Positions 1 to 64,000 of a DNA stretch of 64,000 nucleotides are shown piece by piece. The notes under the pieces were generated by a model. That model was not told the origin of the DNA and did not search any database. It saw only the letters and a program-made list of their open reading frames with translations. The position numbers and the translations under genes were made by a program. How positions within the stretch are numbered: position 1 is the stretch's first letter; every line of letters begins with the position of its first letter. The DNA comes from Candidatus Uhrbacteria bacterium (lineage in GTDB: Bacteria > Patescibacteriota > Patescibacteriia > JACQRZ01). The DNA lies in contig JACQSC010000002.1 of NCBI GenBank assembly GCA_016206155.1, positions 79,473 to 143,472 on the forward strand. Reading direction: 5' to 3'.

Positions 1-81
1 AATGACATGGATGTTGAGAATATTTCACTTGAAGAAATTATAAGTACGATGTACAAACAAAAAAAGGAACCGGAATTATGA
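1..81 (+). CDS. 3' end of an upstream gene running off the window (…NDMDVENISLEEIISTMYKQKKEPEL*); possibly the ATPase partner of the following permease pair
   Basis: Open frame from position 1 to a TGA at 79-81. The stop overlaps the next start codon (ATGA), a typical operon junction. Function cannot be inferred from 26 aa. Confidence 0.35.
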   Translation, partial: NDMDVENISLEEIISTMYKQKKEPEL

Positions 82-869
82 GAGCGTATCGTGCACTTTT
101 CGTTATGTCGGCCCGAGAAGCGTTCGCGCAAAAAGGATCCATCATTGGAACCGCTTGCGTGCATTTGTTTCATATTGTTGCCCTGCTCGGCATATACTCG
201 GTCGCATTTAACGCGCGGGGCGGGTCGTTGGCAGGTATGGACATGACCTCAACGCTGTGGAGTATCAGGGCCTATTTTATCGTCCTTGCCTTAAGCGTGC
301 GGCTTGTGGCAAAGGAAATGGCAAAAGAGATTCGCCACGGCTCTTTTGAGACAAAGCTCAATAAACCGTTTAATTATTTTGTAGCGTCCTGGGCGACACA
401 GCTTGGCAGGGGCATGCCGTATTTTATCCTCGTTGGCGCCTTTAATGTCGCATTCTTATTTATTGTCTTGGGTCCTCCGGCTCTTCAATTTTCGTTGATT
501 TGGGCGGCGGGAGCGCTGGCTTTGTTTTTAGGAGGCATTTGCTTGGGTTTGCTGTTTTATGGGATCATTGGATTATGCGCGGTGTGGCTCCAAGATGTCG
601 ATCCGTTGTATTGGGTTATGGATAAAGGGGTTATGCTTCTTGGCGGCGCGTATATTCCCGTTGCACTTTTCCCTTCAAGCATTCGTGCTCTTGGCGAACA
701 TACGCCGTTTGGCGCAATCATGTTTATTTCACACATCTTTAATCCTGATTTTTCCGCACGATGGGGGGAACTTTTTTTAACGCAGGTGATATGGATGCTG
801 ATATTTTTTATCGTTGCCGTGTTCGTCTATAAAAATGCCATGAAGCATGTATCGGTAAACGGGGGATGA
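78..869 (+). CDS. polytopic membrane protein, ABC-2-type transporter permease-like
   Basis: 263-aa ORF with about six hydrophobic helices. It is translationally coupled to the upstream gene and followed by a paralog of the same size and topology. Confidence 0.6.
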   Translation: MRAYRALFVMSAREAFAQKGSIIGTACVHLFHIVALLGIYSVAFNARGGSLAGMDMTSTLWSIRAYFIVLALSVRLVAKEMAKEIRHGSFETKLNKPFNYFVASWATQLGRGMPYFILVGAFNVAFLFIVLGPPALQFSLIWAAGALALFLGGICLGLLFYGIIGLCAVWLQDVDPLYWVMDKGVMLLGGAYIPVALFPSSIRALGEHTPFGAIMFISHIFNPDFSARWGELFLTQVIWMLIFFIVAVFVYKNAMKHVSVNGG

Positions 870-900
870 GAATAGCGTAAATGCGTATAGCGTTGATGGT

Positions 901-1704
901 ATGAAGAATGTTATCAATGAAATCAAACTGGCTGTTGAAATTATTCGAAGTAATATGAGGGCGGCGATGGAATTGCGCGGTGCGTTTGCCATTCAAGTAT
1001 TTGGCATGATGCTGAACAATACCGCCTTTGTGCTGATCTGGATTTTTTTCTTTCAGGCGTTCGGAAACATCAATGGCTGGTCAAGCACGGAAGTGTTTGC
1101 ATTCCAGGGAGTTGTTGCTTTTTCGTTCGGATGCTCGGCGGCATTTTTTCAAGGGTCGCATTCCTTGCCAACACTTGTGTACAACGGTTCGCTTGATTCG
1201 TATCTTCTGTCCCCGCACAGCGCCTATATGCGTATTCTCACAAGTGAAATTAGAATGTCAGGCGTAGGTGACATTCTTTTTGGTTTTGTATTGATCGTCG
1301 CATATATTGTGATGGCGCACCTTTCGATTCTGCAGACGGTACTTCTCATTACACTTTTGATACCGGCAAGTATCATTATGACAAATGTTTCGCTTATCAC
1401 ATCGCTCTCGAGCTTTTATATGAGCGATGCGATGGCGTTTGCGTCGAATATGTTTGAGGTTTTTGTATCGCCGGCCCTCTATCCGTCCGCGTTATTCCCG
1501 ACCGTTCTTAAATTCTTTTTTATTTTCGTTATCCCAGCACTTGCCGTCGGTGGACTGCCCATTGAGGCCGTCAAAGAATATCAGTGGCATTGGTATGCGA
1601 TCATCTGGTTGCTTGCGGGCGTATGGACATTCATTGCGATAAAACTGCTCGGCATATCCATTCGGCGCTACGAAAGCGGGAATATGGTCGGCGCGCGGGT
1701 ATAG
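901..1704 (+). CDS. polytopic membrane protein, ABC-2-type permease-like (paralog of 78..869)
   Basis: 267 aa with multiple TM helices. Same architecture as the preceding gene; permeases of this kind usually come in pairs. Confidence 0.6.
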   Translation: MKNVINEIKLAVEIIRSNMRAAMELRGAFAIQVFGMMLNNTAFVLIWIFFFQAFGNINGWSSTEVFAFQGVVAFSFGCSAAFFQGSHSLPTLVYNGSLDSYLLSPHSAYMRILTSEIRMSGVGDILFGFVLIVAYIVMAHLSILQTVLLITLLIPASIIMTNVSLITSLSSFYMSDAMAFASNMFEVFVSPALYPSALFPTVLKFFFIFVIPALAVGGLPIEAVKEYQWHWYAIIWLLAGVWTFIAIKLLGISIRRYESGNMVGARV

Positions 1705-1784
1705 TTGATTTTTGCGCGTAACTGTGGCAATCTTGAAAAAGATTCCAAGAATGAGAGTGGTGGAAAAATACAAACATCTGTGAT

Positions 1785-2705
1785 ATGCTAGATAGAAAGA
1801 AATTCACTATGCAACCCATTGATAAGCTATGTGCCTTCATTCTTATCGCGAGCGTGCTGGTCGTCCCTCTTCCTTCTGCCGCGACGCCGTTTGAGTACGA
1901 TGTTTCCATTAGCCCCGGATCAGTAATTTTCGTGCCGCGCGATATTTATGCGGGGGAGCGGGTGCGCGTGTATGCAAACATTGCAAACCTTGGATCAAAA
2001 GACGTGACCGGATACGTTGGATTTTACCAAGGGCCAAATCTCTTGGCGCCCGTTCATCCATTTTCACTTCGCGTCGATAGCGTAACAGAAGATGTGTGGA
2101 TTGATTGGACGCCGGCAGAGGGCCGGTACAATATCATGGTAAAAGTTGATACCGATGTTTCTGATCAGAGTCCGTCAAACAACGCGTTTCTCACGCCGAT
2201 GATGCTCATTGCTAAGCGTCCGTCGCCACCGCCCCAGCCCCAGCCGACACAGCCTACCGGCGGACAGCAAAACCAAAATGGAGCCCCCACCCAAGTATCA
2301 GAGGGTGAAATTCCACAAAAAAAGGCTGAGTTGAAAAAGACCGTAACCAAGAAGCTCGCACAAACAATTGGCGAAACATTGACACCAAAGCTTCCGCTTA
2401 ATCCCCCCGCTGATCGGAATACGCAGAAGGTGTTAGAGTCCCGGCCATCGACTGGAGCGCAGACTCAGCGTGCTGACGTGCCGGTCCAAGCAGTCTCTGA
2501 GCCTCAACCGACTCCAAGCCCTGACGTATCACAACAACCCACACCAATCGCCCCGCAAGCGGTAAAAGGAGAGCGAGCGTTTGCAGACAGAGTTCCACAG
2601 ACACCACTGAAGGATTCGACGCGGCGAGCGCTTCTCGTGGGCATCCTTCTTGCAGCCGCATCGCTAGCGGCGGGCGGGTTTTTTCTTCATAAAAGTAAAG
2701 TATAG
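1785..2705 (+). CDS. secreted Pro/Gln/Thr-rich protein with a C-terminal membrane anchor, possibly with a CARDB-like beta domain
   Basis: N-terminal signal-like hydrophobic segment (LCAFILIASVLVVPLPSAA). A low-complexity PQPQPTQPTGGQQ linker follows, then a C-terminal TM (LLVGILLAAASLAAGGFF) and a basic tail. Confidence 0.55.
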   Translation: MLDRKKFTMQPIDKLCAFILIASVLVVPLPSAATPFEYDVSISPGSVIFVPRDIYAGERVRVYANIANLGSKDVTGYVGFYQGPNLLAPVHPFSLRVDSVTEDVWIDWTPAEGRYNIMVKVDTDVSDQSPSNNAFLTPMMLIAKRPSPPPQPQPTQPTGGQQNQNGAPTQVSEGEIPQKKAELKKTVTKKLAQTIGETLTPKLPLNPPADRNTQKVLESRPSTGAQTQRADVPVQAVSEPQPTPSPDVSQQPTPIAPQAVKGERAFADRVPQTPLKDSTRRALLVGILLAAASLAAGGFFLHKSKV

Positions 2706-2710
2706 TAACA

Positions 2711-3184
2711 ATGTTATTAGACTATCTTCACTCAAAATATCATCGGGAGATTGAGGATGGATGGGGAGCTCTTGAGATTGGAAACACACGAAAGGCGGAG
2801 GAGCACTTTAAAAAAGTTCTTGAACATGAGGATGACCCCTCTATGGCGCTTTCCGATTTGATCGATGCGCATAATGGGTTAGCTGCCACCGCGCGGGAGC
2901 ACAGAGATTTTTTTGATGCGTGGCGCTTGTATCGCGAGGCCGAATATCTTATTGCAAAGGAGTTCTCACCGTTGCCCCCCCATCTTTCGTGGAGCGATCC
3001 GCGAGAACGGCCGGTATTGCGCACGCTCGTTGGGCTTGCGCACACATCCTTTTTGCGCAATAATGTTGAAACGGCGCGCCGTTATTATCGGGAGGTTCTC
3101 GCGCGCGATCCAAAGGATCATCTTGGAATGAGTCGCTATGTCGCCGCGCTAGAAGCCGGTGAGACATTTCCTGATACCAATTGA
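2711..3184 (+). CDS. hypothetical protein, TPR-like helical repeat
   Basis: 157-aa ORF with good coding periodicity. The motifs (YREAEYL…, RRYYREVLARDPKD) resemble tetratricopeptide helices. Confidence 0.45.
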   Translation: MLLDYLHSKYHREIEDGWGALEIGNTRKAEEHFKKVLEHEDDPSMALSDLIDAHNGLAATAREHRDFFDAWRLYREAEYLIAKEFSPLPPHLSWSDPRERPVLRTLVGLAHTSFLRNNVETARRYYREVLARDPKDHLGMSRYVAALEAGETFPDTN

Positions 3185-3342
3185 GGAAAAGGGGGTTGAC
3201 CCCATTTCCCCTTCATTTTTTTGTATTTGAATCCTTTGCGCCTGCCTACCGCAGGCAGGCGCGCCCATTAAAAAAATTCCAATAAGATGGGGAAATGGTA
3301 GTGGTTTTGTTGGTCTGCTGTTCTCGCTCCCTTCCATCTTCT

Positions 3343-3608
3343 CCCCTTATAAGGTAAAGGGCGCAAGAACAGCAGCCCCCGTCGCTTCTGTTTGGCTGAC
3401 TAAAAAAAGCTTTGCAGTATGTATGCTTTTCTCTTACTTTGAATGACCCGGCCCGTGGCGGCTACGGGCGCACCCACTCAGTTGAGTCAAGCATACACGA
3501 TCTGTCCCGTTTCCGCCATGGGTACGCCCGTTGCAAAAGAGCAATGGATTAGAGTCGTCGCTCTCACCACAATTCAAAGCAACGGCTAAGTCGACTTAGC
3601 CGATGGCG
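3343..3608. repeat. left arm of a ~265-bp imperfect inverted repeat (partner 4759..5025)
   Basis: Reverse-complementing 4759..5025 by eye reproduces this segment with only a few mismatches, for example ccgccatggg versus ccgccgtggg. Confidence 0.85.
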
Positions 3609-3855
3609 GGGGCACGATGACGACGGTCCTTGCTTTTGCTTCATTTTCCTGTAGTATAGAAGTATCAATGACTATTGTAGAGTGGTCGTTGGGTTTGGTA
3701 TATCTCCGCCTTGGCTACATTGCCTTCTCTCTCGTTGTTGCAGCTTTGAAATTTTATCCACCAAATATGCTGGACAGCAATCATATCGTGTGCTATAGTA
3801 TCAATACTAACACCACCCACTCTGTGCCTTTGGTACACGGTGGGTTTTGTCTATT

Positions 3856-4449
3856 ATGAGCGAGAAAGAACGCGTAGCGGTTTTCATTGATGGGAGCAAT
3901 CTCTATTATAGGATGAAAGAACTTGGAATACTCAGTATATCAAAGTTCGATTATAGGGCGTTGGCTGAATTTCTCGCATTGGATCGAGACTTGGTATATG
4001 CTGGCTATTATGTCGGCGTCGTGAAAGCGAAACCAGACAATACAAAGGGTCAGGAATTGCGAACAAAACAGCAGAAGCTATTTTCCCATTTAACGTCTCC
4101 TCAACAGAATTTTGACATCAATCGAGGCGTGCTCATCAGAAGTGATAGTAAGTACCACGAAAAGGGCGTTGATGTGCGAATCGCGGTTGATCTTCTCGTA
4201 GGCGCTTTTGACAATATGTACGATACGGCAATTCTCCTTTCATCAGATTCTGACCTCGTTCCAGCCGTACAGAAGGTTACCCAGTTCAAGAAAAAGATTG
4301 AGTATGTCGGATTCTCTCATCGACCGACATATGCGCTCCAAAAAGTTGCAACACGTTCAAAATTGCTTCTCAGGGAAGAGCTCATTGCGTTTCAAGTCAA
4401 GTTACAGAACGATGAGCTAGAAAAACAAAATTTTGAGATCTATCTATGA
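3856..4449 (+). CDS. NYN-domain (LabA/PIN-like) protein, predicted RNase
   Basis: The N-terminus VAVFIDGSNLYY and the later acidic cluster AILLSSDSDLV match the NYN/LabA-like fold. ATG at 3856; a TTG at 3847 is also possible. The stop overlaps the next start (ATGA). Confidence 0.7.
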   Translation: MSEKERVAVFIDGSNLYYRMKELGILSISKFDYRALAEFLALDRDLVYAGYYVGVVKAKPDNTKGQELRTKQQKLFSHLTSPQQNFDINRGVLIRSDSKYHEKGVDVRIAVDLLVGAFDNMYDTAILLSSDSDLVPAVQKVTQFKKKIEYVGFSHRPTYALQKVATRSKLLLREELIAFQVKLQNDELEKQNFEIYL

Positions 4450-4781
4450 TAACTGCCCTCTCATTTTTTCTTGGTCTTATCATTGGCGCGCTTGTTGGCT
4501 ATTTCATTACGCGTAAAACCCGTACAAATAGTGGAATTGCTGCAATTGTAGAACACCGTAGTATCAAAAAGCAAAAACGAAAAGAGCAGATCATAGCTCT
4601 CGTACAACAAAAAGGAACGATAGCAAACAACGACGTTGAGAAGTTCCTCAACGTATCCGACGCCACGGCAACAAATTATATTCAAGAACTTGAAGAGGAA
4701 GGAAAGATCAAACAAATCGGCGAGCGAGGGCGGTTTGTAACCTACCGACTGGCGACCGCGCCATCGGCCAAGTCGACTTAG
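4446..4781 (+). CDS. small membrane-anchored winged-helix DNA-binding protein
   Basis: N-terminal TM (ALSFFLGLIIGALVGYFI). The C-terminal segment IIALVQQKGTIANNDVEKFLNVSDATATNYIQELEEEGKI is a typical wHTH. Translationally coupled to the NYN gene. Confidence 0.55.
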   Translation: MITALSFFLGLIIGALVGYFITRKTRTNSGIAAIVEHRSIKKQKRKEQIIALVQQKGTIANNDVEKFLNVSDATATNYIQELEEEGKIKQIGERGRFVTYRLATAPSAKST

Positions 4782-5025
4782 CCATTGCTTTTAATTGTGG
4801 TGAGAGCGACGACTCTAATCCATTGCTCTTTTGCAACGGGCGTACCCACGGCGGAAACGGGACAGATCGTGTATGCTTGACTCAACTGAGTGGGTGCGCC
4901 CGGAGCCGCCACGGGCCGTGTCATTCAAAGTAAGAGAAAAGCATACATACTGCAAAGCTTTTTTTAGTCAGCCAAACAGAAGCGGCGGGGGCTGCTGTTC
5001 TTGCGTCCCTTACCTTTACGCTCTT
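4759..5025. repeat. right arm of the ~265-bp inverted repeat (partner 3343..3608)
   Basis: Reverse-complement match to 3343..3608. It overlaps the last codons of the wHTH gene and ends about 15 bp before the hrcA -35 box. Confidence 0.85.
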
Positions 5026-5039
5026 GAGTATAGGAACCC

Positions 5040-5068
5040 TTGACAAAGGTTTTTTATTTTTTTATACT
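5040..5068 (+). promoter_or_regulatory. sigma70-type promoter of the hrcA operon (TTGACA, 17-bp spacer, TATACT)
   Basis: TTGACA at 5040-5045 and TATACT at 5063-5068 with a 17-nt spacer. The CIRCE operator follows immediately. Confidence 0.7.
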
Positions 5069-5095
5069 TTAGCAATCTCAGATATTGAGTGCTAA
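5069..5095 (+). promoter_or_regulatory. CIRCE operator (HrcA binding site)
   Basis: TTAGCAATC-N9-GAGTGCTAA, one mismatch from the consensus TTAGCACTC-N9-GAGTGCTAA. It lies between the -10 box and the hrcA start. Confidence 0.85.
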
Positions 5096-5099
5096 ATGA

Positions 5100-5774
5100 A
5101 TGGATGAACGAAAATTGCTTCTTGTCACGCACGTTGTTGACGCATATATTTCCACCGCGCATCCGGTTGGCTCGCAGGTTCTTGCTTCGCGCTATCGCTT
5201 GTCATGGAGTTCGGCGACAATTCGCAACGTACTCTCTCATCTTGAAGAAGAGGGGTATATGTTCCAACCCTATACCTCTGCGGGGCGCGTTCCGACGCAT
5301 TTGGGCTATCGTCTTTATCTCGAACACGTGCATGTAGCGCGCCTCAATCCTGCCCTGGAGCGATCACTGTCAAGCATGGCAGAACAGATGGCTTCCTTTG
5401 ATGAGCTCCGCGAGCTCTGTCGTATCCTCTCGCGCCTGACACAAGAGGTCGTCTTTACGGTCACACGTCTTGGATCGTTTACAACCGGGACACGATTCAT
5501 CACCCGGAAGCCCGAAGCGGAAGATCCGGCATTTATGCGAGATATTACCAATGCCATCGATGCGCTTGAGGATATATGCGCCGCGCTCGAGACGGAAATA
5601 GGCAGCATTACTCAATGTATCGGAGATGGGCAGACGTTTGGAGGTGCGTGCAGTGTTCTGCTCGTGCGCGTTCCATTTCAGCGCTCTACGGTTATGATTG
5701 GCATCCTTGGTCCGCTGCGCATGAATTATCATAAAAATATTGCCCTTCTTCAATCCCTCATCCCTAAACCCTAA
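5100..5774 (+). CDS. hrcA: heat-inducible transcription repressor HrcA (short form, 224 aa)
   Basis: N-terminal wHTH (LLLVTHVVDAYISTAHPVGSQVLASRY…LEEEGYMFQPYTSAGRVPT) is typical of HrcA. It is first gene of the hrcA-grpE-dnaK-dnaJ arrangement. It is shorter than the usual ~340 aa. Confidence 0.8.
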   Translation: MDERKLLLVTHVVDAYISTAHPVGSQVLASRYRLSWSSATIRNVLSHLEEEGYMFQPYTSAGRVPTHLGYRLYLEHVHVARLNPALERSLSSMAEQMASFDELRELCRILSRLTQEVVFTVTRLGSFTTGTRFITRKPEAEDPAFMRDITNAIDALEDICAALETEIGSITQCIGDGQTFGGACSVLLVRVPFQRSTVMIGILGPLRMNYHKNIALLQSLIPKP

Positions 5775-5796
5775 ACCCTAAACCCTAAACCCTAAA
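5762..5796. repeat. (CCCTAAA)x5 heptamer tandem repeat spanning the hrcA stop codon
   Basis: ccctaaa repeated five times. The hrcA TAA stop at 5772-5774 lies inside the tract. Confidence 0.9.
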
Positions 5797-5812
5797 CCCC
5801 AATCCCTCCTCT

Positions 5813-6379
5813 ATGAGCGACGAACAGACACAATCCACAGACGATAACGAAACACTGAAGCATGAGCTTGAAACATGCAAGAAGCAGTGTGAGGAATATC
5901 TCAACGGTTGGAAACGTGCAAAGGCCGACTACATTAACTATAAAAATGAAACTGAGAAGCGACGCGATGAGCTTGCGGGCATGGCTCTTATGACCTCAGC
6001 CGCGCAGTTTATCCCACCGCTCGATAATTTAAAAATAGCATTTATCCAGCTGCCGGATGAACTGAAGGAATCTGATTGGGTGAGGGGCATAGAGCAGATT
6101 CGCAAGCAGCTTGTTGAAATCATGAAAGGTTTGGGGGTTGAGGAGTTTGCAGAACCGGTTGTCGGCGCCGCATTTGATCCGGCAAAATTTTACGCCGTTG
6201 GCGAAGAGCGCCGCGATGATTTTGAGGACGGTGTGATTACACAGGAAGTAAGCCCGGGGTACACATTTCGTGGAAGCCTCATGGTTCCAGCGAAGGTTAT
6301 CGTTAATAAGAATCAAGAATCTAGAATTAAGAATCAAGAATCAGAGGGTGACACAGAGAAGAATGACCTTAATTCTTAA
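5813..6379 (+). CDS. grpE: nucleotide exchange factor GrpE
   Basis: Coiled-coil N-terminus followed by a GrpE C-terminal beta domain (…GYTFRGSLMVPAKVIV). Position between hrcA and dnaK. The C-terminal tail NKNQESRIKNQESEG is encoded by AATCAAG-like heptamers. Confidence 0.9.
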   Translation: MSDEQTQSTDDNETLKHELETCKKQCEEYLNGWKRAKADYINYKNETEKRRDELAGMALMTSAAQFIPPLDNLKIAFIQLPDELKESDWVRGIEQIRKQLVEIMKGLGVEEFAEPVVGAAFDPAKFYAVGEERRDDFEDGVITQEVSPGYTFRGSLMVPAKVIVNKNQESRIKNQESEGDTEKNDLNS

Positions 6380-6437
6380 TTCATTATTCATAATTCTTTA
6401 AATTTAAGAAGCGCTAACATATTAATCAAAATATACT

Positions 6438-8354
6438 ATGTCGAAGATACTTGGCATTGACTTGGGTACAACGAATTCCTGCATGGCAGTCATCGAAGCA
6501 GGCGAGCCCAAGGTACTGGAAAACAAGGAGGGCAACCGCACAACGCCATCCGTTGTCGCAATCAGCAAGTCGGGAGAGCGGCTGGTTGGGCTTCTGGCAA
6601 AGCGGCAGGCAGTGACGAATCCGGAGCACACCATCTATTCCGTGAAGCGCCTTATCGGCCGTCGGTTTAGCGACTCAGAAGTTCAGCGAGACGTATCGCT
6701 TATGCCGTTCAAGATTGTCCAATCAGGTGATGGCGTAAAGGTGGTCATGCAGGGCAAAGAATACACGCCGCAGGAAATTTCTGCGATGGTATTGCAGAAA
6801 ATGAAAGCGGATGCCGAGGAACGTCTGGGAGAAAAGATTACAGAGGCGGTCATCACGGTGCCGGCGTATTTCGATGATTCACAGCGACAGGCGACAAAAG
6901 ATGCGGGAAAGATTGCCGGTCTTGACGTGAAACGCATTATCAATGAGCCGACCGCAGCTGCGCTTGCGTACGGATTTAATAAGAAAAAGGACGAGAAGAT
7001 TGTTGTCTATGACCTTGGTGGCGGCACGTTCGATGTATCTGTTCTCGAGGTTGCCGATGATACGGTTGAAGTGAAGGCAACCAACGGCGACACGCATCTT
7101 GGCGGTGATGACTTTGACCAGCGCATTATCACGTGGATTATCGATGAGTTCAAGAAAGAAAGCGGGATTGATCTCTCAAAAGACCAGCTTGCCCTGCAGC
7201 GTTTGAAAGAGGGGGCAGAGAAGGCAAAGCACGAACTTTCAACCGCAATGGAGAGTGAGATTAACCAGCCGTTCATCACCTCGGATGCCGCGGGTCCAAA
7301 GCATCTGGTGTTAAAATTGACGCGCGCAAAATTGGAAGAACTGGTATCGGCGCTCGTTGATAAAACGCTTGAGCCATGCCGAAGAGCGCTGTCGGATGCG
7401 CAACTCCAAGCATCCCAGATCAATGAGATTATTCTTGTCGGGGGAATGACACGCATGCCCCTGGTTCAACAAACAGTCGAGAAGTTTTTCGGACAGAAAC
7501 CAAATGTTTCAGTGAATCCCGATGAAGTTGTTGCGGTCGGAGCAGCGGTGCAGGCGGGAGTGTTGCAGGGAGAAGTGAAGGATGTACTCCTGCTTGACGT
7601 GACACCTCTTTCCGTCGGTCTTGAAACATTGGGAGGTGTAATGACAAAATTGATCGAGCGCAACACAACCATTCCAACGTCGAAGTCACAGATTTTTTCT
7701 ACCGCGGCTGACAATCAAACCTCCGTGGAGGTTCATGTATTGCAGGGAGAGCGGGAGATGGCAGGCGACAACAAGTCGCTTGGACGATTCATACTCGACG
7801 GTATTCCTCCCGCGCCGCGCGGCGTTCCTCAGGTTGAAGTGTCATTTGACATCGACGCGAACGGCATTCTTAATGTTTCCGCAAAAGACAAGGCATCGGG
7901 AAAAGAGCAAAAAATTACCATCACCGCATCAACATCACTATCGAAGGATGAGGTGGAGCGCATGCGCAAAGACGCTGAATTGCACGCAGAAGATGATCAT
8001 AAAAAGCGCGAGACAATCGACGTGAAGAACAATGCGGAGAGCGTGATTTATCAGACCGAGAAGACGCTTAAGGAATATGCCGAGAAGATTCCAGCTGATG
8101 TAAAGACAGAAATTGAGGGAAAGATTGAGGCGCTAAAAAAAGTAAAAGACTCAGACGATACGCAAAGCATAAAAGCAGCGCTTGAGGATGTGAATCAGAT
8201 CGTCTCAAAGATTGGCAGCGCGCTCTATCAACAGCCGGGCGCAACAGAACAAGCGGGGCAACCAGCAGAAAATCAGGACGCAAGCGGAGAGGCATCCGGT
8301 ACGAAGGCAGATGAGCAGGGACCGATTGACGCCGACTTTGAGAAGAAAGATTAA
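6438..8354 (+). CDS. dnaK: chaperone DnaK (Hsp70)
   Basis: Hsp70 signatures are present: [34 protein letters not shown], and a C-terminal lid. Confidence 0.97.
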
Positions 8355-8356
8355 AA

Positions 8357-9448
8357 ATGAAAAAAGACTACTATTCAACGCTAGGCGTTGCAAAAGGCGC
8401 GAGCAGTGACGATATTAAGAAGGCGTTTCGTAAACTTGCCCATCAACACCATCCAGACAAAGAGGGCGGCGATGAGAAGAAGTTTAAGGAAGCAAATGAG
8501 GCGTATCAAGTGCTCTCCGATCCCGAGAAGAGAAAAAAATACGATCAATTCGGCGCAGATTACGACAAGTATGCAAACCATGGCGGGCATTCCTGGGAGG
8601 ATTTTGCGCGCCAATCTGGCTTTGGCTTTTCGGGTGGCGCTGAGTTTGACCTCAACGACCTCGGCGACATGGTTGGCGAGATGTTTGGCTTTGGCGGACG
8701 CCGTCGCGCGGGACGCGCCAGTCACGGTTCACATCTTCAGATAGAACTCACCATTGAATTCCGTGAGGCGGCATTCGGCGTGAAGAAGGATATACGCATA
8801 ACGCATCAGGTTGTATGTGCGCGGTGCGCAGGCAACGGCGCAGAGCCGGGAACGCGTATTGTGTCGTGCGCGACATGCAAGGGGGCTGGACAGGTTGTTA
8901 CACTCAAACAAACATTCTTGGGGAGCATGCAGGCGGCAGCGCCATGTTCCGCGTGCCACGCATCAGGCAAAACCGCGGAGAAACCATGTAAAGAATGCAA
9001 GGGGGTCGGCGCTGTAAGAAAAGAGGAGGCCGTCTCTGTTCATGTTCCTGCGGGCATTGATCATGGCGAAACAATTCGTTTGCAAGGGCAGGGTGATGCC
9101 GGCCCATCCGGCGCTCTTCCGGGTGACCTCTATATTACGCTTCGCGTCCGTCCCGATGCCGCTTTCGAGCGTGATGGCGCCGATCTTTATAAAAGAGTTC
9201 CTATTCGCATCTCTGAAAGCGTTCTTGGCGCAACAGTCGCGGTTGAGACATTGGACGGTAAGGTCGACATGAAAGTGCCGCCAGGCACCATATCGGGGAC
9301 GAAGTTCCGCCTTGCGCATCTTGGTGTGCCATACTTGAATCGAAGCGGGCGAGGGAACTTGATCGTCAGCGTTGACGTTGTTCCGCCAAAAACACTTTCC
9401 AAAAAACAGCGAGATCTTTTGGAACAACTCAAGAAAGAGGGCATCTAG
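8357..9448 (+). CDS. dnaJ: co-chaperone DnaJ
   Basis: J-domain (DYYSTLGV…HPDK), a Gly/Phe-rich linker, and four CxxCxGxG zinc-finger repeats, with a C-terminal domain. Confidence 0.95.
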   Translation: MKKDYYSTLGVAKGASSDDIKKAFRKLAHQHHPDKEGGDEKKFKEANEAYQVLSDPEKRKKYDQFGADYDKYANHGGHSWEDFARQSGFGFSGGAEFDLNDLGDMVGEMFGFGGRRRAGRASHGSHLQIELTIEFREAAFGVKKDIRITHQVVCARCAGNGAEPGTRIVSCATCKGAGQVVTLKQTFLGSMQAAAPCSACHASGKTAEKPCKECKGVGAVRKEEAVSVHVPAGIDHGETIRLQGQGDAGPSGALPGDLYITLRVRPDAAFERDGADLYKRVPIRISESVLGATVAVETLDGKVDMKVPPGTISGTKFRLAHLGVPYLNRSGRGNLIVSVDVVPPKTLSKKQRDLLEQLKKEGI

Positions 9449-9500
9449 CGCCACTGCCATCTGTTGTATTTATTCTCATGTGATATACTGTGTGTATCAT

Positions 9501-10031
9501 ATGGATCCGCTGATCAATATCTCAATCGACCCGAGCCTAGTGAATATTTCCAATCCAACATGGGACACGTTTCTCGTGCTTTTTTTTATCGTTGGAACAC
9601 TGATCTATTCATTCTTCGCAAGCCGTGAGCGGCTCTCCGTTGTGCTTCTCGCGACGTATTCGACGATTGCCATTCTTTCCGCAACACCGCTGCTGCGCGA
9701 CTATATGGCCGCGCTGCCTGTCGCCGAAGGGATTCCCTATCGTATTGGCATCTTTCTCTTTCTGTTTATCATTCTTTTTGTCCTTTTCTCCTCGCATATG
9801 TCGCTGCGGTCGGACATGGCGCAATCGTGGCTTCATGGCATTGTTTTAAGCTTTTTGCAAATCGGACTTCTGTTGAGTGCGCTGCTTTCGTTGATTCCCG
9901 CGGATGTTTTTTCCACTCAGTTTGTAAAGTCGTTTTTTACCGATGATCTTCCGCGCTCGGTGTGGATGCTTGCGCCCATTGTCGTGATGGCGTTGATGCG
10001 GAGAGGGGCCTCTCATCCTCCCCAAGTATAA
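9501..10031 (+). CDS. hypothetical integral membrane protein
   Basis: About five hydrophobic helices. Start placed at the ATG at 9501, downstream of the dnaJ stop; the longer ORF in the track overlaps dnaJ. Confidence 0.5.
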   Translation: MDPLINISIDPSLVNISNPTWDTFLVLFFIVGTLIYSFFASRERLSVVLLATYSTIAILSATPLLRDYMAALPVAEGIPYRIGIFLFLFIILFVLFSSHMSLRSDMAQSWLHGIVLSFLQIGLLLSALLSLIPADVFSTQFVKSFFTDDLPRSVWMLAPIVVMALMRRGASHPPQV

Positions 10032-10036
10032 TCAGT

Positions 10037-10510
10037 ATGTCAGACGGGCCGACACAAAAAAAACCGCAAGAAGCCGTGGTTCCAAAGCGAGGCGTCGAAA
10101 CACACCTTGAAAAATGGGAGCGGCGTCAGCAGGCGCCGCCCGCGGAACGTCCTTCTGCCGCGGAACAACGCACCACTGCCGTTCCTGTTGCGTCTCCCGC
10201 TCAGACAGCGGCGCTGCCCGCCTCACTCGAGAAATCGCCGCTCCTGCAGCATATCGAAAATATTCTTGAAGAAAATCTCTTGCCGCTTTACAAAGAGCTG
10301 AGCGCTCAACAGCGGAAGCAATTTAGGGTAGAAGGTGAACGCACGGCGCGCAGTATCGAGCAATTGCTTCGCAAGGCGGCCGTGGCCCTCCTCGAAGTTA
10401 TCCGGCTGATCAGACGGTGGCTGCGGCTCCTGCGCGGCGCCAATGTTTTTTTTATCGAGCAAGAGTCAAAAATTAAGGCTGAGCGGATACTGGCGCTGAA
10501 GAAAAAATAG
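10037..10510 (+). CDS. hypothetical protein with a Pro/Ala-rich N-terminal half and a basic coiled-coil C-terminus
   Basis: In-frame ATG at 10037 after the membrane-protein stop. The composition is low-complexity, then a helical tail (QQRKQFRVEGERTARSIEQLLRKAAVALLEVIRLIRRWL). Confidence 0.45.
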   Translation: MSDGPTQKKPQEAVVPKRGVETHLEKWERRQQAPPAERPSAAEQRTTAVPVASPAQTAALPASLEKSPLLQHIENILEENLLPLYKELSAQQRKQFRVEGERTARSIEQLLRKAAVALLEVIRLIRRWLRLLRGANVFFIEQESKIKAERILALKKK

Positions 10511-10524
10511 TTATTCCTACATCC

Positions 10525-13047
10525 ATGGAGGACATCACTCAATCATTTTCAGATTTGCTTGCAGAGAATCCTTTTTTTGGTTTGTTCCTTGTTCTGATTA
10601 TCATTGGTGCGCTTGGATGGGTCGGTATCCTCGCGCTTCGCTATGCGCTCCACAAGTGGTTTGAAATACCACTCTCTTTAAACAAGAAGGTTTTGCAGAT
10701 TCTCGTTCCGAAAGAGTCTGCAAAGAAGGAGGAAGAAGATAAGTCATCAAAAAAAGATTACAAAGAGCTGATAGCCGTCATGGAGAGCTTTTATTCGGGA
10801 CTGGGACACCTCAAGCCAAAGTTACGATTTTTTGCTTTTTTTATCGGCCGCGAGGATCATATTTCCCTTGAGATTGCCGCGATTGAAGGATTGGTAAAAT
10901 TTTTTATCGTTGTTCCCGCGCACATGCAGCAGTTTTTTGAGCAGCAGCTGCACGCCCAATATCCATCGGCGAAGGTGGAAGAGGTTGAGGATTATAATCT
11001 GTTTCGTCCGCGCGGAGTTATCATCGGCGCGCCGATTGTCGCAACCAAGGCGTCCATGTTTCGTATCCGCACGTACAAGACCATGGACTCCGATCCGCTC
11101 AACGCTCTGACCAACGCCATGAGCAAGGTGGAATCAACGCAGGGCGCGGCGATTCAGCTCGTGATCCGCACCGCGCGAAGAGGATGGGGGCGGCGCGGCG
11201 TTGAGATCGCGCGCAAAGTCCAAAAGGGAAAATCATTAAAAGCGGCCATGCAGGGACCGCTCGCTGGTTTCGTTGACGGGCTGGCGCACACATTGATCAA
11301 AGGTACGTCTGATGCGGTTTTCTCACCTGACAAAAAGTCGCCGCCCATGAAAGGAACGGAGGATCCCTATCCGCGACACTCACCGATGGAGCAGGAGCTT
11401 ATCAAATCGATCGAGGAAAAAGCATCAAAGGGCGGCTTTGAGACGAGTATGCGCGTAGTGACATCGGCAGATGATGAGCGCGTTGCCAAGATGCATTTGC
11501 ATAGTATTGCCAATGCGTTTTCCCAATATCTCGCGCCCGAGTCCGGTATTACACTGCGAAAGAAAAAGTATTTTTATTTCAAAGGATCGTTGATAAAAAG
11601 TTTTATCTATCGCAGGTTTGATCATCGGCGGAAATTTATTTTTTCAACCGAGGAACTTGCCAGCCTGTATCACTTTCCGTTGAGCACAACCGAAACGCCA
11701 AATATACAATGGCTGCACGCGCGCACAGCGCCTCCCCCCGTTGATATCCCACAAGAGGGAATTATTCTTGGTGAAAGCATCTATCGGGGCAAGCGCACCC
11801 TTATTCGCATGAAGCGGGAGGATCGCCGCCGTCACATGTACGTGGTCGGTACGACAGGTGTTGGCAAGACGACGATCATGGAAAACATGATTATTCAGGA
11901 TATTCAGAACGGCGAGGGGTGCGGATTCATCGATCCTCACGGCGAGGCCGTCAAACATATCTTGGAGAATATTCCACCGGAACGCGCCGACGATGTCGTG
12001 TTGTTTGATCCATCGGATACCGATCGGCCAGTTGGCCTCAATATGCTTCAGGCCGACACGCCAGCTGAGACTGATTTTGCCATTCAGGAGATGATTGCGA
12101 TTTTCTATAAATTGGTGACAGATCCCTCCATGATCGGGCCGATGTTTGAGCACTACATGAGGAACGCCATGCTGACCCTTATGTCCGATCCAGTCCATCC
12201 GGGAACAATCGTCGAGATTCCTCGCATTCTTACCGATCGCGACTACCAGACCTACAAATTGCAAACGGTGACCGATCCTATTGTGCGGGCGTTTTGGGAA
12301 AAGGAGCTTCCTCAGACCGCCGGACAGACAAAAGGGGAGATGTTGCCTTACCTTGTATCAAAAATTGGACGGTTTATCGAGAACGTCATGATGCGCAATA
12401 TTATTGGGCAGGAGCATTCCGGTTTTGATTTCCGCGAGGTGATGGATCGTAAAAAAATTCTTCTGGTCAATCTCTCAAAGGGACAAGTCGGAGAGATAAA
12501 CAGCAATCTCTTGGGGCTCGTGGTGGTCTCCAAGCTGCAGATGGCGGCGCTTGCGCGCGCCGATATGCCCTCAGAAAAGCGTCACGATTTTTTTCTCTAC
12601 ATTGATGAGTTTCAAAATTTTATCACCGATAGCATTGCAACGATTCTTTCAGAAGCCCGAAAATATCGGCTTAATCTTGTGCTCGGCCACCAGTATATTG
12701 GACAATTGGTGCCCAAACAGGGTGACACCAAGGTTCGCGATGCCGTGTTTGGCAACGTTGGGACCATTTGCGCATATCGTGTCGGTGTCGATGACGCGGA
12801 ATTGATGGCAAAACAGCTTGCGCCGGTGTTCAATGAGTATGACGTCATCAATACGGAGAAGTACACCGCCAACCTTCGCCTTCTTATCGACAATACAGCG
12901 GCGCGCCCTTTTAGTATGCGTACTTTTCCTCCATTGGAGGGAGATGTGAATATTGCCGAGGCAATTCGGCAGCTTGCGCGCCTTAAATACGGACGCGACC
13001 GCGCGTTGGTTGAGGCCGAGATCCTCGAGCGCTCTCAGCTTGGGTAG
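10525..13047 (+). CDS. TraD/TrwB/VirD4-family coupling-protein-like ATPase with a long N-terminal transmembrane extension
   Basis: N-terminal TM (FFGLFLVLIIIGALGWVGILAL). Walker A motif GTTGVGKTT and Walker B motif FFLYIDEFQNF, followed by HQYIGQL. The architecture matches T4SS coupling-protein and TraG-D_C ATPases. Confidence 0.75.
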   Translation: MEDITQSFSDLLAENPFFGLFLVLIIIGALGWVGILALRYALHKWFEIPLSLNKKVLQILVPKESAKKEEEDKSSKKDYKELIAVMESFYSGLGHLKPKLRFFAFFIGREDHISLEIAAIEGLVKFFIVVPAHMQQFFEQQLHAQYPSAKVEEVEDYNLFRPRGVIIGAPIVATKASMFRIRTYKTMDSDPLNALTNAMSKVESTQGAAIQLVIRTARRGWGRRGVEIARKVQKGKSLKAAMQGPLAGFVDGLAHTLIKGTSDAVFSPDKKSPPMKGTEDPYPRHSPMEQELIKSIEEKASKGGFETSMRVVTSADDERVAKMHLHSIANAFSQYLAPESGITLRKKKYFYFKGSLIKSFIYRRFDHRRKFIFSTEELASLYHFPLSTTETPNIQWLHARTAPPPVDIPQEGIILGESIYRGKRTLIRMKREDRRRHMYVVGTTGVGKTTIMENMIIQDIQNGEGCGFIDPHGEAVKHILENIPPERADDVVLFDPSDTDRPVGLNMLQADTPAETDFAIQEMIAIFYKLVTDPSMIGPMFEHYMRNAMLTLMSDPVHPGTIVEIPRILTDRDYQTYKLQTVTDPIVRAFWEKELPQTAGQTKGEMLPYLVSKIGRFIENVMMRNIIGQEHSGFDFREVMDRKKILLVNLSKGQVGEINSNLLGLVVVSKLQMAALARADMPSEKRHDFFLYIDEFQNFITDSIATILSEARKYRLNLVLGHQYIGQLVPKQGDTKVRDAVFGNVGTICAYRVGVDDAELMAKQLAPVFNEYDVINTEKYTANLRLLIDNTAARPFSMRTFPPLEGDVNIAEAIRQLARLKYGRDRALVEAEILERSQLG

Positions 13048-13050
13048 CGA

Positions 13051-13099
13051 GGGGTCTGGCTCAGTTTTTGCACCGGCAAAATCTGTGCCTGACCCCATT
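13051..13099. repeat. palindromic element copy, intergenic (family with termini GGGGTC(A/T)GG)
   Basis: ggggtctggctcagtttttgc…gcaaaatctgtgcctgacccc forms an imperfect hairpin. Its reverse complement is near-identical to the element inside thrC at 24291..24355. Confidence 0.8.
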
Positions 13100-13141
13100 T
13101 TACTTTTGCAATATTACGGCATTTTGTTAGGATGATCCAAT

Positions 13142-14236
13142 ATGAGTCTCTATCGAAAATATCGCCCTCTTCTTTTTGCGGATATCGCGGGACAGGAACA
13201 TATAAAACAGACGCTTCAGCGCGCGATCGTGCGGAACGAGCTGGTGCACGCCTATCTCTTTTCCGGGCCGCGCGCGGTTGGCAAAACAACAACGGCGCGC
13301 ATTTTAACGCGGGCGGTCAATTGCGCGGCGAGAGCGAGTGATCAAAGCGAACCGTGCAACAGGTGTGACGCCTGTATGGCAATCCTTGAAAACCGCGCGC
13401 TCGATGTCATTGAAATCGACGCCGCATCCCATACGGGGGTTGACAACGTGCGCGATACCATTATCGCCGCCGCGCGCGTTGGGCGTGCAGGACTTGCAAA
13501 AAAGGTATTTATCATCGATGAGGTGCACATGCTCTCAACATCTGCATTCAACGCGCTTCTCAAGATTCTTGAAGAACCTCCCGCGCAGGTGCTTTTTATT
13601 CTTGCAACGACGGAATTACACAAGGTTCCAGCAACAATCGCGTCGCGCTGTCAGCGATTCGACTTTAAAAGGATCGCTCCCGATGTCATGCGAGCACGTC
13701 TGAAAAGACTCATCGGTCTTGAGAAAAAAAATGTAACGGATGACGTTGTTGATACGATTGTTCGCCTTTCGGACGGATGCTTGCGTGACGCGGAATCACT
13801 TCTTGGGCAAGTGCTTGTGCTTGGCGACAAGAAAATCGACCGTGATGCGGCTTGTGTGATATTGCCTATTGGAAACCTCGCCGCAGTGAAGGATCTCATC
13901 GCCGCGCTGCTCGCCGTTGACGGAGCATCCGCGCTTCGCATTATCAACGATTGTATTGAGCGCGATTGCGATCTCTCCGTGTTTACGGCCGATACGCTCG
14001 AATATTTCCGTACGTTGCTGCTTATCCAATCAGGGACGCCCGAGCTGGTTGGGATGAGCGAATCAGAGCTTCGCGAGCGGACGGGGCAGGCGGCACGCAT
14101 CACGAGCGAACGCTTGCTTGCGATAATTGGGCATTTCAGCGTTGCGCAGCGTGATGTGCGCTATTTCTCCATTCCTCAGCTTCCCATTGAAGTTGCAATT
14201 GTCAAAAGTTGCTTGTATACTGACGCACATCAATGA
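13142..14236 (+). CDS. dnaX: DNA polymerase III subunit gamma/tau (short form)
   Basis: YRPLLFADIAGQEHI…GPRAVGKTT…CNRCDAC zinc module…EIDAASHTGVDNVRD and a box VII SRC motif. At 364 aa it covers domains I-III only. Confidence 0.9.
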   Translation: MSLYRKYRPLLFADIAGQEHIKQTLQRAIVRNELVHAYLFSGPRAVGKTTTARILTRAVNCAARASDQSEPCNRCDACMAILENRALDVIEIDAASHTGVDNVRDTIIAAARVGRAGLAKKVFIIDEVHMLSTSAFNALLKILEEPPAQVLFILATTELHKVPATIASRCQRFDFKRIAPDVMRARLKRLIGLEKKNVTDDVVDTIVRLSDGCLRDAESLLGQVLVLGDKKIDRDAACVILPIGNLAAVKDLIAALLAVDGASALRIINDCIERDCDLSVFTADTLEYFRTLLLIQSGTPELVGMSESELRERTGQAARITSERLLAIIGHFSVAQRDVRYFSIPQLPIEVAIVKSCLYTDAHQ

Positions 14237-14289
14237 TGCGGGATCGTCTAATGGTAGATAAAATTTAGATTTCATGCTATGCTCTATGA

Positions 14290-14991
14290 ATGAAAGCATG
14301 GAATAAAGGACAAACCAAAGAAACGAACAAATCCGTCTTGAAGATTTCAAGAACAATGAAGCGCAAGCGCCTCGATAATTTTAAGGCCTGGCGCGATCAT
14401 ATGAAAAACAGCGGAAGGATTAAGTCGGTATATCCCTCTTTTCCAAAAACTGCCGAAGTAGCAGAGCTCATTGGGGTTTTACTTGGGGATGGTCATATAG
14501 AGAGATTTCCACGGACAGAACGGCTCTACATTTTTTCAAACGCCAACAATCACGGTTTTATCCAGAGATACGAAAAAATTTTGACAAGATTGTTTAAGAA
14601 AAAAATCGCCGTAAAAAAAGTTACCGGTAGTGAGTGTGTTAGATTGTCAGTATATGAAAAAAATATCAGCAAAAGAATCGGCATACCATGTGGAAGTAGG
14701 GCAAAATTACATGTGAGAATACCGACATGGATTAGTAATGATGCTTCAGTGTTGCGCTGTTATATCAGGGGGTTGTATGAAGCGGAGGGATCGTTCTGTG
14801 TTCACAAGCCGACATCTACGTATAAGTTTATTTTCGTGAACCACAATGATAGTTTGTTAGATATAGTATTCACCAGCTTGGAGAGATTTGGGTTCCATCC
14901 ACATAGAAGCCTGCACAAGATTCAATTATCGAGAAAGGATGAGGTTATGAGCGCGGTTGATTTTTTTAAGTTTCGGGACTATACTGATTAA
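14290..14991 (+). CDS. LAGLIDADG-family homing endonuclease (free-standing)
   Basis: Two LAGLIDADG-type motifs (LIGVLLGDGHI and LYEAEGSF). The gene is markedly AT-rich compared with its flanks. It sits between dnaX and tRNA-Gln. Confidence 0.75.
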   Translation: MKAWNKGQTKETNKSVLKISRTMKRKRLDNFKAWRDHMKNSGRIKSVYPSFPKTAEVAELIGVLLGDGHIERFPRTERLYIFSNANNHGFIQRYEKILTRLFKKKIAVKKVTGSECVRLSVYEKNISKRIGIPCGSRAKLHVRIPTWISNDASVLRCYIRGLYEAEGSFCVHKPTSTYKFIFVNHNDSLLDIVFTSLERFGFHPHRSLHKIQLSRKDEVMSAVDFFKFRDYTD

Positions 14992-15007
14992 AATTTGATA
15001 TTATAGA

Positions 15008-15078
15008 TGCGGGATGGTGCAACGGCAGCACGCTTGGCTCTGAACCAAGTAATCGTGGTTCGAATCCACGTCCCGCAG
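15008..15078 (+). tRNA. tRNA-Gln (anticodon CTG), CCA not encoded
   Basis: Manual cloverleaf fold: acceptor TGCGGGA/TCCCGCA, D-stem GTGC/GCAC, anticodon stem CTTGG/CCAAG with loop CTCTGAA, T-arm CGTGG-TTCGAAT-CCACG. The U1-A72 pair is typical of tRNA-Gln. Confidence 0.85.
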
Positions 15079-15916
15079 GAAATTACTACAAAATGCATTT
15101 TCGCTCCCTTCAGGAGTATTTGAGTTTGAAATTAAATCCCGCCCAGAATCCAATTTTGAATTGAATTCATAAACAAAATTCCAAGGGGCATTGAAATCCA
15201 CCGCCACTTTCCGCTCCGCGAGGAGGCGGTTCGAGCCGTGTTTTTTAAGAAAATCTTTTTTTGCGAAAAGATTTTCTTCCAAAGCGACATTTTCCGCTTG
15301 GTGAGCAGCTAAAATGAACTTTCTTGAAAGTTCGAGCCACGCGTTGCCCTTTCGCTCAAAATCTTTCAATTTCTGCTCAAGATCCATTTTTTGAGAAAGC
15401 ACTTTGTTCTTCTTTGCCGTGTATTCTTCACGGGAGATAGCTTGCTCCAAATGGGCATCGAGCAGAGTGTCCAGCTTGTCGTCATACACCTTAATCTCAT
15501 TCTTGGTTTTTTGAGCGAATAGGGCATCAGATTGGGCGGTGTCCGATTGATCTTTTTCTAGTTGTTCGAGCATCTCGTCCGTCCAATCTTTTGGCAGAGA
15601 AACTTTTTTGATCATCTCGTTTATCTGTTCGGTGAGAAGCTCTTCGCGAATATATCGTTGAGAACATTTTGTGCCATCCTTTTTCTTCGTGCATCGGTAA
15701 TATGCGTGTCCTTTCTTAGACTCGGCAGTAATTGAACAGCCACACTCTCCGCACGAAAAAAGTCCACGAAGGGGAAAAAGCTTCTCGCCCCGTTTCTTTG
15801 GGCAGGCCTTGCTTGTAAGCACTGTCTGCACACTATCAAAAAGTTTCTTTGACACGCATGGCTCATGAGTTCCAGAAAAAAGCTCGCCGTTGGAAAGGAA
15901 GGCACCGTAAGTCAAA

Positions 15917-15963
15917 ATAATGGGGTCAGGAGCCATTAAATTAATGGCTCCTGACCCCATTAT
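15917..15963. repeat. perfect palindrome AATGGGGTCAGGAGCCATTAA-a-TTAATGGCTCCTGACCCCATT, followed by (CATTATTTC)x3
   Basis: The arms were verified by reverse complement. It shares the AATGGGGTCAGG terminus with the copies at 13051, 24291 and 56081. It sits at the truncated 5' end of the recombinase remnant. Confidence 0.85.
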
Positions 15964-16101
15964 TTCCATTATTTCCCATTATTTCATGACCACATTATCC
16001 TATGGACCAGTGCAAGATATAGACATACTCATTTTGACGCTGTATGATGGTTTTAATGTCATACCCGTCCGCAATTTAACGCATACGAACACGAATGCAT
16101 T

Positions 16102-16839
16102 GTGAATAGCAAAGATACCCCGCCACAGATTGAGCCAAGCGAGCAAGAAGCTAAAGAATCGCATGTAGTCGATCTTATTTCACTTTCTGAGAAAGAGTCT
16201 GCTATACTCACTTCTCGAATCCAGGCTTCACGGGGCACAATCCGTATATTTGTACACCCTTATTACTATGAAAAAATGCTGGAGCGGGACAGTGAAGCGC
16301 GCGCAATGGGCGAGGAGGTTTCCTTTGAGGGTCAGGACGTGATCACAGAAGGCGCTCTTCAGAAATTAGCTCGCATCTATGAAGCAATTCCGCGGATCGT
16401 GAAGTTGTCGGCCGAACAAGGTCCACCGGTTATTTTTTTTGAGGAGGAACCCGCTGTCGGAGCATTAGCCGAAAAGATTGAAGATATGCTTTCTGGATGT
16501 ACGGCAGATGCGCGCATCTATGTTGTTCCAACATTTGAGGATCGCGCTACGCCTCGAGTCGTTGCGAAGGATGATGAGCAATCAATGCTGGTCCAGGACG
16601 CCATGAACTGGCCGCTTATCATTGAGCGGCTGACATCACTCGGAGTTTCAAGGATTATTCTGAGCGGGGCAATGCTCACTATAGAAAAGAGCGAAGAAGT
16701 GGGGGCGCGGCACCACCACTGTCTCGGCGCTGCGCGTAACGAATTGTTAAGAGGCTTTAATGTCTCGCTTTCGGAGCTGACGTTTCCCCATGGAAGGAAA
16801 GAAGTGCGCGCCGCAATCGAACAGGTGGTCGGCGATTAA
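16102..16839 (+). CDS. hypothetical protein (GTG start as drawn)
   Basis: 245-aa ORF with good codon usage and no motif I can name. An internal ATG start is possible. Confidence 0.5.
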   Translation: MNSKDTPPQIEPSEQEAKESHVVDLISLSEKESAILTSRIQASRGTIRIFVHPYYYEKMLERDSEARAMGEEVSFEGQDVITEGALQKLARIYEAIPRIVKLSAEQGPPVIFFEEEPAVGALAEKIEDMLSGCTADARIYVVPTFEDRATPRVVAKDDEQSMLVQDAMNWPLIIERLTSLGVSRIILSGAMLTIEKSEEVGARHHHCLGAARNELLRGFNVSLSELTFPHGRKEVRAAIEQVVGD

Positions 16840-16851
16840 CATTACTAGACA

Positions 16852-18687
16852 ATGGAAAAACAGACAGATGCATTTCAACACTATGGCAGGGAAGTCGCCG
16901 CATCCATTGATGCGGTAAAGAAAAAGATACACGACGAGAAAAAAAATCGATCGTATATTCCGTTTGGCCAATATCCCATCGAGAAACTCGAGGTGGAACT
17001 GGAGGCTATGATTAAAGGAAAGCTTGGGATCGAGGATTCGGATTTTGTGGAGCTAGGGCATGCGCCCGCGCATATTTCCGGTGATCTGTGTTTTGAGGTT
17101 TTTGATATGGCGAAACGCCATGGGAAGAATCCCGCAGCGGTCGCTCTCTCTTTCAGTTCATGCATCAATGAGGGGAAAGGAAACATGATCCATGAGGCCT
17201 CTGCATTCGGAGGGTTTGTCAATCTTGTTCTTCATAAGGATACGTTTTATCATCAAGCCCTAGCCTGCAGTGAGGCGCTTGGCGATCGGTTCGGTGAAAA
17301 CGATCGACACGCCGGAGCGGTGGTCGTTATTGATTACTCGGCGCCAAATATAGCAAAGCCAATCGGTGTCGGTCATTTGCGTTCGACAATCATCGGCGCC
17401 GCTCTTGCAAACCTCTATGAGAATTCAGGATATAGTACGATCAGGGACAATCATATCGGAGATTGGGGAACCCAATTCGGCGCGCTTATCTATGCGTACA
17501 AAACATGGGGTGATGAGGCGGCAATAGAACGTGAACCGATTCGCGAATTAAAGAATCTGTATGTGCGTTTTCACGAGGAGGTTGCTGATCATCCCGAGAT
17601 ACAAGACAAGGCGCGGAACTATTTTCTTCAGCTCGAAGAAAAAAATGCAGAGCTTGCAAACATATGGAAGAGGTTTCGCGATTTGAGTTTGCGTGATTTT
17701 GGAAGTACCTATCAGCGTCTCGGCGTCACGTTTGACCTGACCATCGGAGAAAGTTATTTTATTGACGATGCACACCGTATTGTTAATGAGTGCCTCGCCC
17801 GCGCGCTGTGCCGTATCGATCATGAGACTGGTGCGGTTGTTGTTGATGAGGCAGAAGGACTTCCTTCGTTCTTGTTGAGAAAAAAAGATGGCGCGTCGCT
17901 GTATATGTCTCGCGATATCGCTTGCCTGCGTTTTCGGATCGAAACATTTAATCCCGCGGCAATCTTGTATGTTGTCGGCAATGAGCAGGAGTTGAACTTC
18001 AGGCAGCTCTTTTCATTTTGCCGGCGCGCGGGTTTTTTGCCAGCGGGTCTCGCGGTTGAACATATTGGCTTTGGCATGGTGCTTACGGATGGAAAAAAGA
18101 TGTCGACACGACGGGGAACGCTTATTGAGCTTGAGGATCTCCTTGGCCAATCGATTGAAAAATCTAAGGAGATCGTGGCAAGAAAAGGCACGGATGGTTC
18201 CTCTGATGAGCTTGATGCCATTGCGCATGCCATCGGTGTCGGCGCAATACTCTATAACGACCTCAAACAGTCGCGGGTTAAGAATATTTCATTTGATTGG
18301 AAGAGAATGCTTGATCTTGAGGGCGGGAGCGCTGTCTATCTTCAGTATACGGTTGTGCGCATTCATTCCATTTTACGCAAACTGGGGGAAGTGGGTACTG
18401 TTGATACCTATCGTTTTGAGGGGCAGACCGAATTTGCCCTCGCGCGCAAGCTTATGATGTTTCCCTCCATACTTCTGAAGGCGCAGGAAGCTAACGCCCC
18501 CCACCATCTCTGCACCTACCTTGAGGAGCTTGCGAGCGCATTTAATACGTTCTACAACGAAGTATCGATTGTGCAGACAGAACAGCATGAGCTGAAAACA
18601 TCTCGCGCAGTACTGTCGCGCGCGGTTGCGCGGGTGATCCGGCGCGGGCTTGCTTTGCTTAATATTACCGTACCAAATAGGATGTAG
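16852..18687 (+). CDS. argS: arginine--tRNA ligase
   Basis: Class I aaRS with an HIGH-region variant (…PNIAKPIGVGHLRS) and GDWGTQFG. A KMSK-like MSTRRG motif is present, along with a C-terminal DALR anticodon-binding domain. Confidence 0.92.
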   Translation: MEKQTDAFQHYGREVAASIDAVKKKIHDEKKNRSYIPFGQYPIEKLEVELEAMIKGKLGIEDSDFVELGHAPAHISGDLCFEVFDMAKRHGKNPAAVALSFSSCINEGKGNMIHEASAFGGFVNLVLHKDTFYHQALACSEALGDRFGENDRHAGAVVVIDYSAPNIAKPIGVGHLRSTIIGAALANLYENSGYSTIRDNHIGDWGTQFGALIYAYKTWGDEAAIEREPIRELKNLYVRFHEEVADHPEIQDKARNYFLQLEEKNAELANIWKRFRDLSLRDFGSTYQRLGVTFDLTIGESYFIDDAHRIVNECLARALCRIDHETGAVVVDEAEGLPSFLLRKKDGASLYMSRDIACLRFRIETFNPAAILYVVGNEQELNFRQLFSFCRRAGFLPAGLAVEHIGFGMVLTDGKKMSTRRGTLIELEDLLGQSIEKSKEIVARKGTDGSSDELDAIAHAIGVGAILYNDLKQSRVKNISFDWKRMLDLEGGSAVYLQYTVVRIHSILRKLGEVGTVDTYRFEGQTEFALARKLMMFPSILLKAQEANAPHHLCTYLEELASAFNTFYNEVSIVQTEQHELKTSRAVLSRAVARVIRRGLALLNITVPNRM

Positions 18688-18709
18688 GTTAAGTCATAAT
18701 GTTTTTTCT

Positions 18710-18907
18710 ATGAATGCATCTCTCTATATGCGAATAAGTGCCACGCTTTTTCTGATCATCTTTGTCTTTCATCTGTTGCGTGTTATCTATGGGTGGGAGG
18801 CGGCTATAGCGGGATGGTCTGTTCCGATGTGGCTTTCTTGGGTTGCAGTTCTTGTCTCCGGCTTTCTTTCTGCATACGGATTCCGGCTCGGGTATCAAAA
18901 GACATAG
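18710..18907 (+). CDS. small hypothetical membrane protein (two TM helices)
   Basis: Short ORF after argS with two hydrophobic helices. Weak support only. Confidence 0.3.
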   Translation: MNASLYMRISATLFLIIFVFHLLRVIYGWEAAIAGWSVPMWLSWVAVLVSGFLSAYGFRLGYQKT

Positions 18908-18949
18908 CGGGTGGGGGAACACCATTTCCAATTGGCGAAGGTCAATAAA

Positions 18950-20326
18950 ATGAAAATTTTAAAATTCGGCGGAACGTCGGTCGGGACACCCGAATCGATA
19001 CGAAAAGTTATTGAGATCGTCCGTGCTGCTGCGGCCGATGAATCGTGCGTTGTGGTGGTGTCTGCATTTACCAAGGTAACCGATAAATTGATTGATGTGT
19101 GTGAAGCCTCCGCGCTTGGAGGAGATTATCAGGCTTCGCTGCAGGAACTTGAGCGTCGCCATGTTGAAGCGGTTAGCGAGCTGATTTCGTTTGCCGATCA
19201 ATCATCGCTTGTCGCAGAGGTAAAGGCGTCATGTAATGAACTTGCTGATATTCTTCGCGGACTTTCGCTGCTTGGCGAACTCACACCGCGCGCGAGAGAT
19301 TTGGTTATGAGTTTTGGCGAGCGGCTTTCGGCGACGGTTATAGCGGCGGCACTCAAGGGAGGTGGTCTTCCCGCTACTCTACTCGATGCGCGAGAATGCA
19401 TCAAAACCGATTCGCAGTACGGGCACGCGCAGGTTCTCTTTGCTGAAACTGTGTCGCTCGTGCGTAGGTATTTCCATGAAAGGCGCTCCGTGACCGTTGT
19501 CACCGGATTTATTGCCTCTACCATTGATGGACACACGACAACACTCGGCCGTGGAGGCTCTGACTATACCGCATCAATCCTTGGCGCGGCGCTCGACGCA
19601 TCGGCTATTGAAATTTGGACCGATGTTGATGGTGTCATGACCGCAGACCCTCGTATCGTACCGCAGGCACGACGCATCAGAAAGACAACCTATGAAGAAA
19701 CAATGGAGCTCTCATATTTTGGGGCAAAGGTGATCTATTATCCAACGATCATACCGGCGCGCGAACATCATATCCCGCTGGTGATCAAGAACACGTTTAA
19801 TCCGGACGCTCTTGGAACGAACATCGGTGACGAACCAAGCAGTGATCATTCTCCAGTTACCGCAATTACATCGGTTGCCCCAATCGTGCTTCTCCAAATA
19901 AAAGGCGTGGGGTTGATTGGAACAAAGGGAATGGCGCGCCGCGTGTTTGGCGCGCTTGCAGACGCGACCATCAACGTCATCCTCATCTCTCAGGCATCAA
20001 GCGAATATTCCATCTGCATCGCAATCGCAGCACACGAAAAAGACCACGCGCTGGCAACGCTTGCGAGCGAATTTGAGTTGGAAATTATTCAGAAGCGCAT
20101 TGACCCCATTTGCGCGGAGAATGAATCCGCTATTATTGCGGTTGTCGGGGCTCGAATGCGGGAGACGCCTGGGACTGTCGGGCGCGTGTTCTCTGCGGTG
20201 GGGAGCAGAAAGATCAATGTACGGGCAATTGCTCAAGGGTCATCGGAGTTGAATATCTCGTTCGTTGTATCGGAAAGTGACAAGGAGGAAGCCATCCGTG
20301 CGATTCATGATGAGTTTTTTGTATGA
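18950..20326 (+). CDS. lysC: aspartate kinase
   Basis: MKILKFGGTSVG amino-acid-kinase N-terminus and two C-terminal ACT-like regions. First gene of the threonine operon. Start placed at the ATG at 18950. Confidence 0.9.
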   Translation: MKILKFGGTSVGTPESIRKVIEIVRAAAADESCVVVVSAFTKVTDKLIDVCEASALGGDYQASLQELERRHVEAVSELISFADQSSLVAEVKASCNELADILRGLSLLGELTPRARDLVMSFGERLSATVIAAALKGGGLPATLLDARECIKTDSQYGHAQVLFAETVSLVRRYFHERRSVTVVTGFIASTIDGHTTTLGRGGSDYTASILGAALDASAIEIWTDVDGVMTADPRIVPQARRIRKTTYEETMELSYFGAKVIYYPTIIPAREHHIPLVIKNTFNPDALGTNIGDEPSSDHSPVTAITSVAPIVLLQIKGVGLIGTKGMARRVFGALADATINVILISQASSEYSICIAIAAHEKDHALATLASEFELEIIQKRIDPICAENESAIIAVVGARMRETPGTVGRVFSAVGSRKINVRAIAQGSSELNISFVVSESDKEEAIRAIHDEFFV

Positions 20327-21381
20327 ATGTTTTTCTTGTTGGAACCGGACTCATCGGATCTACACTTCTCACACAGATTCGTGAGAATCAATCACGGTTG
20401 AAGGCGGAGGGAGTCGAGTTAAGCGTGTGCGGGATTGCAAACGCAGAGCGCATGCTTCTTGACGCAAACGGCATTGCGCTCGATCGGTGGCAGGAGCGTC
20501 TTGCGCAGGACGGCATCTCGCTTGATCTCGCCGCATATATCTCAGCAAGCGGATCGTGGAGGATGCCACGCAGTGTTTTTGTTGATTGCACCGCCAGTCA
20601 GGATGTTGCCGATGCATATTGCAGTATTGCGCGTACCGGAGCGGCGATTGTTGCGGCAAACAAAAAGGCGCAGTCCGGTTCGCTCGATGCGTACGAAACA
20701 TTATGGAAGACGCTTCATGAGACAAGAACATCATTTTTGTACGAGACCAATGTGGGCGCGGCGCTGCCGGTGATCAGCGCCCTCAAAGATCTGCTTGTGA
20801 CAGGTGATCGTGTTGAAAAAATTGAGGCGATTCTTTCGGGTACCTTGAGCTATATCTTCAACACATATTCGGATTCTCGCAGTCCATTTTCTGATATCGT
20901 CCGTGAGGCAAAAGAAAAAGGCTACACAGAGCCCGATCCGCGTGACGACCTTTCAGGATTGGATGTTGCACGAAAAGCCGTGATTCTGGCACGAGAGATT
21001 GGGCAGAAGATTTCAGTAGAGGACATCGCACGCGCTCCGCTCCTTTCCGACACGTGCATGAGCGCCGGATCGGTTGATGATTTTTTTTCAGCACTGGAAT
21101 CAATGAACGCGGAATGGGAAGAAAAGAAGCAATCGGCAAAAAGTCGCGGAAGCGTGTTGCGCTACATTGCAACAATTGATCAAAGCGGAGCGCGTATTTC
21201 ACTCGAGGAAGTAAATCAAACACACGCCTTTTATTCTCTGTCGGGAAGTGATAATATCGTTGCATTCACAACAGCTCGTTACTGTGATACTCCGCTTGTG
21301 ATTAAAGGTCCAGGCGCCGGCGCACAGGTGACTGCCGGGGGCGTTTTTGCGGATATTCTTAAAACAGGGTATAGGGTTTAG
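20323..21381 (+). CDS. hom: homoserine dehydrogenase
   Basis: NAD-binding N-terminus (VFLVGTGLIGS) and the HSDH catalytic signature (…EAKEKGYTEPDPRDDLSGLDVARKAVILAREIG). Overlaps the lysC stop. Confidence 0.88.
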   Translation: MNVFLVGTGLIGSTLLTQIRENQSRLKAEGVELSVCGIANAERMLLDANGIALDRWQERLAQDGISLDLAAYISASGSWRMPRSVFVDCTASQDVADAYCSIARTGAAIVAANKKAQSGSLDAYETLWKTLHETRTSFLYETNVGAALPVISALKDLLVTGDRVEKIEAILSGTLSYIFNTYSDSRSPFSDIVREAKEKGYTEPDPRDDLSGLDVARKAVILAREIGQKISVEDIARAPLLSDTCMSAGSVDDFFSALESMNAEWEEKKQSAKSRGSVLRYIATIDQSGARISLEEVNQTHAFYSLSGSDNIVAFTTARYCDTPLVIKGPGAGAQVTAGGVFADILKTGYRV

Positions 21382-21388
21382 GGTTTAG
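21367..21388. repeat. (TTTAGGG)~3 heptamer tract, reverse orientation of the CCCTAAA tracts, spanning the hom stop codon
   Basis: gggtatagggtttagggtttag. The hom TAG stop at 21379-21381 lies inside the tract. Confidence 0.85.
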
Positions 21389-21410
21389 TCATTTCATTTG
21401 GGAACCATTT

Positions 21411-22517
21411 TTGTGTATGGCTAATCGAAAAAAGAAGATTCCCGTTGGTATTCTGGGTGCGACAGGCATGGTTGGACAGCGGTATATTCAACTGCTTGAA
21501 AACCATCCATTGTTTGAGGTTGCGTTTGTTGCGGCATCGCCTCGATCAGCGGGGATTTCGTATGCGGATGCGGTTGCCGGAAGATGGGTCATGGATACGC
21601 CGATTCCTGTTGTGGCCGCATCCCTGACAGTGTATGAGGCGACAGATGTTGTCGCTGCAGCTGATCGATGCCGTTTCGTATTTTCCTGCCTTGAAATGGA
21701 TACCAAAGAGCAGATTCAGGAGTTAGAGAGGGCGTATGCCGCCGCCGGACTGCCGGTTGTGTCCAACGCATCGGCACATCGTTGGACTTCCAATGTCCCG
21801 ATGCTTATTCCCGAAGTCAACGCTGAGCATCTTTCGATTATTCCAGCTCAGCAAAAGCACTATGGGTGGAAAAGTGGATTCATCGTGACAAAACCTAACT
21901 GTAGTTTGCAGAGTTATGTCACGCCGCTCCATGCACTGATGCGTGCGGGATATTCGATTGATCGCGTTATGGTCACGACACTCCAGGCGATTTCGGGCGC
22001 GGGATATCCTGGTGTCGCGAGTCTTGATATCATTGATAACGTTGTTCCGTTTATCAACGGAGAGGAAGAAAAAACAGAACAGGAACCAATGAAAATTTTT
22101 GGCTCAATAGACGATGGCCACTGCGTTCCTCGCACGGATATTACTATATCAGCGCAATGCACCCGCGTGCCGGTGATTGATGGACATACGGCGTGTGTGA
22201 ATATTGGATTTGCGGGCAAGAAGCCAACGCCGGAAGAAATAAAAGAAATTTGGTCGTCGTTTCGCGCAAAGCCGCAGGAGCTGGACTTGCCATCTGCGCC
22301 GCGCCAACCTATTATCTATCGTGAAGAAGAGAACCACCCACAACCGCGAAAAGACAGGAATAATGAAAAAGGAATGGCGGTGACCGTGGGCCGTCTTCGG
22401 CCATGCCCCGTGTTTGATTATAAATTTATCGCCTTGTCGCACAATACGATTCGTGGCGCTGCCGGCGGGGGAATCCTTAATGCAGAGCTCCTCGTTGCTG
22501 AAAAATTTATTCGTTGA
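21411..22517 (+). CDS. asd: aspartate-semialdehyde dehydrogenase
   Basis: N-terminal GATGMVGQ Rossmann motif. The catalytic region (…NCSLQ…AISGAGYPG) matches ASADH. Confidence 0.9.
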   Translation: MCMANRKKKIPVGILGATGMVGQRYIQLLENHPLFEVAFVAASPRSAGISYADAVAGRWVMDTPIPVVAASLTVYEATDVVAAADRCRFVFSCLEMDTKEQIQELERAYAAAGLPVVSNASAHRWTSNVPMLIPEVNAEHLSIIPAQQKHYGWKSGFIVTKPNCSLQSYVTPLHALMRAGYSIDRVMVTTLQAISGAGYPGVASLDIIDNVVPFINGEEEKTEQEPMKIFGSIDDGHCVPRTDITISAQCTRVPVIDGHTACVNIGFAGKKPTPEEIKEIWSSFRAKPQELDLPSAPRQPIIYREEENHPQPRKDRNNEKGMAVTVGRLRPCPVFDYKFIALSHNTIRGAAGGGILNAELLVAEKFIR

Positions 22518-22540
22518 CCGTATCGATAGCTTTCTACCAC

Positions 22541-22622
22541 GAAGAATTACGAATTACGAATTAAGCATAAAAAGCAACAGATTTAAGCTCCTTAATTCTT
22601 AATTCTTGATTCGTAATTCTTC
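22541..22622. repeat. imperfect inverted repeat built from GAATTAC/GAATTAA heptamers (hairpin between asd and thrB)
   Basis: gaagaattacgaattacgaattaag …35 nt… cttaattcttaattcttgattcgtaattcttc. The arms are reverse-complementary apart from one heptamer variant. Confidence 0.75.
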
Positions 22623-22646
22623 TATAACTATAGGAAAGAAATTGGT

Positions 22647-23582
22647 ATGCATAAAATAAAAGTGTTTGCCCCGGCAACCGTTGCCAATGTAGGTCCCGGA
22701 TTTGATGTCTTTGGTTTTGCCGTTGAGCAGCCCGGAGATGAGGTTGTTGCGACATTATCAGATACGCGCGGCGTTCGTGTCATTGAGATTACAGGTGACA
22801 ATGGCCTGTTGTCAAAAGATGCGGATAAGAATACCGCTGCCGTTGCAGCGAAAGGACTCCTCGAGCATCTTGGAAGCAATCAAGGCATTGAATTGTCGGT
22901 TCACAAAAAAATGCCGCTTGGAAGCGGTCTGGGATCGAGCGCGGCAAGCGCGGTTGCAGGAGTTGTTGCGGCAAATGAATTGCTTGGCGCGCCATTGTCT
23001 CGGCGGGAGCTTTTACCTTTTACGATGGAAGGCGAGCGTGTCGCGTGCGGCGCCGCGCATGCGGATAATGTTGCGCCGTCACTTCTCGGCGGATTTATTT
23101 TGATTCGCAGTTATGACCCACTTGATGTTATCCGGATTCCCACACCGGAGAATCTTTGGTGCACCGTTGTTCATCCGCACATAGAGGTTCGCACTGAGGA
23201 TGCGCGGCGCATTATGCCAAAGGAAATTTCGATACCAACGGGCATAGCGCAATGGGGCAATACGGCAGGACTTATCGCAGGGCTGTTTGCAAACGATCTC
23301 GAATTGATTGGCCGTTCGTTGGTTGATCATGTCGCCGAGCCGGCACGCTCACAGCTGATTCCCGGGTTTACTGAAGTGAAAAAAACAGCGTTGCGGTTAG
23401 GCGCGCTTGGTTCAAGCATATCGGGGAGCGGTCCGTCAGTTTTTGCGTTGAGTGATTCGCAAGAAAAAGCGAAGCGCATAGGGCAAGCGATGCATGATGC
23501 ATGGACAGATCGCTATTCACTTGACAGCGACGTGTTTGTATCGCAAATCAATAAGGAAGGCCCGCGTATTATTTCACAATGA
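22647..23582 (+). CDS. thrB: homoserine kinase
   Basis: GHMP-kinase motif PLGSGLGSSAASAVAGVVAANELLG. N-terminus VFAPATVANVGPGFD. Confidence 0.9.
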   Translation: MHKIKVFAPATVANVGPGFDVFGFAVEQPGDEVVATLSDTRGVRVIEITGDNGLLSKDADKNTAAVAAKGLLEHLGSNQGIELSVHKKMPLGSGLGSSAASAVAGVVAANELLGAPLSRRELLPFTMEGERVACGAAHADNVAPSLLGGFILIRSYDPLDVIRIPTPENLWCTVVHPHIEVRTEDARRIMPKEISIPTGIAQWGNTAGLIAGLFANDLELIGRSLVDHVAEPARSQLIPGFTEVKKTALRLGALGSSISGSGPSVFALSDSQEKAKRIGQAMHDAWTDRYSLDSDVFVSQINKEGPRIISQ

Positions 23583-24928
23583 ACTATTACAGCACAAACA
23601 AAAAAGCGCCGAGCGTGTCATTGCGCGAGGCGGTATTGAACGGTCTTGCGCAGGACGGGGGATTGTATATGCCTGAGCGGATTTCACAGATGCCGTCAGA
23701 TTTTTTTGTTCGTCTTCCCTCGCTATCATTTCAAGAAATTGCATACGAGGTTGGCCGTGTGCTTTTTGCCGGAGATCTTCCCGACAGTACTCTGGATGAG
23801 ATATGCAGAGAAAGTTTTGATTTTCCTGTTCCGTTAAAGCGTGTCGATGCATCGACACACGCTCTTGAGCTATTCCATGGGCCGACACTGGCATTCAAGG
23901 ATTTTGCCGCACGATTTATGGCTCGGCTCATGGGCTATTACGTGCGTCATGATGATCGGGAGCTGACTATCCTTGTCGCAACATCCGGAGATACGGGAAG
24001 CGCGGCTGCGCACGGTTTTCTTAATGTTCCTGGCATTCGCGTCTTTATTCTCTATCCATCCGGCCGGGTCAGCGATCTTCAGGAGAAGCAGCTGACGACA
24101 ATGGGCGGGAACATCACCGCGCTTGAAGTTCAGGGGAGTTTTGATGATTGTCAGGCGCTGGCAAAGCAGGCATTTGTTGATCCGGATTTAAAAAAGAAAA
24201 TGCGCATGGGATCGGCAAATTCAATTAACATCGCGCGGCTTTTTCCGCAGACGTTTTATTACTGGTGGGCAGTTGAACAAATGGGGAAACGGGGTCAGGC
24301 ACAGATTTTGCATTCGCAAAAACTGAGCCAGACCCCAACTGAGCCAGACCCCATTATCGTCTCTGTCCCGAGTGGCAACGTTGGCAATCTCACGGCCGGG
24401 CTTATTGCAAAACAAATGGGTCTGCCAATTGGCCGCTTTATTGCCGCATGCAATGAAAATAACGTTATTCCGGAGTACCTTAAAACAGGGATCTTCACGC
24501 CGAAGCCTTCTCGTGCTACGATATCCAATGCCATGGATGTAGGCAATCCAAGCAATTTTGTGCGGATGCAGGAGCTCTATGGTCACTCTGCAGATGCGAT
24601 GAGGCATGATCTCTCGGCCCATTCCTTCACCGACGATCAGACACGAGCGGCGATGCGGGATGTGTATAACGATACGGGATATATTCTTGACCCTCATGGC
24701 GCCGTTGGATATTGCGCGCTCAAGGAATATCAGAAACAATATCCGGAAACGTATGGCATTATTCTTGAGACCGCTCATCCGGCAAAATTCAAAGACGTTG
24801 TAGAGGACACTATCGGCTCGCCGGTTGACATACCAAAGCGTCTGGCAGAATATATGATGCGAGAGAAGCAAGCAGTTTTACTACCCGCGCGATTTGGGGC
24901 ATTAAAAGAATTTTTGATTAGCTCATGA
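23579..24928 (+). CDS. thrC: threonine synthase (carries an in-frame palindromic-element insertion)
   Basis: PLP-binding FHGPTLAFKD lysine motif and SGNVGNLTAG. Overlaps the thrB stop. Positions 24291-24355 encode an extra peptide (…GQAQILHSQKLSQTPTEPDP…) from a repeat element. Confidence 0.92.
   Translation: MNYYSTNKKAPSVSLREAVLNGLAQDGGLYMPERISQMPSDFFVRLPSLSFQEIAYEVGRVLFAGDLPDSTLDEICRESFDFPVPLKRVDASTHALELFHGPTLAFKDFAARFMARLMGYYVRHDDRELTILVATSGDTGSAAAHGFLNVPGIRVFILYPSGRVSDLQEKQLTTMGGNITALEVQGSFDDCQALAKQAFVDPDLKKKMRMGSANSINIARLFPQTFYYWWAVEQMGKRGQAQILHSQKLSQTPTEPDPIIVSVPSGNVGNLTAGLIAKQMGLPIGRFIAACNENNVIPEYLKTGIFTPKPSRATISNAMDVGNPSNFVRMQELYGHSADAMRHDLSAHSFTDDQTRAAMRDVYNDTGYILDPHGAVGYCALKEYQKQYPETYGIILETAHPAKFKDVVEDTIGSPVDIPKRLAEYMMREKQAVLLPARFGALKEFLISS
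24291..24355. repeat. palindromic element copy inserted in-frame inside thrC
   Basis: ggggtcaggcacagattttgc-attc-gcaaaaactgagccagacccc forms a 21-bp stem with three A-A mismatches. The right arm is partially duplicated (aactgagccagacccc x2). Near-identical to the reverse complement of 13051..13099. Confidence 0.85.
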
Positions 24929-24959
24929 ACTCCCTCATGAACTCTCTCATGAACTATGA
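24924..24959. repeat. 12-mer tandem repeat (CATGAACTCCCT, CATGAACTCTCT, CATGAACTATGA) linking the thrC stop to the next start codon
   Basis: The thrC TGA (24926-28) lies in unit 1. The ATG of the downstream gene (24956) lies in unit 3. Confidence 0.85.
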
Positions 24960-25138
24960 CATCGAAAAAATGTATTACAGGCGTATCAGTGCGAAAATTA
25001 TCAAAAGTCGCAGGAGGCAAGAGCTATAGCATGACCATTCCGAGTGATATCGTTCGTGCATTTGGATGGAAAGAACACCAGAAGCTTGTTGTCTCCCGCG
25101 TCGGACGACATATTGTCATAAAAGATTGGAGGAAATAA
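24956..25138 (+). CDS. small AbrB/MazE/SpoVT-like DNA-binding protein (antitoxin-like fold)
   Basis: 60 aa. VRKLSKVAGGKSYSMTIPSDIVRAFGWKEHQKLVVSRVGRHIVIKD fits the swapped-hairpin AbrB/MazE pattern. A GGAGG ribosome-binding site for the next gene overlaps its 3' end. Confidence 0.5.
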   Translation: MTSKKCITGVSVRKLSKVAGGKSYSMTIPSDIVRAFGWKEHQKLVVSRVGRHIVIKDWRK

Positions 25139-25140
25139 GT

Positions 25141-25860
25141 ATGCCAAAAAAACAACCAGGACCAGAATCAGCAGGGGACGGACAGGAGTCATTTGAGCAA
25201 GCACCAATGGGCGGTGATATTAAAACCGGGAGGAAAACCGGTGAAACGAAGAATGAGAATCAATATTTTGCGCTCATTCGAGATATGCGCGCGAGGGCGG
25301 ACAGTGTTTCGCTGGACATACATGAGCACGCAGTAACGCGCAGCGTGAAGAGACCTATTAGAATGAAGGATAAGCGATATTACGTTGATGCGATCATTTC
25401 CGCCAGACCGACTATTGATCCAGGCGGAGGACATGATTATGATTCAGCAATTTATGTACATAGCTATGCAGTGCATCGTGAAGTAGTAGATGAGATGCGC
25501 TTCGTAGATCAGATGCGCGATGAAAAATATGTTGCGCGTAATAAGGTGAGTGAACCCATGATGGAATCAGCGAATGATATAGGAGGGTACGTTATACAGA
25601 TTAGCCTTCCCGATCCAGTGTCATTCTTTGTTAATTCTCGAGATCATAATGTAGTGAGAAGGTTGCATCGAGAAATTGTGCGAATGAGCGAGAAGCTTGC
25701 GACACTTGACGCAGAGCGGGTTGCAGATATGTTTTCGGATCGTCATGTAAATGATCTTGCGAGTGACGGAGATCGGCTCATAAGCGAACGTGAATATATG
25801 GTTCTTCCAGACCCGCCCTATGAGAGTCCGCACGAGAAGCGCTATCCTCTCACTGAATAA
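25141..25860 (+). CDS. hypothetical protein (one copy of an unknown ~90-aa module)
   Basis: ATG at 25141 preceded by GGAGGA. It contains YVDAIISARPTIDPGGGHDYDSAIYVHSYAVH…NDIGGYVI, which also appears twice in the next protein. Confidence 0.55.
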   Translation: MPKKQPGPESAGDGQESFEQAPMGGDIKTGRKTGETKNENQYFALIRDMRARADSVSLDIHEHAVTRSVKRPIRMKDKRYYVDAIISARPTIDPGGGHDYDSAIYVHSYAVHREVVDEMRFVDQMRDEKYVARNKVSEPMMESANDIGGYVIQISLPDPVSFFVNSRDHNVVRRLHREIVRMSEKLATLDAERVADMFSDRHVNDLASDGDRLISEREYMVLPDPPYESPHEKRYPLTE

Positions 25861-25869
25861 GAAGTCATT

Positions 25870-27087
25870 ATGAAGAATCACATGAAAGCTGAGTTCGGAC
25901 CGTTTGAACTGCCGCAGCCGCACGATAACGACCGCGATCACAATCCTGAACAGAGCGGCCAGCGCCCACAGCATCCCGAACGTGAGAAGATTGTTATCAC
26001 CGATCCACAACAGTATCAGCATGCACTTGAGAACGTTGCCAAAATCATCTCGGCGAAAGAGTATACAGGCCACCAGCACTCTTTTTTTATTGATATTCAG
26101 GGCGAAGATGATTCTGTAATACCGTCTCGGTATATTGATGCATTTGTAACAGCGCGTCGGGCATATCGTATTCCCGACTATAAAAAGTCAGGCGACTGGA
26201 TTCGAAAGCCAGCCTTTGTCATCCATACGTATGCGGTGAGCGATATGTTTGACGATCGCGGCAGAACGCCGCTTAGAACAGAAAACGATATCGCGGGATA
26301 TTATCTTACCGCAGGAACCGCAGGCAATACCTATGGAATGTTTGTCCGTACGCATAATCGTCAGCTCCTCAAAGGATTGCATGAAACACTTGTTAAGCTG
26401 TGTTCGAAAAAGTCAGAACCAAAAAATCCGCAAACTGCTATTCAAGAACTTTACGAACAATACAATAACACACAGCATAATGAAGCATCTTCTGTCACCG
26501 AATTCATATGGAAAGGCATCATTCCACGTACACCAATACCTGGCATGCCCCTTCTGAGTATCGTTCAGGAATTGCGCGCAAGCGATCGTCCGGAAGATGA
26601 CACACTATCAGAAGAGTCGATTGAACGAAGCAGTTACGATCGAGAGAGACGAAAGCGGATGCGTATCGCGGCGCTTCGCAACCATGACGAGCAGCAGGTT
26701 GAATTGCCGGATTATTGTCCGCGGGGCTATCTATCGCCACGTCGTAGGGGGGATCGCCGTGTTTATATAGATGAAATTATTTCTGGGCGGAGTGATGGTA
26801 TTTATCTTCATACGCGAGGAATTGACCTTGAGCGAAAACCACTCATGAAGCCGACGGATATTACAGCCTACAAAACGACGTTCGGCCTTGAACCATTTGC
26901 GTATGATCTTATCATTTATACCAAAGATCGGGCAGATGCCGTGAAAGTTCACGCAGAAATTATTGAACGCGCGCAGCATATTATTCATGATCCAGCATTT
27001 AGCCCACTGCATATTCTGCGGGCTCTTGCTGAGGAATATAATAGGGGGCGCGATATGCCATTTATTCGCGTACTTACTGCTGAATGA
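25870..27087 (+). CDS. hypothetical protein (two copies of the same unknown module)
   Basis: RYIDAFVTARRAY…AFVIHTYAVS…NDIAGYYL and RVYIDEIISGRSDGIY…TDITAYKT. There is an acidic/basic linker (ERRKRMRIAALRNHDEQQ). No nameable homology. Confidence 0.6.
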   Translation: MKNHMKAEFGPFELPQPHDNDRDHNPEQSGQRPQHPEREKIVITDPQQYQHALENVAKIISAKEYTGHQHSFFIDIQGEDDSVIPSRYIDAFVTARRAYRIPDYKKSGDWIRKPAFVIHTYAVSDMFDDRGRTPLRTENDIAGYYLTAGTAGNTYGMFVRTHNRQLLKGLHETLVKLCSKKSEPKNPQTAIQELYEQYNNTQHNEASSVTEFIWKGIIPRTPIPGMPLLSIVQELRASDRPEDDTLSEESIERSSYDRERRKRMRIAALRNHDEQQVELPDYCPRGYLSPRRRGDRRVYIDEIISGRSDGIYLHTRGIDLERKPLMKPTDITAYKTTFGLEPFAYDLIIYTKDRADAVKVHAEIIERAQHIIHDPAFSPLHILRALAEEYNRGRDMPFIRVLTAE

Positions 27088-27104
27088 TAAGAACATAAGC
27101 GTGC

Positions 27105-28025
27105 ATGGACATCGTATCAATCATTCTTATTGTCGCGGGGTTGTGTTTGTTTGAGACAATCAGCAGCATTGATAATGCCATTATCAATGCGGAGGTACTC
27201 TCAACAATGAAGGAGCGAGCGCGGCGGTGGTTTCTGACGTGGGGCATTTTTTTTGCCGTGTTCCTTGTGCGCGGTTTGTTGCCGCTCGTGATTGTCTGGT
27301 TGACGGTGCCATCACTTGGTCTGTGGGGTGCGTTCACCGCGACGTTTTCAAGCGATCCGGCAGTCATTGCGGCGATCGAGCATTCGGCGCCGATGCTTCT
27401 TATCGGCGGCGGTGTTTTTTTGATACTTATTTTTCTCCACTGGCTCTTTATGGAGGAAAAAAATTATGCCTTTCCCGGAGAACGCTTCATTCATGAAAAC
27501 GGTGTGTGGTTCTTTGCGTCGGCCTCCGTTGTTCTTGCCAGCGTTGTCTGGTTTGCGCTTCAGACAGACCCCTTGATGGCCTTTGCGGCGGTGGTTGGGT
27601 CCACGGCTTTTTTTATTACCAACGGCTTTAAGCAAAACGCCGAGGCGGCCGAAAAAAATCTCATGAAGGCTCATCTTTCCGATATCAGCAAGATTATGTA
27701 TCTTGAGGCGCTTGACGCGACATTCTCGGTTGATGGCGTGTTGGGCGCATTTGCCTTTACTCTTTCCGTTCCGCTCATTCTTTTTGGCAATGGACTTGGC
27801 GCGATTGTCGTCCGACAGATCACGATTGGCAATATCCACAGGATAAAAAAATATGCCTACTTGAAAAACGGAGCGATGTACTCTATTCTTGTGCTCGGGT
27901 GCGTTATGCTTGCCGAAAGTTTTGGCGCCCATATCGAGCCGTGGATGGCGCCCGTACTCACGTTTTTGATCGTTGGATATTTCTTTTTTAAATCAACAAG
28001 GATACAATTAAAGCCATTGGAATAA
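27105..28025 (+). CDS. TerC/DUF475-like integral membrane protein
   Basis: ETISSIDNAIINAEVL is the hallmark SxDNA motif of TerC-family membrane proteins. About eight TM helices. Confidence 0.6.
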   Translation: MDIVSIILIVAGLCLFETISSIDNAIINAEVLSTMKERARRWFLTWGIFFAVFLVRGLLPLVIVWLTVPSLGLWGAFTATFSSDPAVIAAIEHSAPMLLIGGGVFLILIFLHWLFMEEKNYAFPGERFIHENGVWFFASASVVLASVVWFALQTDPLMAFAAVVGSTAFFITNGFKQNAEAAEKNLMKAHLSDISKIMYLEALDATFSVDGVLGAFAFTLSVPLILFGNGLGAIVVRQITIGNIHRIKKYAYLKNGAMYSILVLGCVMLAESFGAHIEPWMAPVLTFLIVGYFFFKSTRIQLKPLE

Positions 28026-28026
28026 T

Positions 28027-29514
28027 GTGAAGTATTCTTACAGATCACCATACAAAGAAAAACCACAGACGCCGGTCATTGCGGTTTTTGCAGAGCAGAA
28101 GATGAGTCATCCTTTTTTGCGCACGTTAGATGAGCAGGATGCGCGCTATGTGTCAGCCATTCTCAAGGATTTTAAGGCAGGGTGGCTTGAGATGGATGCT
28201 GTTTCACTACCTTCGCGGCCTGCGGCGCATGCCATTCTCCTGGGCTTGGGGGACAGGAAGAAATGGACGCACAGAAAGATGTATCTGGCAACTCGCAAAC
28301 TTGTGCAGTATGTAAAAGGCGCAAAGGAAAAGACATGCTCTGTTCTGCTGGACGATGTTAAAATTCCCGGTCTTTCTCTTGAGCATACTGCGGAGCGTTT
28401 TGCGCGGGAGGCGGAGCTTGCGCAGTACGAATTTAACCACTATCGCGAGACGCCAAAAGAGGGCTGGCCGAGTATAGATGAGATTTTTGTATACACAAAA
28501 GTTTCCAGCGCCTCGCGCTCAGTGCAAAAGGCATTGGAGCGGGGAGGGATCGTTGGTGAGCAGGTTAACCGTTCTCGGGAGCTTGCGAATATTCCCGGCG
28601 GCGACATGACACCCAAGCGCCTAGCCGCGGCCGCGCAGGAGGATGGGAAACGGTTTGGATTTACCGTTACTGTGCTTGGCGAGCCTGAGATGAAGAAACT
28701 TAAGATGGGAGCGCTGCTTGGAGTTTCACAAGGAAGCGACGAGGAGGCGCAACTCATCGTCATGGAGTATCGCGGCGGCGCCAAATCGAAAAAGCCAATC
28801 GTGTTTGTCGGCAAGGGGATTACATTTGATACCGGCGGCATCAATTTAAAGCCAACGGGCGCCCTTGATGAGATGCACATGGATATGAGTGGCGGCGCCG
28901 CAGTTCTTGCGGCGCTGGGGGCAATTGCTCGGCTCAAGCTCCGGGTGAATGTTGTCGGTATTATTCCGGCGGTTGAGAATATGCCATCGGGATCAAGTTA
29001 TCGTCCGGGGGATATTCTTCGATCCATGTCGGGGAAAACGATTGAAGTGTGTAATACCGATGCGGAAGGGCGCGTCGTGCTCGCAGACGCACTCACGTAT
29101 GCCGAGCGTTATGATCCCTCTCTTGTTGTTGATTGCGCGACGCTTACCGGTGCGTGCATGGTTGCGCTCGCCCGCTATGCTTCGGGATTATTCTCCTATG
29201 ATGAGTCACTGGTGTCTCGCCTGCGAACCTATGGAGAACAGTCAGGCGATTATCTCTGGCCGTTGCCATTGTGGGAAGAATATGAGGAAGAGCTCAAGAG
29301 TAAGGTTGCCGATCTTTCAAACGCAAATAAGACACGCAATGCCGGCGCAACAAACGGCGCTTTGTTCTTGGCGCAATTTGCCAAAAAGTTTCCTCGTTGG
29401 GCGCATGTTGATATTGCGTCAAGCATGACAACGGCGCCGGATATGTTCCTTGCTGCCGGATCCCGAGGCGCGGCAACGGCGCTGTTTGTTGAGATTGCGC
29501 GGGGCGAATCATAG
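28027..29514 (+). CDS. pepA: leucyl aminopeptidase (M17 family)
   Basis: NTDAEGRVVLADALTYAE and GKGITFDTGG are M17 signatures. GTG start as drawn. Confidence 0.88.
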   Translation: MKYSYRSPYKEKPQTPVIAVFAEQKMSHPFLRTLDEQDARYVSAILKDFKAGWLEMDAVSLPSRPAAHAILLGLGDRKKWTHRKMYLATRKLVQYVKGAKEKTCSVLLDDVKIPGLSLEHTAERFAREAELAQYEFNHYRETPKEGWPSIDEIFVYTKVSSASRSVQKALERGGIVGEQVNRSRELANIPGGDMTPKRLAAAAQEDGKRFGFTVTVLGEPEMKKLKMGALLGVSQGSDEEAQLIVMEYRGGAKSKKPIVFVGKGITFDTGGINLKPTGALDEMHMDMSGGAAVLAALGAIARLKLRVNVVGIIPAVENMPSGSSYRPGDILRSMSGKTIEVCNTDAEGRVVLADALTYAERYDPSLVVDCATLTGACMVALARYASGLFSYDESLVSRLRTYGEQSGDYLWPLPLWEEYEEELKSKVADLSNANKTRNAGATNGALFLAQFAKKFPRWAHVDIASSMTTAPDMFLAAGSRGAATALFVEIARGES

Positions 29515-29601
29515 GTTCCACTTGACGAGTTTTTTTTAGATACTATCATTTTATAGTATCAATAATAATGAGACGTTCGAGGTGAACGTCGACAGATCAG
29601 T

Positions 29602-29808
29602 ATGGATAAGCAATACGTATGCATCGAATGCGGTGAGGAATCAGACATTCAGGGACCATGTCCAATGTGCGGTCTTCCAATGATTCCCGCGCACGATGAG
29701 GACACTGACGACGATACGTCGTTTGATGACCTTAATGACAGTGCAACTGCGGATGATGAGGAAGAGGAAGAAGAGGGAGAGGCAAGCTATAATCCCTATG
29801 AGGAATAG
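29602..29808 (+). CDS. small zinc-ribbon protein with a poly-acidic tail
   Basis: CIECG…CPMCG are two CxxC pairs. The C-terminus is DDEEEEEEGE. Confidence 0.45.
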   Translation: MDKQYVCIECGEESDIQGPCPMCGLPMIPAHDEDTDDDTSFDDLNDSATADDEEEEEEGEASYNPYEE

Positions 29809-29927
29809 TACAACGACATACGCATCTGGCGTATTGCTTCGTTGCGACCTCCGGTGCTCGACACCGTACCACCAGAGTACGCCTTACTCCGCTTCTCGGT
29901 CGCGCCTCGCACTACATCCAGCTGCAT

Positions 29928-30932
29928 ATGTCACATAGTACTTATAAAATCAAGTGCGTTTTGAATCCCCACCACATCGTTGATGGGGATTCTTGTTATG
30001 ATATATGCATTGTCGGCGCCGGCGCTGCCGGTTTGTCTGCGGGTATCTTTGCGGCGCGCCGCGGCTATACCGTTGGCATTATCTCGACAGATTATGGCGG
30101 TCAGACCGCATCTACGGCCGAGATCGAAAACTACCCCGGTTGCGGGAAGGTTGAAGGTCCCGATCTGGCGCGCGCATTTTTTCGTGAAGCCGTAGGATTC
30201 GGCTGCAGTTTTATCAGCGATCGAATCAATGGTATTACACGCAATGGGACAATCATGCTTGAGGGAGTACAAGGGCAGTATCGATGCCGCGCATTGATTG
30301 TCGCAACCGGTAAATCGCCGCGTCGGCTTGGCGCTGCAGGCGAGCAAGAATTTTTCGGTCACGGCGTGCAGTATGCAGGCGCTTTTGATCCGGAACCATT
30401 TCGGGGTTGTCACGTTCTCGTTGTTGGCGGTGGGAATTCAGCGCTTGATGCCGCGGTACGCGCAGCGCTGTCGGCATCACAGGTGACACTTGTTCATCGC
30501 CGTGATCAGCTATCTGGGGAACGCATACTTCAGGATCGCCTACATGCCGCGCAAAATATTTCTGTGCGACTCGACACAACGGTTGCCGCAATTGAGGGTG
30601 GCACGCGCGTGGAGTCAGCGCGTGTTATGGACAGTTATGGAGCAGAGCAGGTGATCTCTGTCGGTGCGGTTATCGTAGCTGTTGGATTTGAAATGCGCTC
30701 TGGATGGGTTTGCGGCGCTGTGTCATGCACAGAAGATGGCCGAGTGCGTATTGATGATTCGTGCCACACGAGCGCGGAGGACATATTTGCCGCCGGGGAT
30801 TGTACGACAGTCCCATTTCAGCAAATTGTCATATCAGCAGGGGAGGGAGCAAAAGCCGCACTCAGCGCCACGCGCTATCTCGACGGAAAAGACGGGAAAC
30901 GCTCCATACGCACCGATTGGGGATATGTGTAA
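29928..30932 (+). CDS. FAD-dependent pyridine nucleotide-disulfide oxidoreductase, thioredoxin-reductase-like
   Basis: DICIVGAGAAGLSAG FAD-binding motif and a second Rossmann motif VLVVGGGNSALDAA. C-terminus FAAGDCT. A canonical CxxC redox pair was not clearly seen. Confidence 0.8.
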   Translation: MSHSTYKIKCVLNPHHIVDGDSCYDICIVGAGAAGLSAGIFAARRGYTVGIISTDYGGQTASTAEIENYPGCGKVEGPDLARAFFREAVGFGCSFISDRINGITRNGTIMLEGVQGQYRCRALIVATGKSPRRLGAAGEQEFFGHGVQYAGAFDPEPFRGCHVLVVGGGNSALDAAVRAALSASQVTLVHRRDQLSGERILQDRLHAAQNISVRLDTTVAAIEGGTRVESARVMDSYGAEQVISVGAVIVAVGFEMRSGWVCGAVSCTEDGRVRIDDSCHTSAEDIFAAGDCTTVPFQQIVISAGEGAKAALSATRYLDGKDGKRSIRTDWGYV

Positions 30933-31005
30933 CAAACGGCTTCTGGCGTATTATTGTAGGTATGGTATGCTATCAATGTATAAACCGGTTTATACATTGA
31001 CGAAA

Positions 31006-31030
31006 CCCTAAACCCTAAACCCTAAACCCT
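31006..31030. repeat. (CCCTAAA)x3+CCCT tract abutting the start codon of the YtxH-like gene
   Basis: ccctaaaccctaaaccctaaaccct immediately followed by ATG at 31031. Confidence 0.9.
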
Positions 31031-31381
31031 ATGAAAGGAACACTTAAAGGAGCGGCGCTTGGCGCGCTCGTAGCATCCGCCGCAGCGCTTCTCCTCGCTC
31101 CAAAGTCAGGAAGAAAAACACGCGCTGACTTAAAAAAATTGCTTGATACCGCATCGACAGATTTGCAAAAAAAAGCAAAAAAAATACAGAATCTCTCACA
31201 AGCGCAATATGAAGAGCTCTTTCTTCATTCACTTGCCCAAGCCGCGCGAAAAAAAGAAGAAATCGTTGATGTGCTTGGCGATGTTGCCGCAGTGCTGAAG
31301 AAGGGATGGAGCGATGTGCGCCAGGAGCTAAAAACCTCAAAGCCGGCAAAGACTACGGGAGGTGCAAAAAAGAAAAAGTAG
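31031..31381 (+). CDS. YtxH-like (DUF948) stress protein
   Basis: GAALGALVASAAALLLAPKSGRKTRADLKK matches the YtxH N-terminal motif. Lys-rich helical remainder. Confidence 0.7.
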   Translation: MKGTLKGAALGALVASAAALLLAPKSGRKTRADLKKLLDTASTDLQKKAKKIQNLSQAQYEELFLHSLAQAARKKEEIVDVLGDVAAVLKKGWSDVRQELKTSKPAKTTGGAKKKK

Positions 31382-31383
31382 GT

Positions 31384-31815
31384 ATGGCATTTTCACGCAC
31401 CGACGAAGGACAGTCCAGCGCCATCACCTGTGAGGGTCCTGCATCGCGGGATGTGTTTGTTGATGCGGCTCACGGTTTGTTTGATGTGATCGCTGATGGC
31501 AGCAAGATTCGCGGGGATGAGCGCCAGGAGATTGTTGTTCAGGCAGAGGATATGCAGCGCTTGTTCGCAGCATGGCTTGGCGAGCTTATTGAGCGTGTGG
31601 CGCAGACAGGGATGGTGTACAGCGATTTTGAGGTTTTTTCAATCCAAAAAGGCGGACCAAAGCAGTATGTGCTCACAGGCGCGGTCTATGGCGAGGTCGG
31701 AGATCCCAAGCGCCATACGATTCGCCCGAGTGTTACCCTTGATCAGAATCACGTCGCATTTTCACAGAGCGATACGCGTTCATCCGGCTCATTTAAGGTT
31801 CGCTGGAGCGATTGA
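31384..31815 (+). CDS. hypothetical protein, weak archease-like pattern
   Basis: ATG at 31384. DVFVDAAHGLFDVIADGSKI and LFAAWLGELI loosely resemble archease helices. The metal-binding HTAD motif is absent. Confidence 0.5.
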   Translation: MAFSRTDEGQSSAITCEGPASRDVFVDAAHGLFDVIADGSKIRGDERQEIVVQAEDMQRLFAAWLGELIERVAQTGMVYSDFEVFSIQKGGPKQYVLTGAVYGEVGDPKRHTIRPSVTLDQNHVAFSQSDTRSSGSFKVRWSD

Positions 31816-32351
31816 ACCTACAAACAATGATTGACATTACTTTTTTTCTCAATCGGCTGATTTCCATTGGAGCAATTATCGGTTTTGCGATCATTGCCCA
31901 TTGGACAATCCTGATCCTTTCTCATCGATGGGTTCGGTTTGCAAACAATACATTGCGCGTATTTCGCGGTGATGACCCTCGGATTGGGACGCTGTCGACG
32001 CTCATTCGATTTGCGGGAGGTGTCGGCATTTTTTTTGTCGCAGGTTCGATGATTCTAAAGGAGCTATCAATCGATATTACTCCCCTCTTGACAGGCGCCG
32101 GAATTCTTGGTCTTATTATCACGTTCAGTCTTCAGACACTCCTCAAAGATGTTGTTGCGGGCGTGTTTATCCTCTTTGAATCGCAGTACAGCCCAGGAAC
32201 ACAGGTGACGCTCAATGATATCTCCGGTGTTGTCGAACGTCTATCGCTGCGCTCAACAGTACTCAAGGACGCCGATGGAAACCATGTCTATATTCCGAAT
32301 GGGTCGATAGGCGTGGTGCGTGTGATATCAAAGAAAAACAGGGAGAATTAA
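31812..32351 (+). CDS. small-conductance mechanosensitive channel (MscS family)
   Basis: ILGLIITFSLQTLLKDVVAGVFILFESQYSPGTQV…GVVERLSLRSTVLKDADGNHVYIPNGS matches the MscS pore-helix and beta-domain signature. TTG start at 31812 or ATG at 31827. Confidence 0.7.
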   Translation: MNLQTMIDITFFLNRLISIGAIIGFAIIAHWTILILSHRWVRFANNTLRVFRGDDPRIGTLSTLIRFAGGVGIFFVAGSMILKELSIDITPLLTGAGILGLIITFSLQTLLKDVVAGVFILFESQYSPGTQVTLNDISGVVERLSLRSTVLKDADGNHVYIPNGSIGVVRVISKKNREN

Positions 32352-32361
32352 CGGCCGAAGC

Positions 32362-33855
32362 ATGCAATACGGGAGAAAAGAAACCCGACTCTACGAAATG
32401 ATACCAGGCGCGCTCGTCTGGTTTACTTTTTTTGTTGCGATCGCCATATCGATTGCAAAACCGCTGTGGGCGATTTATGGCATCATTCTCTTTGATTTGT
32501 ATTGGCTTTTTCGTGTCGTGTATTTTCTAATTTTTGTGATCTATAGCTGGAATCGCTATCGCAGATCAATTCGGATCCGCTGGTTTGAGCGATTGAAGAG
32601 TGAGAAAAAAGAGTGGGGGAGCGTGTACCACCTCATTTTTTTGCCGATGTCATCAGAGCCGTTCGCAATTGTCGAGGAAACGTTTCGCGCGCTGATCTCT
32701 TCGCAGTATCCGAAGGATAAGTTTATTGTCGTTCTTGCGGGCGAAGGGCGATGTGAAGAACACTTTCAATCCATTGCAAAGGAGATCGCCAAGCGATACG
32801 GGGATGCGTTTTATCGGCTGCTCATCACCGTACATTCCGACAATATCCCGGGTGAGATTATCTCGAAGGGGTCGAATCTTCACTATGCGGCCGGCGAGGC
32901 GAAGGGGCTGATTGATCGGCTCGACATTCCCTATGAGCGGGTGATCGTATCAACGTTTGACATTGATACCGTTGTTCACCCCGAATACTTCTCCTGTCTT
33001 GCTCATACGTACTTGAGTCAGGCAGACCCGACGCGTTCAAGCTATCAGCCGGTGGTGCTCTATAACAACACGATGTGGGATTCACCCGCGCCGATGCGCC
33101 TTGCCGCATTGAGTGCGACGTTTTGGCTCTTGACTGAATTGGCGCGGCCCGATCGTCTGTTTACATTTTCATCACACAGCATGAGCTTTAAAGCGCTGGT
33201 CGATGTAGGTTTTTGGGAAAATGACATGATCAATGAAGATTCGCGGATTTTTCTTCAGTGCTATCTTCACTATCACGGCCGCTACTCGGTTGTGCCGCTT
33301 TACATCCCCGTTTCCATGGATACGGTTCTGGCGCCGACCCTTCCGCGGAGTCTCGTCAATCTCTACAAACAGCAGCGCCGTTGGGCGTGGGGGGTTGAAC
33401 ACTTTCCCTATCTCTGTCACGCCTTTCTTCATGATAGGGCAATTCCGCTGCGCAGTAAAATCTATCGGTTATGGCTGCAAACTGAGGGAATGTATACATG
33501 GGCAACCGCTCCCATTATCATTCTGATCTTGGGATACCTTCCGCTTCTTCTCGCTGATGACGTTGTGAAAGAAACCGTTATCGCGCAGAACGCGCCGTAT
33601 ATTCTTGCGTGGCTCATGTATTTTAGCATGATTGGTATGTTCGTCCTTGGACTTCTTTCATTTTTTTTGCTTCCTCCGCGCCCCGAACGGCACGATCCGT
33701 ATAAATTTTTGTACATGGTTGCCCAGTGGGTGCTGCTCCCGGTTACCATTATTTTGTTCAGCGCCCTGCCAGCGATTGACGCGCAAACACGGCTGATGAT
33801 CGGGAAGTACTTGGGCAGCTTTAATGTCACTGAAAAAGCGCGAAAGGATCATTGA
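32362..33855 (+). CDS. membrane glycosyltransferase family 2, processive type with a QxxRW motif
   Basis: N-terminal TM helices, a GT-A core, and YKQQRRWAWG (the QxxRW motif of processive beta-glycosyl synthases). C-terminal TM bundle. Confidence 0.8.
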   Translation: MQYGRKETRLYEMIPGALVWFTFFVAIAISIAKPLWAIYGIILFDLYWLFRVVYFLIFVIYSWNRYRRSIRIRWFERLKSEKKEWGSVYHLIFLPMSSEPFAIVEETFRALISSQYPKDKFIVVLAGEGRCEEHFQSIAKEIAKRYGDAFYRLLITVHSDNIPGEIISKGSNLHYAAGEAKGLIDRLDIPYERVIVSTFDIDTVVHPEYFSCLAHTYLSQADPTRSSYQPVVLYNNTMWDSPAPMRLAALSATFWLLTELARPDRLFTFSSHSMSFKALVDVGFWENDMINEDSRIFLQCYLHYHGRYSVVPLYIPVSMDTVLAPTLPRSLVNLYKQQRRWAWGVEHFPYLCHAFLHDRAIPLRSKIYRLWLQTEGMYTWATAPIIILILGYLPLLLADDVVKETVIAQNAPYILAWLMYFSMIGMFVLGLLSFFLLPPRPERHDPYKFLYMVAQWVLLPVTIILFSALPAIDAQTRLMIGKYLGSFNVTEKARKDH

Positions 33856-34034
33856 CCTTCACGCAGTACCTTAACGAAAAAGCCTATGATTTTTGCACGC
33901 TCCTTGCCGTTCGCCCCACCATGTCCTCATCGTACCAACAGTACGACTGTGGGATGGTGGGACTCCACGACTTCGGATCGTATCAAAAATCATACATTTT
34001 TTCTTGTTAACGCACCACGCAAAGGTCAATAGCT

Positions 34035-35132
34035 ATGCCAAAGCTGGTTGTCAGTCTTGTTACGTATAACAGTAAAAACACCCTTGCGCGCTGTTTGGAG
34101 AGCGTTGCCAATCAGACATTTCGCGATTTCGAACTCATATGTCGCGACAATCATTCATCTGACGGCAGTGCTGATGGTGTGCGGCGTGCGTACCCTTCCG
34201 CACACTGTATCCAATCGCCGACAAACGAAGGATTTTCTCGAGCGCACAATGCAACGATTCGCGATACGACGTCTCCGTATCTGTGTATTCTCAACGCGGA
34301 TCTTATTCTTGATCCGTCCTATTTTGAGGAATGTGTTTCTTTTCTTGATGCGCATCATGGGGCGGCAGCAGTTTCCGGGCTTCTGGTGAAAGTACATTCA
34401 TTGACCGAGCCGGTTCATTCTGATACCATAGATTCCTCGGGGATCGTTCTTTTTCGCACGGGCCGCGCCGCTAATGCAGACGCAGGTAAATCCATTGAGG
34501 CGTTTAAGAAAATAACACAACGCATCGGTGTTCCCGCAACTGCGGCCGTCTATCGTCGCGCAGCGCTTGAGGATATTTCGTTGAAGATTTGTACATGTCA
34601 GCGGATGAGGCACTCGCAGTCGGATGGAGTGCAAGGCGGCAGCGATGAGCGGAGTAAGGCGTATATGGAAATACGTCGTCGAGCACCGGAGCTGGCAACG
34701 CAGCAATCCGCCGACTGCGAGTGCCGTATCGAATACTTTGACGAGGATTTTTTCATGTACAAGGAAGATGTCGATGTGGCTTTGCGCTTGACCCTTCGCG
34801 GATGGCGCTCCTATGCAATTCCCACATCACGCGCGTACCATATGCGCAGCACCGATGAAAACATTTTAAAAAGACCCTCGCCATTTATTAATCGTCTGTC
34901 ATATCGAAACCACTGGTTTGTTTTATTAAAAGATCTCCCTCGTTCCTTCTGGCTCCGTAATGGATTCCGGATTCTCTTTTTTGAAAGCGCAAAGCTTTTG
35001 TATCTCCTCATGCGCGAACCGAGCACGCTTGCAGCGCTTTTCGATGTCCTGAAGCTACGAGAAAAGATGCTTCAAAAAAGAGCCTTCATAATGGAAAGGG
35101 CAAAAGTTAAAAGCATAAAGTTAAAAGCATAA
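34035..35132 (+). CDS. glycosyltransferase family 2
   Basis: VVSLVTYNSKNTLARCLESVANQTFRDFELICRDNHSSDGS is a classic GT2 N-terminal motif. The last codons are encoded by a 14-mer tandem repeat. Confidence 0.8.
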   Translation: MPKLVVSLVTYNSKNTLARCLESVANQTFRDFELICRDNHSSDGSADGVRRAYPSAHCIQSPTNEGFSRAHNATIRDTTSPYLCILNADLILDPSYFEECVSFLDAHHGAAAVSGLLVKVHSLTEPVHSDTIDSSGIVLFRTGRAANADAGKSIEAFKKITQRIGVPATAAVYRRAALEDISLKICTCQRMRHSQSDGVQGGSDERSKAYMEIRRRAPELATQQSADCECRIEYFDEDFFMYKEDVDVALRLTLRGWRSYAIPTSRAYHMRSTDENILKRPSPFINRLSYRNHWFVLLKDLPRSFWLRNGFRILFFESAKLLYLLMREPSTLAALFDVLKLREKMLQKRAFIMERAKVKSIKLKA

Positions 35133-35140
35133 AGTTAAAA
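35099..35140. repeat. 14-mer tandem repeat (AAAGTTAAAAGCAT x~3) spanning the GT2 stop codon
   Basis: aaagttaaaagcat aaagttaaaagcat aaagttaaaag. It encodes …KVKSIKLKA*. Confidence 0.85.
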
Positions 35141-35145
35141 GTTCA

Positions 35146-35964
35146 ATGCCTGACATCTCCCTGATTATTTTGAATTTCAATAATGCTGGCTTGACGCGCG
35201 AGTGCGTTAAGAATTTTAAAAATCACAGCACCGCTGCGACGCTTGAAATAATCGTGGTTGATAATAGTCGCGACACCGCGCTTGCGGAGACGCTTCGCAT
35301 GCGGTATCCCGATGTCGTGTATATTCCAATGAAGGCTAATGTTGGTTTTGCGCGAGGGAACAATGCCGGCATTGCGCGCGCGACAGGGCGGTACATAGCG
35401 ATTGTTAACTACGATATCACCCCTCTGCCCGGAGCGTTGGATGGGTTCATGCGATATATGGACGAGCGCCCCGATGTCGGTATTGCGGCGCCGAAGCTCT
35501 ACAACCCGGACGGATCAGTTCAACAATCATATTACCGTTTTCATACCCTCCTCACGCCATTCTATCGCCGTCTTTTTGTCGGGCGTTTTCAATTCGCGCA
35601 ACGAAATCTTGATTCCTTCCTGATGCGCGATGCAGACATGAGCAAGCCGCAAGATGTGGACTGGGTGCTTGGCGCTTTTTTGTTTGTGCGCAGGGAAGCG
35701 ATTGAACACGTTGGAGCATTCGATGAACGTTTTTTTCTGTATTTTGAAGATACGGATTGGTGTCGGCGTTTTCATATCTCCGGCTGGCGTGTGCGCTACC
35801 TTCCGCATATTGGCCTTCTTCACTTGCATCTCCGCGATTCCGCGCATACAATGGGAATACGGGCTCTTCTTCATAAAACAACCCGAACCCACATTATAAG
35901 CGCGTGGAGATATTTTTTGAAACAGTGGCGCGGGGGATATAAGGTAAATAGGGAGGCATCATGA
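35146..35964 (+). CDS. glycosyltransferase family 2
   Basis: ISLIILNFNNAGLTRECVKN…VVDNSRD and a DxD-like region. Confidence 0.8.
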   Translation: MPDISLIILNFNNAGLTRECVKNFKNHSTAATLEIIVVDNSRDTALAETLRMRYPDVVYIPMKANVGFARGNNAGIARATGRYIAIVNYDITPLPGALDGFMRYMDERPDVGIAAPKLYNPDGSVQQSYYRFHTLLTPFYRRLFVGRFQFAQRNLDSFLMRDADMSKPQDVDWVLGAFLFVRREAIEHVGAFDERFFLYFEDTDWCRRFHISGWRVRYLPHIGLLHLHLRDSAHTMGIRALLHKTTRTHIISAWRYFLKQWRGGYKVNREAS

Positions 35965-38081
35965 GCAGAAAAAGAAAGAAAAAAAAATCTACCATTGAGG
36001 AGGGTGGCGTTCCCACGAGCGATACTGAGGAAGAGGATGAGCTCGAGCAAGCGATCCAAGAAGCGGAGAGCGACGACCAAGATCAACAAGGCGGTATCCT
36101 GGAACAGGGGCCGTCAGAGGAACAATTTTTTGCTCCGCAGATTTATCGCGCGCATACGCCGCTGCTTCACCGCATCATTCCTGTTTTCATTGCGGCAATT
36201 GTCGTTATTGTCGTGATCGGCACAGGGGCATCGATTTTTGTTGCATCCCAGCTTCTCAGCGCAAAGAACGAGTCGTCACGCGTGCGCGCATCATTCGAGA
36301 GCATTGAGAAGAGCGTTGGGAACCTTGATTTTCGCGGCGCGCTTTCGGAATTTCCAAAGGGAGAGCAATCGATCCGCTCGCTGATTACGCGCGTTGATCG
36401 TTTCTCATTCTTGACATGGGTTCCGGTTATTGGCAAGCGTATCAGCGAGTCGCAAAAAGGGTTGCGCGTTCTCGTTAGTTATTTTACGGGAGGGCAGCGA
36501 TTGCTTGCCGTAGTTGAGCAGATAGGGGGAGTTATTTTTACAAAAGGCGATAAACCGTTCGAGCTCTATATGCGGACGCTTTCGCGTTCTGATAAAGCGG
36601 CGATTCTTGAAGCGCTCGTAAAGGCCGTGCCCACTATCCATGGCGTTCAAGCGCAACTTCGCCTTGCCGGCCTTGAACTCGACGCGCTTGATTTGTCGGT
36701 ACTTTCCAAGGATTTGGTTGCCGCACTACGCGAGACGAAGATTGGCGGGGCCATTATCCAGTCGCTCATAGAAAAATGGCTTCCGCTTGCCGAGGTGCTC
36801 CCTTCATTTTTGGGTTATCCCGATGAGAAAACCTATCTTATTCTTCTTCAGGATACATCGGAGGTGCGCGCGACAGGAGGATTTATTTCCCACTACGGAA
36901 TACTGAAGCTGCACAATGGCGAAATTACGCTCTTAAAAACCGATAATGTTTACAATCTCGACGATCGATCGTCGGGGAAACTTTCTCTTGCGCCACCCGA
37001 TCCGATGAGCCGCCACTTCCCGCGCCCTTTGGGGCAATGGTTCTTGCGAGATTCGAATTGGGCGCCGGACTTTTCTCAGAGCGCTCGGCAAGCGGAGATT
37101 TTCTACGCGCTTGAGGGTGGCAGGGAGAAGATTGATGGTGTGATTGCGGCAACACCGGAATTGGTGCGCTCGCTTCTCCGATATACCGGCCCGATACGCG
37201 TTGAAGGCCGTGACTATGCGGCAGACACGCTCCTTTCGAGCCTTGAGTTCGAAGTGCGGGAGGGACACTACAAACGAGGGATTGAGGAGGGAAAGCGAAA
37301 GGAGATTTTTGGTCAGCTTGTTGCGCTTATTGGCGAGAAGCTCCTTGAGCTTCCCCTCACGCGCTGGCTTGAGCTCTATACAACGCTTGAAACGCGACTG
37401 AACGAAAAACACGTCCTGATCTATAGCCACGATCCGCGGATGCAGGCATTTGCCCGCGAACGCAACTGGACCGGAGAGATGCGCCCCACAAAGGGGGACT
37501 TCCTGATGGTTGCGGATACGACATTTGCGACATTGAAAACGGAGAGCGTTATGGACAAGCGGATCAATTATTCGATGCGGGAGGATCCCGATGGTTTTCT
37601 TGTTGGCAGGCTCGATTTGACGTATACGAACCGAGCAGTCTTTACCGACGTGACGACAACCTATCGTGACTGGATTCGCGTGTATGTTCCAGACGGAAGC
37701 ACGCTTGTAAAGGCGACAGGCATTCAGGGGAGTGACGATCCGGCAAGTCTTGGGACACTTGAGGTTACTAAAAAGTATGATAAACTCGAGTTCGCCGGTT
37801 ATGCATCGGTTGAGCCGCGCCGCACAAAGGTTGTCACGATAGAGTATCGTCTGCCCGATCGGCTCTATAAGCAGGTTCAGGAAGGATCATATTCCCTTCT
37901 CATCCAAAAGCAACCAGGCATCTCCAATCAACGATTTGACGGCGATTTTTCGTTTCTCAAGCCGATTGAATCATACCAACCGTTAGGGTTTTTCAATGTC
38001 CGGCGCGCGGATACGCGACTCTCCATGTTTCATGATTATCGTACCGATCAGGAGATCATTATCACGCTGAAAAAAGAATAA
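35961..38081 (+). CDS. large membrane-anchored extracytoplasmic protein (possibly DUF4012-like)
   Basis: Acidic low-complexity N-terminus, one TM (IIPVFIAAIVVIVVIGTGASIFVA), then a ~600-aa exported domain. It sits in the glycosyltransferase cluster. The family assignment is tentative. Confidence 0.6.
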   Translation: MSRKRKKKKSTIEEGGVPTSDTEEEDELEQAIQEAESDDQDQQGGILEQGPSEEQFFAPQIYRAHTPLLHRIIPVFIAAIVVIVVIGTGASIFVASQLLSAKNESSRVRASFESIEKSVGNLDFRGALSEFPKGEQSIRSLITRVDRFSFLTWVPVIGKRISESQKGLRVLVSYFTGGQRLLAVVEQIGGVIFTKGDKPFELYMRTLSRSDKAAILEALVKAVPTIHGVQAQLRLAGLELDALDLSVLSKDLVAALRETKIGGAIIQSLIEKWLPLAEVLPSFLGYPDEKTYLILLQDTSEVRATGGFISHYGILKLHNGEITLLKTDNVYNLDDRSSGKLSLAPPDPMSRHFPRPLGQWFLRDSNWAPDFSQSARQAEIFYALEGGREKIDGVIAATPELVRSLLRYTGPIRVEGRDYAADTLLSSLEFEVREGHYKRGIEEGKRKEIFGQLVALIGEKLLELPLTRWLELYTTLETRLNEKHVLIYSHDPRMQAFARERNWTGEMRPTKGDFLMVADTTFATLKTESVMDKRINYSMREDPDGFLVGRLDLTYTNRAVFTDVTTTYRDWIRVYVPDGSTLVKATGIQGSDDPASLGTLEVTKKYDKLEFAGYASVEPRRTKVVTIEYRLPDRLYKQVQEGSYSLLIQKQPGISNQRFDGDFSFLKPIESYQPLGFFNVRRADTRLSMFHDYRTDQEIIITLKKE

Positions 38082-38083
38082 TT

Positions 38084-39091
38084 ATGTTGACACCAAAACT
38101 CGGTATAGACCTTGGAACAACGAATGTGCTTGTCCACGTTCCAAAAAAAGGAATCATCATAAATGAACCATCTGTCGTTGCCATCTCTGTTATTGATAAG
38201 CGCGTGCTTGCGGTTGGCAAAGAGGCAAAAGAAATGTTGGGAAGAACGCCAGATACGATTGTTGCCTACAGACCTCTCAAGGATGGCGTGATCGCTGACT
38301 ATCGGACAACCGAGGCAATGCTTCGGTATTTTATCAACAAGGCGCTTGGGGGCTTTCGCATCTTTCGTCCGGAGGTTATGGTGGCGGTTCCGGCGGGCAT
38401 CACGTCAACGGAGCGCCGCGCTGTTATTGATGCGACGCTTGCCGCCGGCGCGAAGGCCGCCTATATCATCAAGGAGCCTGTTGCGGCGGCAATTGGCGCC
38501 AACATCCCAATCGGAAATGCTTCTGGCCACATGATTATTGATATTGGCGGCGGAACGGCAGAGATTGCGGTTATTTCATTGGGGGGTGTCGTGACATCAA
38601 CGTCTGTGAGGGTTGGCGGTAACAAGTTCGATGCGGCAATCGGCGAACATATTCGCAAACGCTACAACCTTGCGATTGGGGAGCGAACCGCTGAGGAAAT
38701 AAAAATTACGGTTGGTTCCGCGCTTTTTCTTGAAGACAAGCTTACGATGGAGGTGCGCGGCCGCGACACCATTACAGGACTTCCAAAAACAATAACAGTA
38801 AGTTCCGACGATATTACGGATGCGATTTCGAACGAACTTGACACTGTCATATCGGCGTTGAAGTCGGTGCTTCAGCAAACGCCGCCGGAGCTTGCGGCAG
38901 ACATTATTGATCGCGGCATTATCATGTCTGGCGGCAGTTCCTTGCTTCGCAATATCGACCAGCTTGTTACGCGCGCAACGCAGATCCCCTCCTATATCGC
39001 CGATGAATCGTTGTTGTGTGTGGCAAAGGGAACCGGCATTGTGCTTGAGAATCTTGACGCTTATAAGAGAAGTATTTTAGCCACAAAGTAA
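38084..39091 (+). CDS. mreB: rod shape-determining protein MreB (actin-like ATPase)
   Basis: [25 protein letters not shown] and the Hsp70/actin fold motifs. Confidence 0.9.
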   Translation: MLTPKLGIDLGTTNVLVHVPKKGIIINEPSVVAISVIDKRVLAVGKEAKEMLGRTPDTIVAYRPLKDGVIADYRTTEAMLRYFINKALGGFRIFRPEVMVAVPAGITSTERRAVIDATLAAGAKAAYIIKEPVAAAIGANIPIGNASGHMIIDIGGGTAEIAVISLGGVVTSTSVRVGGNKFDAAIGEHIRKRYNLAIGERTAEEIKITVGSALFLEDKLTMEVRGRDTITGLPKTITVSSDDITDAISNELDTVISALKSVLQQTPPELAADIIDRGIIMSGGSSLLRNIDQLVTRATQIPSYIADESLLCVAKGTGIVLENLDAYKRSILATK

Positions 39092-39093
39092 TC

Positions 39094-40200
39094 ATGCTCA
39101 TTGGCATAGACGCATCGCGAACATCAAAAAAGGAAAAAACCGGCGTGGAGTGGTATGCGTATCATCTGCTTCGCGCGATGCGGAAGTTACCGAGCGCTCA
39201 TTCGTTCCGTCTTTACACCCGTGATCCGCTTCCATTCTCAATGCCGCCTGCATGGGAGGAGAGAGTGGTTGCGTGGCCATTCCCACTGCTCTGGACGCAA
39301 GGGGGCTTATCAATGGAGATGCTCAGACACGCCCCCGACATTCTCTTTGTTCCTTCAAGCGCATTGCCATTTATCCTTCCGCGGCGCAGCGTGACTACAA
39401 TCCATGATGTTGGATTTCTTCAGGAGCGCTCGTATCGAAGCGCTCGTGAGCTGTCCTATCTTGACTGGTCGACCCGCTTTGCAGTCAATCATGCCACGAA
39501 AGTCATAGCGGTATCCGAATTTACAAAACGTGAGCTGGTCCGCCTCTATGACGCGCCTCCGGAAAAAATTGTCGTGGTTCATGAGGCCCATGCTCATGCT
39601 GTGCCATTCACCGAAGAAGCGGTGCAAGAGATTCGGCGCACCCATCAGCTGACGCGTCCGTATCTCTTGTTCGTGAGTCGCATTGATAGCAGAAAAAATG
39701 TCGGCACACTCATCGAGGCGTTTCGACTTCTTAAAAAACGCAAGGTATTCGATGGCGATCTGGCGCTGGTTGGGCCCCTTGGCTTTGACGGCGCGGATAT
39801 CATTCGCCAAGGAGGAACAGGAGCGTACGGTGAATGTATCCGCCATCTTGGCTGGATTTCAGAAATGGAAAAGAACGCATTGCTTCAGGCGGCGGTTGCG
39901 TTTGTTTTCCCAAGCCTCTATGAGGGGTTTGGCATGGTGATTCTGGAAGCGCAATCGCGTGGCGTGCCGGTCATTTGTTCAAATACAACAAGCCTTCCGG
40001 AAGTTGCGGGCCGGGGAGCTTATGGCATTGATCCCAATGATCCTGAATCTGTCGCAGCTGGCGTCTCAGCAGTACTCCAGGATAGCGAATTACGTCATAC
40101 TCTTGTGATGAGAGGACGGGAAAACGCCAAAAATTTCTCCTGGGATCGCGCGGCGCGAGAAACGCTTGAAGTATTCGAACAGGCCGCGAACACTCATTGA
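39094..40200 (+). CDS. glycosyltransferase family 4 (GT-B, group 1)
   Basis: LLFVSRIDSRKNVGTLIEAF…EGFGMVILEAQSRGVPVICSNTTSLPEVAG is the GT4 E-x7-E region. Confidence 0.85.
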   Translation: MLIGIDASRTSKKEKTGVEWYAYHLLRAMRKLPSAHSFRLYTRDPLPFSMPPAWEERVVAWPFPLLWTQGGLSMEMLRHAPDILFVPSSALPFILPRRSVTTIHDVGFLQERSYRSARELSYLDWSTRFAVNHATKVIAVSEFTKRELVRLYDAPPEKIVVVHEAHAHAVPFTEEAVQEIRRTHQLTRPYLLFVSRIDSRKNVGTLIEAFRLLKKRKVFDGDLALVGPLGFDGADIIRQGGTGAYGECIRHLGWISEMEKNALLQAAVAFVFPSLYEGFGMVILEAQSRGVPVICSNTTSLPEVAGRGAYGIDPNDPESVAAGVSAVLQDSELRHTLVMRGRENAKNFSWDRAARETLEVFEQAANTH

Positions 40201-40949
40201 TGCCATCTCGGTTTTCTGGTATACTTATAATCATGAATGAACCATATTCACGCATATGCGATTATCTGACCGCCGCCGTAAAGGGGGGCGGTATGGCGTC
40301 TGCCACTGTCTTTGTTGGATCCTCGGAGTCTGACCGAGAGGCAATGAGCCGATGGCTTTGCGATGTCCTCGCGCCATGCGGAATCATCTCGCTTGCGGGC
40401 GCAACGGAGGAGGGTGCGTTGATTTCAGTTTCAGATGTTCGCGATGTTCTCTCACAAATTTCCCGGACAACATTTGAGGGGGGAAGGAGGGTGATTCTGT
40501 GTACGAACGCGGATCGTCTTACTCAAGAAGCGGGAAATGCATTGCTAAAATGCACTGAGGAGCCGCCAGCGCAGACACTCTTCATCTTCGCGGTCCAGCA
40601 CGAACAGGCATTGCTGCCCACCATTGCTTCACGATGCCAGATTATTAGGCTTCCAACTCAGCGCGTCGCTTTAGGTGGTAGTGATCTCTGGCGATATCAC
40701 CAATGGCGAAAAATGTTTTCGTTGCCGCTATGGAACAGAATGGCAGTAACGCAAGCAACGGAAGGTACGGCGCCGCACGGTGATGAGATAGAACGATATA
40801 TCCATCACATGCTCAATGATAACCAGTCGAGCAAGAAGGACTGGGCGAACGCAGTATCATGCGCAGATCACCTTCGCGAATTATATCGATATCGATCGCT
40901 TGCATCTGCGCGATCGGCAAACGATAGGCTGGCGCTTGCGTTTTTATGA
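40197..40949 (+). CDS. holB: DNA polymerase III delta' subunit-like
   Basis: QEAGNALLKCTEEPPAQTLFIFAV…LPTIASRCQIIRL matches the delta' clamp-loader motif. Confidence 0.7.
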   Translation: MMPSRFSGILIIMNEPYSRICDYLTAAVKGGGMASATVFVGSSESDREAMSRWLCDVLAPCGIISLAGATEEGALISVSDVRDVLSQISRTTFEGGRRVILCTNADRLTQEAGNALLKCTEEPPAQTLFIFAVQHEQALLPTIASRCQIIRLPTQRVALGGSDLWRYHQWRKMFSLPLWNRMAVTQATEGTAPHGDEIERYIHHMLNDNQSSKKDWANAVSCADHLRELYRYRSLASARSANDRLALAFL

Positions 40950-42040
40950 ATACTGCCACCCCCATTCGACTTGTCGCCGCTGTGATCACGCTGCTCTTTA
41001 TCGGGCAGTCATGCGCGCTGCAATTTTCTGAAAGCGAGGACACCGGGCTTTTCAAGTCAGTTACTGCCGGACGTTCGTGGCGACAGAAAGAGGTGCTGCG
41101 GCTTCGGGACGGTACAACAGCTACACTGAACGAAGTTGACGTTACGCGCATTGTTGTCGATGCGCGTAGGCCACAGCGTATTTTTATGGGCACGGCGCGA
41201 GGCGGACTTTTTGCAAGCGAAAACGGCGGCGAGGAGTGGCTTCAGCTCATCTCGGGGCAGATTGTTTCAGATATCGCAATTGACCCAACATCGCGCTGCC
41301 AGCTCTATTTTTCTACCCCTGCGGCGGTTATGCGAACGACAAACTGTGCCGATTCGTGGGAGATGGTCTTTCGGGAAACGCGGGACGGCGTCGCTATTCG
41401 CAGTATCGCGCTGGACTATTCGAATCCGTCTGTTGTTTACATTTCAACAACTGCGGGTGACCTGTTCGTTAGCGCTGACGGGGGATTAACGTGGCGGACG
41501 CTCTATCGGGAACCCGGTCGTCGCTTTACAAAATTTATCATTGATCCCTTTCTTCCCTCCATCCTCTATCTTGCCGATGAGGGCGGATACATGATTCGCA
41601 GCGCCGACCGTGGTGTGACCTGGCAGGACATCTCCGCAAACCTTGCTTCTTTTCCTGATGCGAGATCATACCGCGCCTTTGAAATTCTTGGCAATCCGGA
41701 CAGCTATTTTTATGCATCCGGGCAAGGGTTGTTCCTATCGACGAACGGCGGCGCGGAGTGGCTACGCATACCGCTCCTTACCCCTCAGGGAAGCGCGCCG
41801 ATTCTGCTTGCCGGCGCCAACATACGAAATGATCGTGAATTTTTTTATGTGACACGCAATACGTTTTATCATACCGTTGATCGCGGGGAGCACTGGTTTG
41901 CTCAATCGCTTCCGTCCGGCACGATACCGGCGGCGCTTGCGGTGGATCCGACAAACGCCGCAGTACATTATCTTGGATTTAGGAAAGATCGGCGCGATTT
42001 GGAGCCCTTTTGGTATTATGGGTCTGAAACGTTTTATTAG
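40946..42040 (+). CDS. secreted BNR/Asp-box repeat beta-propeller protein
   Basis: Signal peptide, then repeated S/T-x-D-x-G-x-T/E-W motifs (SADGGLTWRTL, SADRGVTWQDIS, STNGGAEWLRI, VDRGEHWF). Confidence 0.65.
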   Translation: MNTATPIRLVAAVITLLFIGQSCALQFSESEDTGLFKSVTAGRSWRQKEVLRLRDGTTATLNEVDVTRIVVDARRPQRIFMGTARGGLFASENGGEEWLQLISGQIVSDIAIDPTSRCQLYFSTPAAVMRTTNCADSWEMVFRETRDGVAIRSIALDYSNPSVVYISTTAGDLFVSADGGLTWRTLYREPGRRFTKFIIDPFLPSILYLADEGGYMIRSADRGVTWQDISANLASFPDARSYRAFEILGNPDSYFYASGQGLFLSTNGGAEWLRIPLLTPQGSAPILLAGANIRNDREFFYVTRNTFYHTVDRGEHWFAQSLPSGTIPAALAVDPTNAAVHYLGFRKDRRDLEPFWYYGSETFY

Positions 42041-42105
42041 TTATACTCTTGCAATACTGTGACGAGTTCCGTATACTAAAGCATAAAACTAATCATGGCA
42101 TCACT

Positions 42106-42657
42106 ATGCAGGATCTAAAATTCTACAAGGAGGAATTTGAGAAAGCGATTACTCATCTTCAAGAAGAATTAAATGGTATTCGCACCGGAAGAGCCCACAT
42201 CAGCGTTGTTGAAAATATTTCCGTTGATTGTTATGGCGCAATGACGCCATTAAAGGGTCTTGCATCAATCAGCATACCAGATGCGCGGACGATTCTTGTC
42301 ACCCCTTGGGATACGTCGATCATAAAAGAAATTGAAAAGGCGCTTGCCGCAAGCACACTCGGAGCGCATCCGGTGAATGAAGGTACAAGTATCCGTATCG
42401 TCCTTCCGCAACTGACAGAAGAGAATCGCATCGCACTTGCAAAAGTGGTCGGCCAGAAGCAAGAGCACGCAAAAGTCTCGCTTCGATTGGTGCGCGACAA
42501 GATACGTGAAGAGATACAGAAGGGTGAAAAGAATAAAGAAATTACAGAGGATGATCGGTTTGTCCTCCAAAAAGATCTTGACGAAATGACGAAAACATAT
42601 ACGGCGCGGGCAGATGCGCTGGCAGGAGAGAAAGAGCAAGAGGTCATGAGCATATAA
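42106..42657 (+). CDS. frr: ribosome recycling factor
   Basis: Full-length similarity to the RRF pattern (…RTGRAHISVVENISVDCYGAMTPL…VTPWDTSIIKEIEKA…). Start placed at the ATG at 42106. Confidence 0.9.
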   Translation: MQDLKFYKEEFEKAITHLQEELNGIRTGRAHISVVENISVDCYGAMTPLKGLASISIPDARTILVTPWDTSIIKEIEKALAASTLGAHPVNEGTSIRIVLPQLTEENRIALAKVVGQKQEHAKVSLRLVRDKIREEIQKGEKNKEITEDDRFVLQKDLDEMTKTYTARADALAGEKEQEVMSI

Positions 42658-42668
42658 TTGAAGCGCCG

Positions 42669-43742
42669 ATGGACATCATATCAACCATTATTCTCTTTTT
42701 AGTCATTCTCAGCTTCCTCGTGCTTGCGCACGAGTGCGGTCATTTTTTTGCCGCGCGATTTTTTGGCGTTCATGTTGAGGAGTTCGGGCTTGGATTCCCT
42801 CCACGCATAAAAGCATGGAAGCGCGGACCTGTTGCCTATTCGCTCAACTGGTTGCCGCTGGGCGGATTTGTAAAGCTCAAAGGAGAGCAGGGAGAGGCTG
42901 CACACGATTCCGATAGCTTCGCCGCAAAACCTATTTGGCAGCGAATTATCATTCTTGTCGCGGGCGTTGCGATGAACGCCCTTCTTGCCGTTGTCCTTTT
43001 GACCATCGGCTTTACGTTTGGCATGCCACAGGTTGTCGATACCGATGAGGAGCGGGCTGGGAGCGTCGGGGTGCAGTATATTCAGATCGTAAACGTATTG
43101 CCCGACTCGCCCGCCGAGAAAAGCGGTATTCGGCTCGGTGATATCATCACTCGCATTAACGGAGAACGGTATCAAAAAATTGCAGATGTCCAGCGCGCAA
43201 TTGCAGAACATCGGGGCGTGCCGATGACGGTCGAACTTGCACGAGGGGATGAGGCGATGACCATTGCTGTTACTCCAGATTCTACCGGAGTGGGCGAGCC
43301 GGGGCGCATTGGAATCGGCCTCGCAAAGACAGCAGTCGTGTCGTATCCCATTCACCAAGCCTTTATTCTGGCAATCAAAACTACAGGCGCTCTGATCGTC
43401 GGTATTGCCGCCATGCTATTGAATGCGCTTACGCGATTGGCGTTTGATGGTTTTGTCGGACCTGTTGGCATCGCAGCCTATACCGCGACCGCAGCGAAGC
43501 TCGGATTTTCTTATCTTATCAATCTGATGGCTCAACTTTCGGTGAGTCTCGCGGTAATCAATGTCCTGCCGATCCCCGCACTCGATGGCGGAAGAGTGCT
43601 CTTTGCACTAGTGGAAAAAGTACGAGGACGCGCGTTGCGGCCTATCTTTGAGAATGCGATTCATGTCATTGGTTTTTTTGCGCTTATTCTTTTATTGCTT
43701 GCCGTTACGGTTCGGGATATCGGAAGGCTCATTCCGTTTTAA
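42669..43742 (+). CDS. rseP: RIP zinc metalloprotease RseP (site-2 protease, M50)
   Basis: HECGHFFAAR HExxH motif in TM1, a PDZ domain (…LPDSPAEKSGIRLGDIITRINGE…), and a C-terminal LDGG motif. Confidence 0.88.
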   Translation: MDIISTIILFLVILSFLVLAHECGHFFAARFFGVHVEEFGLGFPPRIKAWKRGPVAYSLNWLPLGGFVKLKGEQGEAAHDSDSFAAKPIWQRIIILVAGVAMNALLAVVLLTIGFTFGMPQVVDTDEERAGSVGVQYIQIVNVLPDSPAEKSGIRLGDIITRINGERYQKIADVQRAIAEHRGVPMTVELARGDEAMTIAVTPDSTGVGEPGRIGIGLAKTAVVSYPIHQAFILAIKTTGALIVGIAAMLLNALTRLAFDGFVGPVGIAAYTATAAKLGFSYLINLMAQLSVSLAVINVLPIPALDGGRVLFALVEKVRGRALRPIFENAIHVIGFFALILLLLAVTVRDIGRLIPF

Positions 43743-43752
43743 CATCTATACA

Positions 43753-44280
43753 ATGGATAGTGAACTCTTTCTTTTCATTTTTGGTTTTGCTCGTCAATGG
43801 TTTGTTTTGGACGGCATCGCCATTTTTTTCGCGGCGTATGCGATTTTTTTCTTGTTTCTGCTGTGTCTTGTCGGCGCGGCCGGGAATCGGCGAGTTCTTG
43901 CCTGCATGTTGTTCTCTGCAATCCTTGCCTACGCCATTAATGCGGGCATTGGCGCATTGCACTTTCGTCAACGACCGTTCGTTGCTTTTGAGCAGTCATC
44001 GCTGATCACGGTTGACCGCGATGACAAGTCCTTCCCATCCGACCATACCGCCGTTTCCTTTGCGCTCGCCGTCGCGGTTGGATTGGTTTCTCGGGCTTGG
44101 CTTATTCCGCTTGTGCTCATTGCATTCCTGATAGGACTTTCGCGCGTGTTTGTCGGCGTTCACTATCCCGGCGATATCTTCGCTGGTATCGGCGTTGGCG
44201 CGCTCTCTGCCGTGATGATCAGCGCAGCCATTAACACCGTGAACCGGAGAAAGGTACGTGTCCCATGGAGGAGTTTATAA
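43753..44280 (+). CDS. PAP2-family phosphatase (undecaprenyl-diphosphatase-like)
   Basis: PAP2 motifs are present: KSFPSDHTAVSFA and SRVFVGVHYPGD. Multiple TM helices. Start placed at the ATG at 43753. Confidence 0.75.
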   Translation: MDSELFLFIFGFARQWFVLDGIAIFFAAYAIFFLFLLCLVGAAGNRRVLACMLFSAILAYAINAGIGALHFRQRPFVAFEQSSLITVDRDDKSFPSDHTAVSFALAVAVGLVSRAWLIPLVLIAFLIGLSRVFVGVHYPGDIFAGIGVGALSAVMISAAINTVNRRKVRVPWRSL

Positions 44281-45305
44281 AACCACAACGCGCCGCAACG
44301 TTTGGCGGTGCGCTTGTTGCCATCGGAGTCGGCGTGCTTTTTCTGCTCGTTGTGGCAGCGCTTTGGCTATCGTACATTCTTTTTCAGCCCGTGGTGCTGA
44401 CGGCTGAGCACAGCGTAAGCGTAGCAAAGGGAGAAACCATTTCGTCAATCGCAGATCGCCTTAAAGATGAGGGAATTATTCGTAGCGCGCATGCGTTTCG
44501 CCTTCTTGTTTCTCTGCGATACGCCGGCGAGACAATGAAAGCCGGGGACTACACACTCTCCGGTTCGCCTACGCTCGCGCAGACCGCCTTGCTTTTTATG
44601 AGCGGGGCGCCAAACAGCGAGTTCACGATTACGGTAATCGAAGGATGGACCGTAGCAGATATTGCGCGGACGCTGGAAGATGTCGGTGCGCTATCCTCCA
44701 GGGACTTTCTTGCTGCCGCACAAGAGGATTATACCGGCCTCTTTCCCTTTCTTCCGCCGCAGAGCAGGACACAGTCACTTGAAGGATATCTTTTTCCCGA
44801 CACCTATCGCTTGTTTAAAAAGAGCGCGGGTCGTGACATGATAGAGAGGATGCTTGAAAATTTTGCTGAAAAATATACTGCAGACATGGTCGCAGAAACG
44901 CTTGCACAAAAGCGGGATGTTCACGCAATCGTAACGCTTGCAAGCTTATTGGAACGAGAGGTGCAAGGCGACAGGGACAGACGCATGGTCGCAGATATTT
45001 TTTACCGCCGCCTTGAGAAGGGAATGCCGCTTCAGGCAGATTCAACGATTAACTATATCACCGGGAAAAAGGACGCGCGCGCGCGGTTGACAGATCTAGA
45101 AATCGTATCGCCATATAATACCTATCGGAATAAGGGACTCCCCTCCGGACCGATAGGAAATCCCGGACTGTCTTCTCTTCAGGCCGCGCTTTCACCTATC
45201 AAAAATCCCTTTTGGTTTTTTTTGACAACACCAGACGGGGAGGTCATCTACAGCAAGACGTTTGAAGAACACGTGAAGAATAAGTTGAAATATCTTAAAA
45301 AATGA
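44265..45305 (+). CDS. mltG: endolytic murein transglycosylase MltG (YceG-like)
   Basis: N-terminal TM, then the YceG domain with EGYLFPDTY and …EGWTVADIA. Confidence 0.85.
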   Translation: MEEFIKPQRAATFGGALVAIGVGVLFLLVVAALWLSYILFQPVVLTAEHSVSVAKGETISSIADRLKDEGIIRSAHAFRLLVSLRYAGETMKAGDYTLSGSPTLAQTALLFMSGAPNSEFTITVIEGWTVADIARTLEDVGALSSRDFLAAAQEDYTGLFPFLPPQSRTQSLEGYLFPDTYRLFKKSAGRDMIERMLENFAEKYTADMVAETLAQKRDVHAIVTLASLLEREVQGDRDRRMVADIFYRRLEKGMPLQADSTINYITGKKDARARLTDLEIVSPYNTYRNKGLPSGPIGNPGLSSLQAALSPIKNPFWFFLTTPDGEVIYSKTFEEHVKNKLKYLKK

Positions 45306-45627
45306 AAAACTATTCGCGAACAAAAAACACCGGCCGTCTTTCATATCGAACCCCCAGCCGGTTTATTGTTAAAAAAACCCATGAGCGAGTGCGGGTGCAG
45401 GCAGTGGCGCCGACACGCAAGCGTGCCGCGGTGTATCCCTTGACCTTTTTTTTACATCTGCTAGATTGACATATATCCCACAGACAATTGGTTCCGCCCG
45501 GGTGCGGTGTAATGGTCCGATGCCAATCGGCCCGCCTATCGAGGGAATATCCTTATCATAAGGAAAAGGTCGTACTCGATCAATTTTGTCTGTAATACTG
45601 TGGGAAGCCACAGTTTTATATTTTTGT

Positions 45628-46173
45628 ATGGCACGATCAAAACAAAGCAAACAGGATATACTTGAGAAGCTAGCGGATGCTCTAGGAAGGAGCGTTTCCG
45701 TAGTATTCGCAAGCGTAAAGGGCCTCAAGGTGTATGAGTTGGAGGAGCTTCGAAAAACGCTTCGAACCGAGGGTAACGAGTGTTTTGTCGCAAAAAAAAC
45801 ACTTCTCTCCCGCGCATTTTCCACCATGGAAACTAAGTTTGACTTCAGAGGTATGGATGGAGAGGTTGCAGCGGTTTTCGGATATACTGATCAAGTTGCG
45901 CCAGCGCGTGTACTGAGTGCGTTTGGCAAGACCCACGAGAAACTGACTATTCTTGCCGGTTTCATCAAGGATGAGGCAAGTGGCGTACAGTCATTGACAT
46001 CATCAGCCATTGCAGCGCTTGCGCTTTTGCCCTCCCGTGATGAACTGCGCGCCCGGGTTGTTGGATCACTGGCGGCACCGTTGCGTAATTGTGTTGGTGT
46101 TCTCCAGGGACCGCTTCGCGCATTCGCTCAAGTACTTAATGCATACGCACAAACCCTAAACCCTAAACCCTAA
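45628..46173 (+). CDS. rplJ: 50S ribosomal protein L10
   Basis: [39 protein letters not shown]… matches the L10 pattern and is followed by rplL. The ~320-bp upstream spacer likely contains the L10 leader. Confidence 0.9.
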
Positions 46174-46178
46174 ACCCT
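46154..46178. repeat. (CCCTAAA)x3+CCCT tract spanning the rplJ stop in the rplJ-rplL spacer
   Basis: ccctaaaccctaaaccctaaaccct. The rplJ TAA at 46171-73 lies inside the tract, and rplL starts 7 nt after it. Confidence 0.9.
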
Positions 46179-46184
46179 ATTTGT

Positions 46185-46589
46185 ATGTCAGATGAAAAAA
46201 ATGAAGTGGCCGTTCCAGAAAAGTTTAAGGACCTTGTCTCAAAAATCGAAAATCTGAGCGCTCTCGACCTCGCTGAGCTTGTAAAAGTTCTTGAGGAAAA
46301 GTTCGGCGTATCCGCCTCTGCGCCAGTCATGGCAGTGGCAGCAGCCGCACCGGGCGCTGGAGCTCCCGTTGAGGAAAAGTCATCGTTCGATGTTGAGATT
46401 ACAGAAGCTGGCGGCAACAAGATTGCCGTTATTAAGGTAGTCCGCGAGATCACTCAGCTTGGATTGAAGGAAGCAAAGGATCTAGTTGATGCCGCACCAA
46501 AGGTTGTGAAGGAAGGCGCAGGCAAGAATGATGCGGAGACAATGAAGAAGAAACTTGAAGAGGCCGGCGCAAAGGTCACATTGAAGTAA
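46185..46589 (+). CDS. rplL: 50S ribosomal protein L7/L12
   Basis: N-terminal dimerisation helix, an Ala/Pro hinge ([10 protein letters not shown]), and the C-terminal domain …[20 protein letters not shown]…. Confidence 0.93.
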
Positions 46590-46608
46590 CATACGCTTCG
46601 CGAAATCA

Positions 46609-46640
46609 AAAGACCCCGCATCAGCAGGGTCTTTTGATTT
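46609..46640. terminator. bidirectional intrinsic terminator between convergent rplL and the 46661..48967 gene
   Basis: Stem agacccc/agggtct with loop gcatcagc. It is flanked by an A-run upstream and a T-run downstream, so it would terminate both strands. Confidence 0.7.
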
Positions 46641-46660
46641 CGGTATGTCGTCGCGTTCAT

Positions 46661-48967
46661 TTACTTAACCTCGTAGGGGAAGGAAAGAAGAGAGCCGCCA
46701 TCAAGCATCAGGATCGTTTTTCTTTTTTTGGAAACATCAAAGTCAATTACGCGTTTGAACGCTGGCGATGATAGTTGTCCGACAAGCGCAAACGACTCCT
46801 TGTTAACAATCACTATCCTTTTTCGTTCTCTGTCAAGAGCATAGAGATAGGAAAGATCGTCGCTCGTGATCAGGCGCGATGCACCCGCAAGCGCATCCCG
46901 CGTCTCGGGCGGAATCGCGCCAGTCGCTTCATTTCCCGCGCGATATACCTTGAGCGCTCCTTGCTGCGTGATGATATAGACGCGGCCATCGATCGCAATG
47001 TCGCGCGCATTAACCAGTTGTGCGTTGGCGTTTTTAATCCACCGCGTTCCCGTTGCGTAGGCATCACCGTTTTTCGCGTAACGCACAAGCATACCGTTTG
47101 CGTCCGAGAACGCATACAATCTATTGTTGTATAGGATTATTTTTTGAGGGGCATCGTTCGATCCGCGCGACAATGTATGTGAGCGGACGGTTTGATCGGG
47201 AAGAGTGAGTATGGAAACGCGCGTTGCGTCAGCATTACAAAACATAAATTCATGCGCCGATACTTTCGCGGCGCAAGAGATGCTTGTGATTTTTTCGTGA
47301 ATTGGAAGTTCGACAAGCTGCTGCGCCTCTCGATTGTAGAGATAGACAGTATCATTACTCACGACGATTATCTGATCATCCGTCGCCATCATCCGAGGGT
47401 TCTTGCCTGCATCCGCACCGACGTCGCCGGGGATCGAAGCAAGCGCTGTCGGTTGTTCGATGGTCATAACGTTGTCGATCTTCATGCGTAACTTTTCAAT
47501 TGACTGTTGAGACGCGACAAACTCCTTTCTTCCTTTGAGCTTCTCGTCAACAAGCGCAAGCAGGCTCTCTGATTCACGGAGCAGGGCGCGCGCCCGTTCT
47601 TTGTCGTCATAAATGATGCTCGCGTCGGCAGCGAGCTGTTTCTGTTCAACGGCGACGAGTATTTCTTTTAATCGCGCTTCTCGCCCTCTCGATGATTTAT
47701 TGAACTGAATGCTCAGGAGGCTAGCAAGGAAAAGGAGTATAAAGATACTGCTCAAAATAAAAAGTGCGCGAGAAACCGTGTTAAGCGAAAAAAACCAGTC
47801 GCGTCCGTTACGGCATATGCGTACACACCTCTGCGAAGCGTGACGCCATTGCAGTAGCGCAAACGTTTTTATGTCTCCGCGGCGAAATGATGTTGCTACT
47901 GTGTACACCCTCGCGCGCACAATGGGGAGGACGGATGGGATGCGGCGCGACCAGTTTTTTAGCGCTTCACGACACGCGCTGTAAGCGCGGCAATATTGCT
48001 GCTTCTGCTCTCGCGCAGTAAGAAAACCAATGAATGTGCGCGCTGTGCCAACCGTCATGCGCGACACCGCGATGAGCAATGTTCCGATACGCCGGAGAGT
48101 ATGCGTGACGTGCGGTCGCATCGACGGTGTTAATATTGACTGCGTTGATGAGGCAGTGCTGTTTAGGCCGGTCATGGATGCGGATGGCGCAGATGGCGCT
48201 TGCCGATGGGTGGCGAGCCTGCCAGATCCCGTGGTGTCTCGCGTAATAAGCAATGAGGAAAAGTCATGCCGCGCGTGAACCTTTGAGAGGAGATGTTCAA
48301 AATACGGAATGACCGTATCGATCCTTGAATTTGAAATCGTTTGCTTGATCTGCTGCGTTGAAATATAATCGAGGAACGACTGATTGCATATCATGATGCT
48401 AGATCCCTGAATCGCGACAGACCCGCTCAGCAACTGAGAAAACAGGCGCGCATGCGGATCCATTGATTGCTCGCCGCTGTTCTCGACAATATTCATAAGC
48501 ACGTATTGCACGGGGCCGTTGCGGTGGCTTACCGGATAGATGAGCAGCGGTTGTATCGCTGTTCCGGTAATGGAGAGGTAGAGCACGTCATGGACAAGTG
48601 CGCCGAGAATGCAGTGTATCTTTTTTGTGTCTACTGCGTATTTGCCACTCGCCCTCTCTTGCAAAAGGTGAAGCGCGTCTGTTACCTTTTCGTAGGTATA
48701 TTGAATCGAATTTTCAAACATGAATTCTGTCGAGTCCGGCAGCTCGTCGGAGCGAAAATCCTTGGCCGGAGATGCTGAATGATAGAAGTCAAGGAAGTGT
48801 TTGACAGTCTCTTTGATTATGGTATGGTAAACCTCGTTCGTTGAGGCGACGTCGAACATTCCAAACAGCATATGCGAATCATTTTCCTGTTCGGGCAACT
48901 CGTCGGCGAACACATATGAGAGTTCTGTGTTTTGTTTTCCTGGAATTGAGAGCTTTGCGAAGTACAT
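46661..48967 (-). CDS. large hypothetical membrane protein: ~390-aa cytoplasmic N-domain, one TM, ~350-aa extracytoplasmic C-domain
   Basis: 768-aa ORF convergent with rplL. It has a single strong TM (ALFILSSIFILLFLASLLSI). The C-terminal region looks beta-rich. No family assigned. Confidence 0.6.
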   Translation of the reverse strand: MYFAKLSIPGKQNTELSYVFADELPEQENDSHMLFGMFDVASTNEVYHTIIKETVKHFLDFYHSASPAKDFRSDELPDSTEFMFENSIQYTYEKVTDALHLLQERASGKYAVDTKKIHCILGALVHDVLYLSITGTAIQPLLIYPVSHRNGPVQYVLMNIVENSGEQSMDPHARLFSQLLSGSVAIQGSSIMICNQSFLDYISTQQIKQTISNSRIDTVIPYFEHLLSKVHARHDFSSLLITRDTTGSGRLATHRQAPSAPSASMTGLNSTASSTQSILTPSMRPHVTHTLRRIGTLLIAVSRMTVGTARTFIGFLTAREQKQQYCRAYSACREALKNWSRRIPSVLPIVRARVYTVATSFRRGDIKTFALLQWRHASQRCVRICRNGRDWFFSLNTVSRALFILSSIFILLFLASLLSIQFNKSSRGREARLKEILVAVEQKQLAADASIIYDDKERARALLRESESLLALVDEKLKGRKEFVASQQSIEKLRMKIDNVMTIEQPTALASIPGDVGADAGKNPRMMATDDQIIVVSNDTVYLYNREAQQLVELPIHEKITSISCAAKVSAHEFMFCNADATRVSILTLPDQTVRSHTLSRGSNDAPQKIILYNNRLYAFSDANGMLVRYAKNGDAYATGTRWIKNANAQLVNARDIAIDGRVYIITQQGALKVYRAGNEATGAIPPETRDALAGASRLITSDDLSYLYALDRERKRIVIVNKESFALVGQLSSPAFKRVIDFDVSKKRKTILMLDGGSLLSFPYEVK

Positions 48968-49060
48968 AGATCTAGGAGCGCAGGGTGAAAATTGCAGGTA
49001 ATTATAATAAAATTAGTATACACAATAGATAAAAAACCGCAACCGCATACGCGGGGATAA

Positions 49061-49687
49061 ATGAAATCAGCCGCTCCTATGCTTGAACAACTCTTTGGTT
49101 CACGGACTCGAACAAAACTTCTTCGCCTCTTTCTCATGCATTCCGAGAGATCTTTTTTTATCCGAGAACTTACGCGCCTCATCGATACTCAGATTAATTC
49201 CGTGCGCAGAGAGTTGCAAAATCTTCTTGAAAGCGGCGTCATTCGCGAGGCAGAGGGTGTCGCACCGAATGCGGATAGTGATGCTGCGCGGCTCAAGCGC
49301 GTTGACAAACAGCCAAAGAAGTATTTTCAAGCGGATGCCGACTTTATTCTCTACGACGAACTGAAGGCGCTCTTTTCCAAAAGCCCACGCCTGCTCCAGA
49401 ATATACTCGAGCAAGAACTTGAAAATCTGGGCACGATTGATTGCGCCGTGCTTACGGGGTTTTTTGTAGATCGTGATGATACGCCGATCGATCTGCTTAT
49501 CGTTGGGTCGGTACTGCGCTCTCGTCTGGCAAAACTGATTCATCGATTCGAAAAGGATATTGAGCGCGAGATCAACTACACCACGATGACCACGGAGGAG
49601 TTCCTGTATCGCAAGAGCATCATTGACCGTTTTCTGTTTAGCATTCTTGAGGGGAAGAAGATTGTTGTCGTCGATCGCCTTTCCTGA
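49061..49687 (+). CDS. winged-helix transcriptional regulator with an uncharacterised C-terminal domain
   Basis: The N-terminus TRTKLLRLFLMHSERSFFIRELTRLIDTQINSVRRELQNLLESGVI is an ArsR/MarR-like wHTH. Confidence 0.5.
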   Translation: MKSAAPMLEQLFGSRTRTKLLRLFLMHSERSFFIRELTRLIDTQINSVRRELQNLLESGVIREAEGVAPNADSDAARLKRVDKQPKKYFQADADFILYDELKALFSKSPRLLQNILEQELENLGTIDCAVLTGFFVDRDDTPIDLLIVGSVLRSRLAKLIHRFEKDIEREINYTTMTTEEFLYRKSIIDRFLFSILEGKKIVVVDRLS

Positions 49688-49704
49688 AATCCTTTTTTGT
49701 TGGC

Positions 49705-50352
49705 TTGGTTTCTGCTATACTCTCTACATGTAATTCACAGCATGGTTGTATGGCTGGTTTTATTCAATCGCTCACGCTGGAGGCGGGGGAGGAGATGCGG
49801 GGGGTATATCATCGCCACGGGATGACCCTGTTCATGCGTCTCGTGCCCTACGCGGTGATTTTGATTGTCTTGTTTCTCTTTCTGTTTCCTCTCTTTACGC
49901 TTGGATGGAAGGGAGTGATTCTTTTTAGTGTTCTATTTCTCGCGTGTCTTCTTTTATCGATTCGCTCCATTATATCATGGCTCGGTTCGATGACCGTGCT
50001 CACGAACGTGCGCCTTCTTCTCGTTGAGCGTTCCGGATTTTTTAAAACACAGGTTTCTGAGATGAAGCTCGATCAGATTTTTAAAGTATCCTATGAGATG
50101 AAGGGCGTGCGGCAGGCGCTGGGGCGCTATGGCACAGTCATTCTCGTTGTCATGTTTACCGGTGATAATATGCACATTAAGGATATCCCCAACCCGCAGG
50201 AAGCATTAAATCAAATTTCCGCTGCGGTATCCGAAGTAAAAAAATCTGAGCAGGGGAAGAGCGATACATCGATGGCTGTCCCCACTCACCAGACGCATGG
50301 TCGACCAACATTTCACGCACAGAAAACAAGCGATCCCGCGAATTGGCGGTAA
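49705..50352 (+). CDS. membrane protein with a bacterial PH (bPH_2, YdbS/YdbT-like) domain
   Basis: Two TM helices, then SMTVLTNVRLLLVERSGFFKTQVSEMKLDQIFKVSYEMKG…YGTVIL. The true start may be an internal Met near 49789. Confidence 0.5.
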   Translation: MVSAILSTCNSQHGCMAGFIQSLTLEAGEEMRGVYHRHGMTLFMRLVPYAVILIVLFLFLFPLFTLGWKGVILFSVLFLACLLLSIRSIISWLGSMTVLTNVRLLLVERSGFFKTQVSEMKLDQIFKVSYEMKGVRQALGRYGTVILVVMFTGDNMHIKDIPNPQEALNQISAAVSEVKKSEQGKSDTSMAVPTHQTHGRPTFHAQKTSDPANWR

Positions 50353-50777
50353 CGATTATGCCGCACGGAGAACATACAAAAAAAATCCAACAATGGCTGC
50401 GATCCAGAGTTGCGCTTGTCGCAAGCGTCTTGCTTGCGGCATTTCTTTTTTTTCAGCTGATCGTGATTGTAAAAAAAAGCAGCGAAACGGATGGTGATAT
50501 TGAGGCGCTGCAACTGGAGCGTACACGCCTTAAGGATGAGCAGGAACAGCTATCAAAGCTCCATACGTTTCTCGGCACCGACTATTTTGCCGAAGCGGAG
50601 GCGCGGACCAAGCTTGGATATCAAAAAAAGGGGGAGGTGGCGGTCATCATTACTGACGAAAACAAGCAAGATCAGGTCATACTTGATGATGGGCAAAAAG
50701 CCGTTGCAAAAACCTTACCAGCATCAGGCGAGGTTCCCAACGTTCGCTTGTGGTGGCGATATTTTTTTGGGTATTAG
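50343..50777 (+). CDS. septum formation initiator FtsB/DivIC-like
   Basis: N-terminal TM, then a coiled coil (ALQLERTRLKDEQEQL) and the FtsB/DivIC motif DYFAEAEARTKLGYQKKGE. Confidence 0.6.
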   Translation: MAVTIMPHGEHTKKIQQWLRSRVALVASVLLAAFLFFQLIVIVKKSSETDGDIEALQLERTRLKDEQEQLSKLHTFLGTDYFAEAEARTKLGYQKKGEVAVIITDENKQDQVILDDGQKAVAKTLPASGEVPNVRLWWRYFFGY

Positions 50778-50861
50778 CCCTTAGCCGAACCCGCGCATCA
50801 TGATGTGTGGGTTTGCCGTCAAGGGTAGCGCGAATTCATTTTTTTTCATTGCTATTTTTTC

Positions 50862-50935
50862 TGGAGCCCCCTGCCAGAATCGAACTGGCGCTCGTGGTTT
50901 ACGATACCACTGTTCTGCCACTGAACTAAAGGGGC
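50862..50935 (-). tRNA. tRNA-Thr (anticodon CGT), CCA encoded
   Basis: Reverse complement: GCCCCTT-TA-GTTC-AGTGGCA-GAAC-A-GTGGT-ATCGTAA-ACCAC-GAGC-GCCAG-TTCGATT-CTGGC-AGGGGGC-T-CCA. This is a good cloverleaf. Confidence 0.85.
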
Positions 50936-51000
50936 ATTTGCAAAATTATAACCTTTTCCTATACTGAAGCAGATACGCTATTATTAACGGGTTTACCTAT

Positions 51001-51249
51001 ATGAACATTATTCTGTACACAAAAGCAGGCTGTCCTTGGTGCGACGAGGTGCGCTCTCTTTTTCAGCAAAAGGGGGTTGTCTTCCAGGAGCGAGAGTGCC
51101 GCAATAATCAGGCGAATTTTGATGAACTCGTGAAGAAGTCAGGACAAACCTTGACGCCGACACTCGATATAGACGGTGAGATTATTGCCGACACGGACGC
51201 TCGGGCGCTCTCGACGCTGTTCAAGGAAAGGGATGTGCCCGGTTTTTAG
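51001..51249 (+). CDS. glutaredoxin-like protein
   Basis: IILYTKAGCPWCDEVRSLF is a thioredoxin-fold CPxC motif. 82 aa. Confidence 0.7.
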   Translation: MNIILYTKAGCPWCDEVRSLFQQKGVVFQERECRNNQANFDELVKKSGQTLTPTLDIDGEIIADTDARALSTLFKERDVPGF

Positions 51250-51333
51250 CCAATCTGTCCACAAGTGTACTGTTTTTTTTTAATTATGCAAGATTGTTAT
51301 CACCCTAACCCCTATACCATAACCCATTCTTAA

Positions 51334-53022
51334 ATGAAACATCCCAAATTCATTTTTGTTATCGGCGGTGTCATGTCCTCAGTCGGCAAGGGCATTACTG
51401 CATCATCGATTGGAACAATTTTGCAATCACGCGGATATCGTATTACAAACGTAAAGTGCGATATGTATGTGAATATCGACGCCGGCACTATTCGCCCGAC
51501 AGAGCACGGGGAGGTATTTATTGGCGCAGACGGCATTGAGGCGGATCAGGATTTGGGAAATTATGAGCGTTTTACGGGAAGGACCATGACAGAGCTCAAC
51601 TATATCACGACTGGGCAAGTCTATCAGGAGGTCATACGAAAAGAGCGGAACCTTGAGTATCATGGGGAGGACGTTGAGGTTGTCCCCGATGTCCCCCAAG
51701 AGATTATTCGGAGAATCGAATGTGCACAGAAAAAAAATAAGGCAGAGATTACTATCGTTGAGTTCGGAGGAACCGTCGGCGAATATCAGGTTCTCCTTTT
51801 TTTGGAAGCGGCGCGCATTATGAAGGTTCACAATCCTGACGATATTGCGTTCGTGCTCGTAAGCTACTTGCCCCTGCCGAGCCATATTGGGGAAATGAAA
51901 ACCAAGCCGACGCAGTATGCGGTGCGTACGTTGAATGCGGCAGGCATTATGGCAGATTTTATTGTTGCGCGTGCCGAGCGAGTGCTTGATCAGCGGCGGC
52001 GTGAAATCTTGGCGATGGTTTGCAACCTGCGACCAGGAACGGTATTGGCGGCTCCGAATCAGGAGTCAATTTATGATGTCCCGCTCCTCTTTCACGAACA
52101 AAAACTTGATGAAATGCTTCTTCGATCGCTCGGATTGCGCCCACGAAAAAATGATTTGCGTATTTGGCGAAATTTTTCACGCAAAGTAAAGCGCTGCAAG
52201 AAAACAGTGAATATCGGCGTTGTCGGCAAATATTTTGGGACAGGAGATTTTACATTGGCCGATTCCTATATTTCGGTTATTGAGGCGGCAAAGCACGCCG
52301 CGTGGGCGCATGACGCAAAGCCGCACCTGACGTGGATCGATTCGGCAGAGTATGAGAAGGATCCCAAAAAAGTGCGCGAGCTCTCGCGCTATGACGGTAT
52401 TATTGTGCCAGGAGGATTCGGGTCGCGCGGAATCGAAGGTGTCTTGCGCGCCATTCAGTATGTGAGGGAGAACGGTATCCCGTATTTAGGATTGTGTTAT
52501 GGCATGCAGCTTGCCACAATCGAGTTTGCAAAAAACGTCGCAAAAATTGCCAATGCGAATAGTGTTGAAATTGATCCGAACACGAGCGATCCGGTGATCT
52601 GCGTCAATCCAAAACAGCAAAAAAATATCTTAGAAAAACAGATGGGCGCAACCATGCGCCTTGGATCATATCCTTGTACAGTGCAAAAAAAATCATTGGC
52701 CTATCGCGCATACAAGCAAGGGAAAATTTCAGAACGCCATCGTCACCGCTATGAATTTAATAATCACTATCGAGAGGCGCTTGAACGCGCAGGCATGCGC
52801 ATTTCCGGAATCAATGAAAAAGATAATCTTGTCGAGATTGTTGAACTTATCAATCATCCATGGTTTGTCGGCACCCAATTTCATCCAGAATTCCAGTCGC
52901 ATCCGTTGACTCCGCATCCGTTGTTTAAGGATTTTATCGGCGCTACGCTTAAAGAAAAAAACGGACGGTTGGGCAACGCTTCAACCCGCATTGCTGCGCA
53001 AGCAAATCATGCCAAAGATTAG
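51334..53022 (+). CDS. pyrG: CTP synthase
   Basis: N-terminal synthetase domain (IFVIGGVMSSVGKGITASS) and a C-terminal type-1 glutamine amidotransferase (GLCYGMQ, HPEF). Confidence 0.95.
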   Translation: MKHPKFIFVIGGVMSSVGKGITASSIGTILQSRGYRITNVKCDMYVNIDAGTIRPTEHGEVFIGADGIEADQDLGNYERFTGRTMTELNYITTGQVYQEVIRKERNLEYHGEDVEVVPDVPQEIIRRIECAQKKNKAEITIVEFGGTVGEYQVLLFLEAARIMKVHNPDDIAFVLVSYLPLPSHIGEMKTKPTQYAVRTLNAAGIMADFIVARAERVLDQRRREILAMVCNLRPGTVLAAPNQESIYDVPLLFHEQKLDEMLLRSLGLRPRKNDLRIWRNFSRKVKRCKKTVNIGVVGKYFGTGDFTLADSYISVIEAAKHAAWAHDAKPHLTWIDSAEYEKDPKKVRELSRYDGIIVPGGFGSRGIEGVLRAIQYVRENGIPYLGLCYGMQLATIEFAKNVAKIANANSVEIDPNTSDPVICVNPKQQKNILEKQMGATMRLGSYPCTVQKKSLAYRAYKQGKISERHRHRYEFNNHYREALERAGMRISGINEKDNLVEIVELINHPWFVGTQFHPEFQSHPLTPHPLFKDFIGATLKEKNGRLGNASTRIAAQANHAKD

Positions 53023-53053
53023 CGCTGTCATCCCGCCGAAGGGCGGGATCCAG

Positions 53054-53713
53054 ACTATAAAAATGACAAACGAAAACAATCAAATTTCAGGTCTCGCGCT
53101 GGATATTGACGACACCATCGTCTGGACCTGCCGTGAGTGGGTTGATGTTATTCATGAAGAGTTTGGCAATCCGGAAAATCTTACCAAGCACGAATTCTAT
53201 GAGAAGTATCGCTTGTTGCATAATGCGCCTTATATTCAGCGCGATGATATCATCGCGCGCGTGCGAGAGATTTGTGTTGATGAGCGTCATCATGAGAACT
53301 TACCTCTTATTGAGGATGCGTTGCCCGCGATTGAGCGCATTGATAATGTTATCCCGATTGTCACGTATCTCACTGCTCGACCGGAATGTATGCGGGAGAG
53401 TACCGAGCGTTGGCTATCGCGCCATGATTTTCCCAAGCTTGAATTAGTTATGCGTCCCGACGATGTGCCTTTCGGGAAGTCGGCGTCATCATGGAAAGCG
53501 CGTGCACTCGAAGACCTCTACCCACGTGTGTTTGGCATCATTGATGATAATCCCAGCATTTGCCTCAATCTTTCACCAGATTATCCCGGAACTATTTTTC
53601 TCTATCGATACAGCGGAGATGACATGACTCATACCTTCGCTGTCCCGTGCGGGGATTGGAGCGATGTCATAGAAAAAGTAAGGAGCCATTACGAAAAAAA
53701 AAGAATTGCATGA
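53054..53713 (+). CDS. HAD-superfamily hydrolase-like protein
   Basis: LALDIDDTIVWT is a DxDx(T/V) motif I; IIDDNP is a later Asp motif. Start placed at the ATG at 53054, after the pyrG stop. Confidence 0.55.
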   Translation, partial: TIKMTNENNQISGLALDIDDTIVWTCREWVDVIHEEFGNPENLTKHEFYEKYRLLHNAPYIQRDDIIARVREICVDERHHENLPLIEDALPAIERIDNVIPIVTYLTARPECMRESTERWLSRHDFPKLELVMRPDDVPFGKSASSWKARALEDLYPRVFGIIDDNPSICLNLSPDYPGTIFLYRYSGDDMTHTFAVPCGDWSDVIEKVRSHYEKKRIA

Positions 53714-54001
53714 TTTTCCCCAGGGATATCCCTAGGGAAAAAATATATGCCTCACGAACAAGAATGCGAAGTAACGGGTAAACGGTTTATCGTCAGTGAT
53801 GCGGAGATTGAACTGCGGTATCGCGATTCAGACAAGCATGCGGAACGAAGACACGGTTCTTTGCGAACAGTGTTATCAGGAGGCGATTTACTAGAGCAGT
53901 AGTCAAAGTCACTGGAGGATGGTTGACTTTGTTAATCAAGCATACTATACTACTTGTATTAAGCAAAAATAAGGTTTTTTGCTTAATATGAATAAAGTAA
54001 T

Positions 54002-55315
54002 ATGCAAAAAGGCCTATTAAAAACAATAGTATCAAAACAACAGGGCGAAAAACACGCCCTCTTAAACCTGCCGTACATAGAACGGGCAAAGGCGGAGCAC
54101 GGGAAAAAATGGTTGTCTTCACCATTGATAAAGGTAGTACTGGGTCCGCGCCGTGCAGGCAAATCGGTATTTTCACTCATGCTCTTGAAGGATAAAGAGT
54201 TTGCTTATTTTAATTTTGACGATCCGGCTTTGGTAGGTGAAAAACTTGATCTGTACGAATTCATGGACGAACTACACGCTCGTTATGGGGATACGAAATA
54301 CGTTTTGTTCGATGAAATACAAAACTTGCCGGGTTGGGAGATGTTCGCTAATCGTCTGCATCGTCAAGGGTATAATGTCGTTTTGACTGGCTCGAACGCA
54401 AACTTACTGTCGATGGAGCTGGCTACGCATCTCACCGGAAGACATTTCCCCATAGAAATATTGCCCTTTAATTTCAGCGAATTTTTGAAAGCGAGAAATT
54501 TGATCGTTGATTCTGAATTTGCTACTCTGCCCCAAAAACACAGCGAGTTATTGAAACTGATGGAGGAATATTTGGTCAACGGCGGTTTTCCTGAAGTTGT
54601 TTTGAAAAATCAGCGTCCATTTGGCTATCTTGATATACTGTTCGAGGCAATTCTTTTTAAGGATGTTGTTAAACGTCATAGGGTTCGTTTTTCCGAACAG
54701 ATAGATCAGCTTGGATCGTATGTAATAAACAATGTCTCTGGTCGGTATAGTGCGCGCAGAATGGCTCATGTATTGAAATTCAAAAGCGATGTTACTCTTG
54801 AGCGATATCTTAGCTACCTTACCGAAGCATATGTGTTATTTTCCCTTTCCAGCTATTCCGTGAAAGCCGGAGAGCGACTTAAGTCTCCAAAGAAGATTTA
54901 TGTGGTTGACAATGGCTTTGTCAGCGCCAAAGCAATTCAGCATTCTCCCGACAAGGGCAAGTTAATGGAAAATCTTGTCTTTACCGAATTCGTCAAACGC
55001 GGAGTAAAACCCAACAGAGAGTTATTCTATTATAAAACTCGTAACGATCGCGAGGTTGATTTTGTGGTAAAAAGGGGAATAGAAGTGTCTGAACTGGTAC
55101 AGGTTAGTTACGAAACAATAAATTCAGACGTTGAGCAGAGAGAAGCAAAAGCGCTCTGTGAAGCAGGCGAGGAGTTAAAGGTGAAAAAGTTGACCCTGAT
55201 TACGTGGGATGAAAAGCGCGAAGTAAAGAAAAACGGCACCGTGATACAGTTCATACCGCTTTGGGAATGGTTGCTTTTACCACCCGACGCACCTCCTTCA
55301 TTTCGTGTCCCTTGA
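54002..55315 (+). CDS. AAA-family ATPase with a DUF4143-type C-terminal domain
   Basis: VVLGPRRAGKS Walker A and VLFDEIQN Walker B. The overall architecture is that of widespread AAA_14+DUF4143 proteins. Confidence 0.75.
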   Translation: MQKGLLKTIVSKQQGEKHALLNLPYIERAKAEHGKKWLSSPLIKVVLGPRRAGKSVFSLMLLKDKEFAYFNFDDPALVGEKLDLYEFMDELHARYGDTKYVLFDEIQNLPGWEMFANRLHRQGYNVVLTGSNANLLSMELATHLTGRHFPIEILPFNFSEFLKARNLIVDSEFATLPQKHSELLKLMEEYLVNGGFPEVVLKNQRPFGYLDILFEAILFKDVVKRHRVRFSEQIDQLGSYVINNVSGRYSARRMAHVLKFKSDVTLERYLSYLTEAYVLFSLSSYSVKAGERLKSPKKIYVVDNGFVSAKAIQHSPDKGKLMENLVFTEFVKRGVKPNRELFYYKTRNDREVDFVVKRGIEVSELVQVSYETINSDVEQREAKALCEAGEELKVKKLTLITWDEKREVKKNGTVIQFIPLWEWLLLPPDAPPSFRVP

Positions 55316-55509
55316 ATTCGTAGAATCGTGAGCAGAGGCGCTGTACCGTGGGGCGATGCGAGACAATAATTGCGGTTTTGCCCTTTAGGCGATGCTAAAG
55401 GAATTGCACGACACGCTCCTCGGTTTGAACATCTAGATGTGCCGTCGGTTCGTCGAAGGCGAAAGTGATCGATGTTGCGGTAGAGAAGCAAGAGCACTGA
55501 ACATATACA

Positions 55510-56718
55510 TTACGAGGCGGACGTGCGTCGCTGAGTCATGATAAAAACTATAAAGCACAGCGTTGCCAAAGCGGCTAGTACAGCGCCAAATAGAAAAGGA
55601 GCAGAAGGACTCACTCGATCCCACAGCAGACCAGCAATAAAACTCGCTGGCAGGCTCACAAGTCCAATAGCGGTGTTATAGATGCCATATGCCCGACCGC
55701 GATGAGTGGCAGGGACCATATCGGCGACAAACGCCTTGGCAACACCATAAGTTGTTGCATAGTAGAGTCCGTAGAACGCAAAGAGGAGCCATATCTGATA
55801 GCTTGCGTTCGCAAGTCCAAATCCGAGATACGCAATGGCATACGCACACCACCCAAGCAGAATGACTTTTTCGCGTCCAATCCTGTCAGATAGACTGCCA
55901 AGGGGAACCGACGCGCTTGCATAGACCGCATTAAACAGCGCAAACACAAGCGGAATGGCAAGAATGGTGACGCCAACATCCTGCGCGCGAAGAATGAGAA
56001 ACGCGTCGGATGAATTACCGATGCCAAAAAGCAGCACGATTGCGAGGAAGATATAAAATTTTTTTGGGATGGCGCGAGCTGTGAAAATGGTGTCAGGAAT
56101 AGTTTTTGCAGAAACTATTCCTGACACCATTTTCACGGATGTTTCTTTCACCTTTGTTTGGAGGAGGGTCAGCGTAATAAGAAGCGGGAATGCGCAGGCG
56201 ACGAGAATGATCTGATACTGGAGCGGATGGTCTTTCAAAATGTACAGAAGCAAAAAAAGGACGAGCGGCCCCGCTACTGATCCGAATGTATCCAGCATGC
56301 GCGCAATGCCAAAACTTTTCCCCCGCGTAGAAGCGTCAGACGAATCGGCAATCAGCGCATCTTTTGGCGAATCCTTCAATCCCTTACCGATACCGTCGAG
56401 GAAGCGTAAAAAAAGAATACCCCCCGCACTTGAGATAACGGCCAGAAGTGGTCGCGCTATCATCGAAAGAAAGTAGCCAAGGAAAATAAAAGGTTTTTTC
56501 TTTCCGAACTTATCAACCCAGAATCCCGATACGATTTTAAAAAGGCTGGCTCCACTGGTAACAAGTCCCTCCGAAATGCCAATGAATGCTTTATCAAGTC
56601 CTATGACATTGGCAAGATACAGTGGAAGTATAGGAGCAAAAATATCCTGGCTGATTCCGCCAAAGAAGCTCAACAGGCCTATGAAGAAAACATTTTTCGT
56701 TGGTTTTTTCACTTTCAT
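55510..56718 (-). CDS. MFS transporter (carries an in-frame palindromic-element insertion in the central loop)
   Basis: 12-TM topology and an MFS motif region (…FGKKKPFIFLGYFLS…). The central cytoplasmic loop is encoded by the 56081..56136 palindrome. Confidence 0.85.
   Translation of the reverse strand: MKVKKPTKNVFFIGLLSFFGGISQDIFAPILPLYLANVIGLDKAFIGISEGLVTSGASLFKIVSGFWVDKFGKKKPFIFLGYFLSMIARPLLAVISSAGGILFLRFLDGIGKGLKDSPKDALIADSSDASTRGKSFGIARMLDTFGSVAGPLVLFLLLYILKDHPLQYQIILVACAFPLLITLTLLQTKVKETSVKMVSGIVSAKTIPDTIFTARAIPKKFYIFLAIVLLFGIGNSSDAFLILRAQDVGVTILAIPLVFALFNAVYASASVPLGSLSDRIGREKVILLGWCAYAIAYLGFGLANASYQIWLLFAFYGLYYATTYGVAKAFVADMVPATHRGRAYGIYNTAIGLVSLPASFIAGLLWDRVSPSAPFLFGAVLAALATLCFIVFIMTQRRTSAS
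56081..56136. repeat. perfect 25-bp-arm palindrome (GTGAAAATGGTGTCAGGAATAGTTT-ttgcag-AAACTATTCCTGACACCATTTTCAC) inside the MFS gene
   Basis: The arms are exact reverse complements. The terminus AATGGTGTCAGG resembles the AATGGGGTCAGG family. The host reading frame is preserved. Confidence 0.85.
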
Positions 56719-57263
56719 TGGGTGAGTATTTTTTTTACCGCTGCGATTCTTTCATCGATGGTGCCGCTAATTTCTCTGAAGGGGAGATTGAGTGCGGTAA
56801 GAACCGTCAGGAGATGGGCGTGAACCTGAATGCGCATAGCAGCGGATTCTGTTCGAACGGCATCCGTATCATCAAATTGATAATCAATATCATCGGGATT
56901 GAGAAGGAGAAAAAGTGTCACATCTCTCAGATGCTCGATTGAGCCATCGGTCAGCCGACGGACAGCTTCTGTATCCTGCCCCAACATAGCGTACACGATA
57001 CAGCTTATGAGCGAGCTGTCACTAATGACGGTCCGCGCACCGCTTGATACGGCATCAGCAAGATCCGCAATAAAATGACGCTGGAGCGTTGATTGGTTTT
57101 CAAATGATGAACGCTGCTCCAAGGGGATGTCGTATGTTTGATAGTATGTGCGCGCTGATTCAGCAACAAAGGAGCAGTCCGGTACTGCCTCCGCGCGAAT
57201 ACTATCAAAAAGTGTTGTCTTCCCTGATGCGCTCGTTCCAACGAGCGAATAAATAAGCGGCAT
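56715..57263 (-). CDS. P-loop NTPase, AAA_28/NadR-kinase-like
   Basis: MPLIYSLVGTSASGKTTLF Walker A at the N-terminus. ESARTYY, VISDSSLISCIVYA and LLLNPDDIDYQFDD follow the AAA_28 pattern. The longer ORF in the track runs over tRNA-Gly and is not used. Confidence 0.6.
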   Translation of the reverse strand: MPLIYSLVGTSASGKTTLFDSIRAEAVPDCSFVAESARTYYQTYDIPLEQRSSFENQSTLQRHFIADLADAVSSGARTVISDSSLISCIVYAMLGQDTEAVRRLTDGSIEHLRDVTLFLLLNPDDIDYQFDDTDAVRTESAAMRIQVHAHLLTVLTALNLPFREISGTIDERIAAVKKILTQ

Positions 57264-57266
57264 AGG

Positions 57267-57291
57267 TGATTGGAGCGGGATACGGGAATCG
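57267..57291. repeat. 25-nt direct repeat of the tRNA-Gly 3' end (att-like), partner at 57383..57407
   Basis: tgattggagcgggatacgggaatcg occurs twice, 116 bp apart. The second copy is the real 3' end of tRNA-Gly. Confidence 0.8.
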
Positions 57292-57386
57292 CCGCTCGCT
57301 CCGACTCGCGGTCCGGGGTTGCTGCGCGCACTCGCAACCCGTTCGATTCCCGCGCGACAGCTGCCAGCTGTCGCTTTCATTATGAT

Positions 57387-57460
57387 TGGAGCGGGATACG
57401 GGAATCGAACCCGTGCTGCTTGCTTGGGAAGCAAACGTACTGCCATTATACGAATCCCGC
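57387..57460 (-). tRNA. tRNA-Gly (anticodon CCC), CCA encoded
   Basis: Reverse complement: GCGGGAT-TC-GTAT-AATGGCA-GTAC-G-TTTGC-TTCCCAA-GCAAG-CAGC-ACGGG-TTCGATT-CCCGT-ATCCCGC-T-CCA. Confidence 0.85.
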
Positions 57461-57483
57461 AAAAAGTGTGATATACTGTTGCA

Positions 57484-58182
57484 ATGTTCATAGATTACTC
57501 TATGCGAACAATCTTTGCAATAATGCTGGTGGCGGGTGTCTTGGCGAGCATTGGATCGCCCAACGTCGCGCATGCATTCGTGGGTATTCATGAAGATCCA
57601 ACTGCGTGCGAGAATGGGATTTCTCTGGCGGGATCTAAAAAGGGGCTGATCACCGATACCATTCCGTGGAACATTGTACAGGAATTTACCCCGATCCCTG
57701 AGAATCTCAAAGCATTGTCGTCGATCTGCGCCTTTGCGCTGACCACGAACTCGGTGATTAATTTTTCCTACGAGCATGAACCGACACTGTATCGTCCTCG
57801 CGTATACAATTGGGTTGCGGGAACGCGCCAGTGGCGTCCTGTCGAGACAACGATGGACAGGACAACAAGTACTGTCTCGGCAACACTCGACAGCCAGCGA
57901 GGCGTGATCGGCGTTTTTATTGATCAACGCGATGCATATGAGGGAATCGCAAGTTGGTACCGCCACAAGCGGTATCCTACCGGCGCCGCCACGAACATCT
58001 ATCCGATTGGGACAAAATTACGCGTCACAAATCTCGATACAAACGCGTCGACAACGGTGACAATAACATCCACATGGACGAATAAAAAGAATGAACGTAT
58101 AATTGATCTTGTCAGCGCCGCGTTTGAAAAAATCGGCAATCTGCGTGCCGGCCTTATCCCCGTGCGAATCGAAAGAATATAA
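57484..58182 (+). CDS. secreted RlpA-like double-psi beta-barrel protein
   Basis: Signal peptide, then the C-terminal DPBB domain GIASWYRHKRYPTGAATNIYPIGTKLRVTNLDTNASTTVTI…RIIDLVSAAFEKIG. Confidence 0.7.
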   Translation: MFIDYSMRTIFAIMLVAGVLASIGSPNVAHAFVGIHEDPTACENGISLAGSKKGLITDTIPWNIVQEFTPIPENLKALSSICAFALTTNSVINFSYEHEPTLYRPRVYNWVAGTRQWRPVETTMDRTTSTVSATLDSQRGVIGVFIDQRDAYEGIASWYRHKRYPTGAATNIYPIGTKLRVTNLDTNASTTVTITSTWTNKKNERIIDLVSAAFEKIGNLRAGLIPVRIERI

Positions 58183-58188
58183 CACGGT

Positions 58189-58869
58189 ATGATCGTCCTT
58201 GAAGGAGTAACAAAACAATATCATCCAGATACCATCGCGCTTGCCGATGTTTCACTGACGATCGAGCAAGGGGAATTTGTGTTTCTTGTCGGCATGAGCG
58301 GGGCAGGGAAGTCAACGCTCGTACGCCTGTTGACCGCGGAGGAGCGCGCGACAAGCGGGACCATTTCTGTCGGGGGATGGGATATAACGCGGATTGCGCG
58401 GCGGGATGTTCCTCTGCTGCGCCGCCAGATTGGGGTTGTCTATCAGGATTTTAAATTGCTTGAACAGAAGACCGTTGAGGAAAACGTTTCTTTTGCCCTC
58501 GAGGTATGTGGCGAACCGTCAAAGAATGTGCGCACGATCGTGCCGCAAGTACTCAAGATTGTCGGCCTTGAGGAAAAGGCGCATCGGTATCCGCGGCAGC
58601 TCTCCGGAGGGGAACAGCAGCGCGTCGCGATCGCACGCGCGCTCATTCATCGGCCCAAGCTGCTTATTGCCGATGAGCCGACCGGCGACCTTGATACCCT
58701 CACTGCGCAAACGATCATCGATGTTCTCATGCGGATCAATGATCTGGGAACAACGCTTTTGTTTGTCACTCACAACAAAGATGTCGTGAATACGATGAAG
58801 CGCCGTGTGATATCGATGCAGGAAGGTCGCATTATTTCAGATAAGCTCCACGGCAAGTATTTCATATGA
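58189..58869 (+). CDS. ftsE: cell division ATP-binding protein FtsE
   Basis: ABC ATPase motifs GMSGAGKSTL, LSGGEQQRVAIARAL and LLIADEPTGDLD. It is followed by ftsX. Confidence 0.9.
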   Translation: MIVLEGVTKQYHPDTIALADVSLTIEQGEFVFLVGMSGAGKSTLVRLLTAEERATSGTISVGGWDITRIARRDVPLLRRQIGVVYQDFKLLEQKTVEENVSFALEVCGEPSKNVRTIVPQVLKIVGLEEKAHRYPRQLSGGEQQRVAIARALIHRPKLLIADEPTGDLDTLTAQTIIDVLMRINDLGTTLLFVTHNKDVVNTMKRRVISMQEGRIISDKLHGKYFI

Positions 58870-59004
58870 CCCCGCACTTAAGGACGATTGTTGCTCTCAA
58901 TTCAGCCATATAGGTATGACACACAACACAATTATTATTTATCAAACGATATTCTCCTTGGGCGCACGACGCAACCAAAGGATGAATCGTTCTTAAGTGC
59001 GGGG
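58870..59004. repeat. 135-bp spacer bounded by 20-bp inverted repeats (ccccgcacttaaggacgatt / aatcgttcttaagtgcgggg) between ftsE and ftsX
   Basis: The arms are reverse-complementary with one mismatch. The right arm overlaps the alternative GTG start of ftsX. Confidence 0.75.
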
Positions 59005-59005
59005 T

Positions 59006-59920
59006 ATGATTACCTCATTCAATCGCATCATCCGATTTTCGTTCCAGAACTTTTGGCGGAATGCATGGCTCTCGTTCGTGACGATTTCTATCCTCACCCT
59101 TACGCTTCTCTCCGTTAATTTTTTTGTCGCGCTCAACGCGCTCTTTGATTATTCGCTTCTTACGATCGAGGAGAAGGTCAACATCACCGTACACTTTCAG
59201 CAGACAGCTCAAGAGAATAACGTCAAGGCGTTTCTGGCTTCGCTTTCGGCGATGCCCGATGTCGCCTCGACCGAGGTTCGCACCAAGGAAGAAGCGCTCG
59301 AAAAATTTCGCACTACGTTCAAGGGCGATCAGCACATCCAGGAATCCCTGCAGGAACTGGAAAATAATCCGCTTCCCTCAAGCGTTATCATCCGCGCAAA
59401 AGAGATCCAGCGCTACGATTCGATTCTTGCGTTTATCAATGATCCGCGCTATCAGGGCATTATTGAACGGCAGACGTTTGTCGATCGAACAAAGTTTATC
59501 GAGCGTTTGCAGGAGCTTAAAATAAACGCGCGACGCATCGGCGCCGGAGTTACGATTTTTTTTGCGCTGATTGCGGCGCTCATTGTCGTCAATACAATCC
59601 GCATGACGATCTTTACGCGCAGGCGCGAGGTTGGCATCATGAAGCTGGTCGGCGCGACAAATCGCTTTATCCGCGCCCCGCTTTTTTTAGAGGGCATCTG
59701 GTACAGCATTGCGTCGGTGCTACTCACTATTCTTATTGTCTTTCCTCTCATTAGCACATTTCAGCCATACCTTAATCATCTTTTTGAAAATTCGCCTTTT
59801 GACATGCTTGCGTATTTCAGCGACAACTTCGGGATTATTTTCGGATCCCAGTTTGCGGCCATTGTTCTGCTCAACACGCTTGCCTCATTCATAGCCATCG
59901 GCCGGTACTTGAAGGTGTAA
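59006..59920 (+). CDS. ftsX: cell division permease-like protein FtsX
   Basis: Four-TM FtsX topology, a large periplasmic loop, and the conserved MKLVGATNRFIRAPLFLEG segment. ATG at 59006; the alternative GTG at 58997 lies inside the repeat arm. Confidence 0.85.
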   Translation: MITSFNRIIRFSFQNFWRNAWLSFVTISILTLTLLSVNFFVALNALFDYSLLTIEEKVNITVHFQQTAQENNVKAFLASLSAMPDVASTEVRTKEEALEKFRTTFKGDQHIQESLQELENNPLPSSVIIRAKEIQRYDSILAFINDPRYQGIIERQTFVDRTKFIERLQELKINARRIGAGVTIFFALIAALIVVNTIRMTIFTRRREVGIMKLVGATNRFIRAPLFLEGIWYSIASVLLTILIVFPLISTFQPYLNHLFENSPFDMLAYFSDNFGIIFGSQFAAIVLLNTLASFIAIGRYLKV

Positions 59921-60077
59921 TGATAATTATTTAGCGTGTGCCATGATGCATATAGTGCGCTGCGGCATATCTCTTGATTTTTTCCGTTTTGATGTGTATA
60001 TTCGTGAGACCGCAAAGATATCGCAAGACGAATTATTCTGTTATGGGTATGTGCGATGAATGCGCGTTTTTTTATGA

Positions 60078-60148
60078 TGGGGGATCGTCTAATGGCAGGA
60101 CAACTGACTTTGACTCAGTTTATGAGGGTTCGAATCCTTCTCCCCCAG
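60078..60148 (+). tRNA. tRNA-Gln (anticodon TTG), CCA not encoded
   Basis: Acceptor TGGGGGA/TCCCCCA (U1-A72), D-arm GTCT-AATGGCA-GGAC, anticodon stem ACTGA/TCAGT with loop CTTTGAC, T-arm GAGGG-TTCGAAT-CCTTC, discriminator G. Confidence 0.8.
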
Positions 60149-60188
60149 AATCGCGCCATTTTGGCGATAACTATTAATTATTCTTGAT

Positions 60189-61460
60189 ATGAAAAAAATC
60201 ATTATTGGCATCATTGCGCTTTTTCCAATTCTGGTATTTGCGGCGGGGGAGCCGAATACGTATAACGATGACTTCTCTATCAATCTTCCAGATCGCGCGG
60301 AAGATCTGCGAGACATTCCTCCGCTATCGAACCCAGGAATACTTGGGAGTCAAATAGTTGCCGGTGTGACGGTAATTTCAGTAACGTATAGCAATCGCGA
60401 TATCAAGTATAACGAAAAGGGGTTTGAAAAAATTTCATATCGACCATACAGCGACACTATCACCGCCGCAGAATTGATTAAGCCAGAAACAGTGAAAACG
60501 CTCGCGGGTACGACACTGTATTTTTTTAATAAAAGCAGCAGGCAGCTTCTTGTCGAGAGCGCCGACGGGAAACTTGCCAACTTTGGCATGAGTGAAGCGG
60601 CATCAAGTGACAGCGAGCCGGTGTATAGCTATCTTTTTCGACTGCCCGGTACATATACGGTGAGAAATAAACTCCTGCCCTACCAGCAAGTTATCATTGA
60701 TGTGAAGGATCCCAGAGAAAAGGACGTTTGTGTGATACGCGAGACGTATATCAAGCAGGGTGTTGCGCAAACCAAGGAATATCGCGCATCATGGTGCGAC
60801 GCGCCGCGCGATGCATCTGCCGTTATGTATCCAGAAGATGAAATAAAAAAAGAGAAGGAAGAACTGATGGCGTGCATTCAAGTAATCGCGCCGGCGCGCA
60901 ACACGGCTACAGGCGAGATAAAAGAATTTCCAACGCCATGCGATATTCCCGATGGTTGGGAAAAGCTGCCGCTTGGATACGATGTAAAGGCGCAACCGCG
61001 CAGAGAACAGCCGAAGCCAGTACAGCAATCGCTTCCAAAGAAACTTACCCATCTCAAGGGGCGAATTCTTCTCCAAGTGCAATCGGCAGGCGAGGCGTGG
61101 TATGTTAATCCAAAGACCGGAGATCGCACGTTTTTGGGGCGGCCCGCAGACGCCTTTGTTGTTATGCGAAAGCAGGGCATTGGCATAAGCAACAACGACC
61201 TCAAGCGTCTCTTTGGGATTATGCCAAGCGCTGAAAAGGAACTGAAAGTAAAAGACATCGCGCTCGGGCAACGGCTTGCCGGCGCCATCGTGCTCCGCGT
61301 TGAGCAAAAAGGCGAGGCGTACTACATTGATCCCGTCACTATGACCGGCTATTTTCTCGGGCGGCCCGCAGACGCCTTTGACATCATGCGAAAAAGAGGA
61401 CTGGGCATCACAAACGATAATCTCTCAGCGGTTCCGCAGGCCTCCTCGTCCGCTCAATAA
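60189..61460 (+). CDS. secreted hypothetical protein with two C-terminal copies of a ~50-aa module
   Basis: Signal peptide (IIGIIALFPILVFAAG). The repeats are ILLQVQSAGEAWYVNPKTGDRTFLGRPADAFVVMRKQGIGISNNDLKRL and IVLRVEQKGEAYYIDPVTMTGYFLGRPADAFDIMRKRGLGITNDNLSAV. Confidence 0.6.
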   Translation: MKKIIIGIIALFPILVFAAGEPNTYNDDFSINLPDRAEDLRDIPPLSNPGILGSQIVAGVTVISVTYSNRDIKYNEKGFEKISYRPYSDTITAAELIKPETVKTLAGTTLYFFNKSSRQLLVESADGKLANFGMSEAASSDSEPVYSYLFRLPGTYTVRNKLLPYQQVIIDVKDPREKDVCVIRETYIKQGVAQTKEYRASWCDAPRDASAVMYPEDEIKKEKEELMACIQVIAPARNTATGEIKEFPTPCDIPDGWEKLPLGYDVKAQPRREQPKPVQQSLPKKLTHLKGRILLQVQSAGEAWYVNPKTGDRTFLGRPADAFVVMRKQGIGISNNDLKRLFGIMPSAEKELKVKDIALGQRLAGAIVLRVEQKGEAYYIDPVTMTGYFLGRPADAFDIMRKRGLGITNDNLSAVPQASSSAQ

Positions 61461-61472
61461 TGTGGGTTCACT

Positions 61473-63587
61473 ATGGCTCGGTTTTGTTTTTTGCGCATAC
61501 ATATCATAGAGTGGGTCATCGGAGGTCTTATTCTCGGAGTTTTTTCACTCGGCGTATTTGCGGTATCCGGCATATCGACGTCGCCATCGACACTGCGCGG
61601 TTTACTGCTCATTCAGGCAGAGGCGCGCGGAGAGGGGTGGTATATTGTGCCGGAGAGCGGGAAACGACTGTATCTGGGCAAGCCACGCGAGGCGCTCCTT
61701 CGCTTGCGCGCGGTTGGTATGCCCATAACATCCGCGGCGCTTGATCGCATTCCTCAAAGGGGAAGCGTTTTTTCAAAAGTCGCAGGCGATCACATCGGCG
61801 CAACAACAAAAAAATATCTTGGCGCAATTCTTATCCGCGCAGACCGCGCGCCCTATGATGCGTGGTACGTCCATCCTATAACCGGCGTACGCCATCCGCT
61901 TCATTCACCATTTGATACGCTCGCGTTGATGCGCGATTTTTCGCTCGGCATTGCCGAGGATGATATCGCGCGCATTCCAATTGAGACGCTTGAGGAAGAT
62001 CGGTTTCCCTTGGCAATCGAGCCACTTATATCTGAGCGAACTACGATTATTCCAGGACGCACGTCCTTCGCGGTTGCAAACACTACAATTGAGCGCATAG
62101 AGAAGTTTGCGGCAGATTCGCGCGCAAACAAAGCGGTTGCTGGAACATACATCTTTGCATCCATTGATCATACGCCTGTGCTTGTCTATCCGCGCTATGG
62201 AAGCTGGTTTATTCTCGGACCCTCGGGAAGCGCCGATTCATTCCGCCTCGTCGATCTTCTTGATGGGTACGGCACGCTATATCGCGCAGATGGCGCGGAG
62301 AGCTTTTATGGTCTTTATGCGCCGCTGGCGAAAGAAGATCGCGGTCCGGTGTTCTTGATAGAGCGGGGCGGGCAGATAGCGACCTTAGAAATTGGCATAA
62401 TCGCAACCGAAACGCGGTATAGCAATGTAGATGCGCAATCACTATCACTGTTCTCCAATACAAAGAGCCCGATATTTTCCGGAATGGTACTGAGCGATTC
62501 CACGGCGGTCTATGTTTTTCATAATAGGAAACTCACGCGGCTTGGCGGCGCTGACCGCACAACCCTTCAGACGTGGCAAACACAAGGCGGCTCGCCAGTG
62601 TTTGGCGATACGCACGGATTGTATGCAACCGACAGAGAGGCGGATGTCTACCGTGTTCCAGTGAGCGATCCGCTGACTGTTCGCATCAATCGGACACAAA
62701 GCGCCGGTAAGGTTGCCTCACTCACAGATGCTGAAGGAGACTTTTATATAGATCCGGCGAGCGGCCGCATCCGCAGGGCGGAAAGCCGGGAACAGGGCGG
62801 TGTACAGCGCATTGCCCAAGGCATTATCGCAAAAGATGGGCATGTTTATATAGAGTCGCCGCTTGTCAAGTCACCCATACCACTTGAGGGCGTGACTGCG
62901 GATTCATTTTTTGTTCTGCCGCAAAGCGAGGATACATTGTATTCTGATGGCGTCAAACTCTATTACCGTCCGTCAGCGAATCCGTCGCCGAATCTGTTTG
63001 TGCTTTCTTCGCTTGATACCGCAAGCTTTCAATTCCTTGCAAAAACAAAAAATGGCATCCTTCTCAAAGATCGCAATGGCGTCTACACCATATCATCGGA
63101 TGACGGCGCGCTTGCGCAGATCGCGGACGCCGACGCAGAGTCCTTTCGGCTGCTGTACGCCGATGGCGAGATGCTTGTTGCCAAGGATGCTAACCATGTG
63201 TTTGCCGGTGAAGCGCTGCGTCAGGTGAGCGGCGCCGATGCAGCATCATTTCATATGGTGTTTACCATCGAGGGTATTCCATTTGGCAGAGATCGAAATG
63301 CGATATATTATGCGCTACCCCGCGACCCTACGACATTTCGCACGTTAACAGCCGCGGATCCATCAACATTTGTGGTCCGCACAATTCCCGCGGCTGAGCC
63401 CGCGCTGCGCACCCTCGCGCATCAGGGTACGGATCGTATTGTGTACGCGATCGATCGCCAATGGATCTGGTTCTACGACGGCAAGCGCGATGGGCTGCTC
63501 GTTATCCGCCGCGCCGATCAGAGCGAGAAGGTCAGCGATGCGCAGATCATTGATTTTGCCCGCATGTACGCCAACGCTGTGCCGTGA
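61473..63587 (+). CDS. membrane-anchored protein with two copies of the same ~50-aa module, then DKNYY-like repeats
   Basis: N-terminal TM, then LLLIQAEARGEGWYIVPESGKRLYLGKPREALLRLRAVGMPI… and ILIRADRAPYDAWYVHPITGVRHPLHSPFDTLALMRDFSLGI…. These are followed by repeated DxxSF…(Y/V)AKDxNHVF units (DAESFRLLYADGEMLVAKDANHVFAG, DTASFQFLAKTKNG…, DPSTFVVRT…). Confidence 0.65.
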   Translation: MARFCFLRIHIIEWVIGGLILGVFSLGVFAVSGISTSPSTLRGLLLIQAEARGEGWYIVPESGKRLYLGKPREALLRLRAVGMPITSAALDRIPQRGSVFSKVAGDHIGATTKKYLGAILIRADRAPYDAWYVHPITGVRHPLHSPFDTLALMRDFSLGIAEDDIARIPIETLEEDRFPLAIEPLISERTTIIPGRTSFAVANTTIERIEKFAADSRANKAVAGTYIFASIDHTPVLVYPRYGSWFILGPSGSADSFRLVDLLDGYGTLYRADGAESFYGLYAPLAKEDRGPVFLIERGGQIATLEIGIIATETRYSNVDAQSLSLFSNTKSPIFSGMVLSDSTAVYVFHNRKLTRLGGADRTTLQTWQTQGGSPVFGDTHGLYATDREADVYRVPVSDPLTVRINRTQSAGKVASLTDAEGDFYIDPASGRIRRAESREQGGVQRIAQGIIAKDGHVYIESPLVKSPIPLEGVTADSFFVLPQSEDTLYSDGVKLYYRPSANPSPNLFVLSSLDTASFQFLAKTKNGILLKDRNGVYTISSDDGALAQIADADAESFRLLYADGEMLVAKDANHVFAGEALRQVSGADAASFHMVFTIEGIPFGRDRNAIYYALPRDPTTFRTLTAADPSTFVVRTIPAAEPALRTLAHQGTDRIVYAIDRQWIWFYDGKRDGLLVIRRADQSEKVSDAQIIDFARMYANAVP

Positions 63588-63590
63588 GTG

Positions 63591-63959
63591 TTAGCCGATG
63601 TATTCCTTGATCTGCTTTTTGAAAAAGGCATGAAGTTTTGAAATTGTAATGTTTTCATCAACCAGCTGTGTTGCCTTCTTATCCTCCGGGCGAATATCTT
63701 TTGTATAGAGGAGCTGACCAAAGAACAGCTTTTCACTGAACTCATTCCCGTAGGTTTTTTTTGCATGTGTGATCATCCATGGCAAGGTGACATCGGTGCG
63801 GGAAAGTATGGCGTAAAGATCAAGGTAATCCCTCCAACGATTTCGTTGCCCAATTGCGAATGCTTTTGCAATAGCTACGCCGCCAATTGAGAGGAGGGTG
63901 ATCGGTCGCATTCTGATGGCATACGGGGTCATATCATACGGATAACAAAAAAAAGTCAT
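63591..63959 (-). CDS. hypothetical small protein, faint nucleotidyltransferase (AbiEii-like) pattern
   Basis: 122-aa ORF convergent with the upstream gene. SIGGVAIAKAFAIGQRNRWRDYLDLYAIL resembles the GG…R.S.D.D motif of minimal nucleotidyltransferases. Weak. Confidence 0.4.
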   Translation of the reverse strand: MTFFCYPYDMTPYAIRMRPITLLSIGGVAIAKAFAIGQRNRWRDYLDLYAILSRTDVTLPWMITHAKKTYGNEFSEKLFFGQLLYTKDIRPEDKKATQLVDENITISKLHAFFKKQIKEYIG

Positions 63960-64000
63960 TTTAACGCCGGTTTTTGTGAGAAAGGTATACTCATCTTCAT

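Follow-up and report, generated by a model that had tools for sequence, protein, structure and literature searches.

A fast-evolving orphan pair of paralogous proteins at a fixed chromosomal position in one branch of Candidatus Uhrbacteria

The genes denoted here as g2 and g3, which follow a small AbrB-type gene (g1) in a 64,000-nucleotide stretch of Candidatus Uhrbacteria DNA (the window), encode paralogous proteins of an orphan family that is restricted to one branch of these tiny-celled bacteria, could be placed in no known family or system, and is both vertically inherited and fast-evolving. The preferred reading, to which a probability of roughly one in three is assigned, is that g2 and g3 would be soluble binding proteins that act as a pair and dock through their N-terminal motifs, with the AbrB-type protein serving as a lineage-specific local regulator. 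The novelty is confined to this lack of placement for the g2/g3 family, and a new mechanism is not claimed. Orphan families peculiar to one lineage are frequent in these organisms; should this one prove to have a defined role, it would represent an invention specific to one clade within the Candidate Phyla Radiation and offer a small view into the large unannotated fraction of their genomes.

Organization of the locus

The three packed open reading frames lie between the threonine operon, whose thrC gene ends at position 24928, and a TerC/DUF475 gene starting at 27105 (Table 1). Their coordinates and lengths are those given in a preliminary description of this DNA, and the GGAGG ribosome-binding site reported there within the 3' end of g1 was also confirmed in the sequence, 8 nt upstream of the g2 ATG at 25141. 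The intergenic gaps, announced as 3 and 10 bp, in fact measure 2 nt (g1-g2) and 9 nt (g2-g3). All three are regarded as real genes because their proteins are conserved in other contigs and, in the case of g3, also because its structure model is confident. Nearly all genes of the window are co-directional and closely packed, and therefore the tight spacing alone is no proof of an operon. Neither a tRNA nor an integrase nor a sharp break in composition (GC) was found at the g1-g2-g3 locus.

Table 1. Features of the g1-g2-g3 locus (positions are those of the window)
Feature	Positions	Strand	Description
Tandem array	24922-24955	+	2.8 copies of the 12-nt unit CTCATGAACTCC; TRF score 61, 95% matches
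g1	24956-25138	+	60 aa, SpoVT/AbrB-MazE domain protein
GGAGG ribosome-binding site for g2	25128-25132	+	inside the 3' end of g1; direct sequence reading
g2	25141-25860	+	239 aa, first-position paralogue, one module
N-terminal motif FEQAPMGGD, g2 residues 18-26	25192-25218	+	conserved; region modelled as disordered
g3	25870-27087	+	405 aa, second-position paralogue, two modules
N-terminal motif EFGPFELPQP, g3 residues 8-17	25891-25920	+	conserved peptide
g3 N-module, residues 41-217	25990-26520	+	helix, seven antiparallel strands, two helices, edge strand
g3 C-module, residues 250-402	26617-27075	+	degenerate second module copy

Architecture of g2 and g3 and their shared module

The g2 protein is made of a disordered N-terminus, a single module (approximately residues 39-205) and a Pro-rich tail (LPDPPYESPHEK), while g3 presents a disordered N-terminus followed by two modules, with a disordered acidic linker between them. 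The AF2 model of g3, built on a 19-sequence alignment, reached a mean pLDDT of 79.3, with values of 85-97 within the modules and below 50 for residues 1-38. That of g2 had a pLDDT of 60, falling below 50 for residues 1-40, and its core consists of a helix, five strands and two helices. According to DSSP, the g3 N-module comprises a strand at residues 41-43, a helix at 46-61, strands from 72-80 through 154-160, helices at 164-179 and 187-202, and a last strand at 211-217. The C-module contains a helix at 253-268, strands at 285-288, 298-307, 312-318, 333-338 and 345-350, helices at 354-371 and 379-392, and a strand at 398-402. In short, the module is made up of a helix, an antiparallel sheet and two helices.

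The proposal that the module occurs once in g2 and twice in g3 was borne out by BLASTP and hhalign alike. The comparison of g2 with g3 by BLASTP gave two matches, at g3 residues 88-180 (E 2e-5) and 285-371 (E 3e-3), and a search with the module profile likewise matched two stretches of g3. When the family alignments of the g3 N- and C-modules were compared as profiles, hhalign returned a probability of 99.2% and an E-value of 3.7e-19 over 136 columns; judged from these sequence profiles, the homology of the two modules is far beyond chance. The motifs quoted for the module are all present, in three sets: RYYVDAIISAR, AIYVHSYAV and NDIGGY; RYIDAFVTAR, AFVIHTYAV and NDIAGY; and VYIDEIISGR, GIYLHTRGI and TDITAY. 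However, the length of about 90 residues initially attributed to the module has to be revised to about 140-150, on the basis of hhalign and the structure model.

Family proteins carry from one to three copies of the module. They are hydrophilic, and their net charge is not consistent. Across 19 aligned members, the only invariant residues besides Met1 are two tyrosines. In the N-modules, 16-17 of the 19 sequences retain four further residues, D90, R96, H119 and H171 in the numbering of g3, which may therefore still belong to a catalytic or metal site.

Each paralogue has a short motif of its own near the N-terminus. Of 27 family proteins, 15 have the pattern F[EK]Q.PMGG, starting at residues 17-20, and it is kept even in variants of 200-221 residues whose body is divergent (loci L008, L013 and L014). 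The pattern [FY][GTC]PF.[QLR]P.P occurs at residues 8-14 in seven family proteins. Both lie at a constant distance from the N-terminus, in segments of low pLDDT, and are retained despite the differences between the protein bodies. They could be used as bait to find a partner. The FEQxPMGG motif was also considered as a double-glycine leader, but it does not match the hydrophobic positions of the leader consensus, and this candidate was rejected.

Searches against known families and folds

The statement that the module matches no known family held up in profile, PDB and fold searches. Neither g2 nor g3 matched any entry in Pfam, NCBIfam, PHROG or PADLOC, and the comparison of 19 family members with Pfam did not reveal a family common to them. 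Sequence searches of the PDB with family profiles A3 and A7 returned nothing below E 0.4, and a Foldseek comparison with a viral structure library gave no match up to E 1e-3. The best structural neighbours were the MAM33/p32 (gC1qBP) fold and PsiB. The confidently predicted module stands without a close structural neighbour in either the PDB or the viral structure library. The idea of a p32-like acidic binder was discarded on the basis of pI.

Distribution and divergence of the family

The module profile matched only 18 of 1.84e9 representative proteins, and the source names of the family matches are Candidatus Uhrbacteria. Word-indexed protein searches gave at most five family matches, missing most of the family, and two scans of JGI metagenome contigs yielded nothing.

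As to synteny outside this genome, the cluster keeps a fixed position in its relatives: 14 of 15 related loci (the window, L001-L006 and L008-L014) share one slot of the chromosome, upstream of terC-pepA. The recurrent neighbours are housekeeping genes, namely the thr operon or SIMPL upstream and terC, pepA, trxB, ytxH, archease and mscS downstream. Co-occurrence of all three genes was found only in part: the paralogue pair is usual in these relatives, and an AbrB gene is present in only five loci. Of the 13 loci that allowed a judgement, 10 have two adjacent family genes. A single one is found in L005, and also in L001 and L004, in which an unrelated multi-HTH protein (with no copy within the window) takes the place of g3. 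A strict complex of two proteins therefore does not hold for every locus.

The homologues of g2 designated P0003-P0007 are 41-48% identical to it, and the g3 orthologue in L002 is 39% identical. Across the same contigs, identities were 24-44% for g2 and 23-38% for g3, compared with 78-89% for TerC and 61-76% for PepA. Fast evolution is the sole feature of the locus compatible with a conflict system.

The AbrB-type protein and the preceding tandem array

The assignment of the 60-residue first protein to the swapped-hairpin AbrB/MazE type was supported by a match to Pfam PF04014, MazE_antitoxin (SpoVT-AbrB), with 28.1 bits against a gathering cut-off of 24.7. The NCBIfam AbrB model TIGR01439 scored 19.6, below its cut-off of 28.3, and a PDB sequence search with g1 alone gave nothing below E 0.4. 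By its sequence, g1 itself is an unremarkable representative of a known family, which it resembles in that the domain covers nearly its whole length and in that, as is the case for many such regulators, it is small and stands first in a tightly coupled string of genes. It differs in lacking a C-terminal extension for toxin binding or sensing (the domain spans residues 20-56 of 60, and therefore no toxin-binding tail is left), in being followed by genes that match no known toxin, and in being a sub-clade addition rather than a constant partner of g2/g3. The five AbrB genes are confined to the sub-clade with thrC directly upstream. The orthologues of g1 in the other four loci are 57-63% identical and share its end point. 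In the loci lacking AbrB, a SIMPL gene occupies the upstream place, and the g2/g3 family is present without AbrB in L004, L005 and L009-L013.

The tandem array before g1 starts within the last thrC codons and runs up to the g1 start codon. It was also assigned to repeat family D2, and it is unique in the window, with two-unit matches in 0 of 100 shuffles. Arrays of the same 12-nt period and of other sequence abut the AbrB ATG in L001, L003, L008 and L014, so that an array precedes AbrB in five of the five loci that have the gene, and its sequence varies between loci in step with AbrB substitutions. The array is a candidate operator or Shine-Dalgarno-less leader. Short tandem arrays abutting start codons are also found at several other genes in this genome, and therefore that of g1 may be a general leader feature and not an AbrB operator.

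Possible roles of the pair

We infer for g2 and g3 a non-enzymatic binding role, with hetero-oligomerization, docking through the motifs, and regulation by the AbrB-type protein through the repeats. In the proposed scheme, both would be soluble cytoplasmic proteins with a binding or scaffold role that act jointly, probably by assembling their like modules into a hetero-oligomer. Through their N-terminal motifs, FEQxPMGG for the first gene and (F/Y)GPFxQPxP for the second, they would be tethered to a conserved cellular partner. The AbrB-type protein would have been acquired only in the sub-clade in which the locus directly follows thrC, and would most likely act as a local transcriptional regulator that may bind the 12-nt array at its own start codon.

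That the N-module could instead be a small enzyme or a metal-binding domain, built around its Asp, Arg and two His and accompanied by an inactive supporting duplicate (the C-module), is considered unlikely. The residues in question (the D of YIDA, the R of SAR, and the H of YVHTY and of LHxEI) are widely kept in the N-modules and degenerate in the C-modules, a pattern typical of duplicated domains with one active and one pseudo-active copy. However, none of them is invariant, several are replaced in P0018, P0020 and P0021, no enzyme family was matched by sequence or fold, and the divergence would be unusually fast for an enzyme encoded in a housekeeping block. It is likewise improbable that g2 and g3 are nucleoid-associated or regulatory proteins with DNA or RNA as their ligand, a role that would explain their association both with AbrB and with the multi-HTH protein found in place of g3.

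Toxin or defence modules had been suggested as an analogy for the gene layout, and in this reading g2 and g3 would be effectors or immunity proteins of a toxin-antitoxin, immunity or anti-phage module, with AbrB acting as its antitoxin or regulator. As in type II toxin-antitoxin operons, a small predicted DNA-binding gene lies upstream, with start and stop codons 2 nt apart, and repeats that might serve as a putative operator precede it. In contrast to the operons with MazE/VapB/AbrB-fold antitoxins, no recognizable toxin (MazF, PIN, Doc, HipA or others) is adjacent, the AbrB domain ends at residue 56 without an antitoxin tail, and the position in the core genome is fixed, with AbrB dispensable in most relatives. 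The analogy is considered unsupported, and the corresponding reading very unlikely, because the pair is fixed in a housekeeping block in 14 of 15 loci, with neither defence islands nor mobile contexts around it, because AbrB is present in only five of the loci and has no toxin-binding tail, and because profile searches revealed no toxin domain and no PADLOC or PHROG family in the window's proteins (for the three of them, PADLOC-DB v2 gave no match at E up to 1). The lack of any relative in viral contigs or viral structure models, and that of a tRNA, an integrase or a sharp composition break at the locus, point in the same direction. The only PADLOC matches in the family were marginal ones to PDC-S01 (best E 1.3e-3), in the near-identical P0003, P0004 and P0007, and neither the window's proteins nor 16 of the 19 members show them. 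A 40-residue stretch (strand, strand, helix) aligns to about positions 180-222 of three PDC-S01 profiles, but with 11-16 bits, E-values of 1e-3 to 3.5e-2 and about 10% of the profile covered. The relationship was set aside as a probable chance match.

A role of the conserved N-terminal peptide in export or targeting, with the variable bodies acting as fast-evolving effectors of the episymbiotic cell on its host or on neighbours, is highly improbable. This notion draws on the constancy of the motif while the bodies change, the 200-221-residue variants included, which mirrors the secretion-signal domains and cargo of polymorphic effectors, as well as on the rapid divergence and on the envelope-associated neighbours (SIMPL, VWA, a 63-residue protein with two TM segments, and TerC). 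Nevertheless, the proteins lack a hydrophobic signal peptide, neither a known secretion motif nor an adjacent secretion system was recognized, and the motif does not conform to the double-glycine leader consensus. Moreover, in a genome of co-directional, tightly packed genes the association with neighbours carries little weight. Another quite unlikely reading is that g2/g3 constitute a new fold family whose conserved N-terminal peptide directs the fast-evolving pair to a machine, such as an export route or a host-contact structure; if true, these ultra-small episymbionts would possess in the pair an interaction system specific to their lineage.

The gene cluster and its neighbours

Three clustered genes lie between thrC and terC in the window, whose host belongs to Candidatus Uhrbacteria, a lineage of the Candidate Phyla Radiation: g1, encoding an AbrB-like protein, and the paralogues g2 and g3, whose products are identical to the NCBI proteins HY623_01130 and HY623_01135. 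The preliminary description had the ORFs, their sizes and the GGAGG inside the end of g1 right, and its gaps of 3 and 10 bp are corrected here to 2 nt (g1-g2) and 9 nt (g2-g3). The start of g2 was assigned on the basis of this GGAGG and of the MPKK N-termini common to g2 homologues. The cluster is preceded by genes for aspartokinase, homoserine dehydrogenase, aspartate-semialdehyde dehydrogenase, homoserine kinase and threonine synthase, and followed by those for TerC/DUF475, an M17 leucyl aminopeptidase (PepA), a small zinc-ribbon protein, a thioredoxin-reductase-like flavoprotein, YtxH and archease. Since nearly all genes of the 64-kb window are on the plus strand and densely packed, close spacing alone is weak evidence for an operon.

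Two details of the neighbouring genes were also recorded. In the window, aspartokinase and homoserine dehydrogenase have a gene each, whereas they are fused in the related locus L005, and the archease start is probably a downstream ATG, because the Pfam match begins at residue 39 of the longest ORF.

Features of the window and of related loci on other contigs (L numbers)
Feature	Locus	Position	Strand	Description
g1	window	24956-25138	+	60-aa ORF
g2	window	25141-25860	+	239-aa ORF
g3	window	25870-27087	+	405-aa ORF
GGAGG for g2	window	25128-25132	+	inside end of g1
12-nt array	window	24922-24955		unit CTCATGAACTCC
12-nt array	L003			unit TTCATGAATNCN
12-nt array	L001, L008, L014			unit CTCAGTAG + 4 nt
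14-nt array	window	35103-35141		unit AAAGTTAAAAGCAT x2.8, ending 5 nt 5' of ATG at 35146
Heptamer array	window	5762-5807		(CCCTAAA)x6.6
Heptamer array	window	21366-21388
Heptamer array	window	31003-31031		(AAACCCT)x4, before ytxH
Heptamer array	window	46151-46179
Heptamer array	L009	about 10730-10790		(CCCTAAT)x8, at orthologous ytxH start
Opposed arrays	window	22544-22621		(GAATTAC)n ... (CTTAATT / GTAATTC)n
Opposed arrays	window	6308-6398		(AAGAATC)n ... (CTTAATT)n
Aspartokinase, homoserine dehydrogenase	window	18911-21381		stop/start overlap GTGA at 20323-20326
Fused aspartokinase-homoserine dehydrogenase	L005	1287-3728		single 813-aa protein
ytxH	window	31031-31381		ATG at 31031
Archease, longest ORF	window	31306-31815		76-nt overlap with ytxH end
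AbrB-type gene	L014	713-883		56 aa
g3-replacing protein	L001	1114-2157
g3-replacing protein	L004	1792-3255
Two-helix protein	L005	1017-1211
Two-helix protein	L009	3170-3361
Two-helix protein	L011	603-794
Two-helix protein	L013	6334-6525
First-position variant	L008	246-848
First-position variant	L013	7415-8017
First-position variant	L014	887-1552

A repeated module without known relatives

The earlier claim of a module repeated in g2 and g3 was borne out: the g2 module aligned twice to g3 (BLASTP, E 2e-5 and 3e-3), and ten copies, those of relatives included, formed a coherent alignment. Its proposed size of ~90 aa was not, as profile-profile comparison matched the N-module and the C-module (first and second copies, as in g3) over 136 columns (probability 99.2%, E 3.7e-19). 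The repeated unit therefore comprises ~140-150 aa, and the pattern first described is its conserved core. An AlphaFold2 model of g2, built from five sequences, was moderate (pLDDT 60), and that of g3, built from a 19-sequence alignment, reached a mean pLDDT of 79.3, with 85-97 within both modules and a pTM of 0.50, so that the model does not fix how the two modules are oriented towards each other. In the g3 model, each module begins with a helix, continues with five to seven antiparallel strands and two helices, and closes with an edge strand; residues 1-38 and 224-247 are disordered.

The module had been described as matching no recognisable family, and this held throughout: g2 and g3 had no match in Pfam, NCBIfam, PHROGs or PADLOC, all 19 family members had no common Pfam family, PDB sequence profile searches returned nothing under E 0.4, and Foldseek found no match among viral structure models. 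Across the family, PADLOC gave a 40-residue, 11-16-bit match to the candidate system PDC-S01 in only three near-identical g2 relatives, a link that is unproven. When 1.84 billion representative proteins were searched exhaustively with the module profile (HMMER, E up to 1e-3), 18 proteins were retrieved, the majority with two modules and 389-426 aa; one, P0008, has 655 aa and three modules, and the nearest relatives of g2 have one each. All named members are from Candidatus Uhrbacteria, and scanning JGI metagenome contigs and IMG/VR viral contigs with patterns added no relatives. With the methods applied, it could be assigned to no known family, fold neighbourhood or system. Its newness is of the usual orphan, narrow-clade kind, from a lineage where unannotated genes abound, and no new mechanism is claimed.

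The L004 contig (CAYJLM010000049.1) was deposited as "uncultured Gammaproteobacteria"; it is probably mis-binned, given its Uhrbacteria gene order and a TerC 79% identical to that of the window (PepA, 64%).

A fixed and fast-evolving locus

The preliminary description had left synteny as a point to check, and it is kept: the family occupies the same slot in every related locus but L015, and 10 of 13 judgeable loci have two family genes side by side. Identity to the window is 78-89% for TerC, 61-76% for PepA and ~66% over the full length for ThrC (L005), against 24-44% for g2 and 23-38% for g3. The fixed slot and these much lower identities indicate that the family is vertically inherited and diverges much faster than its neighbours.

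Gene order in related loci (first and second position, g2-like and g3-like places)
Locus	Arrangement
L002, L003, L008, L014	as in window
L009, L010	63-aa two-TM protein, SIMPL, 411-aa first paralogue, 416-aa second paralogue, TerC, PepA, zinc ribbon, TrxB-like, YtxH, archease, MscS, glycosyltransferases
L011	L009/L010 order, extra VWA protein
L012	L009/L010 order, IS insertion upstream
L005	thr operon, SIMPL, single two-module protein, TerC
L013	SIMPL, 200-aa variant, second-position paralogue, PepA
L006	partial module protein, second-position paralogue, TerC, PepA
L001, L004	unrelated 347-487-aa protein in second position, several HTH or winged-helix matches
L015	different place: epimerase, P0021 (most distant member, E 3.5e-5), YgjP-like

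The proteins replacing g3 in L001 and L004, between the first paralogue and terC, have a common N-terminal domain (40% identity, 250 aa) and GerE, sigma-70 region 4 or winged-helix matches; no copy was found in the window. A conserved 63-64-aa protein (MPLRIYTS...GFRHSGK) with two predicted hydrophobic helices lies directly 5' of SIMPL in L009, L011 and L013, loci without AbrB, and further upstream, ahead of the thr operon, in L005; the one copy scanned (L009) had no Pfam match.

The AbrB-like protein

The small first gene had been described as AbrB/MazE-like, and residues 20-56 of its 60 do match PF04014 (MazE_antitoxin, SpoVT-AbrB domain) with 28.1 bits (cut-off, 24.7), the score for the narrower NCBIfam AbrB model falling under its cut-off. 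The protein has a weakly conserved N-terminal extension of ~12 residues and no C-terminal tail, and is an ordinary member of a known family. The gene is confined to the window, L001, L003, L008 and L014, in which the locus either directly follows thrC or has no upstream sequence available. The L014 copy, ~60% identical to g1, was missed by the source's gene finder, and such small genes may be under-counted in the locus context tables.

Possible function of the pair

At residues 17-20, first-position proteins have the motif F[EK]Q.PMGG (15 of 27 sequences, among them the 200-221-aa variants of L008, L013 and L014); that of second-position proteins is [FY][GTC]PF.[QLR]P.P, at residues 8-14. Both motifs fall in N-termini predicted to be disordered and have a common core, F-E/D-Q-P/A-x-P (QFEQPPMGG of P0009 vs GPFEQPPPS of P0013); after the first module comes a Pro-rich motif, PPYESPHE in the first-position and WKGxIP...IP in the second-position proteins. 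Judging from the sequences, constant short motifs beside drifting folded parts would be expected of docking peptides. The body of the 200-221-aa variants is not recognisable as an N-module, and the module profile did not retrieve them.

Tentatively, at a probability of about 0.35, g2 and g3 would be soluble binding or scaffold proteins that act as a pair and dock via their N-terminal motifs, AbrB being a local regulator added late. The main rival, an enzyme or metal site in the N-module, draws on D90, R96, H119 and H171 (g3 numbering), which are conserved in 16-17 of 19 N-modules and degenerate in C-modules; strict invariance among the 19 aligned members is limited to Met1 and two Tyr. Lower probabilities are given to nucleic-acid binding, to an exported effector pair and to a conflict system, the last being akin to the toxin or defence layout first suggested. 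That analogy failed in the tests applied: matches to toxin or defence profiles and an antitoxin tail are lacking, AbrB is dispensable, and the locus sits not in a defence island but at a fixed core-genome position, with no mobile context, tRNA, Rfam element or composition break found. With a confident model lacking close structural neighbours, an internal duplication, conserved docking-like motifs and a fixed yet fast-evolving locus, the family makes a reasonable small target, although no surprise.

Tandem arrays at start codons

In all five loci with AbrB, a 12-nt unit, present in three or four copies, occupies the space up to the AbrB ATG, and no Shine-Dalgarno sequence precedes this ATG. 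Two array dialects parallel AbrB substitutions (RKLSKV vs RKLTK[IT], IVR[AK] vs IVRQ), which fits a candidate operator co-evolving with AbrB, as read from only five related sequences. Other short G-poor tandem arrays abut start codons in the window and in L009, so the 12-nt array may be an instance of a clade-wide leader habit.

Telomere-like heptamer arrays (CCCTAAA, AAACCCT or AGGGTTT, 3-7 copies) recur in intergenic spacers of the window, often stopping at, or a few bases 5' of, a start codon, and may serve across the clade as G-poor repeat leaders replacing the Shine-Dalgarno sequence. A 14-nt array also lies before an ATG, and the opposed heptamer arrays between genes could form long hairpins acting as terminators or regulatory stems.

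Follow-up and report, generated by a model that had tools for sequence, protein, structure and literature searches.

What is a perfect 56-bp palindrome doing inside the coding sequence of an intact transporter gene, and how did it come to be there with the reading frame preserved? In this study, we analyzed such a palindrome, here called element C, which lies in the minus-strand gene of an MFS transporter of Candidatus Uhrbacteria, together with its relatives in the window (the whole 64,000-nucleotide stretch of DNA around it), in orthologous genes and in other bacterial genomes. The features of the locus are as follows.

55510..56718, minus strand: host gene, MFS transporter, an intact 402-aa ORF with 6+6 helices (Pfam MFS_1, 5e-45)
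56081..56136, no strand: element C, a perfect palindrome of 56 bp with 25-nt arms and a 6-nt spacer
56081..56105, plus strand: left arm of element C, GTGAAAATGGTGTCAGGAATAGTTT, with the terminal module AATGGTGTCAGG at 56086-56097
56106..56111, plus strand: spacer of element C, TTGCAG, asymmetric, corresponding to the hairpin loop
56112..56136, plus strand: right arm of element C, AAACTATTCCTGACACCATTTTCAC, containing CCTGACACCATT at 56120-56131

An insertion in the central loop of an MFS transporter

The initial annotation had described a perfect palindrome with 25-bp arms within the minus-strand MFS gene, and both the sequence and the coordinates were found to be exact, with the arms complementary at 25 of 25 positions (96% if the element is taken as 28-nt arms without a spacer). 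Element C is the best as well as the longest inverted repeat of the 64-kb window. It is bordered by gagcT on the left, followed by GTGAAA, and by Ggatg on the right, preceded by TTTCAC. No direct repeat that could represent a target-site duplication was visible at these flanks, and no empty site near enough to fix the boundaries of the element was found among the orthologs. An independent Logan assembly of SRR12113425 (locus L145) agrees with the window from the 3' part of the MFS gene through left arm and spacer and breaks off at position 56110, the center of the palindrome. Thus, more than one assembly contains the left junction, and it is plausible that a k-mer assembler broke the contig at the perfect inverted repeat.

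The RNA of the element C region folds with -44.7 kcal/mol (z = -10.8), and none of 200 shuffled sequences was as stable. This hairpin is not a terminator, as no U-tract is present 3' of the stem: the terminator scan did not call it, its UUUU run is part of the stem itself, and the bases after the stem are AGCUCGC. Searches of Rfam at both gathering and permissive thresholds returned no family for element C, only spurious matches to miRNA hairpins far below the gathering scores. When metagenomes were scanned with a 20-nt arm of element C, 20 contigs matched (about 2 expected by chance according to a rough estimate) and none of them contained a palindrome, so that element C was single-copy in all data searched. 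In 19 of these 20 contigs, the 20-mer opens a small ORF within an unrelated conserved element, which we treated as a coincidence.

NCBI lists a protein with 100% identity to the host ORF as a Candidatus Uhrbacteria MFS transporter (P0001, 400 aa); its start is the GTG at 56712, two codons later. Element C encodes residues 195-213 of the transporter (VKMVSGIVSAKTIPDTIFT). An AlphaFold model built with 22 orthologs (mean pLDDT 83.7, pTM 0.82) predicted two sets of six helices joined by a coil at residues 189-218, and residues 196-213, within the coil between helices 6 and 7, were the only internal stretch with a pLDDT below 50. This agrees with the earlier assignment of the element to the TM6-TM7 loop, whereas the hydrophilic character assigned to the same segment did not hold: by hand calculation, the mean Kyte-Doolittle value of the peptide is about +0.8, that is, mildly hydrophobic.

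Comparison of loop length with MFS orthologs, a check suggested in the initial annotation, favored an inserted element over a conserved loop. Between the conserved anchors KV.E. and LP.KFY, the loop could be delimited in 93 of the best 120 homologs. It is 14 aa long in 76 of the 93 and 13-17 aa in nearly all, in comparison with 23 aa in the window protein; only two other loops, of 19 and 25 aa, exceed this range. Neither a partial palindrome nor the family peptide motif was found in the other 92 delimited loops. The nearest orthologs, P0002 (88% identity) and P0003 (80%), have unrelated 14-aa loops without a palindrome, and the loop DNA measures 69 nt in the window versus 42 nt in the orthologous loci L001 and L002. 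Matches to GGKGTCWGG in L001 and L002 were rejected as chance, no palindrome being present there.

The MFS gene continues in frame, with conserved sequence, on both sides of element C. The net gain of the loop is only 27 nt versus 56 nt of palindrome, a length that is not a multiple of 3, so that most of the ancestral loop must have been overwritten or deleted; the loop sequences have diverged too far for the exact borders of the insertion to be placed. Of the three frames, only one per strand can be read across the element without meeting a stop codon, and this is the one that the gene uses (MVSG...PDTI). Thus, preservation of the frame reflects a survivorship filter rather than a property of the element; the frame was kept as selection would leave it, and a special insertion mechanism is not needed. 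Moreover, third-codon identity between the MFS gene and its nearest ortholog (L001) is 0.48, near saturation, and still the arms pair at 25 of 25 positions; this copy of the element is thus either young or kept symmetric.

Relatives of element C in the window

Analysis of the 12-mer AATGGKGTCAGG, with up to one mismatch allowed, revealed 7 occurrences in the window versus 0.34 expected (approximately 20-fold), a number that none of 100 shuffled sequences reached. Outside element C, the matches lie at 13088, 15919/15950 and 24288/24344. A looser search of the window for paired modules identified four elements and nothing else, namely element C and the following three.

13051..13099, minus strand: element A, intergenic, 4 nt after the stop codon of ORF 10525-13047 and 43 nt before the next start codon
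15915..15965, no strand: element D, a perfect palindrome (arms 25 nt, spacer 1 nt); the 12-mer is exact on both sides
24280..24355, plus strand: element B, in frame in the threonine synthase gene (23579-24928), with AAAC added and 16 nt of the right terminus duplicated in tandem (24321-24336, 24337-24352)

A truncated recombinase-like ORF has element D at its 5' edge. The 21-nt arms of element A, read on the minus strand, are identical to those of element B, down to the three A/T positions at which left and right arms differ; only the 4-nt loops distinguish the two elements. Elements A, B and D carry GGGGTCAG or GGGGTCTG, which are of the GGGGWSAS type, and element C carries GGTGTCAG, one base off. 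The terminus of element C had been described as one base off the ends of the elements at 13051, 15917 and 24291. The 12-mer sites are indeed present at all three, although the match is exact on one side only at 13051 and has one mismatch per side at 24291.

The arms of element C are identical to those of A and B at 22 of 26 positions. In the interior 12 nt, element C matches the arms of both A and B at 9 of 12 positions (a chance of about 4e-4 by a rough estimate). The highest value among the 242 arms taken from other genomes was 8 of 12. As this interior match is above that of every foreign arm, element C is specifically related to the local family. Uniqueness of the palindrome, which the initial annotation had named as a point against an element, was not observed: the palindrome is not isolated and shares its terminal module with the elements at 13051 and 24291. 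Four dispersed copies occur in 64 kb, the arms of A and B being identical, and two of the four are translated.

The second translated copy is element B. The palindrome in the MFS gene had been counted as a second case of the same family in a coding region with the frame kept, and element B proved to be a true in-frame insertion in threonine synthase (ThrC), found in 2 of 120 orthologs. In comparison with E. coli ThrC (1vb3), the window ThrC has approximately 16 extra residues at element B. Among 120 ThrC homologs, the only carriers were the window protein and P0122, a protein of a second Uhrbacteria species with 74% identity over the whole protein, in which the element occupies the same site; its DNA (locus L144) reads AAAATGGGGTCAGGCACAGATTTGCTTCGCAAAACTGAGCCAGACCCTATT and is translated as KMGSGTDLLRKTEPDPI. 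The window ThrC protein was also recovered in a Logan assembly (P0121, a Logan-derived protein with the element).

The window copy differs from the L144 copy by the extra AAAC and the 16-nt tandem duplication, and is read in a different frame for most of its length. Nevertheless, the two copies are identical at 42 of 43 positions (three single-base indels excluded), whereas third-codon identity in the flanking 228 codons is 0.51. With near-identity despite different frames, the ThrC copy is conserved at the nucleotide level, and selection on the peptide cannot account for it. This pattern fits an element that is itself constrained, one that was copied or gene-converted anew from other copies, or one that re-inserted at a hot spot.

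Distribution across phyla and association with Y1 transposase genes

We scanned species-representative genomes with the pattern AATGGKGTCAGG N10-40 CCTGACMCCATT, for which a rough estimate gives a random expectation of about 0.5 matches. Near-perfect palindromes marked by the 12-mer were found in about 12 phyla, at a total of at least 118 loci, and several genomes contain many copies. The proteobacterial matches listed are beta- and gammaproteobacteria (Massilia, Pseudoduganella, Paucibacter, Luteimonas, Thiosymbion and others). Further matches came from Myxococcales, Coriobacteriia/Collinsella, Ilumatobacter, Bacillus/Neobacillus, Lachnospiraceae and Oscillospiraceae; from Prevotella, Bacteroidales, Planctomycetota, Opitutae and Parachlamydiaceae; and from Elusimicrobia, Nitrospirae, Aminicenantes, Fimbriimonadaceae and one Candidatus Nomurabacteria genome. 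The family pattern had no match in viral contigs, and a BLAST search of plasmids with a representative element gave no match. Literature searches with the sequence strings GGGGTCAGG and CCTGACCCC, and on MITEs in Patescibacteria, returned nothing relevant.

The interiors of these elements are specific to a genome or clade and yet self-complementary: the five variable positions on the inner side of the 12-mer are paired in approximately 90% of the elements or more. Outward of the 12-mer, pairing falls to background by four positions, and thus the 12-mer is a near-terminal module. The sixth position of the module, G or T (K/M), covaries between the arms, being mirrored in 13 of 14 cases with T; among 121 elements of other genomes, 13 have the T variant on both arms. 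Likenesses to other systems were rejected: sigma-54 -24/-12 spacing in the arms of A and B fails in the wider family, and resemblances to the Tn3 IR and to SRP RNA concern a subfamily only or need gaps.

Most copies of the family are intergenic, and the Nomurabacteria copy lies directly 3' of a stop codon, like element A. A few in-frame intragenic copies were found, in the gene of a CobT-type phosphoribosyltransferase in two Prevotellaceae, where the Pfam domain spans the insertion, and also in a PGI-like gene of a Coriobacteriia MAG and an AAT-family gene of a Planctomycetota MAG. Apparent intragenic copies in high-GC genomes (L053 and L070) were discarded, the long ORF being a read-through of two genes and the palindrome intergenic.

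A search for widely spaced inverted arms in the fetched family loci identified locus L044, from a Luteimonas MAG, in which an ORF (3413-4099) lies between AAATGGTGTCAGGGACAATTT (left, from 3330) and its reverse complement (right, from about 4099). The product matches Pfam Y1_Tnp (3.5e-13) and NCBIfam REP_Tyr_transpos (8e-17, below the curated cutoff), and has HUH (NHAHLLL) and Y...NP motifs. The two dispersed palindromes of the same locus are the Y1-flanking arms fused around a short spacer, and the T variant of the module occurs in the terminal inverted repeats (TIRs) flanking the Luteimonas Y1 gene as well. A tblastn search of all fetched loci with the Luteimonas Y1 protein revealed a second case, L073 from an Opitutae MAG, where 80 nt separate a family palindrome from the start of a Y1_Tnp ORF; this ORF matches the Luteimonas protein with E = 5e-14 and the Pfam model with 7.9e-7. 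Y1 genes were thus associated with the family in two other phyla, in 2 of the at least 118 loci listed, with a chance expectation of approximately 0.05 (rough estimate). In the 64-kb window, tblastn with the Luteimonas protein gave no significant Y1 transposase gene.

No recurrent DDE transposase was found near the at least 118 family loci listed. Clustering of the ORFs of these loci yielded generic genes in the five clusters checked, which included the three largest (ABC ATPases, response regulators, kinases, RND pumps and LLM oxidoreductases). A single-copy transposase would not be expected to surface in all-against-all ORF clustering.

Origin of the element, significance and comparison with known systems

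The explanation that we consider likely is that element C is a miniature palindromic repeat of TIRtron type (REP-like), inserted in frame and probably moved by IS200-like tyrosine transposases. Of this, the analysis shows the insertion itself, the membership of element C in the family, the spread of the family over phyla and the proximity of family repeats to Y1 genes in two other phyla. It would consist of two TIRs of a TIRtron, a Y1/HUH IS200-like gene flanked by repeats, joined head to head around a short spacer. One copy would have entered the DNA for the unstructured central cytoplasmic loop of the MFS transporter and displaced or overwritten most of the ancestral 14-codon loop, with the net gain of 27 nt; given 56 nt of element, this assumes secondary deletion or overwriting of the old loop. 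Element C may persist because the loop tolerates the insertion and because the one stop-free frame is the one in use. The Y1 enzyme would act in trans on the single-stranded hairpin and move the element without target duplication. The work on IS200/IS605 TnpA and on E. coli TnpA_REP is well established, and by analogy with these enzymes we infer that element C was mobilized in trans by a Y1-type transposase. That the insertion is neutral and leaves the transporter unharmed is likewise suggested by analogy.

Exaptation of the hairpin, be it as a mid-gene translation pause between the six-helix halves, for mRNA stability, or as a protein-binding or cruciform site in DNA, appears unlikely, although several observations point in this direction. 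The hairpin is very stable (-44.7 kcal/mol, z = -10.8), its arms are perfect despite saturated synonymous divergence, arms covary across genomes, and the ThrC copy is 42/43 identical across two species in different frames with third-codon identity of 0.51. However, such conservation can equally be explained by recent copying or gene conversion, the arms of A and B being identical, and 92 of 93 MFS orthologs do without the hairpin. The same family also occurs in unrelated contexts (3' of stop codons and in ThrC, CobT and PGI-like genes), and the hairpin has neither the U-tract of a terminator nor an Rfam match.

It is quite improbable that element C is of local origin, a pre-existing quasi-palindrome of the loop DNA having been made perfect by template switching, with its likeness to other elements being coincidental. 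The 12-mer together with an interior that agrees with both the A and B arms at 9/12 would hardly occur by chance (about 4e-4 for the interior alone), and no partial palindrome or family peptide motif is present in the other 92 delimited orthologs. This weighs against the hypervariability of the loop, the resemblance of the left end GTGAAAA to GCTGAAAAAAC in the orthologous loop of L001, the single-copy state of element C in all data searched, and its perfect symmetry in comparison with A and B, which have three conserved arm differences. An assembly artifact, a fold-back chimera in a metagenome-assembled genome, is highly improbable. Assemblers struggle with perfect palindromes, the L145 contig stops at the center of this one, and the exact MFS product was not found in other assemblies; but the independent L145 repeats every base of the flank, the left arm and the spacer up to 56110, the gene is in frame on both sides with conserved sequence, the arms carry the family-specific module, and the sister ThrC element is present in the Logan-derived protein P0121.

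More broadly, AATGGKGTCAGG could mark one pan-bacterial superfamily of miniature TIRtron hairpins, present in at least about 12 phyla including CPR/Patescibacteria and held at the nucleotide level even inside essential genes; we put this forward tentatively, as a possibility somewhat short of even. If it is true, minimal CPR genomes would have either a still-active domesticated Y1 system or a host-level function of the hairpin, and there would be a recurrent route from selfish hairpins to protein sequence. Earlier surveys saw the module only as an 8-nt motif beside transposase genes.

The kind of event described here, a palindromic repeat within a gene, is already known, and the family is spread over many phyla. 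Selfish palindromes becoming part of working proteins were first made famous in Rickettsia, and the same behavior is now documented in a CPR bacterium with a small, tightly packed genome. The copies in the window tie in with the poorly studied TIRYT branch of Y1 transposases, and the 12-mer provides a simple search handle that recovers related hairpins across many phyla. For annotation, the family accounts for odd insertions in loops and for spurious small ORFs of the MGSG.../...PDPI type, and it serves as a warning that short-read assemblers break contigs exactly at such palindromes. The most interesting loose ends are the 12-nt module common to several phyla and the nucleotide-level conservation of a translated copy.

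Among known systems, bacterial MITEs (Correia/NEMIS, RUP and Nezha) resemble element C in being non-autonomous and made of the two ends of a transposase-bearing element. At 56 bp, however, element C falls below the usual 70-300 bp of MITEs and lacks a target-site duplication, and its likely mobilizer is a single-strand Y1 enzyme and not a DDE transposase. Rickettsia palindromic elements (RPEs) are palindromic repeats that lie in frame in still-functional genes, with their peptides in tolerant regions (Di Nocera et al., 2013, PMC3733652). Element C is likewise in frame and translated, which is a shared behavior and not family membership: the CGTC tag typical of RPE-type repeats is missing (neither end of elements C, A, B or D has CGTC/GACG), and no sequence relationship was seen. 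RPEs are also longer, at approximately 100-150 bp versus the 56 bp of element C, and no transposase dedicated to them is known.

The family shares more with REP/REPIN sequences, which are mobilized by RAYTs in E. coli and Pseudomonas: short dispersed palindromes, usually just 3' of genes and occasionally intragenic (PMC3733652), REPs inside genes being documented in the same survey, and a hairpin recognized by a single-copy Y1/HUH transposase. However, element C has no GTAG/GTGG tag within the 0-2 nt 5' of the foot of the hairpin (GTAG occurs near element A only, 3 nt away and overlapping the stop codon), and its arms are longer and richer in A+T. Moreover, REP sequences are species-specific, whereas the terminal module described here is common to several phyla.

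RAYT-like genes flanked by terminal inverted repeats have been named TIRtrons and their enzymes TIRYTs; many of the TIRs flanking TIRYT genes share GGGGWSAS, some are self-complementary, and some make up families of moderate abundance (Di Nocera et al., 2013, PMC3733652). In a later classification, 20 of 26 TIRYTs fell into Y1 subclass 2.1, which is present in 14.9% of strains, with branch 2.1.2 distributed patchily across phyla and its members carrying a DnaA_C-like or HTH C-terminal extension; the TIR consensus was restated as GGGG[AT][CG]A[CG], and no REP-like hairpins were reported near subclass 2.1 genes (Quentin et al., 2018, PMC6006769). Our family differs in several respects: element C has GGTG versus the published GGGG, the conserved block is 12-14 nt versus an 8-mer, and the host is a CPR bacterium without a TIRYT gene in the 64 kb searched, with an intragenic, translated copy. 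On the other hand, GGGGTCAG in the family arms fits GGGGWSAS exactly, the distribution among phyla is patchy, and the arms flank a Y1 gene in Luteimonas. Judging from these sequence features, we file element C under the TIRtron-type branch of REP-like repeats, which has previously been described in outline.

Assembly breaks and arm sequences of element C

The Logan short-read contig L145, an independent assembly from SRR12113425, stopped at its position 3470, which corresponds to window position 56110, the exact centre of element C (the 56-bp perfect palindrome inside the MFS transporter gene). Perfect palindromes such as element C appear to fragment k-mer assemblies, and intragenic palindromes of this kind may be under-represented in public contig sets.

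A conserved element of approximately 100 nt was found in many metagenome contigs (L121-L137, L139 and L140; for example, L129 12230-12335). A Shine-Dalgarno sequence stands at its start, together with a small ORF, MVSGIVFLISCCCFRGARR*, whose first 20 nt are identical to the arm of element C and which is followed by GGGGGGCGAGACGTTAAAAAACTTCCAGGCTCGTTTTCCTGGAACT. In these contigs, the element had no Rfam match and no Y1 (IS200-like tyrosine transposase) gene nearby. The 20-nt identity between this small ORF and the arm of element C is probably a coincidence.

Element D and other features of the window

Element D, a relative of element C, lies at the 5' edge of an ORF that resembles the C-terminal portion of a large serine recombinase and has a zinc-ribbon-like CGECGC...YYRC motif. 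The features of this region are as follows:

15001-15984, region holding the minus-strand recombinase-like ORF and element D
15008-15078, strand opposite to the ORF, tRNA-Gln
15957-15984, three tandem copies of CCATTATTT, the right terminus of element D

The overlap with the tRNA-Gln gene raises the possibility that the ORF is a degenerate integrase located at a tRNA gene.

Two inverted arrays (6308-6398 and 22541-22622) with 31-nt imperfect arms were composed of short units of approximately 7 nt, of the GAATTAC/AAGAATC type, and had no relation to element C. Upstream of the MFS gene, the longest ORF of an AAA_28 gene (56715-57491) overlaps a same-strand tRNA-Gly (57387-57460); the true start probably lies farther downstream, close to 57263, matching that of the 188-aa orthologue in L002 (a locus of MFS-orthologue DNA).

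Centres and termini of the family palindromes

Family palindromes were observed in two Massilia species (L003 7233-7293 and L107 7298-7357), whose loci have several homologous ORFs in common and are probably syntenic. The outer arms, AATGGGGTCAGGGTTAA.TA, were identical between the two palindromes, and the centres were wholly unlike, each being palindromic in itself. It seems that the centre of these Massilia palindromes turns over with symmetry retained.

Duplicated termini were seen repeatedly in the family. In element B, within threonine synthase, the right terminus AACTGAGCCAGACCCC was tandemly duplicated (window 24321-24352). The Luteimonas TIRtron likewise had several repeated termini in its right TIR region (L044 4095-4180). 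Slippage at the ends of the elements, or abortive processing there, may account for such terminal duplications.
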